A stretch of DNA of 64,000 nucleotides, from assembly GCA_965232515.1 (NCBI GenBank), contig CBDDPY010000002.1, positions 6,304,001-6,368,000 of the forward strand, given 5' to 3'. A program made the translations under genes and the position numbers. The notes beneath the pieces are model-generated. The model searched no databases, had not been told where the DNA came from, and saw only the letters and a program-made list of their open reading frames with translations. How positions within the stretch are numbered: position 1 is the stretch's first letter; each line of letters starts with the position of its first letter. This document shows, one piece after another, positions 1-64,000 of this stretch. The DNA comes from Alphaproteobacteria bacterium (lineage in GTDB: Bacteria; Pseudomonadota; Alphaproteobacteria; GCA-2731375).

Positions 1-60
1 TCGCCGATGCCTTTCAGTTAGCATTCCAAGCCTTATGCACGAACAGCGGGAGTCGTCCGA

Positions 61-537
61 ATGCTGCGTGCCGATCTGTCAGAATCGCTCAAATCAGCCA
101 TCAAGGCGAAAGACAGCCGTCGAGTCTCGACGTTGCGCCTGATCCTGGCCGCCATCAAGGACCGCGACATCGCCGTGCGCAGCGACGGCCGGGCGGACGG
201 CGTCAGCGACGACGAGATCCTCGGTATCCTGCAAAAGATGATCAAGCAGCGCCGCGAGAGCATCGCGCACTACGAGCAGGGCGCGCGTCTGGAGTTGGCC
301 GCGCAGGAGCAGGAAGAGATCGACGTCATACAGGATTACCTGCCGGCGCAGTTGAGCGATGACGAGATGAAGACGGTGGTGACCGAGGTTCTCGCCGAGA
401 TCGGCGCCGAGGGAATCAAGGATATGGGCCGGACCATGGGGGTGCTCAAAGAGCGCTATACCGGCCGGATGGATACGAGCAAGGCCAGCCTGATCGTCCG
501 GCAGCTATTGACCGGCGGCCCGTCATCGACGCAATAG
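61..537 (+). CDS. GatB/YqeY domain protein
   Basis: 158 aa; N-terminal LKSAIKAKDSRRVSTLRLI, QRRESIAHYEQGAR and KDMGRTMG are typical YqeY motifs; usual position upstream of dnaG. Confidence 0.92.
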   Translation: MLRADLSESLKSAIKAKDSRRVSTLRLILAAIKDRDIAVRSDGRADGVSDDEILGILQKMIKQRRESIAHYEQGARLELAAQEQEEIDVIQDYLPAQLSDDEMKTVVTEVLAEIGAEGIKDMGRTMGVLKERYTGRMDTSKASLIVRQLLTGGPSSTQ

Positions 538-627
538 GCTTGCCCTGAATGGGTTAAGGGCTAACTTGGTCTTGCGCCAACGTTACACGGGGCGTCCTGC
601 AGCAACATCTGATACCAACATCCGCCG

Positions 628-2481
628 ATGGCATTCAGCGATCAGTTCCTCGACGAGATCCGGACCCGTGTACCGGTGTCCGATGTCGTCGGTCGGCGGG
701 TCAAGCTGATCAAGCGGGGGCGCGAATATGTCGGCCTCAGCCCCTTCAACAGCGAAAAGACGCCTTCGTTCACGGTGAACGATCAGAAGCGGTTCTATCA
801 CTGCTTCTCGAGCGGCGAGCATGGCGACGTCTTCACCTTCGTAATGAAGACGGAGGGATTGTCGTTTCCCGAGGCGGTGGAGCGGTTGGCGGCCGAAGCC
901 GGTCTGGACGTGCCCAAGGATGCGCCGGAAGACCGCGCACGGGCCGAGCGCCGGGCCGGCCTGATCGAGGCCCAGGAAGCCGCGACGCAATGGTTTCAGG
1001 CCAAGCTGAACAGCCCGGCCGGCCGGCACGCCGCCGACTATCTGCGGGGACGCGGCCTCGACGCCGAAACCGTGGAGCATTTCCGGTTGGGCTTCGCGCC
1101 GGAACAGCGCACCATGCTGAAGGAAGCGCTGCTGGCGCGCGGCTTCACGGAAGAGGTGCTGATCGAGGCCGGCTTGCTGATCGCGCCCGAGGACGGCGGT
1201 GCGAGCTACGACCGGTTTCGCAACCGCGTCATGTTTCCGATCACCGACCGTCGAGGCCGGGTCATCGCATTCGGTGGCCGGACTCTTGGAGAGTCGCGCG
1301 CGAAGTATCTGAACTCGCCCGAAACCCCGGTCTTTCACAAGGGCAACGTGCTCTACAATCTCGGCCCGGCACGGCAGGCCGCCCACGAAACCGGGGTGGT
1401 GATCGTCACGGAAGGCTATATGGACGTCATCGCGCTGCATCGGGCGGGCTTCAAGCACGCCGTGGCGCCGCTGGGCACGGCCCTGACGGAAGCCCAGATC
1501 GCCGAACTCTGGCGGCTGGCGCCGGAACCCATCCTTTGTCTCGACGGCGACAATGCCGGTCGCCGGGCGGCCCAGCGCGCCGCCGAACGCGCGCTGCCGT
1601 TGCTGCAACCGGGGAAATCGCTGTGTTTCGCCGAGTTGCCGGCCGGCGACGACCCCGACAGCCTGTTGGCGTCCGAGGGACCGTCGGCATTGCAGCGCGT
1701 GCTGGATGCGGCCTCGCCCATGGCGGAGGTGCTGTGGCGCGGCGGCGCCGGCGGCGGGCGGCCGCTCGACACGCCGGAGCGGCGAGCCGGCTTGCGGCGC
1801 GATTTGGGCCGATTGGCCGCGGAAATCCGCGACGAGACGGTACGCACCTATTACCGTCAGTTTTTTGCTGAGAAAATGGACGGCCTGTTCGCCGGCAATC
1901 GGGCATCGACGCCGGTTTCCGGCGGCCAGCGCCGCGGCGGCCGTCATCGTACGTTTACCATAGAGAAACTACCTGCAAGACATAGTCTCGGGCAGGGTAG
2001 CGAGGCGCAGTCCGTTCGCCGGGAGCGGTTATTGACGGCGGTGTTGCTCAACCAACCGGCGCTACTTGAAGAGGTTTGGGAGGATTACGCTTCGTTAACC
2101 TTGTCCAGCCCCGCGCTTGACAGCCTACGGAATGCGATCATAAAACAGGCCGGTTTGGGCGAGCCCCTTGATATTGCTGGTTTAAAGGACAATCTCTCCG
2201 GCAGCGCACAGGCTGAGCTTATAAGCTTATCTGGGCCGAATGCGGCCGATTTGGAGCCATTTGCGCGTCTGGACGCAGATTTGAACGAGGCGAGGGCAGG
2301 TTGGGTGCAGACCCTTGGGCTGCACCGCTTGGAAGGGCTTCGCCTTGACCTGAACGCCGCCGCGGCTGTTCTGGCGCAGGACATGACGGAAGAGAATTAC
2401 GCGCGATACTTGGCTTTGAAGCAGGAATTCGACCGGGCACAGGGCGAGGCGACGTCACTGGATGCCGGTCAGAGAATCTAG
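628..2481 (+). CDS. dnaG: DNA primase
   Basis: Zn-ribbon region (SPFNSEKTPSF...YHCFSSGEHGD), FGGR, KYLNSPET, TOPRIM EGYMDV and DGD motifs. Confidence 0.98.
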   Translation: MAFSDQFLDEIRTRVPVSDVVGRRVKLIKRGREYVGLSPFNSEKTPSFTVNDQKRFYHCFSSGEHGDVFTFVMKTEGLSFPEAVERLAAEAGLDVPKDAPEDRARAERRAGLIEAQEAATQWFQAKLNSPAGRHAADYLRGRGLDAETVEHFRLGFAPEQRTMLKEALLARGFTEEVLIEAGLLIAPEDGGASYDRFRNRVMFPITDRRGRVIAFGGRTLGESRAKYLNSPETPVFHKGNVLYNLGPARQAAHETGVVIVTEGYMDVIALHRAGFKHAVAPLGTALTEAQIAELWRLAPEPILCLDGDNAGRRAAQRAAERALPLLQPGKSLCFAELPAGDDPDSLLASEGPSALQRVLDAASPMAEVLWRGGAGGGRPLDTPERRAGLRRDLGRLAAEIRDETVRTYYRQFFAEKMDGLFAGNRASTPVSGGQRRGGRHRTFTIEKLPARHSLGQGSEAQSVRRERLLTAVLLNQPALLEEVWEDYASLTLSSPALDSLRNAIIKQAGLGEPLDIAGLKDNLSGSAQAELISLSGPNAADLEPFARLDADLNEARAGWVQTLGLHRLEGLRLDLNAAAAVLAQDMTEENYARYLALKQEFDRAQGEATSLDAGQRI

Positions 2482-2548
2482 TGGAAGCGTGCGATTGATG
2501 GCGGCAGCGACATTCACCATTTCAAACGATTGGCGGGAGTAAGGCCCT

Positions 2549-4537
<1,989 letters not shown>

Positions 4538-4557
4538 ATTGCGTTGATAATCAGCGC

Positions 4558-5076
4558 CTAAGGGCCGGGGCTGTCGCTCCGGCCCTTTTTGTTGCGCGTG
4601 CCGCGCCGTCCGGCGATGACGACCGCCACCGGTACCTTGAGCAGCTCGTAGGCAATCCAGGTCAGGCCCAGCCCGGCGCCGCCATAGGCGAGACTGACCG
4701 GATCGAGCGGCAAGGCCGGCTGAAACGCCGCGAAGGTGGTGCGCGCAATCTCGCCGTCGATATGCCGCAGGAACACGAATGGCTTGGCGAAGGGATCGGC
4801 CGCCGCGATGGCGTCGTACGCGGAGGCCAGGGCCTCGACACGCGCCCGCGCGGCCTCGGCAAGCTGCGCGCGCGTGGTCTCGTCGACCGCGCGGTAGAGC
4901 GTGCCGTCGCGGATCAGGAGGTGATTGGCTTCCGCCTCTTCCAGCCGGCCGCCCAGCCGCTGCCGGTACTGCTGCAGAAAGGCCAGGAACTGCGACGCGG
5001 CGATGCCGCCCAGCGCCGCGAACATGGCGGCGACCAGGGAATCGAGTTTACGAAAGAGCCAGCGCATGTGCGGCAT
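4558..5076 (-). CDS. DUF2937-like membrane protein (start may be 5067)
   Basis: N-terminal TM followed by SQFLAFLQQYRQRLGG, then FQPALPL and a C-terminal TM, matching the DUF2937 pattern. Confidence 0.75.
   Translation of the reverse strand: MPHMRWLFRKLDSLVAAMFAALGGIAASQFLAFLQQYRQRLGGRLEEAEANHLLIRDGTLYRAVDETTRAQLAEAARARVEALASAYDAIAAADPFAKPFVFLRHIDGEIARTTFAAFQPALPLDPVSLAYGGAGLGLTWIAYELLKVPVAVVIAGRRGTRNKKGRSDSPGP
4561..4590 (+). terminator. Intrinsic terminator of rpoD
   Basis: AGGGCCGGGGC-TGTC-GCTCCGGCCCT hairpin followed by a T run, shortly after the rpoD stop; overlaps the 3' end of the convergent gene. Confidence 0.8.
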
Positions 5077-5185
5077 GTCTAACGCGTATGGCGCGTGATG
5101 CCCAGCCCACGCGGAGGTGGCTTTTGTCGGTCATCGCCAGTTGCTATAACCCCGCAGCCGCTGACGGAGGCAAATGCCGCCACAA

Positions 5186-5262
5186 GGGCCCGTAGCTCAA
5201 CTGGTTAGAGCCGGCCGCTCATAACGGTCTGGTTGCAGGTTCGAGTCCTGCCGGGCCCACCA
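5186..5262 (+). tRNA. tRNA with CAT anticodon, most likely tRNA-Ile2 (lysidine-modified)
   Basis: GGGCCCG/CGGGCCC acceptor stem, TAGCTCAACTGGTTAGAGC D-arm, CTCATAA anticodon loop, GGTTCGAGTCC T-arm, encoded CCA. G1-C72 pair and no GGG/CCC anticodon stem argue against initiator Met; position after rpoD matches ileX. Confidence 0.93.
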
Positions 5263-5300
5263 CCCTTCGCCCTGCGGGCTTCGGGTGGCAAGCCACCCGA
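5261..5300. repeat. REP-like nested palindromes directly after the tRNA
   Basis: CACCC-TTC-GCCCTGCGGGC-TTC-GGGTG hairpin overlapping the perfect inverted repeat TCGGGTGGC-AA-GCCACCCGA (5281-5300). Confidence 0.55.
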
Positions 5301-5318
5301 CGACAATTCAACGTCGCG

Positions 5319-6641
5319 TTAGTTGAAGCCCTGGATCTGGGCCGGCAGATAGGTCGCCAGCGCCGGGAACAGCAGGACCAGCAGCAGGACGATGGCCTGG
5401 CAGGTGATGAAGGGCATGACGCCGCGGTACATGTCGCCGAAGGTGATTTCCGGCGGCGCGATCGAGCGCAGATAGAAGATCGAGGGCGCCATCGGCGGCG
5501 TCAGATAGGACGTCTGGATGACGATGATCATCACCGTCGCGAACCAGATGGGATCGACGCCCTGATCGCTGAGGATCGGCAGGAAGATCGGCAGCGTGAT
5601 CAGCACCACCGAGACCCAGTCGAGGATGAATCCGGCGATAAAGACCAGCAGCAGCAGCACGCCGACGACGCCCCAGCTTGGCAGGTCGAGCGCGGACACC
5701 AGACCCTGCACCAGCTGGTTGCCCTGATGCAGCCGGAAGATGCCGGCGAAGATGTTGCCGCCGACGACGATCAGCAGGATCATGCAGTTGATCAGCAGGG
5801 TTCGCCGGAGCGTATCCGCCAACACGGCGAAGGAGAAACGGCCGTAGGCGATCGTCAGCACGACGGCGCCGAGCGCGCCGATGGAGGCGGCTTCGGTCGG
5901 CGTAGCGACACCGAATATGATCGCGCCCAGGACCGCGCCAATCAGGCCGATCGCCGGCACCATGCCGGTCGCGGTGATCTTCAGCTTTTCGCCGAGCGGC
6001 AGGTCCGTGCCTTCCGTGACCGCCGGCGAGCCCTCGGGCTTGAGCAGCGCGCGGGCCAGGATATAGCCGAGGAACAGCGCCACCATGATGCCGGCTGGAA
6101 TCAACACGGCGGCGAACAGCTTGCCGACCGACTGGTTCGAGATCGAGGCGTAGATCACCACGACGATCGACGGCGGCACCATGGTGCCGAGCGAGCCGCC
6201 GGCGCAGATCGTGCCGGCGATCAGCGAGCGGTCGTAGGCGTAGCGCATCATGATCGGGATCGCCATCACGCCGATCACGACCTCGACGGCGCCGACAATG
6301 CCGGTCGACGCGGCGATCACCGCCGCCATGCCGATGGTCGCCAGCGAAAGGCCGCCGGGCAGCCGGCCGAGCCAGACCTGCATCGCCCGAAACAGCCGCT
6401 CGGATATGCCGGAGGACTCCAGCATCACCCCCATGAACACAAAGGCGGGCACCGCCGAGAGCAGGAATTGGGACGCGGTGTGCTGAATGACGCCGTAGAT
6501 CTGCAGCGAGGCCAAAGCGCCGAAGGCAGGCAAGGCCATGAGGAACGCCGTGGCGATCAGCGCGAAGGCGACGGGGATGCCGAGGAAGACGAACAGGAAA
6601 AGCAGCGGAAACATCAACGCCGCGAGCGTTTGGCCGTCCAT
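5319..6641 (-). CDS. TRAP transporter large permease (DctM)
   Basis: About 12 TM; AGGSLGTMVPPSI, GVATPTEAAS, QTSYLTPPMAP motifs. Confidence 0.95.
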   Translation of the reverse strand: MDGQTLAALMFPLLFLFVFLGIPVAFALIATAFLMALPAFGALASLQIYGVIQHTASQFLLSAVPAFVFMGVMLESSGISERLFRAMQVWLGRLPGGLSLATIGMAAVIAASTGIVGAVEVVIGVMAIPIMMRYAYDRSLIAGTICAGGSLGTMVPPSIVVVIYASISNQSVGKLFAAVLIPAGIMVALFLGYILARALLKPEGSPAVTEGTDLPLGEKLKITATGMVPAIGLIGAVLGAIIFGVATPTEAASIGALGAVVLTIAYGRFSFAVLADTLRRTLLINCMILLIVVGGNIFAGIFRLHQGNQLVQGLVSALDLPSWGVVGVLLLLVFIAGFILDWVSVVLITLPIFLPILSDQGVDPIWFATVMIIVIQTSYLTPPMAPSIFYLRSIAPPEITFGDMYRGVMPFITCQAIVLLLVLLFPALATYLPAQIQGFN

Positions 6642-6644
6642 GCG

Positions 6645-7199
6645 TCAGGCTGCCGTTTGCTCGCGTGCGCTCGGCGCGGGCACCGCCTCGGGCCGCCACA
6701 GACCGATCAGATGCCGGACCGCTTCGATCAGCACCTGCAAGGCGAAGCTGGTGAGGCCGATCGCGATACCGGTCAGGAACGGCCAGATCAGCGGCTCCCA
6801 GGCGCTCATGCTTTCAAGCGTGCCCCGCTCATAGGCCTTTGCCGCCTTGCCGATGGCAAAGTTGGCCGTCATGGCCAGCGCCGGGAGAAAGATACCGAGA
6901 TAAAAGGCCGCGTTGATCGCGTGCTGCACACGCAGCGGCAATCGCGATGAGGCGAAGTCGATGCGGACATGCTGGTTCGCGCGCAACGTAAACGCCGCGC
7001 CCAGCAGGAAGAGCGTGCCATTGAACATGTAGGAGACCGTGTTCGCCCACATCGTCGGCGCGTTGAAGCCGCGCCGGGCGACGACCTCCCAGATCATGGC
7101 GCCGATCATCAACAGCATCAGCAGCATGGCGATCACGCCAAGCCAGCGCCCGACCTGGTCAAGGCCGCGCAGGATTTTCAGAATGGATTCGGTGCTCAC
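6645..7199 (-). CDS. TRAP transporter small permease (DctQ)
   Basis: 4 TM; EVVARRGFNAPTMWA and HVRID motifs. Confidence 0.93.
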   Translation of the reverse strand: MSTESILKILRGLDQVGRWLGVIAMLLMLLMIGAMIWEVVARRGFNAPTMWANTVSYMFNGTLFLLGAAFTLRANQHVRIDFASSRLPLRVQHAINAAFYLGIFLPALAMTANFAIGKAAKAYERGTLESMSAWEPLIWPFLTGIAIGLTSFALQVLIEAVRHLIGLWRPEAVPAPSAREQTAA

Positions 7200-7273
7200 C
7201 CGGCCCCCATCCCGGCACGCCGGGCACCCTTCATGCGAAGTGCGCCCGGCGGCCTACGATGCCGGCAAATCGG

Positions 7274-8338
7274 TCAGTCGCGATGGTCGACGACCATATA
7301 CTTGGCGTTGGCCTGCCACTTTTCCTGAAAGGCGATGATCGACTCGATCGCCTGCATGGGATAGGGGTTGCCCTTGGCGGCGGCCTCTTCGGCCACCTTC
7401 TTGGCCCAAGCGCGCGAAGCTTCCCGGGACTTCGCCACGAAGTCGTCCGACAGGCGGATGAACTCGTTGTTGCCGCCCTGCAGTTTTTCCATGGCGTCGA
7501 GGTCGGACATGATGAAGCGGTTCATGCCGTCATAGGTCGTCAGCCGGGCCGCGGTCTCGATCGCCTGCTGGATGTCCTTCGGCAGCTCGTTCCACTTGTC
7601 GAGCAGCACGACGCCCTCGAAGGCCCAGGCGCCGGCATGGATGCCGGGGTAGATGATGTAGGGCGCCACCTCCTGGTAGCCGAGCTTGATATTCTCGCCG
7701 GGCGTCGAGTACTCGGTCATGTCGAGACCGCGCTTTTCCAGCATGCCGTAGATCTCGGGGCCGGGGACGGTCGTGGGCGAGGCCTGGAAGTACTCTTTGA
7801 CGATGGCAGCCCAGTTGCCGAGCGTGCGGTACTTGACGTTGGCGAGGTCGCCGACATTCTCGATCTTGATATGGCTGTGCGCGAAGAACTCCGACGGTCC
7901 GGCGCCGAGCACGAAGCTGTGCATGCCCATCTTGTCGGCGCGGTGCGCCTTCAGGATCTGTTCGCCGCCGCCATAGTAGAGCCAGGGCACCATCGAATCG
8001 ACGCCGAGCCCGGTCGGAAAGCCGAGGATCATGGCGTTGATCGGGTCCTTGGTGCCAAGGAAGGCCGGCGGCATCATCGCCATCTCGACCAGACCGTCGT
8101 CGACCTGCTCGTAGATCTTAAAGATGTTGCCGAGCGTGCCGCCTGGTAGCGGTTCGAGCTTCATGCGCCCCGCGGTGAGCTGTTCGACCAGATCGACAAA
8201 GGGCAGCATGAAGTTGTTCCAGTACGAGCCGGTCTCGCCGTCGAACGTCGCGACCCGCCACTTGTATTCCTGTGCGTTGGCCGTGGTAGCCGCCAGCACC
8301 AAGACGGCTGCGGCGGCCAATCCCTTAAAGATCTTCAT
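7274..8338 (-). CDS. TRAP substrate-binding protein (DctP, TakP-like)
   Basis: Signal peptide MKIFKGLAAAAVL...ANA; KYRTLG conserved Arg; PGPEIYGMLEKRGLD; GGGAG RBS before ATG 8338. Confidence 0.9.
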   Translation of the reverse strand: MKIFKGLAAAAVLVLAATTANAQEYKWRVATFDGETGSYWNNFMLPFVDLVEQLTAGRMKLEPLPGGTLGNIFKIYEQVDDGLVEMAMMPPAFLGTKDPINAMILGFPTGLGVDSMVPWLYYGGGEQILKAHRADKMGMHSFVLGAGPSEFFAHSHIKIENVGDLANVKYRTLGNWAAIVKEYFQASPTTVPGPEIYGMLEKRGLDMTEYSTPGENIKLGYQEVAPYIIYPGIHAGAWAFEGVVLLDKWNELPKDIQQAIETAARLTTYDGMNRFIMSDLDAMEKLQGGNNEFIRLSDDFVAKSREASRAWAKKVAEEAAAKGNPYPMQAIESIIAFQEKWQANAKYMVVDHRD

Positions 8339-8595
8339 CCCCGTTCTCCCTTTTCTTGTCACTCGGCCGATACAATCTACGCTCGTTGCCTGTGCTTGCG
8401 GGCTCGCAGGCCGTCGCCAAGGCCATTCACGGCCTTGGTTCGGACCGCTCTTCTAGATTTTCCGGATGCCGCCCAATCGGCGAATGGCGGCCGCGCCTCC
8501 CATAACTGTCCCGTCACCCCGCAAACCGACGCTTATCTTAAGAGGCAGTGGGGGTATTTTCACCCTTAAGATTCCCGCCGCGTTTTTGCCGGTCG

Positions 8596-9375
8596 CTACG
8601 CATCGCACCCGGCCCGGATTTGTGTGAGGCCTGCTTTCACGGCATCGCCCCAGGCCCAGGCGTCGGCCGAGTAAGCGATGAAGTCGAAGCCCTGCTTGTA
8701 GAGCGCGATGGCATCGGCGACGTCCGGCACCAGGCGTCCGGCCGACGTGTTCGTCGCCTTGCAGGCGTCGATCACAGCGGCAATGGCGTCCGTGAAAGCG
8801 GGATTGTCGAACTCGCCGGGAATGCCGAGCGAGCAGGACAAGTCGAAATGCCCGACCCATAGGCAATCGACGTCGGGCAACGCGGCGATGTCCTTGGCGT
8901 TCTCGACCCCTTCGGCGGTCTCGATTTGCGCAAAGAAGGCCGTGCGCGCGTTGGCCTCGGACAGCTTGTCCAAGGTCGGACCGGCGGTGTAGCGGTCATG
9001 GGCGCTGCGCAGGATCACGCCCCGGCCGCCGGCCGGCGGATACTTGATGCAATGGATGATCGCTTCGGCCTCGGCGGCGGTGCTGACCATCGGCAGCATC
9101 ACGGCTTCGGCGCCCGCGTCCAGCGTGCGGGCAATGTCCTTATAGTCCTTGGACGGCACCCGAACGACCGTCGGTACGCCGGCCGCCCGCATATAGGCGA
9201 CGACATTCTTGACCGTTTCGACCCCATAGCCGCTGTGCTCCGTGTCGAAGATCACGAAGTCGCAGGTCGCTTCCTTCATGATGTAGCCGATGCCTGATGT
9301 GTTGAACTCGAACAGGAAGTGCCCGGCTTTCAGATCGCGGTTGCCGGCCATGGATTTGAGCGCTGTTTCGGTCAT
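8596..9375 (-). CDS. HpcH/HpaI family class II aldolase
   Basis: DFVIFDTEHS, VRVP, KYPPAGGRG, AQIETAEGVEN, VGHFDLSCSLGIPG. Confidence 0.92.
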   Translation of the reverse strand: MTETALKSMAGNRDLKAGHFLFEFNTSGIGYIMKEATCDFVIFDTEHSGYGVETVKNVVAYMRAAGVPTVVRVPSKDYKDIARTLDAGAEAVMLPMVSTAAEAEAIIHCIKYPPAGGRGVILRSAHDRYTAGPTLDKLSEANARTAFFAQIETAEGVENAKDIAALPDVDCLWVGHFDLSCSLGIPGEFDNPAFTDAIAAVIDACKATNTSAGRLVPDVADAIALYKQGFDFIAYSADAWAWGDAVKAGLTQIRAGCDA

Positions 9376-9574
9376 GTCTGCGTCTTTCGCCTTTTCTCGC
9401 TCTCGATGTCGTCGAGCACACAGTCTAACCCCGTCGGCGGGCGGAGGCAGTCACGGTTGCGATTGTCGCGCCGGTTGGCGGTGTCGCCACTTTCTGCTGA
9501 TATAGGCCGAACATTCGATGACGGCGGAAGCGCGGCGCGCCCGCCACCCCCAACAACACTGCGGAGGCGAGGCG

Positions 9575-10183
9575 ATGAAACTCTATGACCTGAAGGCTGG
9601 CATGAACCCACGGCGGGTGCGGATCTTTCTTGCCGAAAAAGGCATCGAGGTGCCGAAGGTCGACGTCGACATGATGAAGGGCGAGAACGCGACACCTGCG
9701 TTCCTGGCGTTGAATCCACTCGGCAAGCTGCCGGTCCTGGAGCTGGACGACGGCACCATCCTGACCGAGTCCATGGCGATCTGCCGCTACTTCGAGGAGC
9801 TGCATCCCGAGCCGCCGCTGTTTGGTCGCGACGCGTTGGAACGCGCGAAGGTCGAGATGTGGAACCGGCGCATGGAGCTGGAGATCGCCTATCCGATGAC
9901 GCAAGTCTTCCAGCATGGCTACGAGTTCTGGAAGGACCGCATCACCCAGGTCCCCGCCTTCGGCGAGGTCTGCCGCGAAAAGCTGCGGGACCGCATGAAC
10001 TGGCTCGACGGCGAGTTGGCCGATCGGGATTACATCGTCGGCGACAGCTACACCGTCGCCGATATCACCGCGCAGTGCGGCCTGCTGATGGGCAAAGCCG
10101 TCGATATGCGGATCCCTGAAGCACTGGAGAACCTGTCGCGCTGGTTCGAAAGCGTTGTGTCGCGGCCAACCGCGCGCGCCTGA
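9575..10183 (+). CDS. Glutathione S-transferase (GTT2-like)
   Basis: NPRRVRIFLAEKG, LNPLGKLPVLELDDGTILTESMAICRY, YTVADITA; RBS GGAGG upstream of ATG 9575. Confidence 0.93.
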   Translation: MKLYDLKAGMNPRRVRIFLAEKGIEVPKVDVDMMKGENATPAFLALNPLGKLPVLELDDGTILTESMAICRYFEELHPEPPLFGRDALERAKVEMWNRRMELEIAYPMTQVFQHGYEFWKDRITQVPAFGEVCREKLRDRMNWLDGELADRDYIVGDSYTVADITAQCGLLMGKAVDMRIPEALENLSRWFESVVSRPTARA

Positions 10184-10186
10184 GCC

Positions 10187-10960
10187 ATGGCTTTCGATCA
10201 TCTCGGTGTGACGGTTGAGGACCGGATCGGCTGGCTGGAATACAACCGACCGCCGGTCAACGCGTTCACGATGGAGATGGTTCGCGAAGTCTCCGAGGCT
10301 TTGGACCAGTTGCTTGCCGATCCGCAAGTGCGGGTTCTCGTCATCGCCAGCGCTGTCGAAAGCTATTTCAGCGCCGGTGCCGATCTGACGGTCTTCGACG
10401 GCATTGGCGAGGCCGGCATGCGCGCCTGGGTCGAGGACGTGCATGGCATCGTCCGCAAGATGCGGGCGGCCGACAAGCCGCTGCTGGCCGCGATCAACGG
10501 CACGGCGGTCGGCGGCGGGCTTGAGATGACGCTGCATTGCGACGTGCGGTTTGCCGCCGCCGACGCCCGCCTCGGCCAGCCCGAGATCAACATCGCCTTC
10601 ATCCCGCCGATCGGCGCCACCCAGGCGCTGGCGCGGCTAATCGGCCGGCCGCGGGCGATCCGTTACCTCTACGAGGGTCGCCTGCTGCCGGCCGCCGAAG
10701 CCCTCGACATCGGGCTGGTCGATGTCGTCGTGCCGCCGGACCAGTTGCGGGCGGAGGTGCGCGCCTACGCGCTCGATCTGGCGGCCAAGCCGGCGGGCGC
10801 GCTGGCCGCGATCCGACGCACCATCACCGAAGGCGGTGGCAGGACATTCGACGAGGGCTTGGCGATGGAGGCGGAGGCCGTCGTGGCCCTCGCCGCCCAT
10901 CCCGATTTCGCCGAGGGCGTGCGCGCCTTCCTCGAAAAGCGCAAACCCAACTGGTCCTGA
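10187..10960 (+). CDS. Enoyl-CoA hydratase/isomerase family protein
   Basis: NRPPVNA, FSAGADL, AVGGGLEM, GQPEINI, AFLEKRKP. Confidence 0.93.
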   Translation: MAFDHLGVTVEDRIGWLEYNRPPVNAFTMEMVREVSEALDQLLADPQVRVLVIASAVESYFSAGADLTVFDGIGEAGMRAWVEDVHGIVRKMRAADKPLLAAINGTAVGGGLEMTLHCDVRFAAADARLGQPEINIAFIPPIGATQALARLIGRPRAIRYLYEGRLLPAAEALDIGLVDVVVPPDQLRAEVRAYALDLAAKPAGALAAIRRTITEGGGRTFDEGLAMEAEAVVALAAHPDFAEGVRAFLEKRKPNWS

Positions 10961-10969
10961 TCGACGCGG

Positions 10970-12076
10970 CTATCGCTGCAGCGCCGAGTGGAAGCGGTCG
11001 ATCCCAAGGTCCTGCCGCAATTCCACGGTGTCCGCCGCCTTGGCGTCCTCCAACGGGATGCCGGTCGAGTCCGCGACCCGATCGATGGCGTTGAACAGGC
11101 CGGCGACGGCGGCCGCATCCACCAGCGCGTCGTCGCCGATTTGCTGCCGGATGCGGTCGCGCAGCTCGGCCAGGGCTTGATCGTTGTCACCGATCGCGGC
11201 TTCGGCAAAGGCCGTCAGCAGGGCGCCGTGGGCGATCCCGCCGTCGCCTGCGGCTTCGCCCGTCACGGCCTGCAGGTCCAGTTCGTCACCAGTATGAGCG
11301 CTGCTCGCACGGAGCAACTGAGCATGACTGGTGGTTCAATAGACGCAGCCGTTGAGGGCCGATACCCGGCCGGCGATCAGCTCGATCTGCGCATGATCGA
11401 TGGCCCGGAACTCGCGGTCGAAGTCGCGCATGGCTGCGCCCGGCAGATACTGGGTTTCGACGATATCGAAAAAACCGCGCACCTCGTCGGGCACCAGGCT
11501 AAGGGCGCGCCGGATGTGGGCGCCTGTGGTGCCGCCGTAGAGATCCGCCTCGGCGTCGCCGGCGTCCTCCGGCGCGATCCACGGCACCCAGGCGGGGCCC
11601 GGTTTGGCGCCGGCGGGCCGATAATTGGTCGGCGCGCCGTCCATGGGTTCGGGCAACGGCAGCGGTTCGACACCGATGCCTCGGGCAAAGGTGTCCACGG
11701 CGACGATGTTGGCCAGTACGCCGATGATCTCGACATACTGCCCATCGCTCAGGCCATCGGCCCGAACACTGTCGAACCAGCGCCGGGTCAGCCGGCCCGG
11801 GTCCGTCCGGACTCGATGGATGACCTCGACAATCGGGGCGCCGAGAACGCCCAGGCTTTGGTGTTCGCCATCGATGGCATAGGGCGACAGCGCGGCTTTC
11901 CGTTCCCGGCAAAGCGGGCAGGCGGTGGCGTTGCGGGCCTCGGCCGCGATCGCCACCCGCTCGGCGCCGGTGAACCAGGCACCGGGCCTGGCCAGGCGAT
12001 GCCAGGCGCGCGTATGGGCCGCAGTCAGGTCGGCCCGCACCGCGAATGGCGCGGTTTCATAGTTAATTTCTGTCAT
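10970..12076 (-). CDS. AhpD/CMD-like alkylhydroperoxidase-related selenoprotein (368 aa, Sec at codon 247)
   Basis: ORFs 11336..12100 and 10970..11317 are in one frame, joined by TGA (11338-11336) plus 6 sense codons, giving ELIAGRVSALNGCVY-U-TTSH (AhpD E-x4-S-x2-N-x-CxxC-x3-H motif); SECIS-like hairpin follows; strong RBS before ATG 12076. Confidence 0.85.
11287..11333 (-). promoter_or_regulatory. Bacterial SECIS-like stem-loop
   Basis: On the mRNA: CACCAGU/ACUGGUG lower stem, AUG/CAU, upper stem GUUGCUC/GAGCAGC, apical loop CGUGC starting 24 nt after UGA. Confidence 0.75.
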
Positions 12077-12284
12077 TACGGATCCTCTCCTCGTGCCCAA
12101 AGCCTAGGGCAGACCAGTGGCCAGTTCGAGCGGAAATCGAGCCCGGCGGCGGGCGTGACGCCAGGACGATCGCGAACGGTCGCAAACGGATTAGTCAATG
12201 TCGCTCGAAAGCCAGTTGCGGCCGGCGGTCGGGCGCAACGTGGGCGTCGAAAATCGGTGTTCCCCTGGCAGAGGATCTTGGGTG

Positions 12285-13631
12285 ATGCTGAAAGCACAAG
12301 CGACCAATGGCGCCGCCGGACCGCGCCACGTTAACTTTCAAAACAGCGTTGATCAGAGCGATCGCAAGGTACCGATAAACCTGCGGCAGACCGGACCGAC
12401 CGCGGTCGAGATGCTGATCTCGACGCGGGTGCGGAAGTCGCCTTATTGGCATCTGTCGATGGAAGCCGGCTGCTGGCGCTGCACGGTCTACAACCGGATT
12501 TATCATCCGCGCGGCTATGTGAAGCCGGAGGATGGCGGTGCGGCCGTGGAGCACGACTCGCTGGTGAACGACGTCACTCTATGGAACGTCGCCGTCGAGC
12601 GTCAGATCCAGGTCATCGGTCCCGACGCCGAAGCGTTCGTCAACTTCGTGATCACCCGCGACGCCACCCGCATCGAGCCGATGAAAGGCAAATACGTCAT
12701 TCTCTGCAACGAGAAGGGTGGCATCCTTAACGATCCGGTGCTGCTGCGTCTGTCCGAAGATGAGTTCTGGTTCTCGATCTCGGACTCAGACCTGATGCTG
12801 TGGCTGCAGGGCGTGAATGTCGGCAAGCGCTTCGACGTCGAGATCAACGAGATCGACGTCTGCCCGGTGCAGATCCAGGGGCCGAAGTCGGAAGACCTGA
12901 TGGCCGATCTGGTCGGCGAGACCGTCCGCGAGCTGCCGAGCTACGGCATGATGCGGGCGCAGGTCGGCGGTCGCGACGTGGTCATCTCGCAGACCGGCTT
13001 TTCCGGCGAGAAGGGCTTCGAGATCTACCTCTACGATGCCACGCTGCATGCCGAGGACATGTGGTACGCGGTGCTGGCGGCGGGCAAGAAGCACAAGCTG
13101 CGGGTCATCGCGCCGGGCCATCAGCGGCGGATTGCCGCCGGCATCCTGTCCTGGGGCCAGGACATGGATTTCGAGACCGTGCCGTTCCAGGTCAATCTGG
13201 GTTACCAGGTGCCGCGCAAGAAGACGGCCGACTATATCGGTAAGGCGGCGTTGGAAAAGATGCGGGCCGACATCGAAGCCGGCAACCCGCCGTTCAAGAG
13301 CACGCTGGTCGGCATGGAACTGGGCGGCAAGCCGATCGACGAATATGCGCCGGACTTCTGGCTGATCTCCGGCCCCGACGGCGGCGACCCGTTCGGCTAT
13401 GTGACGTCGCCCTGGTACGCGCCCGAGCTCGGTACGAACATCGCCATGGGCTTCGTGCCGGTGGGCATGTCCGCGCTGGGGACCGAGCTCAAGGTCTGGC
13501 TGCCGGAGCAGTATCAGGAAACGGCCGGTCAGCCGGTCGCGGCCAAGGTGGTCGAGATGCCGTTCCGGCCGTCGGTCAATCCGAACGCGCGTGAAATCGC
13601 CAAGGCCGAAGGCCGCGACGCCGCGTTCTAA
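12285..13631 (+). CDS. GcvT/DmdA-like THF-dependent aminomethyltransferase/demethylase
   Basis: RVRKSPY...TVYNRIYHP, WNVAVERQIQVIGPDA, LNDPVLLRLSEDEFW, QIQGPKS, SQTGFSGEKGFEI; GAGGA RBS before ATG 12285. Confidence 0.88.
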   Translation: MLKAQATNGAAGPRHVNFQNSVDQSDRKVPINLRQTGPTAVEMLISTRVRKSPYWHLSMEAGCWRCTVYNRIYHPRGYVKPEDGGAAVEHDSLVNDVTLWNVAVERQIQVIGPDAEAFVNFVITRDATRIEPMKGKYVILCNEKGGILNDPVLLRLSEDEFWFSISDSDLMLWLQGVNVGKRFDVEINEIDVCPVQIQGPKSEDLMADLVGETVRELPSYGMMRAQVGGRDVVISQTGFSGEKGFEIYLYDATLHAEDMWYAVLAAGKKHKLRVIAPGHQRRIAAGILSWGQDMDFETVPFQVNLGYQVPRKKTADYIGKAALEKMRADIEAGNPPFKSTLVGMELGGKPIDEYAPDFWLISGPDGGDPFGYVTSPWYAPELGTNIAMGFVPVGMSALGTELKVWLPEQYQETAGQPVAAKVVEMPFRPSVNPNAREIAKAEGRDAAF

Positions 13632-13665
13632 CGGCACGGCCGGACGCCAAACGGAGGATTCGAAA

Positions 13666-14724
13666 ATGAGCGCCGATCAATCAACGGCCAAGCACGGCTT
13701 GCTGGAGCGCCTGGAAGCAGGTCCTGTTATCGTCGCCGAAGGTTATCTGTTCGAGTTCGAGCGTCGCGGGTACCTGCAGGCGGGCGCCTTCGTGCCCGAG
13801 GTGGTGCTGGAGCATCCCGAAGCCGTCCGGCAACTGCATATCGAGTTCGCCCGGGCCGGCAGCGACGTTATGGAAGCCTTCACCTACTATGCGCACCGCG
13901 AGAAGATGCGCCTGATCGGCCGCGAGGGGCAGCTCGAGGAGATCAACCGCAACGCCCTGCAAATCGCAAAGGGTGTCGCGGATGAGTACGGCACGTTGCT
14001 CGCCGGCAATATCTGCAACACCAATCTCTACGATCCGGCCGATCCCGAGTCGCACAAACAAGCCCGGGCGATCTTCGAAGAGCAGGTGCAGTGGGCGGTG
14101 GATGCCGGTGTCGATATGATCATCGGCGAGACCTATTCATGGGTCGGCGAGGCGATGATCGCGCTAGAGGTCATTAGTCAGACCGACCTGCCGTCCGTCA
14201 TGACATTGGCGCTGCACCGCGAGCCGACGACACGCGACGGCGTCGATCCAAATGACGGCTTCAAGCAGATGCACGACGCTGGCGCCGATGTCGTCGGCTA
14301 CAACTGTATTCGTGGGCCCTGGACCATGGTGCAGTTGCTGCCGGAACTGCGGCAGAAGGTGCCGGGCCATCTGGCGGCCTTGCCGGTTCCGTATCGCACG
14401 CTGCCCGCGCAGCCGACGTTCCAGTCGCTGCGGGATCCTGGATGCAACTCGATCCCGGACGACCGACCGTTCCCGGTCGCGCTCGATCCCTTCGTCTGCA
14501 ATCGATACGAAATGGCCGATTTCGCCAAGCAGGCCTACGAGGCCGGCGTGCACTATATCGGCGGTTGCTGCGGCACCGGTCCGCATCACGTGCGTGCGAT
14601 GGCCGAGGCGCTCGGCCGGCAGCCCGAAGCGAGCCGGTATTCGGTCGACATGTCGAAGCACGCTTACTTCGGCACCGAACAGAGCCTGAAAGCGACCAAT
14701 ACCGCGTACGCGGATCAGCTCTAG
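13666..14724 (+). CDS. bhmT: Betaine--homocysteine S-methyltransferase (homocysteine S-methyltransferase family)
   Basis: EGYLFEFERRGYLQAGAFVPEVVLEHPE, AFTYYAHREK, Zn ligands GYNC and IGGCCG; GGAGG RBS. Confidence 0.85.
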   Translation: MSADQSTAKHGLLERLEAGPVIVAEGYLFEFERRGYLQAGAFVPEVVLEHPEAVRQLHIEFARAGSDVMEAFTYYAHREKMRLIGREGQLEEINRNALQIAKGVADEYGTLLAGNICNTNLYDPADPESHKQARAIFEEQVQWAVDAGVDMIIGETYSWVGEAMIALEVISQTDLPSVMTLALHREPTTRDGVDPNDGFKQMHDAGADVVGYNCIRGPWTMVQLLPELRQKVPGHLAALPVPYRTLPAQPTFQSLRDPGCNSIPDDRPFPVALDPFVCNRYEMADFAKQAYEAGVHYIGGCCGTGPHHVRAMAEALGRQPEASRYSVDMSKHAYFGTEQSLKATNTAYADQL

Positions 14725-14937
14725 CGAGACGATCCTGAGCGGGACAGGCCGACGAATAGCCGAGCAACAGGCCGCGGCTGAGGGCCGCTTCATGCGGTTG
14801 CGCGGCTTGGCGTGACGCGTCAAGCTAAAGGCGATTCGAGTCGATTTGTAAGCAACCGCTATTCGTCCGCGCCTGTTCGGGACTGATGCCGGGGCAGGAA
14901 CGCAGGCAACGGTCGATGGCGTAACCGCCCGGCAGCC

Positions 14938-15450
14938 GTGTCCGATTTGTCAACACCGCCGCAGCTCCACGCCGAAACCGGCTATGGCCTGATCGATCCA
15001 GACGACGTCGCAGAGCCTGTCCTGCGAGATCTGTACGACTATTGGGATGGCCTCAGGGCAAAAGGGCTTCCGCCGCGACGCGCGGACATCGATCCGTTGG
15101 AGATGCGCGGCTTCCTGCCGTATGTGTTCTTGGTCGATACGGCCGAGCATATCGGCGAATTTCGCTTTCGGTTGTACGGCACCGCGGTTGTCGAAGGCTT
15201 CGGCGAAGACCGCACCGGCTGGCGCTTCGAGCAGCACGCCCATATCGAGAATGTGCACGAGGTGAATGCTGGCTACCTGTTCGTGCGCGACAATGCCCGG
15301 CCGCACTATTTGCCCGACCGCGTCGTGTCGCATTGGCGCGATTACCGCGGCTATTCGCGTCTGCTCCTGCCGCTGTTCGGCGAGATCGGACAGGTCGAGA
15401 TGATTATCGGCGGCGCCTGGTTTTTCCCCGTGGACGATCTGGAAACCTGA
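14938..15450 (+). CDS. Stand-alone PAS (PAS_5-type) domain protein
   Basis: LYDYWDGLR...PRRADIDP...FRFRLYGT...YSRLLLPL. Confidence 0.85.
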   Translation: MSDLSTPPQLHAETGYGLIDPDDVAEPVLRDLYDYWDGLRAKGLPPRRADIDPLEMRGFLPYVFLVDTAEHIGEFRFRLYGTAVVEGFGEDRTGWRFEQHAHIENVHEVNAGYLFVRDNARPHYLPDRVVSHWRDYRGYSRLLLPLFGEIGQVEMIIGGAWFFPVDDLET

Positions 15451-15456
15451 CGCCGC

Positions 15457-15948
15457 TCAGGTCGTTGGTTTGGCGGTTAGGCCCATGACACGGCCGACCT
15501 GCGGTGGCGTCGGCAGGGTCGAATGCGCCGCCAGGACCTCCGCCAGCTTGTCCTGAACCGCGCCCGCCATCGGCGCGGCGCGGCGGGTCTCCCGACTGAC
15601 GTGCAGCGACATAAGCTCATTGGTTGCCGCCAGGTATCCCTCATCGGCGTGATGCATCTCGTGGAAGTAGTGAATGCGCTTCTCGTCGAAGGCCAGCAGC
15701 TGGGTCGTGAAACGCAGCGGATCGCCGGACATGACCTCGCGCCGGTAGGTGATGTGGCCTTCGAGCGAGAACGTCGAAACGCGATGTTCTTTCCGGTGCG
15801 CCCGGGTCAGACCGAGGTAATCCAGCCAGGCATCGGTGGCGAAATCGAAGACCAGCAGGTAATAGCCCATGTTCATATGCTGATTGTGGTCGATCCATTC
15901 GGGCCGAACTTCGTCGCGGTACAGATCGAACAAAACGCTTTCGTCCAT
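15457..15948 (-). CDS. Hotdog-fold thioesterase (4HBT-like)
   Basis: VRPEWIDHNQHMNMGYY, TFSLEGHITYRREV, DEKRIHYFHEM. Confidence 0.88.
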   Translation of the reverse strand: MDESVLFDLYRDEVRPEWIDHNQHMNMGYYLLVFDFATDAWLDYLGLTRAHRKEHRVSTFSLEGHITYRREVMSGDPLRFTTQLLAFDEKRIHYFHEMHHADEGYLAATNELMSLHVSRETRRAAPMAGAVQDKLAEVLAAHSTLPTPPQVGRVMGLTAKPTT

Positions 15949-16012
15949 GATCCGGTGTATCTTCCTTATCCAATGACGGCGGCAGTTTAGGCAAACGGTC
16001 ATCGGCAAACAA

Positions 16013-16462
16013 ATGGGAGTAGATGGAATGGTCTCGGCGAGTGATCTCATCGGCGCTTGGCGTCTGGCCGACTGGGCAATCGAATACTCGGATGGTCGGC
16101 CGACGACCTATCCCTTCGGCGAGAAACCCGACGGGCAGCTGATGTACTCCGCCGACGGGCGGATGTCGGGCACGATCTGCCGCCGCGAGCGCGAACGGAT
16201 GTCCAACGAGAACGTGCGGCAGGCGCCGATGGCCGAAAAGGCGGCCGCGTTCGACAGCTACTTTCAATACGCCGGCACCTGGCGGATCGACGGCGAGCAG
16301 GTCATCCATACGGTCGAGCAGTCGCTGAACCCGAACTTCGTCGGCAGCGATCAGATCCGCGACATGGACTATTCGGGCGATCAGCTCATTCTATCGGCGC
16401 GTATGCGGACCGCATCCGGCGCCGAGATGCACAACAAGCTGGTTTGGCGGCGCGTCGGCTAA
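16013..16462 (+). CDS. Lipocalin-like domain protein (start may be 16028)
   Basis: LIGAWRL, GQLMYSADGRMS, YAGTW, SLNPNFVG..QIR, LVWRR. Confidence 0.85.
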   Translation: MGVDGMVSASDLIGAWRLADWAIEYSDGRPTTYPFGEKPDGQLMYSADGRMSGTICRRERERMSNENVRQAPMAEKAAAFDSYFQYAGTWRIDGEQVIHTVEQSLNPNFVGSDQIRDMDYSGDQLILSARMRTASGAEMHNKLVWRRVG

Positions 16463-17440
16463 TAACGGATCGTGCGCACGTCCTCATCGAAGCTTTTGAA
16501 CGACTGTCGCCACGTCTCCGACGGCCACCGGAATTCCACCTCGCCGGCCAAAGGATCATAGACTGCCGTGTAGAGTGTCCCGAGCCAGCCGTCGTAGTCG
16601 GTCTGGAACAACGGCGGTTCGGCAAATGCGGCGATAAGCCGATCCCGCGTCGTCGCCGGATCGGTGCGCAGATCGTGCAGACGGTCGCTGCGCTCCACGG
16701 TCCGGCTATGGGCGGCCATCTCTGGATGCTCGACGCGTTCCTGGTGGTTGGTGGTCACCGGCGTGCGGTCGACCGCGGCCTTCCGGTCCGGCCCCCAGGT
16801 AGACGACGGCATGATCGCCGGTTCGGTCGAGCAGCATGACGTTCTGCGACATGCAGACCGGTACACGACGTAACACCTCGATCGCGCTGGCGGTCGTTTC
16901 GCAGCACTCGAGCAGATAACGCAAGACGACCAGGATGCTGAAGCCGTCGCCGTGCACCGGTCGGCCGCCGAACGTCAACGCCACGGTCAGGCCGGCGTCG
17001 TTGATGCCGTCGAGCACGCCCCACGAGCCGTCCACAACGGCGATGACCCGGCGTCCCGTCCACCGGCTGTGGAGGATCGTGCCCTCGCAGAAGTTGGGGC
17101 TGAAATCGTAGTTTCGGATCAGCAGCGGTTGATCGCCCGGCGCCACGACGACGCTGCAGCCCGGCATTACCGGCGGCGGATTGTAGCCGCTCAGGTAACG
17201 GCCGGCGATGTTGTCGCCGCCGGCCAGCTCGCAAATCGCATTGTAGATCGGCAGCAGTTCCGGCATGTGGTGGCGCAAGGCCGCGATGCAGGTCGTCCGA
17301 TCTGGCCGTGCCTCTAGCCCCTGATGACAGAACCAGTCTCGGTAGAACGGCCAGGTCTCGTCAAACCGGCGGCGCCATTTGCCGCCGGGCAAGGGTTCGT
17401 CGATGGCTTCGAAACGGACGCTGTGTTTGGTACTGGTCAT
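16459..17440 (-). pseudogene. C45-family peptidase/acyltransferase (Ntn hydrolase), frameshifted or sequencing error
   Basis: N-terminal frame has PGCS, IRNYDF, DGINDAGL; C-terminal frame has TTNHQ and GTLYTAVY; frames join if one G is removed from the G5 run at 16792-16796. Confidence 0.8.
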
Positions 17441-17618
17441 CGTCGGCTCGCCGCTTGCGTTGATGTCGCGGCCATTCTGGCAGGCGGGCAGGACTCGGGT
17501 TTGATCAGGATTGCGATATGCGGACCCCCGTGCCGATGCATAGCTGATTTGTCCGGATCAATTCTCGCCGTCGCTGCCGAGTTGCTATAGTAGGCGGCTG
17601 ATTTAATGGGAGGTGGGC

Positions 17619-20600
17619 ATGGCGTTGGCCCAGGTATCGCTCGACGACAAATACACGCTTTCGTCGGGCCGGGTGTTCCTGACCGGATTGCAAGCTTTGG
17701 TGCGGTTGCCGATGATGCAGCGGCAGCGCGACGACGCGGCGGGCTTGAACACGGCCGGCTTTATTTCGGGCTATCGTGGCTCGCCCTTGGGCGGCTACGA
17801 CGCCGCGCTGTGGCAAGCTTCGCGTTTCCTTAAGAGCAACCACATCCACTTCCAGCCGGGCGTGAACGAGGACCTGGCGGCGACATCGGTCTGGGGCAGT
17901 CAACAGATTAACCTCTGGCCCGGCGCCAAATACGACGGCGTCTTCGGCATCTGGTACGGCAAGGGCCCGGGCGTCGATCGCTCGGGCGATGTGCTGAAGC
18001 ACGGCAATGTGGCGGGCGCGGCGGCGAACGGCGGCGTGCTGGTCATCGCCGGCGATGACCACGGCTGCAAGTCCTCGACCCTGCCGCACCAGAGCGAACC
18101 TGCCTTCATGGCCGCCTCCATGCCGGTGATCAATCCGGCCGGCGTGCAGGAATACATCGACCTCGGCCTGTATGGCTTCGCGTTGTCGCGGTTCTCCGGC
18201 TGCTGGGTCGGCTTCAAGGCCGTCGGCGACACCGTGGAAAGTACGGCCGCGATTTCGATCGATCCGCTGCGCATCAAGGTTCAGCTGCCGGATGTCGAGA
18301 TGCCGCCCGGCGGGTTGAATATCCGCTATCCCGACGAGCCCATGGCGCAGGAAGACCGGCTGCTGAACTGGAAGCTGCCTGCCGCCAAGGCGTTTGTCCG
18401 GGCGAACGGCCTCGACCGCGTCGTGATCGATGCGCCCAAGCCCCGGCTCGGTATCGTCACCACCGGCAAGGCCTATCTCGACGTTCGCCAGGCGTTGGAT
18501 GAGCTGGGTATCGGTCCCGCCCAGGCCGCCGAGATGGGCCTGCGGCTCTACAAGGTGGCGATGACCTGGCCGCTGGAGCCCGAGGGCGCGCTCGCCTTCG
18601 CGAGCGGGCTAGAGGACATCCTGGTGGTCGAGGAGAAGCGGCCGATCCTGGAGGATCAGCTCAAGAAGCTGCTCTACAACCGCAGCGACATGCCGCGGAT
18701 GATCGTCGGCAAGCTGGACGAAGAGGGCCGGCCGCTGCTGCCGGAAGCCGGCGAGCTGACGCCGGGCATGGTGGCCGAGGCCATTGTCGGCCGGCTGCGG
18801 CGGTATCACGACCGCCCGGAATTCGAGCAGCGCCTGGCGCGCATGGAGCAGATCGAGAAGCAGGCCCGCGGCGCGGCGCCGTCGATGATGCGCACGCCCT
18901 ATTTCTGCTCCGGCTGTCCGCACAACACCTCGACCAACGTGCCGGAGGGCAGCCGAGCCATGGCAGGCATTGGCTGCCACGGCATGACGATCTGGATGCC
19001 TGAGCGCCGCACCCAGACCATCACCCATATGGGCGGCGAGGGCGTCAATTGGATCGGTCAGGCGCCCTTCACCTCAACGAAACATGTGTTTCAGAACCTG
19101 GGCGACGGCACCTATTTCCATTCCGGCCTGATGGCAATCCGCGCCGCCGCCGCGGCCGGCGTCAACATCACCTACAAGATCCTCTACAACGACGCCGTCG
19201 CCATGACCGGCGGCCAGCCGGTCGAAGGCAGCATCACACCGGACGAGATCAGCCGGCAGGTCGCCGCCGAGGGCGTATCGAAGGTCGTCGTGGTCAGCGA
19301 CGAGCCGGACAAGTATCCGGTTGGCACCAACTGGGCGTCCGGCGTCACGGTCTGGCATCGCGACGATCTGGACAGCGTGCAGCGCGATCTGCGCGAGACG
19401 CCCGGCGTGACCGTTCTGATCTACGATCAGACCTGCGCGGCAGAGAAACGTCGCCGCCGCAAGCGCGGCACCTTTCCCGATCCTGACAAGCGAGTGTTCA
19501 TTAACGATCTGGTCTGCGAGGGCTGCGGCGACTGCTCGGTCAAGTCGAACTGCGTCTCGGTGCAGCCGCTGGATACGGAATGGGGCCGCAAGCGGCAGAT
19601 AGACCAATCCAATTGCAACAAGGACTTCTCCTGCGTCAAAGGCTTCTGTCCCAGCTTCGTCACGGTGCATGGCGGCAAGCCGCGTCGCGCCAAATCCGCT
19701 GGCCCGGCGACCGTCGCCGACGACCTGTTTGCCGACCTGCCGATGCCGGCGGTGCCGCCGGCGAGCGAGCCTTACGGCATCCTGGTCACCGGCATCGGCG
19801 GCACGGGCGTCGTCACCATCGGCGCGCTGTTGGGGATGGCGGCGCATATCGAAGGCAAAGGCGTCTCGGTGCTTGATATGGCCGGCCTCGCTCAGAAGAA
19901 CGGCGCCGTCACCAGCCATATCCGCATCGCCGACGACCCCGACGATCTGCATGCCGTGCGCATTGCCGCGGGCGGCGCGCAGCTGCTGCTGGGTTGCGAC
20001 ATCGTTGTCGCCGCCGGGCCGGACGCCCGTGCGCGCATTAACGAAGGCGTCACCAGCGCCGTCGTGAACAGCCACGTGGTGCCGACGGCGTCCTTCGTCG
20101 GCAATGCCGACCAGGACATGTCGGCCCGGCTGATGATCGACCTGTTGCGAGACGCCACGGGCGAGCAACGCAGCCATTTCGTTAACGCCACGCGCCTTGC
20201 GACGGCGCTGCTGGGCGACTCCATCGCCACCAACCTTTTCATGCTGGGCTATGCCTTCCAGAAGGGTCTGGTGCCGCTGAGCGCGGACGCCATCATGCAG
20301 GCGATCGAGCTCAACAATGTCGCCGTCGAGGCCAACAAGCGCGCCTTCGGCTGGGGTCGGCTGGCGGCGCACGATCTGCCGCGGGTCGAGGCGGCGGCCG
20401 GACCGACGGTTCGGGCGGCCGAGAGCCCGACCTTCGCGCGCACGTTGGACGAGATCGTCGCCAAGCGGGTGGCGTTCCTGACCGACTATCAGGATGCGGC
20501 CTATGCGCAGCGCTATGCCGCGTTTGTCGAACGCGTCGGCGCAGTCGAAGCTGAGCGCGCCAAGGGCCTGGACGGTCTCGCCGAGGCGGTGGCACGGAAT

Positions 20601-21101
20601 TTGTTCAAGCTCATGGCCTACAAGGACGAGTACGAAGTGGCGCGGCTCTACACCACGGGCGAATTCGCGGCCAAGCTGCGCCAGCAGTTCGAGGGCGACG
20701 TCAGGCTAACGTTCCACCTGGCCCCGCCGTTGATGACGAACCGGGACCCCGAGACCGGCGAATTGCAGAAGCGCGAATACGGCCCCTGGATCCTGACGGC
20801 CTTCAAGTTCCTGGCGAAGCTCAAGGGCTTGCGCGGCGGCCCGTTCGATATCTTCGGTCGTACCGAGGAACGCCGGACAGAACGTCGGTTGATCGAAGAC
20901 TACATGACCACCGTCGAAACGCTGCTCGCGGGCCTGGACCACGACAACCACATGCTGGCGGTCAACATCGCCGCCTTGCCCGACAAGATCCGGGGCTTCG
21001 GCCATGTCAAGGAAAGGAACCTGCAGGCGGTCGAGGCCGAGGAGGCGCAGCTGCTGAACGAATTCAGGCAGCCGGCGGCACGGGCGAGCGCGGCGGAATA
21101 G
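17619..21101 (+). CDS. Indolepyruvate:ferredoxin oxidoreductase family protein (fused alpha-beta)
   Basis: SGYRGSPLGG, WYGKGPGVDR, FCSGCPHN, GDGTY..NDAVAMTGGQ (TPP), CEGCGDC (4Fe-4S), GIGGTG, YKDEYEVARL. Confidence 0.95.
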   Translation: MALAQVSLDDKYTLSSGRVFLTGLQALVRLPMMQRQRDDAAGLNTAGFISGYRGSPLGGYDAALWQASRFLKSNHIHFQPGVNEDLAATSVWGSQQINLWPGAKYDGVFGIWYGKGPGVDRSGDVLKHGNVAGAAANGGVLVIAGDDHGCKSSTLPHQSEPAFMAASMPVINPAGVQEYIDLGLYGFALSRFSGCWVGFKAVGDTVESTAAISIDPLRIKVQLPDVEMPPGGLNIRYPDEPMAQEDRLLNWKLPAAKAFVRANGLDRVVIDAPKPRLGIVTTGKAYLDVRQALDELGIGPAQAAEMGLRLYKVAMTWPLEPEGALAFASGLEDILVVEEKRPILEDQLKKLLYNRSDMPRMIVGKLDEEGRPLLPEAGELTPGMVAEAIVGRLRRYHDRPEFEQRLARMEQIEKQARGAAPSMMRTPYFCSGCPHNTSTNVPEGSRAMAGIGCHGMTIWMPERRTQTITHMGGEGVNWIGQAPFTSTKHVFQNLGDGTYFHSGLMAIRAAAAAGVNITYKILYNDAVAMTGGQPVEGSITPDEISRQVAAEGVSKVVVVSDEPDKYPVGTNWASGVTVWHRDDLDSVQRDLRETPGVTVLIYDQTCAAEKRRRRKRGTFPDPDKRVFINDLVCEGCGDCSVKSNCVSVQPLDTEWGRKRQIDQSNCNKDFSCVKGFCPSFVTVHGGKPRRAKSAGPATVADDLFADLPMPAVPPASEPYGILVTGIGGTGVVTIGALLGMAAHIEGKGVSVLDMAGLAQKNGAVTSHIRIADDPDDLHAVRIAAGGAQLLLGCDIVVAAGPDARARINEGVTSAVVNSHVVPTASFVGNADQDMSARLMIDLLRDATGEQRSHFVNATRLATALLGDSIATNLFMLGYAFQKGLVPLSADAIMQAIELNNVAVEANKRAFGWGRLAAHDLPRVEAAAGPTVRAAESPTFARTLDEIVAKRVAFLTDYQDAAYAQRYAAFVERVGAVEAERAKGLDGLAEAVARNLFKLMAYKDEYEVARLYTTGEFAAKLRQQFEGDVRLTFHLAPPLMTNRDPETGELQKREYGPWILTAFKFLAKLKGLRGGPFDIFGRTEERRTERRLIEDYMTTVETLLAGLDHDNHMLAVNIAALPDKIRGFGHVKERNLQAVEAEEAQLLNEFRQPAARASAAE

Positions 21102-21179
21102 GCGCGACAGACACCAGCCGCCTCGACAGTGGGGGCGGCCGCTGGTTACGATGGGTTGAACCATCCGGGACATTGACCC

Positions 21180-21662
21180 ATGGGCCTGCTCAAGACACTG
21201 CTGCATCCCGATCACGAGGACGATCCGGACCGTGGCCAGATCTCGCATGCCGCCAACCTGCTGCAGGTGGGCGAGTTCCAGTTTTTGCAATTGGCGTTTG
21301 TCGAGTGGCACGGCCGGGAAATGACCAAGGCCGAGAGTGACGCGGCGTTCGATAGTTTCATGCTGCGCGGACAGGCGCCGGCGTGGCTGCGTAGCTACGC
21401 CCGCAAGATCATCGACATGGAAGAGCGCGGCGAGCTTGAGATCAACAATCGCCGCTATCACCGTTACGACAACGAATATTTCTCGACCGTGCTGCCCAAT
21501 GGGGTGCGCCGATTTATCGTCGCGGTCACGATCGTCACCGGCGTGCTCGGCGGCGGCATCGCCATGGCGAGCTACACGGTCAGCCACACCGGCAAGTGCA
21601 TCGATATGCTGCCGCCCTGCATGACCGAAGCGGAACTGCCGTCGTCCCAAGCGAAGGACTGA
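21180..21662 (+). CDS. Hypothetical membrane-anchored protein
   Basis: 160 aa, host-like codon usage, one C-terminal TM followed by a CIDMLPPC Cys pair. Confidence 0.7.
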   Translation: MGLLKTLLHPDHEDDPDRGQISHAANLLQVGEFQFLQLAFVEWHGREMTKAESDAAFDSFMLRGQAPAWLRSYARKIIDMEERGELEINNRRYHRYDNEYFSTVLPNGVRRFIVAVTIVTGVLGGGIAMASYTVSHTGKCIDMLPPCMTEAELPSSQAKD

Positions 21663-21679
21663 TCCGGTCGGCCGCTCGC

Positions 21680-21883
21680 ATGCTGGGCATACCGGAAGAG
21701 TACGAGACCCTCGTCAACATCGTCTTTCTGATCGCCACGGGCGCGATCGCGTGGCACGGCATCCGCTATCGCGACCAGGACGGCAATTCGGACACGGTGC
21801 GGCTGTTATTCGGCTGCATCGCCGCCGTGTTCTTCTTCCTGGTGCTGTTTCAGGACGTGCTGGGGATCGCGACGTTCGGATAG
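21680..21883 (+). CDS. Small two-TM hypothetical protein (67 aa)
   Basis: Two hydrophobic helices separated by RYRDQDGNSD; fills the gap between flanking genes. Confidence 0.65.
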   Translation: MLGIPEEYETLVNIVFLIATGAIAWHGIRYRDQDGNSDTVRLLFGCIAAVFFFLVLFQDVLGIATFG

Positions 21884-21886
21884 GGA

Positions 21887-22501
21887 CTACGGCTTGTACA
21901 TGCGTTGCTTGGCGTCCAGTTCCGGGATGCGCATGATCCGCTCGCTCTCTGGCTTCTGGAACTGCTCGTAAAGATATCTCGCTCGGTCGCGCACCGTATG
22001 CGGACGGGGATCGTGCACGATCTTGTCCACCAGCCCGGGTCCGTCGACGGCGTTGGCGTCAATTCGCAGCGCGGCAATATAGTCGTCGAAGGCCTGCCGG
22101 TAGCGGGCTTCGCGATCGTGCACATTGCCGCGGTTCGCATAGGCCACCGACAGCGATCGCCTGATAAATGAGTCTTTCGGATCTTCGGCCAGCCGTTCTT
22201 CCAGCAAATCGATGATGTAGGTCAACTCGGCAATGGCGTCAGTGTAGCGCTCGAGTTGGATCAGGGCGATCGATCGGCCCATCAGGCCGCCCAGATGATC
22301 GGAGCTTTGCCGCAGCGCCTGATTGAACCAGTCCAGCGCCTCGTCAAACTTGCCGTCCGACAGCATCATGTCGCCCTTTTCCGCCTCGTAGTCGCCGGGC
22401 GGCCGGTCGATGACCGAACTGTAGAAATAGAAGGCCGTAAACCCGACCAGCGTCGCGATGAACATCAGCGATATGAAGCGCTTGAGAACGGCGGGGTTCA
22501 T
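21887..22501 (-). CDS. Membrane-anchored TPR protein
   Basis: N-terminal TM, then TPR-like units (GDMMLSDGKFDEALDWFNQAL, AYANRGNVHDREARYRQAFDDY); ATGA overlap with the upstream gene. Confidence 0.8.
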   Translation of the reverse strand: MNPAVLKRFISLMFIATLVGFTAFYFYSSVIDRPPGDYEAEKGDMMLSDGKFDEALDWFNQALRQSSDHLGGLMGRSIALIQLERYTDAIAELTYIIDLLEERLAEDPKDSFIRRSLSVAYANRGNVHDREARYRQAFDDYIAALRIDANAVDGPGLVDKIVHDPRPHTVRDRARYLYEQFQKPESERIMRIPELDAKQRMYKP

Positions 22502-22743
22502 GGCGTGTCCCGGAACAGCCATTGCGTATAGAACACCGCAAACAGCAGGCAGATAAGGCCGCCGGTCACGCTCGCCCGCCGCTTCAGGCGTCCACGCTCG
22601 GCGTCGTCCAGCCGCTCGCCCGATTTGGCCTCGCCGCGGCGCACATACAGCACCCAGATCAGATTGCGAACGGGCACGAACAGCGCGAGGCCGAGGGCTG
22701 CCGCCCAGAGCATCCAATAGTCCTGCGAGAACAGAGACGTCAT
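22498..22743 (-). CDS. Small two-TM membrane protein (81 aa)
   Basis: Two TM helices flanking a basic loop; translationally coupled to the TPR gene. Confidence 0.7.
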   Translation of the reverse strand: MTSLFSQDYWMLWAAALGLALFVPVRNLIWVLYVRRGEAKSGERLDDAERGRLKRRASVTGGLICLLFAVFYTQWLFRDTP

Positions 22744-22782
22744 CGTCAGGTCATCCGTGTCCGAGACGGCGAGGACGCTAGC

Positions 22783-22815
22783 AAGAAAAGAGGGGAGGGC
22801 AAAGGCCCTCCCCTC
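22783..22815 (-). terminator. Intrinsic terminator downstream of the SSS transporter
   Basis: Perfect 11-bp stem GAGGGGAGGGC/GCCCTCCCCTC with 4-nt loop, followed by TTTTCTT on the minus strand. Confidence 0.8.
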
Positions 22816-22849
22816 AACAGACGCGACATCAGAACATGTTCGCCGCCGG

Positions 22850-24814
22850 TCACTCCGCCGGTTGCGTGACGTCGCCGATATCTTCGGCCAGCACCTCGAT
22901 TTCCTTCTCGGGCACTGTCGACATTTCCATCTTGTAGGCCAGGAACCACATCATGGCCACGCCCAGCAGCCAGAACAGGATCTGCCAGGCCCAGATCGAC
23001 GGGATGCCGAAGGTCCAGCCTTCGACCCCGGCGTCCGGCGCGCCGAAAATGTCGTTGCCGATCACGGCGCCCGGGCCGATGCCGAAGAACAGCCAGGCGA
23101 TGGTGACGATCCAAGCCACCGGTACCAGCTTCTTCTTATCGGCCGACAGGCCCGCATGCTCACGCAGGAACTCGTGATACTTCATGCGGTGCGACATCGC
23201 CTCGTTGCTCTGGGTCATCGCCGAGACGATCACGCAGACGACGAGGTTGAACATGATACCCCAACCGGCCGAATGCATGGTCCACGGCCACCGGCCCCAG
23301 GGCAGCTCGAAGCCGAAGAAGGCCGCGATGCTGAGGCCGAAGTTCTCGGTGAAAATCACCGCCAGCAGACCGAACACCAGACCCCAGGTCGCACCCTGTC
23401 GGGTGATCCACGGGAACCAGCAGACGGCGGCCAGCGATGGCCACATCTGGAACCCGAAGGCCACGGCCAGACCGCCCAGCAGGACAATGGCGTCGGTCGA
23501 GATCGTAGCGACGGTCAAAGCCGCCAGCACGATAAAGGCGACGCCAATGCGGCCGAACAGCTTCTGCGTGACGTGCGACGCTGTCGGGTTCAGATACTTC
23601 TTGTAAAGATCGCGCGTCAGCATGCCGCCGGCGGTGGACATATAGGCCGCCCCCGTCGACTGCATGGCCGCCAGCGCACAGACCGCCAACAGGCCCATCA
23701 GCCAGGGCGCGGCATCCGCGATCTGGTTGATGTAGAACGGCACGATCTTGTTCGGCACGGCCGAGATCTGCTCGGGATCGAGCACCTGCGCGATGGACAT
23801 TCCGGCCGCGTTCACGTCGGCGTTGGCGCCGAGAAGATTGCCGCCCATGCCCTGCGCCGCGGTGAAGAAGAACAGGATCAGGCCGATGCCAAGCGAGGAG
23901 GCCCAGACCTGCTGCGGCGCGAACGGCGTTGGGTCGGTATTGGAGAACGCCCACATAGAGAACGCCGGCGAGGACTGAATGCCCATCAACGCGAACATGT
24001 AGGTCAGCACCATAATGCCGGTCCATGGACCGCCGATCGCCTGGGCGCCGGCTGGCACGAACTGGATCACGCCGGGAATGGCGAAATAGGCGTTGTAGTC
24101 GCCGCCGCCATAACCTTGCGTCGTGCCCCATTTGCCGATGTCGGTCTTGGCCAGTTCGGCCAAGCCGGCATTCAATGCGCCCCAGCCGCCGGCAAGGTTG
24201 TAGGCAATGAAGCCGATCACGACGATGCCGAAGGCCAGCAGAATGCACTGCAGCGTGTCCACGTAAGCCACGGCGCGAAGCCCGCCGGAGGCCACATAGA
24301 TCAGCACCACCAGCGATAGCACCCACATGCCGAAGGTCTGATTGACAAAGCCGTCGGTCAGCACGTTGAACAGCGAACCCGAAGCCGCGAGCTGCAGGCC
24401 GAGATACGGGATCGAGAACAGCAGCGCGACGATCACCACCAGGATGCGGATAAAGTCGCCCTGGAAGTAGTCGGACAGCATCTCGCCCGGCGTGACATAG
24501 CCGAAACGCTTGCCCAGCATCCATTGGCGCTTGAGGAACATGACGCCGGTGAACGGAATGGTGATCGTGTAGAACGACGCGTAGGCGTACTGGAAGCCGT
24601 CGCGATAGATCAGCCCTGGATGGCCCATGAAGGTCCACCCTGAGAACGACGTCGCCGTCGCCGCCAGCACGAACACCCAGATCGACAACCGGCGGCCGGC
24701 AATGAAATAGTCGGACGCCGTCTTTGCCGTCATGGCGCCCCGGATGCCCCAATAGATGCAGTAAACCCAATACAGGGCAACAAAGGCGAATAACCAGACT
24801 ACCTTCGCTTCCAT
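22850..24814 (-). CDS. Sodium:solute symporter (SSS) family transporter, probably monocarboxylate/acetate
   Basis: SDYFIAGR, ATSFSGWTFMG, YVASGGLRAVAYVD, AAMQST; GGAGG RBS; substrate inferred from context. Confidence 0.92.
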   Translation of the reverse strand: MEAKVVWLFAFVALYWVYCIYWGIRGAMTAKTASDYFIAGRRLSIWVFVLAATATSFSGWTFMGHPGLIYRDGFQYAYASFYTITIPFTGVMFLKRQWMLGKRFGYVTPGEMLSDYFQGDFIRILVVIVALLFSIPYLGLQLAASGSLFNVLTDGFVNQTFGMWVLSLVVLIYVASGGLRAVAYVDTLQCILLAFGIVVIGFIAYNLAGGWGALNAGLAELAKTDIGKWGTTQGYGGGDYNAYFAIPGVIQFVPAGAQAIGGPWTGIMVLTYMFALMGIQSSPAFSMWAFSNTDPTPFAPQQVWASSLGIGLILFFFTAAQGMGGNLLGANADVNAAGMSIAQVLDPEQISAVPNKIVPFYINQIADAAPWLMGLLAVCALAAMQSTGAAYMSTAGGMLTRDLYKKYLNPTASHVTQKLFGRIGVAFIVLAALTVATISTDAIVLLGGLAVAFGFQMWPSLAAVCWFPWITRQGATWGLVFGLLAVIFTENFGLSIAAFFGFELPWGRWPWTMHSAGWGIMFNLVVCVIVSAMTQSNEAMSHRMKYHEFLREHAGLSADKKKLVPVAWIVTIAWLFFGIGPGAVIGNDIFGAPDAGVEGWTFGIPSIWAWQILFWLLGVAMMWFLAYKMEMSTVPEKEIEVLAEDIGDVTQPAE

Positions 24815-25189
24815 GATCTAACTCCCTCCTGTGTGGAGGCCCGTCGTCATACGGATTGCGACGGGTCCCGCAGAAAAGCAGTCGCGCCAGCGTGCGGCTG
24901 GCGCCATGGCGCAAGGCTGCGGCCGCCGGGAACCAATCCCGCCGGAGCAATCGAAACACTGGTTTGCCGCAACCACGTGACGCCCACTCCCCTTGGTGGC
25001 GCCGGTTCGATCCCGGCGACGCCCAAACCGTGAGGTCCGGGAGTTCGCCGACCGGGACCGGCATTGCCCTCATTTTCTCGTCGTGACGAACTTCGCCACG
25101 ACGGTCGACGTTGGGTCGCACCTTGTCGCCGGCGCGATCCCGCGGGCCGAGGGCGATCTTAATCGCCATCGATTCGCGCAGGCGAATTG

Positions 25190-25288
25190 TTCACATATTA
25201 TGGAAAACCGTCAATAACATATTGAATCAAAAGAAAATTCTTGTAAATTAATTTATTGGAATTCTGGTTAATATTGTAAATATGTGAA
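25190..25288. promoter_or_regulatory. AT-rich divergent control region with candidate ScfR operator elements
   Basis: AT island bounded by inverted repeat TTCACATATT (25190-25199)/AATATGTGAA (25279-25288); TTGTAAA twice (25241, 25274). Confidence 0.55.
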
Positions 25289-25319
25289 TGCCTCGATTGT
25301 CGATGGGAAGGGGCAGGGA

Positions 25320-26951
25320 ATGGCGGCTAGCACCTTGATGGGAAACAAGATTCGCGAGCGTCGCCGAGAGCTGGAGATTTCTCAGCGGGAGCTCGCGCAA
25401 CGCGTCGGCATCTCACCGAGCTATATGAACCTGATCGAGAACGACCGCCGGTCGGCCACCGCCGTGCTGCAGGTCGAGATCGCCCGGGCGCTGGATGTCG
25501 ATGTGAAGACGTTTGCCGAGGACGCCGAGGCGATCGTCGCGGCTGACCTGGTCGAAGCGTTTTCCGACCCGCTTTTCGATTCCGTCCCGGCGGGCGAGTC
25601 TGAGCTTCGGCAGCTGGCGTTGCGTCATCCGGCGGTGGGCGGCGCGATGCTGGCGCTCTATCGCGCCTACCGAAACAATCTCGATGAACTCGCCGCCATC
25701 TCCGAACGGCTGTCTGATGATCAATATCTGGACGATGCCGATTTCGAATTTCGCTCGTTGTTGACGACTGTCCGGTCTTCATCCGAGATCCTGCGTGACA
25801 ATGCCGACATGCCGCTGGAACAACGGCAGCAATTCGTCGATGTGATCCTGAAGGACAGCGAGCGTCTGTCGCCGGTGATCGATCGACTCCTGGGGCGGGC
25901 GACCGCGGGCCAGTACCGGGACGTGGGCGTCGCGCGCTCGGCCGCGGACGAGGTCGCCGACGCGTTTCAGTCCTGGAACAACTATCTGGCCGTCCTGGAA
26001 GACGCCGCTGAAGCGCTGGTGCCGACGTTGGGTTCTGCCGGTCATGCAAGCCATCCCGGACTGATTGCGTATCTACATGACGCCCATCGCGTAACTGTGG
26101 AAATTGTCGGTGCCGGCGAGCTTGGCGGCGCGGTTCGGTTTTTTTCGCCTACGTCGAAACGGCTGATGCTCTCGGACGAGCTGAGCCACGGCAGCCAGAC
26201 ATTTCAGTTGGCTGTACAGATCGGGTTGCTGGAACTGCAGCCGGCGTTCGACGAGATCATTTCCGAAGCGACCTTCAGCGGCGAGGCGAGCCGTGTATTG
26301 TGTCGTATCGCGCTGGCGAACTACTTCGCGGCGGCTCTGTTGATGCCCTACGGTTCGTTTCTGGCTGCCGCGCGGGAGTTGCGCTACGACATCGACCGGC
26401 TGCGGAGCCGCTACGGCGTCAGTTTCGAGCAGGCCTGTCACCGGCTGACGACGCTGCAGCGACCGGGCGACAGCGGCGTCCCGTTTCATCTGATCCGCGT
26501 CGATATCGCCGGCAATATTTCGTTGCGGTTCAGCGCCTCGGGCATACGCATCCCGCGTTACGGCGGTGCCTGTCCCCGCTGGAACGTGCATGCTGCGTTT
26601 TTGACGCCGGGTGAAATTGTGACCCAGCTTGGCGTGATGCCCGATGGCCGGACCTTCTTCACCGTTGCCCAAACGGTCAGCAAAGGCGGCGCGTTCGGCG
26701 CGCCGCGCAGTCACCTGTCGATCGCCCTTGGCTGCGATGCGAGCCATGCCGACCAGCTTGTCTATGCCGACGGTGTGGACCTTCAGGACCTCGAACGCGC
26801 AATGCCGGTCGGCGTCAGCTGCCGCATCTGCGAGCGGCTGGATTGCCGACAACGGGCGTTTACGCCGATCAGCCATCGGCTCGAACTGGACACGAATCTG
26901 CGCGGGCCGTCGGTGCACGCCACGTTCCCCGTGCCGCTCGATACCGATTGA
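25320..26951 (+). CDS. ScfR/RamB/PrpR-family XRE regulator with inserted HisKA-like segment
   Basis: N-terminal XRE HTH (SQRELAQRVGISPSYMNLIENDRR), NYFAAALLMPY, SFEQACHRLTTLQRPG, RVDIAGNIS, GGACPRW, CRICERLDCRQRAF. Confidence 0.93.
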   Translation: MAASTLMGNKIRERRRELEISQRELAQRVGISPSYMNLIENDRRSATAVLQVEIARALDVDVKTFAEDAEAIVAADLVEAFSDPLFDSVPAGESELRQLALRHPAVGGAMLALYRAYRNNLDELAAISERLSDDQYLDDADFEFRSLLTTVRSSSEILRDNADMPLEQRQQFVDVILKDSERLSPVIDRLLGRATAGQYRDVGVARSAADEVADAFQSWNNYLAVLEDAAEALVPTLGSAGHASHPGLIAYLHDAHRVTVEIVGAGELGGAVRFFSPTSKRLMLSDELSHGSQTFQLAVQIGLLELQPAFDEIISEATFSGEASRVLCRIALANYFAAALLMPYGSFLAAARELRYDIDRLRSRYGVSFEQACHRLTTLQRPGDSGVPFHLIRVDIAGNISLRFSASGIRIPRYGGACPRWNVHAAFLTPGEIVTQLGVMPDGRTFFTVAQTVSKGGAFGAPRSHLSIALGCDASHADQLVYADGVDLQDLERAMPVGVSCRICERLDCRQRAFTPISHRLELDTNLRGPSVHATFPVPLDTD

Positions 26952-26960
26952 GGGAGTGGG

Positions 26961-29723
26961 TTATTCGGCGGCCGCGCGGGCGTCCGACACCCGCGACGTC
27001 AGCGGGATCGCGAACGAAAAAGTGGCGCCGACGCCGGGACGGCTCTCGACCCAGATGTCGCCGCCTAAGTAGTCCAGAATTTCCCGACAGATAGCGAGCC
27101 CCAGGCCGCTGCCCATGGGCTTCTCCGTCAATGTATCGCCGCCCTGGCGGAACTTATCGAAAATCGTTTGCTTGTCCTTAGGCGCAATACCGGGACCGTT
27201 GTCGGTGACGTCGACCCGGATGCGCTCGGCCTCCGCCGTAAGGCGGATGCGCGCCCAGCCGTCCTTGTCGGGCACGAACTTCACGGCATTCGACAACAGG
27301 TTGATCATCACCTGCATGACCCGGTCCCGGTCGGCGGGTGCCGGCGGCAAGGTTTCCGGCGCCTCGACAACAAGCTCGACAGATTTCTCCCGGAACAATT
27401 GTCCGGTTGCCGCCACGGCCTCATCCAAGACCTGCCGCAGGTCGAGCGGTTCTATCCGCCACTCGGCCTGCCCGGCCTCCAACCGGGCCAGGTCGAGCAC
27501 CTGGTTGATCAGGCGGGTCAGCCGCTCGCTCTCGCGGATGATGATGGTCAGGAACTCGCGTCGTTTCTCGGCGTCGAGATCAGGATCATCGAACAGAATC
27601 TCCGAGAACGAGCGGATCGAGGTCAACGGTGTTCGCAGTTCATGCGTAATGGTGCTGAGGAAGCTGTCCTTCAGGCGGTCAAGCTCCTTCAGCCGGTCAT
27701 TCGCCTCGCGCAGCTCGTTTGTCGCCTGCTCGAGCTGCCAGGACTTCTCCTCCAGCTGACGGCTGTATTGAATGACCTGAGAGGCCTCGTCCAGGATCTC
27801 CATGACCTCGCCGATGCCGAGCGGCTCCTCGGCGACGACGGACGAGACCATCACCCTGGCCGACGCCGCCCCGATCGAGCCCGCCAGCATCCGTTCGGCG
27901 AAGTTCACCAGGCTGGCATCGGCATGCTGCATGGCCGCCAGATCGACGCCGCGGCCGGTCGCGTAGTTGGTGAAGGCCTGGTCGGCGCGATCTCTGCCGA
28001 CGAAACGGGCGACGAGCGCATGCAGATCGTCGATGCTGGCCGTGCCGCGCCAGAACTGCGGTCCGCCGTCCTTGGCCGAGTGCTGGAACACGTCGACGAA
28101 CAGGATGGCCTGCGTTCTCTCGAGCGCAGACTGGCGGCTGGCCATCGAAACACCGACATACAGGCCGATATTGGCCAACAGGCTCCAGAACAGCGAATGT
28201 GTGATGCCATCGAGGCCGCCGAGGCCGAACAGCGCGTAGGGACGCAGCAGCTCGATACCCAGCGGGCCGTCGGTCAAGAAGCTCTGTGGCAGCCAGCCGG
28301 ATTGCGCGAAGGCCGGCAGTAGCAGCGTATAGGTCCAGACGACGAAGCCGCCCAGCAGCCCGGCCAACGCGCCGAGTCGGCTGCCGCCTGACCAGTAGAT
28401 GCCGCCCAGGATGACAGGGGCGAATTGGGCCGCGGCGGCGAACGACACCAGGCCGATGGTGACCAGCGCGTAGGATTCGCCGATGCGCCGAAAATAGATG
28501 TACCCCAGCAGCACGATCACGGCGATGCTGACGCGGCGGATCGTCAGCAGCAGCGGGCCGAGTTCTTCCCGTTCAGACAGCCGCAGCCGGCGGATGCGCA
28601 ACAGGATCGGCATCACCAGGTCGTTACAGACCATGGTGCTGAGCGCGATCGTGGCGACGATCACCATCGCGGTCGCCGCCGACAGGCCGCCGATGAAGAC
28701 CAGCAGCGCCAGGAACTGCTGCTGCTCGGCCATGGGCAACGTCAGCACGAAGGTGTCGGCATCGACCTCGCCACCGGGGAAGCGCATGAGCCCGCCGAAA
28801 GCGATCGGCAGCACGAAGATGTTGATCACCAGCAGATAGAGCGGGAACAGCCACATGGCCGTCCGCAGGTGATCCTCGCTCTTGTTCTCGATCACCGCGA
28901 CCTGGAACTGCCGCGGCAGGAACATGATCGCCATCATCGACAGCAGCGTCAGCGAGGCCCAGCCGCCGTACTCGCGTGGCCCGCCATCGAACGTGAACAG
29001 GCTGGCGATTCGAGGCGACTCGGCGGCCCGCGCGAACAGGTCGCCGAAGCCGTCGTAGATCCCGTAGGTGACGAAGATGCCGACGGCCAGAAACGCGATC
29101 AGCTTGACCACCGACTCGATGGCGACGGCCGCGACCATGCCCTCATGATGTTCCGTCGCATCGATATGGCGTGTGCCGAACAGAATGGCGAAGGCGGCGA
29201 GCAGCAGGGCGATGTAGAAGGCGCTGTCGCGCGGGAACGCGATATCGCCGATCTGCGTCGGCATGACGATGTCGGGATACTGCAGCAGGATCAGGAAGCT
29301 CGTCGACACCGCTTTCAGCTGCAGCGCGATATACGGCATGATCCCCACCACGGCGATGATCGTCACCAGGCCGCCCAGCAACGGGTCCTTGCCGTAGCGC
29401 GACGAGACGAAGTCGGCGATCGAGGTGATCCGATGCACCTTGCTGATGCGGATGATCTTGCGCAGGACGATCAGCCAGACCATGGCCATCAGCGTCGGGC
29501 CGATATAGATCGGCAGGAAGCCGATGCCCGTGGTCGCCGCCCGCCCGACGCTGCCGTAGAACGTCCAGGCCGTGCAGTAAACGGCGATCGACAGCGTGTA
29601 GATATAAGGGTTGTTGATCAGGCTGTGGCCGCGGTCCGAGCGCCGGTCGCCCCAGGAGGCGACGGCGAACAGGACGCCGAGATAGACCAGCGCGACCAGC
29701 AGGATGACGGAACCCTGAAGCAC
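26961..29723 (-). CDS. SSS-domain-fused sensor histidine kinase (CrbS-like)
   Basis: SLC5-like membrane part (YCTAWTFYGSVG, PYIALQLKA, LPRQFQVAV), STAC-like AERMLAGSIGAASAR, H-box THELRTPL, NLLSNAVKF, DNGPG, GSGLGL. Confidence 0.95.
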   Translation of the reverse strand: MLQGSVILLVALVYLGVLFAVASWGDRRSDRGHSLINNPYIYTLSIAVYCTAWTFYGSVGRAATTGIGFLPIYIGPTLMAMVWLIVLRKIIRISKVHRITSIADFVSSRYGKDPLLGGLVTIIAVVGIMPYIALQLKAVSTSFLILLQYPDIVMPTQIGDIAFPRDSAFYIALLLAAFAILFGTRHIDATEHHEGMVAAVAIESVVKLIAFLAVGIFVTYGIYDGFGDLFARAAESPRIASLFTFDGGPREYGGWASLTLLSMMAIMFLPRQFQVAVIENKSEDHLRTAMWLFPLYLLVINIFVLPIAFGGLMRFPGGEVDADTFVLTLPMAEQQQFLALLVFIGGLSAATAMVIVATIALSTMVCNDLVMPILLRIRRLRLSEREELGPLLLTIRRVSIAVIVLLGYIYFRRIGESYALVTIGLVSFAAAAQFAPVILGGIYWSGGSRLGALAGLLGGFVVWTYTLLLPAFAQSGWLPQSFLTDGPLGIELLRPYALFGLGGLDGITHSLFWSLLANIGLYVGVSMASRQSALERTQAILFVDVFQHSAKDGGPQFWRGTASIDDLHALVARFVGRDRADQAFTNYATGRGVDLAAMQHADASLVNFAERMLAGSIGAASARVMVSSVVAEEPLGIGEVMEILDEASQVIQYSRQLEEKSWQLEQATNELREANDRLKELDRLKDSFLSTITHELRTPLTSIRSFSEILFDDPDLDAEKRREFLTIIIRESERLTRLINQVLDLARLEAGQAEWRIEPLDLRQVLDEAVAATGQLFREKSVELVVEAPETLPPAPADRDRVMQVMINLLSNAVKFVPDKDGWARIRLTAEAERIRVDVTDNGPGIAPKDKQTIFDKFRQGGDTLTEKPMGSGLGLAICREILDYLGGDIWVESRPGVGATFSFAIPLTSRVSDARAAAE

Positions 29724-29727
29724 GGGG

Positions 29728-29964
29728 CTATCCCGACGGTCCGCCGCGTTTGGCGGACGAACGCTGCGCGGTGGGCCGGACGACCAGCGCCAACAGCAGA
29801 ATCAGAGCCAGCCAGCAGGAAAACACGTAGACGAACTGGATGGGGATACCGAACAGCATACCGTCGACGCTGAACAACGACAGGATCGGATAGTTGAACA
29901 GCAGCAGCCCGAGGCACAGCAGACCGATCATCCGCTCCTGCAATATCCGGGGCCGTTGCATCAT
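29728..29964 (-). CDS. Small two-TM protein preceding the SSS kinase
   Basis: LLFNYPILSLF...LFGIP...YVFSCW, resembling small membrane partners of SSS proteins. Confidence 0.75.
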   Translation of the reverse strand: MMQRPRILQERMIGLLCLGLLLFNYPILSLFSVDGMLFGIPIQFVYVFSCWLALILLLALVVRPTAQRSSAKRGGPSG

Positions 29965-29970
29965 CGGCCG

Positions 29971-30354
29971 CTACTCCGCCTGGCCGCTCTGCTGCAGCAG
30001 CGCCTCGACCTGGGAGATGACCTCGCGTGTCGAGAACGGCTTGGTGATGTAGTCGTCGGCGCCCAGCGCCAGGCCGGTTTCCCGTTCGACATCGCGGTGC
30101 TTGGCCGTCAGCATGACGATCTTGGTGCCGGTGAATTCCGGCTTGGCCCGCAGTTCGCGGCAAATATCGTAACCATTTCGATTGGGCAGCATGACGTCCA
30201 GCAATACAACATCCGGTGGCGCGGCAAGGGCCAAACGCAGGGCTTCGTCGCCGTCGGCCGCCGTGGTGACGGCATATCCCGCGCGTTCCATAATGAATTG
30301 CAGCGATAGGACGATATTCGGCTCATCGTCCACGATCAGGACGGACTTGGCCAT
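29971..30354 (-). CDS. Single-domain response regulator receiver
   Basis: LIVDDE, LLDVMLP (phospho-Asp), MLTAK, YITKPF; no output domain. Confidence 0.93.
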   Translation of the reverse strand: MAKSVLIVDDEPNIVLSLQFIMERAGYAVTTAADGDEALRLALAAPPDVVLLDVMLPNRNGYDICRELRAKPEFTGTKIVMLTAKHRDVERETGLALGADDYITKPFSTREVISQVEALLQQSGQAE

Positions 30355-30446
30355 GATGGCTTCCGCTCCCTTCCGACGCGTTCGCGTCCTCGGTCCCTGC
30401 GTAGGCGGCGCTTCGTGGTACCGCCCGTTTTTTTCCGCAGGCTATC

Positions 30447-32003
30447 ATGAGGCCGGATGGGCCGACAATTGAGGCTGGAGAGGTGCATCGCAGCGACCAC
30501 GACAAGGATCAGGCCTCGGCGCCACCGGCCGACCGCGCCATCGGCCCATCGCGGACGGCGGCGTTCCGCCGGCGGGTCGCCGATCACATGGCGCCGCCGC
30601 CGCCGCAGCTGGCGGTTGACGCGACCTGCGCCGCGGCGATTGAGCAAATGCGGGCATCAACGGCGGCCAGCGTCGTCATCACCGGCGCGGACGGTCGGCC
30701 GGCCGGGATTCTGACCGAACGCGACGTCGCCAGGCGCGTGGTATTCGACTTGCCGCCGGAAACGCAGGTCGAGACCGTGATGTCGGCGCCGCTCGTCACG
30801 ATCCAGGCGGACGATCTGCTGTTTCACGGCATCGCCCGCATGCGGCGCGACGGCTTCCGGCATATGCCGGTCGTCGACGCCGCGGGACAGGTCGTCGGCC
30901 TGCTGCATCTGCATGAGGCCTTGAGCACGGCGGCGGCGCAGCTCGTCGATCAGATCGATCGCCTGACCCACAGCGAAACGCTGTCGGGTCTGGCCGAGGT
31001 GAAGCGGGCCCAGGTCGAGGTGGCCGAGGAGTTGTTTGCCGACGACATGCCGGCGCTCGAAATCCAGGCCCTGCTGACCGACCTGAACAACGACATCTAT
31101 GCCCGTGCCACCGAGCTCTGCCTCGGCGCGATGACGGCTGAAGGGTTGGGGCCGCCGCCGACCGGCTTCTGCGTGCTGGTCATGGGCTCGGGCGGGCGTG
31201 GCGAGAGCTTTCTGAACCCCGATCAGGACAACGGCTTCATCATCGACGACTATCCGGACGCCGACCATGACCGCATCGACGGCTGGTTCAATGAGCTCGC
31301 CGGACGCCTGACCACGGCGCTCGACGACATCGGTCTGCCGCTTTGCAACGGCGGCGTGATGGCGACCAACCCGACCTGGCGCAAGACCAACAGCCAATGG
31401 CGTCGGCAGATGGACTACTGGATCGCCAAGCAGAACCCCGGCACGCTGAGGCTGGCCGACATCTTCTTCGATTTCAAACCGGTCTATGGCGATGCGTCTT
31501 TGGCCGACATTCTGCGCGATCACATCCTGCACCGGATCCGCAGCAATACCCGCTTTCTGCGAGAGGTGTACCGGTTGGACGAGGCTTACGGCGTCGGTCT
31601 GGGGTTGTTCAATCGGTTCATCGTCGAGCGCGACGTCGAGCCGCATAAGGGTAAACTGAACCTGAAGATATCGGGCTCGCTGCCTCTGGTCGAAAGCGTG
31701 CGGATCCTAGCGCTGCGCGAGGGGATCGCGGATACCTCGACGCTGGCGCGGATCGAGGCACTGCGTGACAGCGGCGTCCTGGACAGCGACGAGGCAGACT
31801 ATCTGCAGGGCGCCTTCCGTCACATCACCGATCTGCTGCTACGGCAGCAACTGGCCGACTATCGGGCCAATGGGCGTGTCAGCAACTATGTCCACCCCGA
31901 CAATTTCAGCGAGCGCGAGCGCGATATGCTGGTCGACGGCTTCAAGGCTATCCGGGCGCTGCAACGACGCCTGCGGAGTGAACTGACCGGCGATCTGTTT
32001 TAG
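30447..32003 (+). CDS. CBS-pair + DUF294 nucleotidyltransferase-like protein (start uncertain)
   Basis: CBS repeats (GILTERD, RHMPVVD), GSGGRGESFLNPDQDNG NTase motif, CNGGVMATNP, DIFFDF. Confidence 0.9.
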   Translation: MRPDGPTIEAGEVHRSDHDKDQASAPPADRAIGPSRTAAFRRRVADHMAPPPPQLAVDATCAAAIEQMRASTAASVVITGADGRPAGILTERDVARRVVFDLPPETQVETVMSAPLVTIQADDLLFHGIARMRRDGFRHMPVVDAAGQVVGLLHLHEALSTAAAQLVDQIDRLTHSETLSGLAEVKRAQVEVAEELFADDMPALEIQALLTDLNNDIYARATELCLGAMTAEGLGPPPTGFCVLVMGSGGRGESFLNPDQDNGFIIDDYPDADHDRIDGWFNELAGRLTTALDDIGLPLCNGGVMATNPTWRKTNSQWRRQMDYWIAKQNPGTLRLADIFFDFKPVYGDASLADILRDHILHRIRSNTRFLREVYRLDEAYGVGLGLFNRFIVERDVEPHKGKLNLKISGSLPLVESVRILALREGIADTSTLARIEALRDSGVLDSDEADYLQGAFRHITDLLLRQQLADYRANGRVSNYVHPDNFSERERDMLVDGFKAIRALQRRLRSELTGDLF

Positions 32004-32695
32004 CCGGCGGCGAGCGTATCGGTCGCCCGGCGCACCTGGGCGGTGCGCTCCTTCTGTCGGGCGGCCGCCCCTGAAATCAGCGTTTCGACGATCGCCGGAT
32101 CCGCTGTCTCCGGCGAGCCGGCGTTGAACGGCGGGTCGGGGGCGTATTCGATGCCGAGCTGTACGGCCTGGGCGACGGCCGGTCCACGAACTTCGGCGAT
32201 CACCCGCAAGCCGAAGTCGATGCCGGCGGTGACGCCACCGCCGGTGATCAGATTGCCGTCCACCACCACGCGCTCGGCCACCGGCTCGGCCCCGAACGCG
32301 GTCAGCATGTCGCGCGACATCCAGTGCGTCGCCGCCCGCCGTCCCTTCAGCAAGCCGGCGGCGCCGAGCACCAGCGAGCCGGTGCAGACCGACGTGATGT
32401 ACGACACCTTGGCCGTTTGCTCGCGCAGGAAGTCGAGCACCTCCGCGTCGGTCAACAGCCGGTTCATGCCTGGGCCGCCCGGGACGCAGATCATGTCGAG
32501 CGATGGGCAGTCGGCCATGGTCGTCGTCGGCGTGATCGTCAGGCCGGTGTCCGAGGTAACCGGATCGAGCGTGTGTGCAATGAGGTGTGTTTTACAGCCC
32601 GGCATGCGCGCCAGCACCTCGAATGGGCCGGTCAGGTCGAGCTGTGTCAGATCGGGGAACAGCAAAAAGCCGACATGAAACGGTTGGTCAGACAT
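32000..32695 (-). CDS. DJ-1/PfpI family protein (isonitrile hydratase-like)
   Basis: QLDLTGPFEV, SVCTGS catalytic Cys, GGGVTAGIDF, EYAPDPPFNAG. Confidence 0.92.
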   Translation of the reverse strand: MSDQPFHVGFLLFPDLTQLDLTGPFEVLARMPGCKTHLIAHTLDPVTSDTGLTITPTTTMADCPSLDMICVPGGPGMNRLLTDAEVLDFLREQTAKVSYITSVCTGSLVLGAAGLLKGRRAATHWMSRDMLTAFGAEPVAERVVVDGNLITGGGVTAGIDFGLRVIAEVRGPAVAQAVQLGIEYAPDPPFNAGSPETADPAIVETLISGAAARQKERTAQVRRATDTLAAG

Positions 32696-32789
32696 GACGA
32701 ACGGTCTCCTCGAATTGCCGATCCAAGCATATGCCGGCCGGCCGCGCGATGAATGACAATCCGGCCACGGTTTCTGCCAATGACAACGA

Positions 32790-34367
32790 CTAGAACTGTT
32801 TCTGCATGCGGCGAAATCGACGCGCCTTCCGCGATATCCGCAGGGCGTCGCCCAGCGTGTGCACGCCGTGTTCTTCCGCCAGGTCCAGCAGTTTCAGGAA
32901 CACCGCCGCCGTGACCCGCGCATCGCCGAGGGCGGTATGGCGGTCCGTCACGTCGATGTCGAAACGCTCGGCGATCGAATCCAAACGATGGTCGTGCTCC
33001 TTCCGGGAGAGTACGGCGGACAGCAACAGCGTGCAGAGCACCGGTTGGTCGAAGCGAACGCCGCTGGCATCCTCCTGCAGCGACAGGAACTTCATATCGA
33101 AGGCGGCGTTGTGGGCGACTAGGACGTCGTTGTCGCAGTAGGCGTGGAATTTCGGCAGCACATCTGCCGCGCCAGGGACGTCGGCGACCATCTCGTCGGT
33201 GATGCCGTGGAACTTGATCGAGGCCGGTGGGATCGGCATTCCGGGGTTGACCAGGCTCTCGAAGGCATCGTCGGCATGAACGCCCTGCCCGTCGACGCGC
33301 AAGCCGGCGATCTGCACAATTCTGTCACCGTGCGATGGCCGTAGGCCGGTGGTCTCGGTATCGAAGACCACGAAGCGCAATGACCGCAACGGGCGATCGG
33401 CCAGATCGAGCAGGTCCGGTTCCGGCGGCAGCTCGCCCGGATGATAGACCGGCCGCTCCGGCAGCGGTGGTCCGTTGCGTCTCGGCATCAGCCGCACGAT
33501 GACAGGATGCTCCCATAGTGACGGCAGCGCGACGCCGGCCATGACCAACAGCACGGCGGCGAGATCCGTCGGCGTTACGGTCTCGCCGAGGAAGATCGCC
33601 GCCATGGGGATCGCCAACGGTCCGACCAGGGCAGGAAACAGGCTGATCCGGCCGACGGTCAGGTGCCGCAGCGCGAAGTTGTAGAGCAGGAACGGACCGG
33701 CCGTGGCGGCCGCGCCGAGATAGAGGATCAGAAGCGTCGTGTCGGTATCGAATCCCTGCAGCGGCTGTGCCGGCCGTTCGATGGCGATAAACGCCAGAGC
33801 CGCGATCACGATGGCCATGGACATCTGATAGGCGGTGACCACCATCGGCTCGGCCTGCGATTGCGCGACGCGCCGCGCGATCAGCGCGTTCGCGCAGGCG
33901 CAAAGCACGCCGGCCATCGCCAGCACATCGCCGAAGAGCGAGCCTTGCCCGAGGTCGCTCTGGTTCCAGACCAGCAGCATCGTGCCGCCGAACGCCAGGC
34001 AGGCGCCCAGCATGATGCTCATCTGCAGCCGTTCGTGCAGGAAAATCCGCGCCAGGATGGGCAGCAACAGGGGCATCAGGCTCCAGAACACGGCCACATT
34101 GACGGCGACCGTGTGCGACAGGCCCCAGATCATGAACAGCGAAACCAGGCCCGGGTCCAGCAGACCCATCAGCAGCGGCCGTTTGCCGACCTGGTTCAAC
34201 CCTGCGCGCCGGCGGGTCGCCAGCACGAGAAGCCAGAGCGCGCCCGCCGCGAACAGGAACCGGCCAGCCGCCACCTCGGTGACGGCAAGCGTCGCGACGG
34301 CGACCTTGCTGCCGACCACCGACGACGACCACAGCAGGGTCGCGAGCAGCATCGCGAGCACGGGCAT
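32790..34367 (-). CDS. EamA/DMT transporter fused to DEDDh 3'-5' exonuclease (DnaQ-like)
   Basis: About 285 aa 10-TM EamA part, Pro-rich linker, then FDTETTGL, VAHNAAFD, RHTALGDA in one reading frame. Confidence 0.85.
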   Translation of the reverse strand: MPVLAMLLATLLWSSSVVGSKVAVATLAVTEVAAGRFLFAAGALWLLVLATRRRAGLNQVGKRPLLMGLLDPGLVSLFMIWGLSHTVAVNVAVFWSLMPLLLPILARIFLHERLQMSIMLGACLAFGGTMLLVWNQSDLGQGSLFGDVLAMAGVLCACANALIARRVAQSQAEPMVVTAYQMSMAIVIAALAFIAIERPAQPLQGFDTDTTLLILYLGAAATAGPFLLYNFALRHLTVGRISLFPALVGPLAIPMAAIFLGETVTPTDLAAVLLVMAGVALPSLWEHPVIVRLMPRRNGPPLPERPVYHPGELPPEPDLLDLADRPLRSLRFVVFDTETTGLRPSHGDRIVQIAGLRVDGQGVHADDAFESLVNPGMPIPPASIKFHGITDEMVADVPGAADVLPKFHAYCDNDVLVAHNAAFDMKFLSLQEDASGVRFDQPVLCTLLLSAVLSRKEHDHRLDSIAERFDIDVTDRHTALGDARVTAAVFLKLLDLAEEHGVHTLGDALRISRKARRFRRMQKQF

Positions 34368-34441
34368 GCTTGGATCTCAAATCGCTTCCGGGATCACCAG
34401 CATAAGCGCCCCGGCGTACACGCGATAGAACGGCTGTTGGC

Positions 34442-37018
34442 CTATTTTGTCTGCATCGTCCAGACGCCGTCCCAGTCGTCGCCCGGCGGGCTTTGCTGAT
34501 AGTGCTGAATGCGCGCCAGATAGAGCTGCGCCAGTTTGTCTTCGGGCAACAGCGTGGCGGCGCGCTCGAACAAGGTTCTGGCGCCCTGCCAATCCCGGCG
34601 TCGGAACGCGGCCATACCGTCGGCCTGGAATTCGAACGCCCGTCGACCGTCATCGCCGACCTGGTCGGCGCGATAACCGAACGCCTCGAAGATTCGGACC
34701 GGCTCGGCTTTGCCTTTCACCCGCAGCATATCGATTTCGCGGAAGTGTCTACGGTCCTTTACGCGGTCAAGCGTGTATTCGCTGACCAGGATCGGCGTGC
34801 CGTAGTATTTGGTCGCGCTTTCGAGACGCGCGGTCAGGTTCACCGCGTCGCCGATCACGGTGTAGTCCATCCGCTTCGGCGAGCCGATGCTGCCGGCAAC
34901 CGCCTCGCCCGTATTGATGCCGATGCCGTGTTCGATCATCAGCTTGCCGGCATCCGCGCGCCGGGCGTTCAGGGCCGCCAGCGCCAGCATCATCTCGTTT
35001 GCCGCGTCGACCGCGTTCTGCTCGTCCGCCTCGCTTTCGAACGGCGCGCCGAACGCCGCCATGATCGCGTCGCCGATATACTTGTCCAGGATGCCGTGCC
35101 GATGGTCGATGATGTCGACCATGTCGGTAAAATACTCGTTCAGCATGGCGACGGTGGCGCGGGGGCCGATCGTCTCCGAGATCGAGGTGAAGCTGCGGAT
35201 GTCGGTGAACAGCAGGGTGATGCGCTGGGCCCGTCCCTCGAGCACGTCGCGATGCCCTTCCAGCACCCGGTCGACGACCTGCTTCGGCATGTAGCGCGCC
35301 ATGGTGCCGCGCACCCGCTTCTCGGCCGACAGGTCCTCAAGGATCAGCATCTGGCCGATGAACTCCTCGTTCACGCTGATCAACGGTACCGCGGCCAGAT
35401 TGACCGAGACCTTGTTGGCGTCGGCGGTCGCGACGTCGACATCGAGCGAATGATCGCTCTCGCCGCTCGCGGAGACACGTTCCAGGATCGGCAGGATCCA
35501 GTCGTTGCCGGGGCCGAACACGGCGGCGGCGTCGCTGCCGACGACATCTTCCTCGGACCAGCCGAGAATGCGCTGGGCGGCCGCATTCACCTTCGCCACC
35601 CGCTGATCGCTGTCGAACGAAATGACGCCGTTGCTCAGGCTCTTGAGGATGCTCTCGTCATAGTTTTTCAGATTCAGAATATCCTCGAACATCTGGGCGT
35701 TCTCGATGGCGATCGCCGCCTGCGCGCACATCGCCCGCAAACGCCGTTCGTCGCGCTCGCCGAATACGTCGCCGTTCTTGTTCAGAACCTGAATGACGCC
35801 GAGGCACTTGTCGGTCTTGTTTATGACCGGCATGCACAGCATGTTGCGGGTCTGAAATCCCGTCTTGCGATCGAAGTCGCGGTTGAAACGCGGATCGGCA
35901 TAAGCGTCGGTCAGATTGATGGTTTCGCGGCCGCTAAACGCGGCGCCCGCCAGACCCGAGTCCGGCGACAGATAAATAATCTCCGAATCGATCCCTTCGG
36001 CGACACGTGACCAAAGCCGGCCCTGCTTCTCGTCAAAGAGAAACAAGGTGCTGCGTTCGGCGTCGAGCAGCTGCGTCGCGCCGTTGGTGATCTGGGTCAG
36101 CAGCTTGTCGAGGTGGAGTTGCTCCGATATGGCGCTGGTAATCTCCAGCAGCTTTGCTTCGCGCCGTTCGCGCTGGACCAAGCCTTGGCCCATGTCGCTC
36201 AAACTGCGGGCCACCAGGCCCAATTCGTCGGGCCGCGAACCGTCGAGGCTGATATCGAATTTGCCGTTGGCCACGTCGGTCAACGCGCTGCGGATCGAGT
36301 CGCAGTCCTCGTGCAACGCCCGGCCGTAGCGCGAAGCGACAATTAGGGCGGTGCCGACAAAGACGACGCCGACGAAGGCCACCTCGATTGCGTCACCTAG
36401 TTGTGCATGACCCTGATAGACCATGCGGAACATCAGCATGACGAGGATAATCGATGGCACCAGCGTGAAGACCGCATAGCTCTCCATCAGTCGTTGCGTA
36501 ATACGTTCGACAGCCCGTACCGCAGCCGATGCACCTGCCGACCGGCGACGGAAGTACCGCTCGAGAGCGATGTACTCCAACTGCGACAGGATGCCGCCGC
36601 CCAACGCCCAATAGCCCGACAGCAGCTTGGCGTGGCTCTCGACCGGGAAGTCGGGGTAGAGCGATATGTGCAGGCCCATGGCCAGCACGCCGGCGACCAG
36701 CCAGGATAGAACCGACAGATACATGCCGTGCCGCGCCACCGACGCCTGTCCCCAGGGCGACGGGAGCAGTCGATAGAGCGCCTCGCGCAGGCCGATCTGC
36801 ACCAGGCAGATCGCGCCCAACCCGGCCAACAGACGGGCCAGCGAAAGGCTGTCGACAAAGGGACAGACCAGTCGCCCATAGAAACTCAGAAACAGCACGG
36901 CGGCGACAGCGATCAGATGCAATTGCCAGCGGGTTTGCCAATCCACGGCGTCGAGGGTTGGGCGGCCACTTGCGGCCGTTGGTCCGGCATTTCCGGTTTC
37001 AGTCGCGATTGACGACAT
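34442..37018 (-). CDS. Membrane adenylate/guanylate cyclase (TM-HAMP-GAF-PAS-cyclase)
   Basis: [23 protein letters not shown]...[19 protein letters not shown], cyclase [34 protein letters not shown]. Confidence 0.93.
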
Positions 37019-37191
37019 GGCGCAGCGTCCTGGATGGTCGGTCTGGTGTATCGAGTATAGACGATCGGCGGGCGATCTCGTGTGATCGCATTCATATTGT
37101 GGGAAAAGCGCCGGTATTTGCGGCGCGCCGGCGATTGCGCCAGGCCTGTCGATTGGATACAAGGGCGCCGGTTTCGACAGCGGAGCGGGCA

Positions 37192-38874
<1,683 letters not shown>

Positions 38875-38888
38875 GGGAGCGCTAACGC

Positions 38889-39512
38889 CTACTGATTTCT
38901 AAGTTCGTCGAGCTTGAGCTTCAGCTCTTCGATCAGCCCGTCGACGCTGCCGCCTTTCCGCTGAATGACGGATGCGAACTCCGCGCGTTGAGTCAGCGCC
39001 AAGCTGACCCCTTCGACGACGACATCGACGATCTTCGGACCGTTGTTGGTGCCGCGTACCCGCCAGTGCACCGTTACCGGCGCCCCGTCGGGCGAATTGA
39101 CGCGGCTTTCGACGATGGCGCCGCGCGGTCCGTCGGTGCGCTCGTTGACGACCTGGAATGTCTGTCCACTGTAGCGGCCCAAATTCGCCACCAGATAGTC
39201 GATGACATACTCGACGAACAGGGTCTGATATTCGGTCTGTTGGGTTTCGGTCGAGACCCGCCAGTAACGACCCAGAACGAAGCGCGAGATCGTGTTGACC
39301 GCGAACCCCTTTTTGAGCAGGCGACGAACCTCACGCTGCTGCTCGTCGCGCGCCATCTCTTTGTTGGTCAGCAGGCCGAGCGTCTCGCTTCCGAGCTGCT
39401 CAATCAGTTCGGCCGCTTCGCCCGTATCGAGCGATTCGGAATGTGCCGCGACTCCGGAACATACCACCCAGACACCGATGATGGCCGGCAGTACATGCCG
39501 GCAGGCGCGCAT
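38889..39512 (-). CDS. mlaC: MlaC/Ttg2D phospholipid-binding protein
   Basis: SRFVLGRYWR, KIVDVVVEGVSLALTQRAEF; downstream of mlaA. Confidence 0.9.
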   Translation of the reverse strand: MRACRHVLPAIIGVWVVCSGVAAHSESLDTGEAAELIEQLGSETLGLLTNKEMARDEQQREVRRLLKKGFAVNTISRFVLGRYWRVSTETQQTEYQTLFVEYVIDYLVANLGRYSGQTFQVVNERTDGPRGAIVESRVNSPDGAPVTVHWRVRGTNNGPKIVDVVVEGVSLALTQRAEFASVIQRKGGSVDGLIEELKLKLDELRNQ

Positions 39513-39528
39513 GAGAGCGGAAGCCGAC

Positions 39529-40383
39529 CTACTCGGTTTTCGCGGAGACCCGCTCCTGCTCGTCGTCATCCTCGAATTCGATGGAGATTTCCGGAATGGG
39601 AGTGTCGTCGGCGTTGTCATTCAGAATTTGGGAACGACGGAACTGTCTGTAAAGGCTTCGGACGGTGGCGTAGTAGTCGATCGACGTGCGTTCGATCTCG
39701 TCGAGCGTTTCGATGTTCCGTGAGCGGCGGTCCAGGCCCTCGACGCCAAACCGGGCAATGCTTACGCCGGTTGACGTTACGTATCCCAGCGGATCGAGGA
39801 ACGTGTCCACGACCAGTCCGGTTGCGTCGCGCGGATTCGACGGTCCCAGAATCGGTAGCACCAGATAAGGGCCCTCCGAGACCTCGTAGACGCCGAGCGT
39901 TTGTCCGAAATCCTCGTCGTGGAACGGGATCCCGCCCTCGAGATCCGGATTGTCGCCGGCCGCCACATCGAACACACCGCCGACGCCGATGAACGTGTTG
40001 GTGGCGAACCGGCCGAAGGTCTGACTGGCGCGTTCGGTCTCGCCCTGGAAGACATCGTTGGCGAAGATCACCGGCGAGCGCAGATTGACCAGGAAGTTCC
40101 GCACGCCGTCGCGCACGGGCAGGGGCAACGTGCCGCGGTAGATCTCTGCGGCCGGCCGCAGAAACAGCCGGTCCAGGCCCAGGTTGACTTCGAAGAAATA
40201 GCGATTCAGTGGCTCGATCGGGTCGTTCGCTTCCTCAAACGCCGCCATCGCCTCTTCATCGTCGGCTGGGGGCGGCGTAGCGCAGGCCGACACCGAAACG
40301 ATGAGCGTTGCGGCGGCAAACAACTGCCACGGCTTGTAATTCTCTACACGCCGCCTCGATTTATCGAAAAGCCTGGATGTCAC
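39529..40383 (-). CDS. mlaA: VacJ/MlaA lipoprotein (start uncertain)
   Basis: Lipobox VSAC, NDPIEPLNR, EDFGQTLG, GPYLVLPILGPSNPRD. Confidence 0.92.
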   Translation of the reverse strand: MTSRLFDKSRRRVENYKPWQLFAAATLIVSVSACATPPPADDEEAMAAFEEANDPIEPLNRYFFEVNLGLDRLFLRPAAEIYRGTLPLPVRDGVRNFLVNLRSPVIFANDVFQGETERASQTFGRFATNTFIGVGGVFDVAAGDNPDLEGGIPFHDEDFGQTLGVYEVSEGPYLVLPILGPSNPRDATGLVVDTFLDPLGYVTSTGVSIARFGVEGLDRRSRNIETLDEIERTSIDYYATVRSLYRQFRRSQILNDNADDTPIPEISIEFEDDDEQERVSAKTE

Positions 40384-40650
40384 AATCGCCTCAACTGCCG
40401 TTTCACGCGAGCATTCGGTTGCGCCGATATTGTCATTATCGCTGGAAGAAAAAGTTAATCGGACCCGTCGAGACGTCAACTATTAACCCCAGCTTGATAC
40501 GGCGTTGGTATCACAATGCAATTGCGTTGACTAGAAGTCGGGAATGAAGCCGTGAAGGTTCCGCAACGATTGTGGCGGAAATGTCGCGCGTGTGCCGGTT
40601 GACCGCGGTCCCATCTTTCGCGATGTTAGCGACCTGTTAACTTGAAAAAT

Positions 40651-40670
40651 ATATAAAGATATGTTTATGT
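40651..40670 (+). promoter_or_regulatory. SahR-type operator overlapping a sigma70-like promoter
   Basis: Imperfect palindrome ATATAAAG-ATAT-GTTTATGT between TTGAAA (40642) and TATGTT (40666), upstream of sahR-metF-metH. Confidence 0.75.
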
Positions 40671-40764
40671 TTGTAGCGCTGCCCTGGTCCGGACGCTCAC
40701 CGGCCAGATGCCGCCCGGTAGGCCGATTGCCGGTTAGCGCTTGGGAGTACTTCGGAGCTTAGTC

Positions 40765-41739
40765 ATGGATCGTCTGTTGACCGGGTTGCGGGCCGCGGCG
40801 GAGCCGACGCGATTGAGATTGCTGGCGCTGTGCGCGCACTCCGAGTTGACCGTTACCGAGCTCACGCAGATTCTCAGCCAGAGTCAGCCGCGCGTCTCCC
40901 GGCATCTGAAGTTGTTGTGCGAGGCCGGCCTGTTGGACCGCTTCCGCGAGGGCACTTGGGCGTTCTACCGACTGGCGGAAGACAGCTCGTGCGCCTATCT
41001 GGCACGCACGCTGATCGACCTCATTCCTGAGGACGACCCGGCGCTGGCGCGCGATCTTGAACGTTTGCAGCGGATCAAAGAGGCCCGGGCCCGGGCGGCG
41101 GCCGAATACTTCCGGGCCAATGCCGAAAGCTGGGACGAGATTCGCGCAATGTATGTGGCCGATGCCGATCTGGAGCAAGCCATGCTCGAGGCGGTCGGCG
41201 ATCAGAAGATCGAAGACTTTCTCGATATCGGCACGGGAACCGGGCGTATCCTCGAGGTGTTCGCGCCGCTCACTCGCCGCGGCCTCGGCGTTGATCTGAG
41301 TCACGAGATGCTTCGCGTGGCGCGCGCCAATCTGGAGAAAGCCGGCTTCCGCCATTGCCAGGTCCGGCAGGGCGATATGTATAACCTGTCGCTCGACAAC
41401 GCGAGCTTCGACCTCGCGATCATTCACCATGTGCTGCATTTCGCCGAGGACCCCCGGCAGGTCATTGCCGAGGCCGGTCGCGTGCTACGGCCCGGCGGAC
41501 AGCTCATCATCGCGGATTTCGCACCCCATACGCAGGAGTTCCTGCGCGACGAGCATCAACATCGCTGGTTGGGCTTCGACGAGGCCGAGGTGTCGCGCTG
41601 GTGCCTGGCGGCGGGTCTTGAGCCCGGTCCGGCCCGCCGGCTCGACGGTTCGCATTTGAACGTGCTGCTGTGGCGGGCGCGACGGCCGAACCGGACGGGC
41701 CGTGGTGCCGCTGCGGCGCGAACCATTCAGGAGACATGA
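40765..41739 (+). CDS. sahR: ArsR-HTH + SAM-methyltransferase-fold regulator (SahR)
   Basis: EPTRLRLL, SQPRVSRHLKLL, REG, LDIGTGTG; heads the metF-metH operon. Confidence 0.88.
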   Translation: MDRLLTGLRAAAEPTRLRLLALCAHSELTVTELTQILSQSQPRVSRHLKLLCEAGLLDRFREGTWAFYRLAEDSSCAYLARTLIDLIPEDDPALARDLERLQRIKEARARAAAEYFRANAESWDEIRAMYVADADLEQAMLEAVGDQKIEDFLDIGTGTGRILEVFAPLTRRGLGVDLSHEMLRVARANLEKAGFRHCQVRQGDMYNLSLDNASFDLAIIHHVLHFAEDPRQVIAEAGRVLRPGGQLIIADFAPHTQEFLRDEHQHRWLGFDEAEVSRWCLAAGLEPGPARRLDGSHLNVLLWRARRPNRTGRGAAAARTIQET

Positions 41740-42689
41740 GTATGACCTTACGCCGTTCCTCCGGGACGCCTTCGTCGCAGATGCCGGTTGATGTCCTGAC
41801 CCACGGCATGCAGGTCTCGTTCGAATTCTTTCCGCCGAAGAACGCCGATGCCGAGGCGTCGCTTTGGCGCGCGGTGCAACGGCTTGCGCCACTGTCGCCG
41901 CGTTTCGTTTCGGTGACCTACGGCGCCGGCGGCTCGACCCGAGAGCGGACCCATGCGACGGTCAAGCGCATCGGCGCGGAGACCGCGCTGACGCCGGCCG
42001 CCCACCTGACCTGCGTCGGCGCCAGCCGGGACGAGATCGACGCGGTGGCGCGCGACTACTGGTCGGCCGGGATCCGGCACATCGTCGCCCTGCGTGGCGA
42101 TCCGCCCGACGGCGAAAGCACCTATCGTCCGCACCCCGACGGCTACGCCAATGCGGCGGAGCTGGTCACGGGCCTGAAGCGGGTCGCGGACTTCGAGATC
42201 AGCATCGCCGCCTACCCGGAAATCCACCCGGATTCGACCGGCAGCCAGGCCGACCTCGACAACCTGAAGCGCAAGCTCGACAACGGCGCGGCGCGCGCGA
42301 TCACGCAATACTTTTTCGATCCGGAGGTGTTCCTGCGTTTCGTCGACCGGGCGCGGGCCGCGGGTATCTGGGCGCCGATCGTGCCTGGCATCCTGCCGGT
42401 AACGAATTTCGCCACCGTGGTGCGCTTTTCCGAGATGTGCGGCGCTTCGGTGCCGGCTTGGCTCGCCCACATGTTCGAAGGTCTCGACGACGACCCGGAG
42501 ACACGCAAACTGGTCGCGGCGACGGTGGCCGCCGAGCAGTGCCGCAGCCTGCAAACGGCCGGCGTGAACGAGTTCCATTTTTATACGCTGAACCGCGCCG
42601 ACCTGACGCGGGCGATCTGTCACATCCTGGGCATGCGCCCTCAGGCAGACACGGCCGATCGGGCCGCGCCCGACGGTCTCGTCGCCTGA
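41736..42689 (+). CDS. metF: 5,10-methylenetetrahydrofolate reductase
   Basis: SFEFFPPK, SVTYGAGGST, AHLTC, ALRGD, FHFYTLN. Confidence 0.97.
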   Translation: MSMTLRRSSGTPSSQMPVDVLTHGMQVSFEFFPPKNADAEASLWRAVQRLAPLSPRFVSVTYGAGGSTRERTHATVKRIGAETALTPAAHLTCVGASRDEIDAVARDYWSAGIRHIVALRGDPPDGESTYRPHPDGYANAAELVTGLKRVADFEISIAAYPEIHPDSTGSQADLDNLKRKLDNGAARAITQYFFDPEVFLRFVDRARAAGIWAPIVPGILPVTNFATVVRFSEMCGASVPAWLAHMFEGLDDDPETRKLVAATVAAEQCRSLQTAGVNEFHFYTLNRADLTRAICHILGMRPQADTADRAAPDGLVA

Positions 42690-42716
42690 CCGAGACCTGT
42701 CTGGAACGACCTTGAT

Positions 42717-45700
42717 ATGAGTGATTTGCTGCAAGATCTTCGTGAACGGGTGCTGTTGTGCGACGGCGGCATGGGCAGCCGCGTACAGGCCACCGATCTC
42801 GATGTGGACAATGATTTTCTAGGTAACGAGAACTGCACGGAAATCCTGAATCTCAGCCGGCCCGATCTCGTCCGCGATATCCACCTCGGCTATCTCCAGG
42901 TCGGCGCCGACATTCTCGAGACCAACAGTTTCGGCGGTTCCTCGATCACGCTCGGCGAGTTCGGCCTGCAGGAAGATGCCTTCGAGCTGAACAAGCGCGC
43001 GGCCGAACTGGCCCGCGAAGCCATTGCCGAGTTCGCCCATGACGGCCGGCGGCGCTTCGTCCTGGGCGCGATCGGTCCCGGCACCAAGCTGCCGAGTCTT
43101 GGGCAGGTCGACTACGACAGCCTGGAAGCCGCGCTGAAGCAGCAGGCGTCCGCCTTGATTGTCGGCGGCGTCGACGCCTTCATGATCGAGACGGTCCAGG
43201 ACACGCTGCAGATGAAGGCGGCGGTCAACGGCGCCAAGCTGGCGATTGCCGAGGCCGACCGCACACTGCCGATCCTGGTTCAGGTCACGGTCGAGACCAC
43301 GGGCACGCTGCTGGTCGGCGCCGACATCGCGGCCGCGGCGACCGTCGCGCACGCCTTGTCGGTCGACAGCCTGGGCCTGAACTGCGCCACCGGCCCGCAG
43401 GAGATGGCCGAGCATGTGAAGTGGGTCAGCGAGAACTGGCCGGGCATCACCTCGGTGATGCCGAACGCCGGCCTGCCGGAGTTGGTGAACGGCGAGCCGA
43501 GCTATCCGCTGACGCCCGACGAGCTGGCGAAATGGCTCGAGCGGTTCGTGCGCGAGGACGGCGTGAATCTCATCGGCGGCTGCTGCGGTACGACGAACGC
43601 ACATATCGCCGCGCTGGACGAGATGCTGCGGCGGGTGGGCGACGGCGACAGGCCGATACCGGTCCGGCGCACGCACCATTGGGTGCCCGGCGTCGCGTCG
43701 CTCTACGGCCATGTACCCTATCGGCAAGAGAACGCTTACCTGTCGATCGGCGAACGCTGCAACGCCAACGGCTCGAAGAAGTTCCGTGAGCTGCAGGCGG
43801 CCGAGGACTGGGAAGGCTGCGTCGCCATCGGCCGCGAGCAGGTCAAGGAAGGCAGCCACACGCTCGACGTCTGCACGGCCTATGTCGGCCGCGACGAGAT
43901 CGCCGACATGACGGCCGTGGTCGGCCGTTTGCGCGGCGCGGCCAACGCGCCGCTGGTGATCGACTCGACCGAATACCCGGTGCTGGAAGCCGCCATGAAG
44001 CTCTATGGCGGCAAGCCGATTATCAACTCGATCAACTTTGAGGACGGCGAGGAGCCGCCGGCCAAGCGTCTGGAACTGGCCCGCAAGTTCGGCGCCGGCG
44101 TCATCGCGCTGACCATCGACGAAGACGGTATGGCCAAGGACGTCGATGGCAAAGTGCGCATCGCGCAGCGGCTCTACGACTTCGCCGTCAACAAATACGG
44201 CCTGCCGCCGCAGGACCTGCTGTTTGATCCGCTCACCTTCACGATCTGCACCGGCAACGACGACGACCGCAAGCTCGGCCTGAACACGCTCGACGCCATC
44301 GAGCGCATCGCCGAGGAGCTGCCGGACTGCCAGATCATCCTGGGCCTGTCGAATATCTCCTTCGGCCTGAACGCGGCGGCCCGGCACGTACTGAATTCCG
44401 TGTTCCTCGACCATGCGCTCAAGCGCGGCATGACGGGCGCGATCCTGCACGTAAGCAAGATCATGCCGCTGCACGCCATTCCCGAAGAAGAAGTGCGGAT
44501 CGCCGAGGACCTGATCTTCGACCGCCGGTCCGACGGTTACGATCCGCTGCATGCCTTTATCGAGCTGTTCCAGGACCGGACCGCGGCGAAGACCGAAAAG
44601 GTCCGGCCCGAGACGGTCGAGGAGCGCCTGAAGCTGCGCATCATCGATGGCGACCGGCAGGATCTGGAGGCCGATCTCGACGAGGCCATGCAGATGCATC
44701 CGCCGCTCGACATCATCAACACCTTCCTGCTGGACGGTATGAAGGTGGTCGGCGAACTGTTCGGCGCCGGCAAGATGCAGTTGCCCTTCGTGCTGCAGTC
44801 GGCCGAGACCATGAAGGCTGCGGTCGCCTACCTTGAACCGCACATGGACCGGATCGAGGGGCAGGAGAAGGGCATCATCGTGCTGGCCACGGTGAAGGGC
44901 GATGTGCATGACATCGGCAAGAACCTGGTCGACATCATCCTCACCAACAACGGCTACAAGTGCGTCAATCTCGGCATCAAGCAGCCGATCTCGAACATCC
45001 TCACCGCCGCCAAGGAACACAAGGCCGACGCCGTCGGAATGTCGGGCCTGCTGGTCAAATCGACGGTGATCATGCGCGAAAATCTCGAGGAGATGACGCG
45101 CGAAGGTCTCGATATCCCGGTCATGCTGGGCGGCGCTGCGCTCACCCGGCGCTATGTCGAGGAAGACTGCCGTGCCGCCTATGCCTCGGGCGAGGTAGCC
45201 TATGCGCGCGACGCCTTCGACGGCCTGGAAATGATGTCGCAGATCGTCGACGGCACGTTCGCCGAGACACTGTCCAAGCAACAGAAGAAGCGCAACGGCC
45301 GGCCGGTGAACGGGCGGCGCAAGCTCGGTGAGCCGACCCTGCTGCCGCGGCCGGTCGATGCCGAGGAAATCCGCATCAAGCGCGAGGAGCTGGCGAACGG
45401 CGTCGACGTGCCGCGGCCGCCGTTCCTGGGCGACCGGCTGATCGACCGTGTCGAGCCGCGGGCGCTGCTGCCGTTCCTTAACGAGCGCATGCTTTACCAG
45501 TTCCATTGGGGCTACCGGAAGCAAGGCCGCCGCCTGGACGAGTACATGGAATGGTCGCGCAAGGAGCTGCGGCCGATCATGAACGACCTGGTCAGCCGCT
45601 GCGAGGACGAGGACATCCTGCATCCGCAGGCAGTCTACGGCTATTTCCTGGCCGCCGGCGACGGCAACGATCTGGTGCTGTTCGCCGAGGATGGCGAGAC

Positions 45701-46199
45701 TGAGCTGGCGCGGTTCGCGCTGCCGCGGCAGGACCGGGCGGGCGGCGTCTGCATCGCCGACTTCTTCCGCGATGTCTCGGCCGGCGAGCGCGACGTGATC
45801 GCGCTGCAGGCGGTGACCGTCGGCCAGCATGCCTCCGAAGTGGCCCGCGAGTGGTTCGAGCAGGACCGCTATCAGGACTATCTCTACCTGCACGGTCTCG
45901 GCGTCGAGATGGCCGAGGCCCTGGCCGAATACGTGCACAAGCGGATCCGCGGCGAACTTGGCTTCGCGCAGGACGACAGCCGTGACAAGGAGGCCCTGTT
46001 CAGCCAGGGCTATCGCGGCTCACGCTACTCCTTCGGCTATCCGGCCTGCCCCAATCTGGCCGACCAGCGCGTCCTGCTCGACCTGCTGAAGGCGGACCGG
46101 GTCGGGCTCGACATGGCCGACGAAGACCAGCTTCACCCCGAGCAGTCGACCAGCGCCATCGTCGTGCACCACCCGCAGGCGAAGTACTTCAGCGTCTAA
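42717..46199 (+). CDS. metH: Cobalamin-dependent methionine synthase
   Basis: DGGMG, LNCATG and GGCCGT Zn ligands, pterin domain IGERCNANGSK, B12 motif GDVHDIGKN, RYSFGYPACP. Confidence 0.97.
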   Translation: MSDLLQDLRERVLLCDGGMGSRVQATDLDVDNDFLGNENCTEILNLSRPDLVRDIHLGYLQVGADILETNSFGGSSITLGEFGLQEDAFELNKRAAELAREAIAEFAHDGRRRFVLGAIGPGTKLPSLGQVDYDSLEAALKQQASALIVGGVDAFMIETVQDTLQMKAAVNGAKLAIAEADRTLPILVQVTVETTGTLLVGADIAAAATVAHALSVDSLGLNCATGPQEMAEHVKWVSENWPGITSVMPNAGLPELVNGEPSYPLTPDELAKWLERFVREDGVNLIGGCCGTTNAHIAALDEMLRRVGDGDRPIPVRRTHHWVPGVASLYGHVPYRQENAYLSIGERCNANGSKKFRELQAAEDWEGCVAIGREQVKEGSHTLDVCTAYVGRDEIADMTAVVGRLRGAANAPLVIDSTEYPVLEAAMKLYGGKPIINSINFEDGEEPPAKRLELARKFGAGVIALTIDEDGMAKDVDGKVRIAQRLYDFAVNKYGLPPQDLLFDPLTFTICTGNDDDRKLGLNTLDAIERIAEELPDCQIILGLSNISFGLNAAARHVLNSVFLDHALKRGMTGAILHVSKIMPLHAIPEEEVRIAEDLIFDRRSDGYDPLHAFIELFQDRTAAKTEKVRPETVEERLKLRIIDGDRQDLEADLDEAMQMHPPLDIINTFLLDGMKVVGELFGAGKMQLPFVLQSAETMKAAVAYLEPHMDRIEGQEKGIIVLATVKGDVHDIGKNLVDIILTNNGYKCVNLGIKQPISNILTAAKEHKADAVGMSGLLVKSTVIMRENLEEMTREGLDIPVMLGGAALTRRYVEEDCRAAYASGEVAYARDAFDGLEMMSQIVDGTFAETLSKQQKKRNGRPVNGRRKLGEPTLLPRPVDAEEIRIKREELANGVDVPRPPFLGDRLIDRVEPRALLPFLNERMLYQFHWGYRKQGRRLDEYMEWSRKELRPIMNDLVSRCEDEDILHPQAVYGYFLAAGDGNDLVLFAEDGETELARFALPRQDRAGGVCIADFFRDVSAGERDVIALQAVTVGQHASEVAREWFEQDRYQDYLYLHGLGVEMAEALAEYVHKRIRGELGFAQDDSRDKEALFSQGYRGSRYSFGYPACPNLADQRVLLDLLKADRVGLDMADEDQLHPEQSTSAIVVHHPQAKYFSV

Positions 46200-46214
46200 A
46201 CGTCAGTCGTTTGC

Positions 46215-46901
46215 CTACCAGGCGATCTCGCTGCCGTCGTAGTTCAGGAATTGCCCGTTGTTGGCCGGCGCCAGGCCGGCGATAACGCCGCGCATGCCGG
46301 TGACGCTGTCGTTTGGCGTCACGGGCGCGGCCGACCCGCCCATGTCTGTCTGCACATGGCCAGGATGGAACACGACAGTGACGACGCCGCGGTCGGCGAG
46401 CTCGTTGGACAGGCATGCCATCACCATGTTCACGGCCGCCTTGGACGAGCGGTAGACGATCGACCTGTCCTTGGCGTTGGCGATCGAGCCCATGCGGCTC
46501 GAGATGGTGATCAGCTTCTTCTCGCCGGCGAGCTGTCCAACGAACGCGTCGGCGACCCGCATGGGTCCAAAGACGTTGGTGTTCATGGTCGCCGCCCAGG
46601 CGTCATAGTCCATGTCGCCCAGACCGTCGCCGCGCGCGCCGATGATGCCGGCATTGTTAATCAGCACATCGAAGGTTTCGCTCGCCAGTTCCGCGTGCAA
46701 AGCGGCCACGGACGCGCCGTCGTCGACGTCCAGAGTGTGAACGGTCACGCGGCCCTCCGAGGCGGCGGCCAGCGCGTTGAGCTCCTCGGCCGCGGCCGGA
46801 TTCCGGCAACAGGCGAAGACGCGCCAGCCGTCGGCGGCGTACTGCCGGACGAATTCGCGGCCGATACCGCGGCTGGCGCCTGTGATGAAGATGTTTGGCA
46901 T
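46215..46901 (-). CDS. Short-chain dehydrogenase/reductase (CsgA-like)
   Basis: TGASRGIG, NNAG, SSRMGS, YRSSK, HPGHVQTDMGG. Confidence 0.92.
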   Translation of the reverse strand: MPNIFITGASRGIGREFVRQYAADGWRVFACCRNPAAAEELNALAAASEGRVTVHTLDVDDGASVAALHAELASETFDVLINNAGIIGARGDGLGDMDYDAWAATMNTNVFGPMRVADAFVGQLAGEKKLITISSRMGSIANAKDRSIVYRSSKAAVNMVMACLSNELADRGVVTVVFHPGHVQTDMGGSAAPVTPNDSVTGMRGVIAGLAPANNGQFLNYDGSEIAW

Positions 46902-46959
46902 GGCGCGGTTATGCCTTATGCGCGCCACGGCGTAAACGCCCGATCTGGGCGTTGCGCGT

Positions 46960-47886
46960 CTAAATGACCCGGCGATAGATCGGCAACGCGATCAGCGGCA
47001 GCATGTACATCGGCAACTGCGCGATGGCGAAGTAGATCACCAGATCCATCGGCGCCGTGTCGACCAATGTCGCCAGCAAGATGCCCATGTTGCAGTTGCC
47101 GGCCATCAGGCCGATGGTCAGCGCGGGACGGCGGCCGATCTTCCAGAACGCGACCGCGCCGAACGCTTGCAGGGCGCCGTTGGCGACGAAGGCCAGCGTC
47201 ACGGTCAACAGCACGTAGCCTGGCTGCGCGATGGCGAACTCGGTGACGCCGGCCATGATCGCGGTCGCGAAATAGACCAGACCGATCACGGCCAGGCCGT
47301 CGATGCGCCGCGCGTTGCGCACCAGGAACGCTTCGGACACCAGCCACTTGCGGATCACGAAGGCGATCGCGAAGGCGATGCCGATCACCAGACCCAGCCG
47401 CAGCATGAGTTCGCCAACGCCGATATCGAGCTCCATGCCCAGGAGCCAGAGCGCCATCACGGGCAGCGTGAAGGGCACGATCGCGTGGGTCGCCACGACG
47501 ACGAAGATGGCAAGCGCCGCGTCCAGGCCCAGCAGCAACGCGAAGGCCGCGGCGGACATGATCGGTGGCGCCGCGGCCATCAGCACGACGGCGGCATGCA
47601 GGCCGAGCGGCAGGCCGAACGGCTGCATGATCAGCGAGACGGCGACAGGGCAGATCAAGAGCAGGAAGACGATGTTGGCGCCGATCAGATAGGGCCGGTT
47701 CAGATAGGAACGCACCTCGGTCAGGTCGAGCCGCAGCAGCGCCACGACCAGGTTCACCACGACGAAGGTCGTCAATCCCGGCCGCAGCAAATCCGCGAGC
47801 GGCGGTATGGCAAGGCCAAGAAAAACCGCGCCGGCCAACAGTTTCGTGGCATGGCGCGCCAGCCACTCGAGGAACGCTCCGATCAC
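46960..47886 (-). CDS. Bile acid:sodium symporter-like membrane transporter
   Basis: About 10 TM; AAAPPIMSAAAFALLLGLD and GNCNMG cross-over motifs. Confidence 0.75.
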   Translation of the reverse strand: MIGAFLEWLARHATKLLAGAVFLGLAIPPLADLLRPGLTTFVVVNLVVALLRLDLTEVRSYLNRPYLIGANIVFLLLICPVAVSLIMQPFGLPLGLHAAVVLMAAAPPIMSAAAFALLLGLDAALAIFVVVATHAIVPFTLPVMALWLLGMELDIGVGELMLRLGLVIGIAFAIAFVIRKWLVSEAFLVRNARRIDGLAVIGLVYFATAIMAGVTEFAIAQPGYVLLTVTLAFVANGALQAFGAVAFWKIGRRPALTIGLMAGNCNMGILLATLVDTAPMDLVIYFAIAQLPMYMLPLIALPIYRRVI

Positions 47887-47953
47887 GTTTCCATCCGCCG
47901 GCGCGCATCGAGACGCCGTTTGTTATCGGCCCCGTGCGGGCCTGTTGTATCGC

Positions 47954-50900
47954 CTACTCGGCCGCGACTCGGGCCCCGACCGGCTCGCCGTAGCCGCCGC
48001 CCCCGGGCGTCTCGATCACGAAGGTGTCTCCCGCCGCCATCTCGACCTGATCGCAGCCCGACAACTCCTCGACGCCGCCGTCGGCACGCTCGACGGCGTT
48101 GCGCCCGCACTTGCCCGGCCCGCCGCCGTTCAGCCCGAAGGGCGCGATGCGGCGGTGGCTCGACAGGATTGCCGCCGTCATCGGCTCCAGGAACCTGACC
48201 CGTCGGACAATGCCGTCGCCGCCATGCCAGCGGCCAGGGCCGCCCGAGCCGTGACGGACGGCAAAGCTCTCGAGCAGCACCGGGAACCGCCATTCCAGCA
48301 CTTCCGGATCGGTCAGGCGGGTGTTGGTCATGTGCGTGTGCACGGCGCTGGCGCCGTTGAAGCCGTCGCCGGCCCCGGCGCCGCCACAGATGGTCTCGTA
48401 GTACTGGTACGTGTCGTTGCCGAAGGTGAAGTTGTTGTTGGTGCCCTGGGCGGCGCCGACCGCGGCGAACGCGCCGAACAGCGTATCGGTGATGCACTGT
48501 GAGGTCTCGACGTTGCCGGCGACGACGGCGGCGGGGTACTGCGGCCGCAGCATACAGCCCTCGGGCAGGATCACATCAATCGGCTTCAAGCAGCCGGCGT
48601 TCAACGGGATGTCGTCGTCCACGAGGCAGCGCAGCACGTAGAGGATGGCCGCCATGCACACGGCGGTCGGCGCGTTGTAATTCGTCTCGCGCTGCGGCGA
48701 CGTGCCACTGAAATCGAGCGTCGCGCGCCGGTTTTCCGGATCGAGCCGTACTTCCACCTTGATTACCGCGCCGTCGTCCATTTCGTAGGCGAACCGGCCG
48801 GGCTTCAGGCGGTGCAGCAGCCGGCGCACGCTCTCCTCGGCATTGTCGCGGACATAGGCCATGTAGGCCTGGACCACGTCGATACCGAAATGCGCGACCA
48901 TCTTGTTCAGCTCGTCGACGCCCTTGGCGTTGGCTGCGATCTGGGCCTTGAAGTCGGCGATGTTCACGCGCGGGCTGCGGGCCGGGTAGGGGCAGTCGGT
49001 GAGCAACCGCATGGTCTCGGCTTCCAGGAAGCGTCCCTGGTCGACCAGCTGGAAGTTGTCGATCAGCACGCCTTCCTCGTCGACCGTCCGGCTCCACGGC
49101 GGCATCGAGCCCGGCGTGATGCCGCCGATGTCGGCGTGATGGCCGCGCGAGGCGACGAAGAAGCGCAGTTCCTTGCCCGTCTCGTCGAACACCGGCGTGA
49201 TCACGGTGACATCCGGCAGATGCGTGCCGCCGTTGTAGGGCGCATTCAGCATATAGACGTCGCCCGGCCGCATCTCGCCGGCGCGCTGGCGTGCGATCGA
49301 CTCGACGCTCTCGCTCATCGAGCCGAGATGCACCGGGATATGCGGCGCGTTGGCGACCAGTTGCCCATCGTGATCGAACAGCGCGCAGGAGAAGTCCAGG
49401 CGCTCCTTGATGTTCACCGACGACGCCGTGTTCTCCAGCGCGACGCCCATCTGCTCGGCGATCGACATGAACAGATTGTTGAAGATCTCCAGCATCACCG
49501 GATCGACGTCGGTGCCGACGGCGACCCGGCGTGGCAGCGCCACCACCCGGGTCAGAACGAGATCGCCGCGGCCGGTCAGCACGGCCTGCCAGCCGGGCTC
49601 GACGATCGTCGTGCCCGTGCTCTCGACGATGACCGCCGGGCCATCGATGCGGTTGCCGGACGTCAATCGGTCGCGGTCGTACACCGGCGCCTGCCGCGTC
49701 TCGCCATCGAGATAGGCCGCGACCTGGGCGATCGGCGCCGCCTCGGCATTCGCCGCATCGTCCCGGCTGGTCTCCAGCGCGTCGTCGATCGACTCGCCGC
49801 CACCGACGACCTCGACCGAGACCGCTTCGACGATGTGCGCCTTGCTGTCGTCGGTGAAGCCGAACTGCTGCCGATGGGCCGCATCGAAGGCGGCGCGGAT
49901 CTCGGCGAGCGCGCCGTAAGGCACGACAAGTGCCGTGTCCGATCCTTCGTAGCGCAGATGCACACGCCGAAGGACATCGATGTCTTCGGCCGCGACGCCC
50001 TGGCCTTCCACCTCCGCCCGACCGTCGGCGGCGAGCGAGTCGAGCGTTGCCGACAGCTCGGTCACCAGCCCGTCGTCGAGCACCGCTTCGACGGCGCGTT
50101 CGCGCATCGCCGTGATGTCGGCGAGGCCCATGCCATAGGCCGACAGCACACCGGCATAGGGGTGGATCAGTACCTGCTTCATGCCCAGCGAATCCGCCAC
50201 CAGACACGCATGCTGGCCGCCGGCGCCGCCGAAGCAGGTCAGGACGTATTCGGTGACGTCATAGCCGCGTTCGATCGAGATCTTCTTGATGGCGTTCGCC
50301 ATGTTCTGCACGGCGATCTTCAGGAAGCCGTCGGCGATTTCCTCAACGGTCTTGGTCTCGCCCGTCGCTTGGGCGACCTCGGCCGCGAGGTCCGCGAACT
50401 TCTCGGCGACGACGGCGGCGTCCAGAGCCTCGTCGCCGTTCGGCCCGAACACCTTGGGAAAGAAATCGGGGTTCAGCTTGCCCAGCATGACGTTGCAGTC
50501 GGTGACCGTCAGTGGGCCGCCGCGGCGATAGCAGGCCGGGCCGGGATTGGCGCCGGCGCTGTCCGGGCCGACCCGGAACCGGCTGCCGTCGAAGTGCAGG
50601 ATCGAGCCGCCGCCGGCTGCCACCGTATGGATGTCCATCATCGGCGCCCGCATGCGCACGCCGGCGACCTCGGTCTCGAAGGCCCGTTCGAAGACGCCGG
50701 CATAGTGCGAGACGTCGGTCGACGTGCCGCCCATATCGAAGCCGATGATTTTGTCGAAACCCGCCGCCGAGGTTGTGCGCACGGCGCCGACCACGCCGCC
50801 GGCCGGGCCAGAGAGAATGCAGTCGCGGCCCTGAAACAGTCGGGCGTCGGTCAGGCCGCCCGACGATTGCATGAACATCAGGCGCGTACCGCCAAGCTCG

Positions 50901-51610
50901 GCCGCGACCTGATCGACGTAACGCCGCAGGATCGGCGACAGGTAGGCGTCGACCACGGTCGTGTCGCCGCGGCTCACCAGCTTCATCAGCGGACTGGTCT
51001 CGTGGCTGGTCGACACCTGCGTGAAGCCGATCTCACGCGCCAGCTCGGCGATGCGGGTCTCGTGTGCCGTGTGCCGGTAGCCGTGGATGAAGACGATGGC
51101 GCAGCCGCGGATACCGTCATCGAACGCCGCCTGCAGGTCGCGTCGCGCCCCCTCGACATCGAGCGGCGTGATCTCGTTGCCGTGCGCGTCGATCCGCCCG
51201 GCGACCTCGATCACCTGCTCGTACAATAGTTCCGGCAGCTCGATGTTGAGCGCGAACAGCTTGGGCCGGTTCTGATAGCCGATCCGCAGCGCGTCCCGGA
51301 AACCGCTGGTCGTGACCAGCAGCGTGCGCTCGCCCTTGCGCTCCAGCAGCGCGTTGGTGCCGACCGTGGTGCCCATCTTCACGCTGGCGATACGTTCGGT
51401 GGGGATCGCCGCGTCACGCGAGATCTGCATCAGGTCACGGATGCCCTGCAGCGCCGCGTCGGCATAGTGCTCCGGGTTCTCCGACAACAGCTTGTGGGTG
51501 GTGTGGCTGCCGTCCGGTCGCCGGGCGACGATATCCGTGAAGGTGCCGCCACGGTCGACCCAGAACTGCCAGCGGCTATCCGCCGCCGATTCCACCACTG
51601 TTTCAGCCAT
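47954..51610 (-). CDS. 5-oxoprolinase / fused hydantoinase A+B
   Basis: [61 protein letters not shown]. Confidence 0.95.
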
Positions 51611-51790
51611 ACGCCGGGCTCCCAACCAAATTCGCCCGCAGTATACGCAGAATGCGATGCGCGGGAAGGTGCCTGCACGGCCACATTGCTGCCGCATTCC
51701 ATCGCGACGTTCGCCCGCGTTCCGCGCCGTCTGGCATGGCGGCGGCGCTGGCGGTATTGTCCTGGCCATGACCGATCGACGAACAGCGCG

Positions 51791-52519
51791 ATGAGCATTT
51801 GGGGGAAGATAATCGGTGGTGCGGCCGGCTTCGCGCTGGGCGGGCCGTTGGGCGGCCTGCTGGGCGGCCTGGCGGGCCATGCGGTCGATCGCCTGTCCGG
51901 TCCGGGCGAGGAAGGAGCCGACGGCACCAAGCAGATCGCCTTCACCATTGGCGTGATCGTGCTGGGCGCCAAGATGGCCAAGGCCGACGGGGTCGTCACC
52001 CGCGACGAGATCCAGGCCTTTCGCGAGGTCTTCTCGGTGCCGCAGGACGAGATGGAAAATGTCGGCCGCGTGTTCAATCTGGCGCGCCGTGACGCCAGCG
52101 GCTTCGAGCCCTATGCCCGGCAGATCGCACGCCTGTTCCAGGAGAACAAGCAACCGCTGGAAGATCTGCTGCACGGCCTGTTCCACATCGCCAAGGCCGA
52201 TAACGTGGTGCATCCGGCCGAGCTCGAGTTCCTGAAATCGGTGGCGGAGATCTTCGGCTTCAGCGAGGCGGATTTCGCGCGCATCCGCACCTATCACATG
52301 CCGCCCGACGCGCAGGACCCGTACATCATCCTCGACGTCGCGCACGATGCCAGCGACGACGACGTCAAGCGGGCCTACCGGCGGCAGGTGCGGGAGAACC
52401 ATCCCGACAAGCTGATCGCCGAGGGGTTGCCGCAGGAATTCGTCGACGTGGCGAACGAGAAGGTCGCGGCCATCAACGAAGCCTACGAGTCCATCGCCAA
52501 ACAGCGCGGTCTGAATTGA
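51791..52519 (+). CDS. djlA: DjlA-type co-chaperone (TerB + DnaJ domain)
   Basis: MSIWGKIIGG TM, AKMAKADG, J-domain HPD. Confidence 0.9.
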   Translation: MSIWGKIIGGAAGFALGGPLGGLLGGLAGHAVDRLSGPGEEGADGTKQIAFTIGVIVLGAKMAKADGVVTRDEIQAFREVFSVPQDEMENVGRVFNLARRDASGFEPYARQIARLFQENKQPLEDLLHGLFHIAKADNVVHPAELEFLKSVAEIFGFSEADFARIRTYHMPPDAQDPYIILDVAHDASDDDVKRAYRRQVRENHPDKLIAEGLPQEFVDVANEKVAAINEAYESIAKQRGLN

Positions 52520-52529
52520 CGGGGCTGAC

Positions 52530-53276
52530 GTGAGCGGCGGCATCATCGACCGGCCTTCGCCCAATCACAACGAGCGGCCGGCCGACGCCGCCATCGACAT
52601 TCTCCTGCTGCATTACACCGGCATGCCGACCGCGGCGGGCGCGCTGGACCGGCTCTGCGATCCGGCGGCCAAGGTCAGCGCCCACTATCTGATCGACGAG
52701 GACGGCACGACCTACGCGCTCGTCGATGAAGACCGGCGCGCCTGGCATGCCGGCGTCAGCTATTGGCAGGGGGAGCGGGACATCAATGGCCGGTCGGTCG
52801 GCATCGAGCTGGTCAATCCCGGCCACGAGTTCGGTTACCGACCGTTTCCCGAGCCGCAGATCCGGGCGCTGATCGGGCTTTGCCACGACATTCTGGCGCG
52901 GCATGCAATCCCGGCCGCGCGGGTGCTGGGTCATTCCGACGTCGCGCCGGCGCGCAAGGAGGATCCCGGCGAGCTGTTCGACTGGCCAAGGCTGGCAGCC
53001 GAAGGCATCGGCCTCTGGCCAACAGACGCACCATCGGTCTCGGCACGGCAGACAGTGGCGCCGGGGGCGGCGGGACCGGCTGTGCAGGAATTGCAACGGA
53101 CGCTTGCGGCATACGGTTACGAGGCCGCGGGCGATGGGCTCTACGACACCGGCCTCGCCTTCATCGTCAAAGCTTTCCAGCGACATTGGCGGCCAAAGGG
53201 TGTTGACGGGGTCGCCGACGGCGAGACCCAGGCCATCCTCCACCACCTGCTTGACCGGGTCGGAGATGCGGCTTAG
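52530..53276 (+). CDS. N-acetylmuramoyl-L-alanine amidase (Amidase_2 + PG-binding, AmiD-like)
   Basis: LHYTG, VSAHY, AWHAG, SVGIE, GHSDVAPARKEDPG, AFQRHW. Confidence 0.93.
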   Translation: MSGGIIDRPSPNHNERPADAAIDILLLHYTGMPTAAGALDRLCDPAAKVSAHYLIDEDGTTYALVDEDRRAWHAGVSYWQGERDINGRSVGIELVNPGHEFGYRPFPEPQIRALIGLCHDILARHAIPAARVLGHSDVAPARKEDPGELFDWPRLAAEGIGLWPTDAPSVSARQTVAPGAAGPAVQELQRTLAAYGYEAAGDGLYDTGLAFIVKAFQRHWRPKGVDGVADGETQAILHHLLDRVGDAA

Positions 53277-53286
53277 CTAATACCTA

Positions 53287-53680
<394 letters not shown>

Positions 53681-53696
53681 CGCCCGCCTCGCCGCC

Positions 53697-54518
53697 TTAG
53701 CGCCGGGCCGTCCAGCGCGCGCCGCCGAGGCGGCCCGTTTCGATGGCTTCGACAAAGAAAATGTAGGCGTCCACGTAGGCGGCGTGCCGTTCGGGTCCGA
53801 ACTGGGCCACGGTGTCTTCGCGCATCGAACGGTACATCTCCAACCGCTCGCGCAGGATACGCCGCCACATCGGCGACAGGTCCTGCATGGCCACGTCCCG
53901 AAAGCCCGCTGCCTCGATGAACCGCCGGTAGCTGCCCGCGTCGTGGATCGCGATGGCGGCGATGCCGTCGGCGAGCCGGGTGCGGTCGCTGTCGCCGAGC
54001 GCGGGCCCAGCAAGCCAGTCGGTGAACGCCAGCTTTCCGCCGGGCCGCAGAACGCGATGGCACTCGGCGAAGAGGGCGGATTTGTTGGCGATGTGCAGGA
54101 ACGCTTCCTGCGCGATCACCGCATCGAAGCTGGTCCCGGGGAGTGGCAGAGCGGTGGCGTCGCCGCGGGCGAACCTGACCCGATCCTGCAGGCCGACCAT
54201 GGCGGAAAGCCGCGTGGCGCCACGCACCCGGCTGTCGTTGAGATCGATCCCGACAACCTCGGCGCCGTACCGTTCGGCCAGAAATCGGGCTGGGCCGCCC
54301 ATGCCGCTGCAAACATCGAGCACCCGGCTGCGCGCCGCGACGCCGGCACCGTCGGCCAGCGCGGCGACGGCATCGAGTCCGCCATAATGGTCCTGATCGA
54401 AGTCGTAGAGGTCGGTCGGGCTCAGGGCGTCGGGGTCTTTCCCGGCCCGCTCGAGCGCGGATCGGATCTGCAATTCGTTGATCGGGTGCTCGTCGTAGAA
54501 GGCAACGACCGGGTCCAT
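53697..54518 (-). CDS. Class I SAM-dependent methyltransferase
   Basis: DQDHYGG, VLDVCSGMGGPAR, GDATALP, RVLRPGG. Confidence 0.9.
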   Translation of the reverse strand: MDPVVAFYDEHPINELQIRSALERAGKDPDALSPTDLYDFDQDHYGGLDAVAALADGAGVAARSRVLDVCSGMGGPARFLAERYGAEVVGIDLNDSRVRGATRLSAMVGLQDRVRFARGDATALPLPGTSFDAVIAQEAFLHIANKSALFAECHRVLRPGGKLAFTDWLAGPALGDSDRTRLADGIAAIAIHDAGSYRRFIEAAGFRDVAMQDLSPMWRRILRERLEMYRSMREDTVAQFGPERHAAYVDAYIFFVEAIETGRLGGARWTARR

Positions 54519-54639
54519 GGCGGCCTCTGATTGGCGTGCAAATTCGGCAATGCGGGTTCAATTCCGGGATGCCGTGAATTCTGTCCCGACCATGCTAGAG
54601 CCGATCCGCGGCGGTCGCGAGTCCATCCCTCTATTTTGA

Positions 54640-54654
54640 GAACATAAAAAGAAC
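54640..54654. promoter_or_regulatory. Alphaproteobacterial LexA (SOS) box
   Basis: GAAC-ATAAAAA-GAAC, an exact GAAC-N7-GAAC with AT-rich spacer, intergenic. Confidence 0.65.
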
Positions 54655-54792
54655 ATAGTTCTGCCGCAATTTGCAACTATGCCGGTTCTTGACCTTTAGC
54701 CGATCACTGCCGACGCGGGTTCGTGATGTCCCTCCGAAGACTTCCGTGGAACACAAATTTGACTTGGATTTGGGGCGTTTAACCATTTGCTT

Positions 54793-54836
54793 ACCATTGA
54801 CGACCATACCATCCCATGCTATCCCATGTTGTCCCA
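54793..54836. promoter_or_regulatory. MraZ-binding direct repeats
   Basis: (T/A)(C)CCA units with CCA at 54794, 54804, 54814, 54824, 54834 (10-bp period; TGGGA on the minus strand) upstream of mraZ. Confidence 0.7.
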
Positions 54837-54916
54837 ACGAAAGCCCTTGTCTGGGCAGGGTCGGGCAATAAAGCGACCCGGGCGGCTGACCGGGCCGACA
54901 CAGACAGAGGTTTCGC

Positions 54917-55393
54917 GTGGCCTTTTTCATTTCGCGGTTCGACAACAAGGTCGACAAGAAGGGTCGGGTGTCGGTGCCTGCCTCTTTCCGCGCGGAGCTG
55001 GCCACGCAGCCGTTCGCCGGGATTGTCGCCTTTCCGTCGCCCGTGCTGAACGCGATCGAGGCCTGCGGCATGGATCGGCTGAAGGAAATGGCGGCCCATC
55101 TCGACACGATGAATCCCTATGGCGGCAACCGCAACGCGTTTGCCAATGCCATGTTGACGAAGAGCCATCAGCTCACCTTCGACAGTGAGGGGCGCGTCGG
55201 CTTGCCGGAGCGACTGCTGAAGCATGCCGGCATTTCCGCCATGGCGACGTTCGCGGGAACCGGGCCGACATTCCAGATCTGGAATCCAGATACCTACGAG
55301 GAGTTCGAGCGGGAGGCCGAGGCCCAGGCCAGCGAGATGGCGGCGCGCGGCGAGCTGCCCTGGTACAAACCAGTGGGCGACGCGGCGCAATGA
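54917..55393 (+). CDS. mraZ: Division/cell wall cluster repressor MraZ
   Basis: [10 protein letters not shown] and DSEGRV AbrB-like motifs, FQIWNP. Confidence 0.95.
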
Positions 55394-56364
55394 CCGATGA
55401 TCGGCACATCCCGGTGATGGTCGACGATGTCGTCGAGGCGCTGGCGCCTGCCGGTGGCGAGGACGTCGTCGACGGCACCTACGGCGCCGGCGGCTACAGC
55501 CGTCGTCTGTTGCAGGCCGCGGATTGTCGCGTCTGGGCCATTGACCGCGACCGTCAGGCCATCGATGCCGGTCAGGGCATGGTCGCCGAATTCGCCGGCC
55601 GACTGACCCTGCTGGAAGGCCGGTTCGCCGACATGGACGTTCTGCTCGCCGCCCACGGCGTCGCCCGCGTCGACGGCGTCGCGCTCGACCTCGGGGTATC
55701 GTCGATGCAGTTCGACGATGCCGAGCGTGGTTTCTCGTTGCAGCAGGACGGCCCGCTCGACATGCGGATGGGTCCGTCCGGCCCCACCGCCGCCGACATC
55801 GTCAACGGCATGGACGAGGCGCCGCTCGCCGACCTGATCTACCGATATGGCGAGGAGCGTCGTTCACGGGCCGTCGCCCGCGCAATCGTCAAGGCGCGGC
55901 AGGTCGAGCCGATCGAGCGCACGCTGCAGCTCGCCGAGATCGTCGCGCGGGTGGTGCGGGGTGCCGGCAAGCTGCATCCCGCGACGCGCACGTTTCAGGC
56001 GTTGCGGATTTACGTCAACGATGAATTGACCCAGTTGTCCGATGGCTTGGGCGCCGCCGAGAGATTGCTGTCGCCCGAGGGCCGACTCGCCGTGGTCTCG
56101 TTTCATTCGCTTGAGGACCGGACGGTGAAGAGGTTTCTCGACGCGCGCAGCGGCGTGGCGGACCGGGGGTCGCGGCATCTTCCTCCCAATGCCGTCGATC
56201 CCCGGCCGCCGACGTTCCGTCTCCCGAGTCGTCGCGCCCGAAAGCCGCGTGATAGCGAGGTCGAGCGCAATCCACGGGCGCGGTCGGCCCGGTTGCGCGT
56301 CGCCGTCCGCACCGATGCGCCCGCCTGGGCCGATACGCCGACGCCGCAAAGCGAGGCCGTGTGA
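55390..56364 (+). CDS. rsmH: 16S rRNA m4C1402 methyltransferase
   Basis: [45 protein letters not shown]. Confidence 0.97.
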
Positions 56365-56759
56365 TGAAGCGCCGTGTCGTCATCGCCGCGCTCGCCGTTG
56401 TTGGCCTTCTGTCGACTGGCCTCTATTTCCTGGAATACGAGGTTAAGCAGATGGAGCGCCAACTGGCCCGGCTCGATGATGGCTTGCGGCAGGACCGCCA
56501 GGCCATCCAGGTGCTGCGGGCGGAGTGGAGCTACCTCACCACGCCCGACAGGCTGCAGAAGCTGGCGGCGAAGCATCGCCGGTCATTGGATCTGTCGCCG
56601 GCGTCGCCGGTGCAGATCGCGGGGCTCGCCGATCTGCCGGTGCGGCCGGAGCCAATCATCGTCGCCCAGTCCGGTGACGGCACGTGGCCGGTGCCGATGG
56701 TGAAGCCGATGTATCTGCGACTGGGGATTGCCGGCCGCGGCACGGGGCGCGCGCAATGA
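56361..56759 (+). CDS. ftsL: Cell division protein FtsL-like
   Basis: TM, coiled coil and [15 protein letters not shown]; between rsmH and ftsI. Confidence 0.85.
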
Positions 56760-58507
56760 CCGATCGCCACCCGCCGCGCCCGATGTCCGACGTCATGGCC
56801 GTCGACCCGAATGCCGCGCCGACCATCCAGCTGGTCGGCATGCACGAGCAGACCATGCGCATCGGCCGCAGCCGGCTGATCATCATCGGCATGCTGTTCG
56901 CCGCCTGCTTCGCGCTGATCGCCGGCCGCCTGGTCGAACTGTCGGTGCTCGGCGGCGATCGCGGCTCGCGGTTCGACCGACTGGCCACGTCGGGCGCGGC
57001 GCCGAGCGAGCGGGCCGACATCGTCGATCGAAACGGCAAGCTGCTGGCGACCAACCTGCAGACGGCGTCGCTCTATGCAAACGCGCGGGTGGTGCCGGAG
57101 CCCACCGACGTCGTCGACCGGCTGATGCGCGTGCTGCCCGGGCTCAACCGGGCCGAACTGCTCGCCAAGCTCACGTCGCGGAATGGCTTTGTCTGGATCA
57201 AGCGGAACCTGTCGCCGCAGGAGCAGTATGACGTCAACGGCCTCGGCATTCCGGGGCTTGGCTTCCAGCAGGAACAACGGCGGATCTACCCGCACGGCCG
57301 GCTGACATCACACGTGCTCGGCTATACCGATGTCGACAACAACGGTATCGCCGGCATCGAGAACTATTTCGATGCCGAGCTGAAGCGCCGGGCCGCCAGC
57401 GGCGAGCCGATCGAACTCTCGCTCGACCTCCGTGTCCAGCACGCGGTGCGCGACGAACTGCGCCGCGCCATGCGGACGTTCTCGGCCAAAGGCGCCGCCG
57501 GCGTGGTGATGGACGTCAACACCGGCGAAGTGCTGGCCATGGTGTCGCTGCCGGATTTCGATTCCAATCACGCCGGCAGCGTGGTCGGCGACGCGCGGTT
57601 CAATCGGGTTTCGCTCGGAGTCTATGAGCTCGGGTCGGTCTTCAAGATCTTCACCACCGCCATGGCGCTCGATACCGGCACGGTGAATTTCCGCAGCGGC
57701 TATGACGCGACCAAGCCGATCCGCGTTTCCCGCTTCATCATCAACGACGATCATCCGAAGAACCGTTGGCTCTCGGTGCCCGAGATCTTCATGTTCTCGT
57801 CCAACATTGGCGCCGTGAAGATGGCGCTGGATGTCGGCGCCGAGACGCAGCGGGCGTTCATGGACCGGCTTGGCATGTTCCGGCAGCCCGGCATCGAACT
57901 GCCCGAAATCGGCCGGCCGCTGGGGCCCGAGCCGTGGCGCGAGGTCAGCACCATGACCGTCTCGTTCGGCCATGGCTTGGCGGTCAGCCCGCTGCAACTG
58001 ACTGCCGGTGTCAGCGCCATCGTCAATGGCGGGCTCTACCGCCGGCCGACGTTGGTCAAGCAGGACGAGGGGCCGTCGGTGGCGACGCGGGTGATTTCGG
58101 ACCGCACGTCGGAGCGCATGCGCCGCCTGATGCGTCTCGCCGTCACGGCCGGCACCGGTCGGCAGGCCGACGTGCCCTACAGCCTCGTCGGCGGCAAGAC
58201 GGGCACGGCGGAGAAGGCGAAGGGCCGGCGTTACGACCGCCGGGCATTGCTGTCGTCCTTCGTCGCCGCCTTTCCCATGCACGCGCCGCGCTATGTCGTC
58301 TATGTGTTGCTGGACGAGCCACGGGGGACCGCCAAAACGCACGGCTTCGCCAGCGCTGGCTGGACCGCGGCGCCGACGACCAGCCATGTCATCGCGCGCA
58401 TCGGGCCGATCCTGAAGGTGCCGCCGGTCGACCCGGCCGAGCCGGCGATCCGCGAGGCGATGAAGGTCGCCATTCCGGGCCAGGGGGCGAAGTATGCGTC
58501 TTTCTGA
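56756..58507 (+). CDS. ftsI: Penicillin-binding protein 3
   Basis: RADIVDRNG, RIYP, SVFK, SSN, KTGT. Confidence 0.95.
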   Translation: MTDRHPPRPMSDVMAVDPNAAPTIQLVGMHEQTMRIGRSRLIIIGMLFAACFALIAGRLVELSVLGGDRGSRFDRLATSGAAPSERADIVDRNGKLLATNLQTASLYANARVVPEPTDVVDRLMRVLPGLNRAELLAKLTSRNGFVWIKRNLSPQEQYDVNGLGIPGLGFQQEQRRIYPHGRLTSHVLGYTDVDNNGIAGIENYFDAELKRRAASGEPIELSLDLRVQHAVRDELRRAMRTFSAKGAAGVVMDVNTGEVLAMVSLPDFDSNHAGSVVGDARFNRVSLGVYELGSVFKIFTTAMALDTGTVNFRSGYDATKPIRVSRFIINDDHPKNRWLSVPEIFMFSSNIGAVKMALDVGAETQRAFMDRLGMFRQPGIELPEIGRPLGPEPWREVSTMTVSFGHGLAVSPLQLTAGVSAIVNGGLYRRPTLVKQDEGPSVATRVISDRTSERMRRLMRLAVTAGTGRQADVPYSLVGGKTGTAEKAKGRRYDRRALLSSFVAAFPMHAPRYVVYVLLDEPRGTAKTHGFASAGWTAAPTTSHVIARIGPILKVPPVDPAEPAIREAMKVAIPGQGAKYASF

Positions 58508-59951
58508 GCTCACCGAAGGTCGGGTCACGGGCGCGGCGGGCGACGTCGAGATCGCCGGCCTGACCGCCGACAGTCGCGAGGTCGAAGCCGGTTTCCTGTT
58601 TGCCGCCATGCCGGGCACGCGCCTGGACGGCGCCGCGTTCGCGGCCGAGGCCGTGGCCAAGGGCGCGGTTGCGGTGCTGGCGTCGCCGGACGCGAAGCTT
58701 TCGGCGATCGACGTCCCGGTCATCGAGGACGCCGACCCGCGCCGGCGTTTCGCGCTGTTCGCCGCCCGCTTCTTCGGCGCGCAGCCGGCGGTGGTCGCCG
58801 CCATCACCGGCACCAACGGCAAGACATCTGTCGCCGATTTCACCCGTCAGATCTGGGCGCGCCTCGGTTGCCGCGCCGCGAGCCTCGGCACGCTCGGCGT
58901 CATCGGGCCCGACGGCCATCAGCCGCTTGCCCATACCTCGCCCGAACCGGCGCAACTGCATCGCCTGCTGAAGGAGCTGGCAGACGACGGCGTCGACCAT
59001 CTGGCGATCGAGGCATCGAGCCACGGCCTCGACCAGAGCCGGCTTGACGGCCTGCGCGTGACGGCCGCCGCCTTCACCAGCTTCAGCCGCGACCATCTGG
59101 ACTATCACGACACCGCCGAGGACTACCTCGCAGCCAAGCTGCGCTTGTTCGGTGCCGTGATGGATGTCGGCGGCAAAGCCGTGCTGAATGTTGATATCGA
59201 CGAGCACGACGAAATCGTTTCGGTCTGCACGCGGCGCAAGCATGAGATCATTACCTATGGTGCCGCTGATTCGGATCTGCGCCTCCATCGCCGCGTCAGT
59301 CTCGCGAGCGGTCAGCGGCTCGAGCTTGAGGTGTTCGGCATCCGGTCTGAAATCGAACTCCCCCTCGTTGGCGATTTCCAAGCCATGAATGCTTTGTGCG
59401 CGCTTGGGCTGACGATCGCCTGCGGCGCGGATCATGACCGCGCACTTGCCATCCTTTCGCAGCTGAAGGGCGTGCCCGGCCGTCTCGAGCATGTCGCCAA
59501 TCATCCTTCGGGCGCCGCCGCCTATGTGGACTACGCGCACACGCCGGACGCGCTGGAGCGCGCGCTGCAGGCCCTGCGGCCGCACACCGACGGCCGGCTG
59601 ATCGTGGTTTTCGGTTGCGGCGGTGACCGTGATCGCGGCAAGCGGCCGCAGATGGGCGCCATCGCGGCCAGGCTTGCCGACGTGCCGATCGTCACCGACG
59701 ACAATCCGCGCAGCGAGGATCCGGCCGCGATCCGCGCCGAGGTCATGCCGGCCTGTCCCGGCGGCGTCGAAATCGGAGACCGGGCCGAGGCGATCCGGGC
59801 CGGCGTCAGCCGGCTGGCCGCGGGCGATGTGCTGCTGGTCGCCGGCAAGGGCCACGAGCAAGGGCAGATCGTCGGCGACGAGGTGCGGCCGTTCGACGAT
59901 GCGGCAGAGGTTCGGCGCGCGGTTGCCGAGCTGGCGGGAGGGGGTCGATGA
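58494..59951 (+). CDS. murE: UDP-MurNAc-tripeptide synthetase (mDAP-type)
   Basis: TGTNGKTS, EASSH, DHLDYH, DYAHTPD, DNPR, GKGHE. Confidence 0.97.
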   Translation: MRLSELTEGRVTGAAGDVEIAGLTADSREVEAGFLFAAMPGTRLDGAAFAAEAVAKGAVAVLASPDAKLSAIDVPVIEDADPRRRFALFAARFFGAQPAVVAAITGTNGKTSVADFTRQIWARLGCRAASLGTLGVIGPDGHQPLAHTSPEPAQLHRLLKELADDGVDHLAIEASSHGLDQSRLDGLRVTAAAFTSFSRDHLDYHDTAEDYLAAKLRLFGAVMDVGGKAVLNVDIDEHDEIVSVCTRRKHEIITYGAADSDLRLHRRVSLASGQRLELEVFGIRSEIELPLVGDFQAMNALCALGLTIACGADHDRALAILSQLKGVPGRLEHVANHPSGAAAYVDYAHTPDALERALQALRPHTDGRLIVVFGCGGDRDRGKRPQMGAIAARLADVPIVTDDNPRSEDPAAIRAEVMPACPGGVEIGDRAEAIRAGVSRLAAGDVLLVAGKGHEQGQIVGDEVRPFDDAAEVRRAVAELAGGGR

Positions 59952-61372
59952 CGGAACAAAGGCTCTGGACGTCCGAAACCGCGGACAAGGCGACCGGCGG
60001 CAAATCGACCCGAACCTGGCAGTCCGACGGCGTCTCGATCGACAGCCGCACGGTCGAGACCGGTGATCTGTTCATTGCGTTGCAGGGCCCGAACTTCGAC
60101 GGCCACGATTACGCCGCCGCCGCGCTGCGTGCCGGCGCCGCTGCCGCCGTGGTCAGCCGGCGGCCGAACGACGTTAGCGACGACGCAGCACTGTTGGTGG
60201 TCGACGACACCATGACAGCGTTGGAGGGCTTGGGCCGGGCCGGTCGAGCCAGGATTCAGGCCCGCGTCACCGCGATCACCGGCAGCGTCGGCAAAACCGG
60301 CACCAAGGAGGCTCTGAAGCGTGCGCTCGAGGGCCAGGCCGCGACGTACGCCAGCCTGGGCAATCTCAACAATCACTGGGGTGCGCCGCTCAGCCTGGCG
60401 CGGATGCCGTCGGACACGGGCTACGCCATCCTCGAGCTCGGCATGAACCATGCCGGCGAAATAGCGCCGCTGAGCAAGCTCGTCCGGCCACATGTGGCGA
60501 TCATCACTACTGTCGAGGCGGTGCACCTGGAATACTTCAACTCGGTTGCCGAAATCGCGGACGCGAAGTCCGAGATCTTCGTCGGGTTCGAGCCGGACGG
60601 CACCGCGATCATCAATCGCGACAATCCGCACTACGAGCGGATGCGCGCCGCGGCCGAGGCTGCCGGCGCGGCGCGGATCATGACGTTCGGTGTGCATCGC
60701 GAGGCCGATGCGCGGCTGATCAATCTCGTTCAGCACCCGACGTGCAACTGCATCTCCGCCGATATCGACGGGCAGGCCGTGACCTACAAGGTCGGCGCGC
60801 CCGGCCGGCATTGGGCCATGAACAGCCTTGCGGTGCTGACCGCGGTTCGCGCGCTGGACGCCGACCTCGGTCTCGCCGCCCTGGCGCTGGCCGATATGGC
60901 GCCGTCGAAGGGCCGCGGCCGTCGGCATCGCGTCGACATGCCGGCCGGCAGCTTCCACGTGATCGATGAGAGCTACAACGCCAGTCCCGTGGCCATGCGC
61001 GCGGCGCTGGAGCTGCTGGGCGCCGCGGCGCCGGCGGCACGGGGACGGCGCATCGCCGTGCTGGGCGACATGCTGGAATTAGGCGAATCCGCGCCGCAGC
61101 TGCATGCCGAGCTGGCCGAAGACCTGCTGGCGAACCGGGTTGATCTGTTGTTCGCCTGCGGACCGCATATGGCGCATCTCTATGACGCGGTGCCGCGCAA
61201 CCGGCGCGGCGCTTATGCACCGGACGCCGAACAGCTGCTGAACGGCGTGCTTGCCGAGGTGCGGCCGGGCGACGTCGTTATGGTCAAGGGCTCGCTCGGC
61301 AGCCGCATGCAACCGATTGTGCAGGCCTTGCTCGACCGTGGCGAGCGGCCGCAGGTCGCCGTGAACGGTTAG
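59948..61372 (+). CDS. murF: UDP-MurNAc-pentapeptide synthetase
   Basis: TGSVGKT, NNHWG, ELGMNH, DESYNA, GDMLELG, KGS. Confidence 0.97.
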
Positions 61373-61380
61373 CGCTCGAT

Positions 61381-62469
61381 ATGCTGTTCAACATCTTCAG
61401 CCCGCTCGGCGACGAGATCATCGTCTTCAACCTGTTCCGTTACCTGACGTTCCGGACGGGCGGCGCGATCCTGACCGCCCTGTTGATCAGCTTCATTCTC
61501 GGACCGTCGATCATCCGCTGGCTGAAGAGTAAGCAGGGCAAGGGGCAGCCCATCCGCGACGATGGGCCCGAGCGCCACATCATTGCCAAGCAGGGCACGC
61601 CCACCATGGGCGGGTTTCTGATCCTGCTGGCGCTCAGCGTTGCCACGCTGCTTTGGGCCGATCTGACGAACCGCTATGTCTGGGCCGTCCTGATCGTCAC
61701 CATCGGCTTCGGGTTGATCGGCTTCGCCGACGATTATCTGAAGGTGACGCGGGCGAATACCCGGGGCGTTCCCGGCAAGATCAAGCTGGTGTTCGAAATC
61801 GGCATTGCCGCCGCCGCCGGCTGGTGGGTGATGGATATCCTGCCGCCGGCGATCGCCACGTCGCTCGCCGTGCCGTTCTTCAAGGATCTGCTGATCGACT
61901 TCGGCTGGCTGTTCATCGCCGTCGCGATCCTGGTGATCGTCGGCGCCTCGAATGCCGTCAACCTGACGGACGGCCTCGATGGGCTCGCCATCGGTCCGGT
62001 GATCATCGCGGCCTCGACATTCGCCATGATCACTTATCTTGTCGGCAACGCGGTGTTCGCTAACTACCTGCAGGTCAATTTCGTCCCCGGCGCGGGCGAA
62101 CTCGCGGTCTATTGCGGCGCCTTGATCGGCGCCGGCCTGGGATTCCTTTGGTTCAACGCGCCGCCGGCCATGGTGTTCATGGGCGATACCGGCAGTCTCG
62201 GCATCGGCGGCGGCATTGGCGCCGTCGCCGTCGTCAGCAAACACGAGCTGGTGCTGGCCATCGTCGGCGGCCTGTTCGTGCTGGAGACGGTATCGGTCAT
62301 CGTCCAGGTCGCGTCGTTCAAGATGACCGGCCGACGCGTATTCCGCATGGCGCCGCTACACCATCATTTCGAGCAGAAGGGCTGGGCCGAGCCGACGATC
62401 GTCATCCGGTTCTGGATTATCGCCGTCATCCTGGCCCTGTTCGGCCTGGCGACGTTGAAGTTGAGGTAG
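61381..62469 (+). CDS. mraY: Phospho-MurNAc-pentapeptide transferase
   Basis: [37 protein letters not shown]. Confidence 0.98.
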
Positions 62470-62476
62470 CGGCCGC

Positions 62477-63868
62477 GTGATCCCGATCTCCGCATATGCC
62501 GGCAAATCCGTCGCCGTTTTCGGTCTTGGCAAGAGCGGCGCGTCCGCTGCCCGCGCGCTCGCCGCCGGCGACGCCGAGGTGCTGGTCTGGGATGACGATC
62601 CGGCGCGCCGCGCGGCGCTGGAGGGTGAGCGCATTCTGGCCGCCGAACCGTCGGCCAAGACCTGGGCCGATGTCGAAACCGTGGTGCTCAGCCCCGGCGT
62701 GCCGTTGACGCATCCCGAGCCGCACGCGGTTGTTCGTCTGGCTGAAAAGCTCGGCGCGGAAGTGCTGGGCGACATCGAGCTGTTCGCGCGCACGCGCCCG
62801 TCGGGTGCCGTCGTGTCGATCACCGGCACCAACGGCAAGTCGACGACGACGGCGCTGATCGGTCATCTGCTGGCGGCGACTGGCCGTATGGTGCAGGTCG
62901 GCGGCAATCTCGGTACGCCGGTGCTCGACTTCGATCCGCTCGGCGCCAACGGCGTCTACGTGCTGGAGATGTCGTCCTATCAGATCGACCTGACCCGAAG
63001 CTTGCGCCCCAAGGTCGTGGTTCTGCTGAACATCACGGCCGATCACATCGACCGGCACGGCTCGATGGATGGCTATGTCGCGGCCAAGCGCCGCTTGCTG
63101 GAGATGGCGCCGGCGGATGCGGCGCTAGTTATTGGCATCGACGACGCGCCGTGCGCCGGCATCGCCGCCGCCATGCGCGATGCCGGACGTCGGGTCATGG
63201 AGGTCACCATCGGACGGGTGCCGACGATCGGCTATGCCGCCTCGGACGGGACGGTCTTCCGTGATGGCAAGCAGGTGGCCGACCTCAACGGCATCGACAG
63301 CCTGCGCGGCGCGCACAACTGGCAGAACGCGGCCTGCGCCTTCGCCGCCGTGGCCGCGATGGGCGTGCCGGACGCGGAGATCGCCGAGGCGATGCGCAGC
63401 TTCCCGGGGCTGGCGCATCGCATGGAGCCGATCGGCACGGTCGACGGCGTCGCCTTCGTCAACGACAGCAAGGCCACCAATGCCGAAGCGACCGCCAAGG
63501 CGTTGGCGAGCTACGACCATATCTACTGGATCGCCGGCGGCCTGGCCAAGGCGGGCGGCATCGACCCGCTGCGGCCGCTGTTCGACCGCATTTCCAAGGC
63601 TTTTCTGATCGGCGACGCCGCGACGGATTTCGCCGTCACGCTCGACGGCGATGTCGCCAACGAGATCTGCGGCGACCTCCCGACCGCTGTGCGCGCGGCG
63701 CATGCTGCCGCGCTCGGCGACCGTGGCGGCGTGGTGCTGCTCTCGCCGGCCTGCGCGTCCTTCGACCAATTCCCCAACTTCGAAGCGCGCGGCGACGCGT
63801 TCCGGGCGCTGGTCGCAGCTCTCGCCACTGCCGGAAACGGCCCGCAACGTGTGGGAGGCGCGCGCTAG
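62477..63868 (+). CDS. murD: UDP-MurNAc-L-Ala:D-Glu ligase
   Basis: GLGKSG, TGTNGKSTT, GGNLG, EMSSYQ, NDSKATN, SPACASFDQF. Confidence 0.97.
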   Translation: MIPISAYAGKSVAVFGLGKSGASAARALAAGDAEVLVWDDDPARRAALEGERILAAEPSAKTWADVETVVLSPGVPLTHPEPHAVVRLAEKLGAEVLGDIELFARTRPSGAVVSITGTNGKSTTTALIGHLLAATGRMVQVGGNLGTPVLDFDPLGANGVYVLEMSSYQIDLTRSLRPKVVVLLNITADHIDRHGSMDGYVAAKRRLLEMAPADAALVIGIDDAPCAGIAAAMRDAGRRVMEVTIGRVPTIGYAASDGTVFRDGKQVADLNGIDSLRGAHNWQNAACAFAAVAAMGVPDAEIAEAMRSFPGLAHRMEPIGTVDGVAFVNDSKATNAEATAKALASYDHIYWIAGGLAKAGGIDPLRPLFDRISKAFLIGDAATDFAVTLDGDVANEICGDLPTAVRAAHAAALGDRGGVVLLSPACASFDQFPNFEARGDAFRALVAALATAGNGPQRVGGAR

Positions 63869-64000
63869 ATGGCGACGTTGACCCGCATGGACACGAGCGT
63901 TATCGGCCAATGGTGGTGGACGGTCGACCGCTGGACGCTGCTGGCGATTGGCCTGTTGATTGCCATCGGCGGGCTGATGACCCTGGCGGCGAGCCCGGCC
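63869..64000 (+). CDS. ftsW: FtsW (partial, runs off the window)
   Basis: MATLTRMDTSVIGQWWWTVDRW...AASP, the alphaproteobacterial FtsW N-terminus, directly after murD. Confidence 0.88.
   Translation, partial: MATLTRMDTSVIGQWWWTVDRWTLLAIGLLIAIGGLMTLAASPA

Follow-up and report, generated by a model that had tools for sequence, protein, structure and literature searches.

A probable AhpD-related selenoprotein of family NF041238, predicted to be read through an in-frame TGA

AhpD-type oxidoreductases operate with a proton relay of the form Glu/Cys/(His or Tyr)/Cys/His, as given in the available part of PMC3141380, where the relay residues are Glu118/Cys130/His132/Cys133/His137 in Mycobacterium tuberculosis AhpD and Glu36/Cys48/Tyr50/Cys51/His55 in PA0269. 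The relay of YP_296737.1, an AhpD-like 'peroxidase-related' protein, consists of Glu74, Cys86, Tyr88, Cys89 and His93, and human Sestrin2 is a twofold pseudo-symmetric protein with an AhpD-like oxidoreductase motif (PMC4674687). Selenocysteine (Sec) is also found in this fold; Table 2 of PMC2398784 presents two such groups, 'AhpD-like 1' (COG2128) and 'AhpD-like 2' (pfam02627), as common in marine metagenomes. A further CxxU selenoprotein family, NCBIfam NF041238 (AhpD_rel_CFYUT), is identified with 'hypothetical protein 1' from the Sargasso Sea selenoproteome of 2005 (PMC13188914; PMC1088965, in the sections available), a link that rests on a table in the 2026 review PMC13188914. The locus described below falls in this family, which is already catalogued, having been known since 2005 and having a curated model, as the original prediction had suspected. 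Biologically, the locus is therefore nothing new in kind.

The window, the whole 64,000-nucleotide stretch of alphaproteobacterial DNA that we analysed, contains on its minus strand a single frame from 12076 to 10970. Its sole interruption is a TGA at 11338-11336, inside C-V-Y-TGA-T-T-S-H. The list of open reading frames (ORFs) shows two pieces: an upstream ORF of 254 aa starting at a TTG (11336..12100, minus), with the C-terminus ...RVSALNGCVY, and a downstream ORF of 115 aa in the same frame, also with a TTG start (10970..11317, minus). The codons that follow the TGA are ACC ACC AGT CAT (T-T-S-H), and the frame runs on into the downstream ORF, exactly as had been predicted. Translation with TGA read as Sec (U) gave one 368-aa product with U247, starting at ATG 12076-12074 and ending at the TAG stop 10972-10970. 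A Shine-Dalgarno-like sequence, GGAGAGGA (12083..12090, minus), lies 6 nt upstream of this ATG, and 28/28 relatives begin their protein at or near the equivalent M-T-E-I-x-Y, in agreement with the chosen start. On sequence evidence, we judge with a probability of about 93% that 12076..10970 (minus) is one gene, encoding a 368-residue AhpD-related selenoprotein of the NF041238 family in which UGA is read as Sec. The apparent stop at 11338-11336 almost certainly encodes Sec, which would make the two ORF pieces one 368-residue redox enzyme. The convergent enoyl-CoA hydratase gene ends with ...PNWS-TGA at 10958-10960, where TGA is an ordinary stop, indicating that TGA is not generally read as sense in this genome. 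Over 10800-12300, the window showed 0 differences to a DNA contig of a public run, which may share its source with the window and is thus not independent.

The read-through protein matched NF041238 with 503.7 bits (cut-off 175; E 3.1e-151), its residues 13-364 aligning with model positions 1-357 of 357. A six-frame search of the genome with the same model gave 495 bits, with 1 TGA inside the match. Like the members of NF041238, the protein has a CxxU motif with TGA at the motif, a SECIS hairpin downstream and a length within the range of about 360-375 aa; it differs from them in nothing essential, the motif being C244-V-Y-U247-T instead of C-F-Y-U-T. This full-length match, together with an alignment of 29 sequences (53-60% identical to the window's protein) that is conserved both before and after the TGA column, supports the earlier proposal of one 368-aa selenoenzyme with Sec247.

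The same genome carries selA (575.7 bits), selB (429.2 bits) and selD (290.4 bits), each above its cut-off, as well as a tRNA-Sec (71.6 bits, above cut-off) with the anticodon tca (UCA) according to ARAGORN, so that the search for the Sec genes recommended at the outset found the whole set. All four genes, selA, selB, selC and selD, lie inside G000:C2:5873594-5884533, and selD is fused with a pyridine-nucleotide disulfide oxidoreductase domain. By the standard bacterial pathway, an mRNA hairpin directly downstream of the UGA would recruit SelB, loaded with Sec-tRNA(Sec), to the ribosome.

Such a hairpin is present as a SECIS-like stem-loop from UGA+3 to UGA+49 (11287..11333, minus). It comprises a 7-bp stem CACCAGU/ACUGGUG, 3 bp, and a 7-bp stem GUUGCUC/GAGCAGC closing the loop CGUGC (11311-11307). 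The bSECISearch model asks for an apical loop with G/GU located 16-37 nt after the UGA; here the loop is CGUGC and starts 24 nt past the UGA. The fold energy was -26.9 kcal/mol against -19.85 +/- 2.94 for shuffled sequences (z -2.40). Since 6/200 shuffles folded equally well, the hairpin is modestly unusual by energy alone, and the strong evidence is comparative. In 72 distinct sequences, the tip reads GCUC-CGUGM-GAGC, with the GCUC/GAGC stem unchanged in 72/72, and the two pairs below it stay paired through U-A/U-G and C-G/U-G changes. Only these apical 6 bp and the loop are conserved (conserved apical part 11300..11318, minus). The lower stem CACCAGU/ACUGGUG is specific to the window's genus and is not conserved beyond close relatives, so we did not count it as part of the family SECIS. 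The hairpin was thus found with the predicted structure, and of its two stems the upper one proved to be a family feature. Covariation of the full window-type hairpin over the 72 sequences was not significant, its score being matched by 30/500 shuffles; the lower helix was paired in just 51% of cells, and the apical stem, which never varies, cannot covary. When 10800-12300 was compared with Rfam at E <= 10, there were 7 weak matches, all far under their gathering scores and none of them a SECIS.

Codon usage in the hairpin was also examined. Counted from the UGA, codon +8 is CTC in 29/29 sequences and codon +9 is CGT in 29/29, although the background frequencies of these codons in the genes concerned are 11% and 12%, respectively. 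Codon +10 is GCG in 24/24 Ala codons and codon +11 is AGC in 28/29, each against a background of 40%. This freezing of synonymous sites indicates that the hairpin is under constraint at the RNA level.

Homologues were then compared at the Sec column. TGA was in frame in 69/69 matches from 32/61 related genomes and in 34/34 matches from 21/401 genomes sampled class-wide, the two samples overlapping. The same column held TGA in 80/80 named contigs, including MAGs of Myxococcota, Binatia and Sulfotelmatobacter, and in 30/30 loci of relatives; tblastn confirmed 295 relatives. None of the genomic homologues examined had TAA or TAG at this position, and none was split into different frames. Within the bacterial family of the window, 30/32 other sampled genomes contain this protein family, frequently as 2-4 copies, and a phylum-wide sample gave a match in 1/401 genomes, the window's own, with no Cys forms among them. 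Among the best 120 of 2,429 database hits, 117 were 'hypothetical proteins' of 233-264 aa ending just before the Sec codon, and 3 were full-length relatives (49-52% identity) with Cys at the Sec column; all 3 keep C53 and C56. As anticipated, therefore, standard gene callers truncate the protein at Sec247, and the locus is better annotated as one selenoprotein.

The truncated entries treat such loci in effect as nonsense-split pseudogenes, in which mutation of a Cys codon (TGC/TGT) to TGA leaves a truncated, dead fragment of 246 aa as the sole product. One relative may in fact represent such a case, since its copy (L056, included in the 30 loci above) has an extra TGA at the codon of the invariant Trp163. 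For the window's gene, however, we consider a pseudogene very improbable: all genomic homologues examined, from several phyla, share the TGA column; the 121 codons downstream of the TGA are still in frame and conserved; and the frozen synonymous sites of the hairpin and the full Sec machinery in the genome also argue against it.

To place the selenoprotein among AhpD-like enzymes, we turned to its active site and its predicted fold. The segment E232...S239..N242.C244-V-Y246-U247-T-T-S-H251 (11324..11383, minus) has E232, S239, N242, C244, Y246, U247 and H251 invariant in 29/29 sequences. The spacing of E232/C244/Y246/U247/H251 (12/2/1/4) equals that of the AhpD relay in the available part of PMC3141380, placing the TGA at the second Cys of the AhpD/CMD motif with the catalytic His downstream, in line with the original prediction. 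Pfam CMD (PF02627) matched residues 225-261 with 27.7 bits (gathering score 23); it was the sole Pfam entry at E <= 0.1, with no match to the N-terminal part. The AF2 model of the whole protein was confident (pLDDT 90.2, pTM 0.92), as was a model of the N-lobe alone (pLDDT 90.6). According to the model, the protein is a single chain of two all-helical AhpD-like lobes, resembling Sestrin2. The predicted N-lobe spans residues 1 to about 150 (11627..12076, minus) and carries a C-x-L-C motif, C53-P-L-C56 (11909..11920, minus), in which C53, L55 and C56 are invariant in 29/29. Its top 7 VIA matches were all AhpD/CMD-fold chains with Z 7.8-5.7, and unrelated chains reached at most 4.4, although Z values of 7.8-5.7 are within the non-homologous range. 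Alignment of the N-half with the C-half by hhalign gave E 0.024 and a probability of 2%; thus, an internal duplication has no support from sequence.

These results also bear on whether the locus could be two separate genes, with the TGA terminating the first and the 115-aa ORF translated alone from TTG 11317. Both ORFs are indeed open under table 11. On the other hand, TTG 11317 lies within the conserved hairpin, where it is the codon of Leu254, and in 24/29 relatives this codon is CTG, no start codon. Furthermore, one family HMM and one confident predicted fold cross the junction, full-length Cys forms exist, and two genes would split the AhpD relay, leaving E232/C244/Y246 upstream and H251 downstream. 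We therefore regard two genes as scarcely credible.

The single selenoprotein was compared with described proteins of this fold. The best PDB matches of the model were AhpD-like: 6k40 from D. radiodurans, 2prr (YP_296737.1), 2pfx, 3c1l and 2oyo share the fold of the C-lobe with target-normalised TM 0.72-0.75 (0.72 for 6k40), the Foldseek E-values for structural matches all being > 1e-3. Profile comparison of C-lobe residues 194-342 with the AhpD-like 'peroxidase-related' proteins gave E 1.5e-10, and the Glu...Cys-x-Tyr-Cys...His relay is shared with the YP_296737.1 group. Those 'peroxidase-related' structures are single-lobe Cys proteins of ~190 aa, mostly crystallised as oligomers, whereas the present protein has 368 aa, a further, predicted AhpD-like lobe at the N-terminus, and Sec for the second Cys. 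It scored 47 bits with the peroxidase-related subfamily model TIGR01926, under the cut-off of 81.8. Mycobacterium tuberculosis AhpD (1gu9) has the same relay spacing, Glu118/Cys130/Cys133/His137, and aligned structurally with residues 185-341 (Z 8.0), but has His132 where the present protein has Tyr. Among the immediate neighbours scanned, no ahpC gene was seen. The model of AhpD proper, TIGR00777, aligned residues 226-258 with its positions 112-144 and reached 19.4 bits (cut-off 191.95), indicating that the protein is not an AhpD orthologue. The CxxU motif in an AhpD fold is common to this protein and the other AhpD-like/CMD selenoprotein families (COG2128, pfam02627, TIGR01926 and NF041047); each of these is distinct, shorter and has a model of its own.

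Over the whole chain, the closest structural match was human Sestrin2 (5cuf), which has two AhpD-like lobes in one chain, as is predicted for the present protein. Chain 5cuf_A aligned with model range 1-341 over 236 residues (rmsd 3.3, 11% identity) with Z 16.6, a value just slightly above the chance level for helical models. Pfam gave no Sestrin family match at E <= 0.1. Sestrin2 carries its active motif, with one Cys, in the N-domain, in contrast to the present protein, whose complete relay includes Sec and belongs to the C-lobe. The two-lobe architecture and the N-lobe CxLC were not found in the literature searched, the word 'sestrin' is absent from the available part of the 2026 review PMC13188914, and the string 'CFYUT' appeared in no paper.

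The complete AhpD-type relay E232/C244/Y246/U247/H251 of the C-lobe, in which Sec takes the place of the second CxxC cysteine of AhpD, allows a most likely catalytic cycle to be proposed. The U247 selenolate would attack an oxidised substrate, which could be an alkyl hydroperoxide or a partner protein in its sulfenic or disulfide form. C244 would then resolve the selenenic intermediate into a selenenylsulfide, which may be re-reduced by the N-lobe CxLC or by an external thiol system. More speculatively, the family could represent two-lobed, Sestrin-like AhpD enzymes of bacteria with an almost obligate dependence on selenium, the N-lobe C-x-L-C being a built-in relay recycling the Cys244-Sec247 selenenylsulfide. 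The almost obligate selenium dependence is suggested by the TGA in every genomic copy examined and by only 3 Cys forms among the best 120 hits; the proposal as a whole is one we hold tentatively and think more doubtful than not. With a built-in relay, the protein could reduce hydroperoxides or disulfides by itself, and an AhpC- or AhpD-type partner would be unnecessary.

The gene neighbourhood was compared at 74 of the 80 named contigs; the other six (L128-L131, L133 and L136) were dropped, as the gene was not placed by pattern. No conserved neighbour was found among the 74 loci: the largest shared cluster, a PEBP-family protein, occurred in 14/74, and other clusters (transglycosylases, cupin, aminotransferase) in <=13, so that the neighbourhood suggests no functional partner. 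A promoter scan found no promoter-like site, and a terminator scan found 2 terminator-like sites, with no excess over shuffles and neither at the gene end. RNA-library contigs of a relative (95-99% identical) cover both halves of the gene, with none bridging the UGA; DNA carry-over is possible in these libraries. Of the raw reads from the polyA RNA-seq runs X21 and X24, 0 mapped, a result that is uninformative on expression.

A real selenoprotein could also use the CMD/AhpD fold for other chemistry, for example decarboxylation or the kind of reductive dehalogenation known from Bmp8. The Bmp8 debrominase 6ohi_A was one of the top structural matches (Z 12.8; N-lobe Z 6.2), the protein falls under the cut-offs of both AhpD proper and the peroxidase-related enzymes, and its neighbour genes offer no redox context. 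However, the Glu/Cys/Tyr/Sec/His relay of AhpD-type oxidoreductases is fully invariant, and Sec in CxxU is typical of thiol-redox enzymes (PMC1088965, in the sections available). Other chemistry thus seems unlikely to us, and we favour thiol-redox function for the selenoprotein. The family is widespread and nearly always contains Sec, and with its invariant relay and second CxLC motif it lends itself to biochemical study.

Two positions of the active-site segment vary. Gly243 of the window's protein is Gln in 26/28 relatives, and the residue after the motif Cys, Val in this protein, was V in 30, A in 15, F in 14, L in 12 and T in 6 of 77 contigs.

The gene (12076-10970, minus strand) is one reading frame whose sole interruption is the TGA at 11338-11336. 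Under genetic code table 11, the upstream ORF terminates there with ...RVSALNGCVY, and TGA has its ordinary stop role in this genome, as in the convergent enoyl-CoA hydratase gene (TGA at 10958-10960). The frame continues after the TGA as T-T-S-H-A-Q-L-L-R and into a 115-aa 'ORF'; the TTG (11317) that would be its start is merely the Leu254 codon. Translation of the TGA as U gave a 368-aa protein with U247, starting at an ATG (12076-12074, minus strand) with GGAGAGGA 6 nt upstream; the starts in relatives were equivalent. The sequence at 10970-12076 thus bore out the original prediction of a single UGA-containing frame in place of two ORFs, and the observation itself (an in-frame TGA, one frame and a hairpin) was confirmed.

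Among 61 related genomes, 32 contained a match, and all 69 matches carried an in-frame TGA (68 with one TGA, one with two). A class-wide sample of 401 genomes gave 34 matches in 21 genomes, each with one in-frame TGA; the window's own genome (G000) and relatives G003, G007, G008 and G037 were in both samples. The only match in a phylum-wide sample of 401 genomes was the window's own, with the TGA. On named genome contigs, TGA was in frame in 80/80 matches, the best 80 of 295 tblastn-confirmed relatives; 77 were confirmed by pattern and the other three, with R for N before Cys, separately. These contigs included MAGs labelled Myxococcota, Binatia and Sulfotelmatobacter. The motif C-x-Y-TGA-T-[TA]-[SW]-H occurred at the same column in 29 of the 30 fetched relatives' loci and also in the 30th, L056 (G004:C5:697697-698746). 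In this last locus, the codon for Trp163, a residue invariant elsewhere, is also an in-frame TGA, a probable sign of a decaying gene or of misassembly; that genome carries a further copy with just one TGA.

Homologues had been expected to keep TGA or Cys at the Sec column. TGA was found in all genomic matches, and neither TAA nor TAG was seen there among the homologues examined. Conservation on both sides of the TGA, also anticipated, was found in a 29-sequence protein alignment (53-60% identity to the window's protein), in which E232, S239, N242, C244, Y246, U247, T248 and H251 were invariant, as were many further residues as far as position 358, beyond the TGA junction. From a 5.8-billion-protein collection, 8,000 candidates were scored (2,429 with E <= 1e-10). 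Gene callers do split the gene as predicted, and truncation is routine in public annotation: 117 of the best 120 proteins were fragments of 233-264 aa ending exactly before the Sec codon, 116 with N-x-C-x-Y at the C-terminal end and one with C-V-F. The other three, of 352-434 aa and 49-52% identity, were full-length, bore an AhpD family label and had Cys at the Sec column. Judged from these sequences, the TGA homologues and the Cys forms are a classic Sec/Cys pair, and Sec use by the family is near-obligate. The two-gene reading, in which the TGA would end one ORF and the TTG open another, is effectively excluded.

Folding of the 47 nt that follow the UGA gave 7 bp, 3 bp and then 7 bp closing a CGUGC loop, which starts 24 nt after the UGA, just as originally described. 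With an energy of -26.9 kcal/mol (z -2.40; 6/200 shuffles equally good), the hairpin is only modestly unusual by energy alone. The four pairs GCUC/GAGC and loop positions C28, G29 and G31 were invariant in all 72 distinct sequences, and the two pairs below kept pairing (U-A/U-G, 38/33; C-G/U-G, 52/15). In the lower stem, columns 6-9 and 49-52 gave the only four common pairs, and one pair covaried in 29 close relatives (C-G 20, G-C 3, U-A 1, U-G 1, broken 4). Over the 72 sequences, just 51% of cells were paired in the lower helix of the window's structure, and 30/500 shuffles reached the covariation score overall. With an invariant tip and a poorly kept lower stem, the element has its conserved SECIS core in the apical 6-bp stem and 5-nt loop. 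The long CACCAGU/ACUGGUG stem, which was part of the proposed SECIS, did not hold up beyond the genus, being common to the window and relative locus L134 (87% identical). Codons L-L-R-(A/E)-S overlap the element, with their synonymous positions frozen in 29 relatives: CTC at codon +8 after the UGA (29/29, against 11% of Leu codons in the same genes), CGT at +9 (29/29, against 12% of Arg codons), GCG at +10 (24/24 Ala codons, against 40%) and AGC at +11 (28/29, against 40%). This pattern indicates selection on the RNA, beyond the protein alone.

A search for Sec genes, as the original prediction proposed, found selA (575.7 bits), selB (429.2 bits), selD (290.4 bits) and tRNA-Sec (71.6 bits; anticodon tca by ARAGORN) in the window's genome (7.39 Mb, 4 contigs, 96% complete), all within C2:5873594-5884533. 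A nonsense-split pseudogene, in which the TGA would be a true stop, is effectively excluded, and the reading as one selenoprotein translated through the UGA is supported. In this cluster outside the window (L001, L003, L011, L014), selA adjoins selB, and tRNA-Sec lies ~3.7 kb beyond them, followed by selD. Here SelD is C-terminal to a pyridine-nucleotide disulfide oxidoreductase domain in one 774-aa fusion protein (TIGR03169, 466.8 bits; TIGR00476, 286.8 bits); this protein scored under the cut-off of the 'fusion_not_SelD' model (508 vs 700) and is the kind of Ndh-SelD fusion named in PMC2398784. The selB model also had a translational-GTPase-like match elsewhere outside the window (G000:C2:3662617-3663141, plus strand; E 2.0e-9), in a 505-aa open frame with one in-frame TGA; possible explanations are a frameshift, gene breakage or a further recoding site.

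The read-through protein matched all 357 positions of NCBIfam NF041238, 'AhpD_rel_CFYUT, alkylhydroperoxidase-related (seleno)protein' (E 3.1e-151; 503.7 bits, cut-off 175). Therefore, the family is already modelled at equivalog level, as had been suspected. The Pfam match was limited to the CMD domain (residues 225-261, 27.7 bits). Scores under the cut-offs of AhpD proper (19.4 vs 191.95 bits) and TIGR01926 (47 vs 81.8) indicate a relative of these families, not a member. A 2026 review (PMC13188914) equates NF041238 with 'hypothetical protein 1' of the 2005 Sargasso Sea selenoproteome, described in the 2005 paper as four sequences in which a CXXU motif is conserved and a SECIS predicted, with no evidence as to function (PMC1088965). 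In marine metagenomes, AhpD-like selenoproteins as a class rank with the most abundant (PMC2398784, Table 2). The gene belongs, as an ordinary member, to a selenoprotein family that was discovered in 2005 and is among NCBI's curated models; its novelty is accordingly low. Of remaining interest are the substrate, the near-obligate Sec use and the two-lobed architecture described below.

AlphaFold2, run with the 29-sequence alignment, gave a confident all-helical model (pLDDT 90.2, pTM 0.92). The best Foldseek chains were AhpD-like 'peroxidase-related' proteins, all on the C-terminal half (6k40_A, E 2.9e-3, TM 0.72; then 2prr, 2pfx, 3c1l and 2oyo), and a sequence profile recovered the same entries on residues 194-344 (6k40, E 1.5e-10). 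The top VIA-align match among 48,161 chains was human Sestrin2 (5cuf_A; Z 16.6 and rmsd 3.3 over 236 aligned residues, model range 1-341), which has two AhpD-like domains with twofold pseudo-symmetry (PMC4674687). When the N-terminal 155 residues were modelled alone (pLDDT 90.6), the first seven matches were AhpD/CMD-fold chains (Z 7.8-5.7), with Sestrin2 at 4.5 and unrelated chains at <= 4.4; Foldseek again placed the AhpD/CMD family first, with E >= 0.12. An hhalign comparison of the two halves found no significant similarity. We read the model as a two-lobed AhpD fold, with Z values that are middling for helical proteins.

The C-lobe contains the full AhpD proton relay at canonical spacing: Glu232, Cys244, Tyr246, Sec247 and His251. 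Mycobacterium tuberculosis AhpD has Glu118, Cys130, His132, Cys133 and His137 (PMC3141380), with His132 and Cys133 where the window's protein has Tyr246 and Sec247. Pseudomonas aeruginosa PA0269 (Glu36, Cys48, Tyr50, Cys51, His55; PMC3141380) and YP_296737.1 (PDB 2prr; Glu74, Cys86, Tyr88, Cys89, His93; PMC4674687) share the Tyr, and differ in Cys51 and Cys89, respectively, for Sec247. Sec therefore stands in place of the second Cys of the dyad. The N-lobe lacks the relay pattern (Lys60 at the would-be His position, no Glu at -12); its C53-x-L-C56 is invariant, as are H72 and H87 close by in sequence, and may serve as a redox relay or metal site. In the putative mechanism, the selenolate of U247 would attack a hydroperoxide or oxidised partner, C244 would resolve the intermediate to a selenenylsulfide, and an external thiol system or the N-lobe would re-reduce it. 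The modelled two-lobed, Sestrin-like architecture with a second invariant CxLC is apparently undescribed: 'sestrin' is absent from the main text of the 2026 review, and no main text in the literature searched held 'CFYUT'.

The family is patchy across the class (21/401 genomes) and nearly universal in the window's bacterial family (30/32 other genomes), often with 2-4 paralogues; G018 reached four among relatives G001-G032. The window's genome has a single copy and five distant CMD-family genes without TGA. Locus L085:3001-5200 (MAG Rhodospirillaceae, NZDS01000061.1) carries two tandem copies in different frames, each with the TGA within C-L-Y-TGA-T-T (nt 3739 and nt 4851).

In the window, the gene is solitary, flanked by convergent genes for glutathione S-transferase (9518-10183, plus strand) and enoyl-CoA hydratase (10187-10960, plus strand) and, divergently, by a GcvT-like aminomethyltransferase gene (12198-13631, plus strand; 477 aa) followed by a homocysteine S-methyltransferase-family gene (13591-14724, plus strand; 377 aa). 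The last two overlap by ~40 nt and look like a methyl-group or one-carbon demethylation pair. No neighbour was common to more than 14 of 74 analysable loci from the 80 named contigs; therefore, genomic context gives no clue to the substrate. Further away are the DctM and DctQ subunits of a TRAP transporter (5319-7199, minus strand) and an HpcH/HpaI aldolase (8596-9375, minus strand).

A DNA contig of a public run matches 10800-12300 without a single difference; as it may share the window's own source, it gives no independent support. Contigs of a 95-99% identical relative from an RNA-seq library extend over 10800-11122, 11150-11335, 11667-11927 and 12005-12300, reaching both sides of the UGA with none across, and DNA carry-over is possible. 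Two polyA RNA runs, from which no reads were obtained, say nothing about expression. The runs containing the whole stretch are labelled with a species for which the other libraries are polyA RNA-seq, and marine and coral metagenomes have small word shares, which hints at a bacterium sequenced along with a eukaryotic host.
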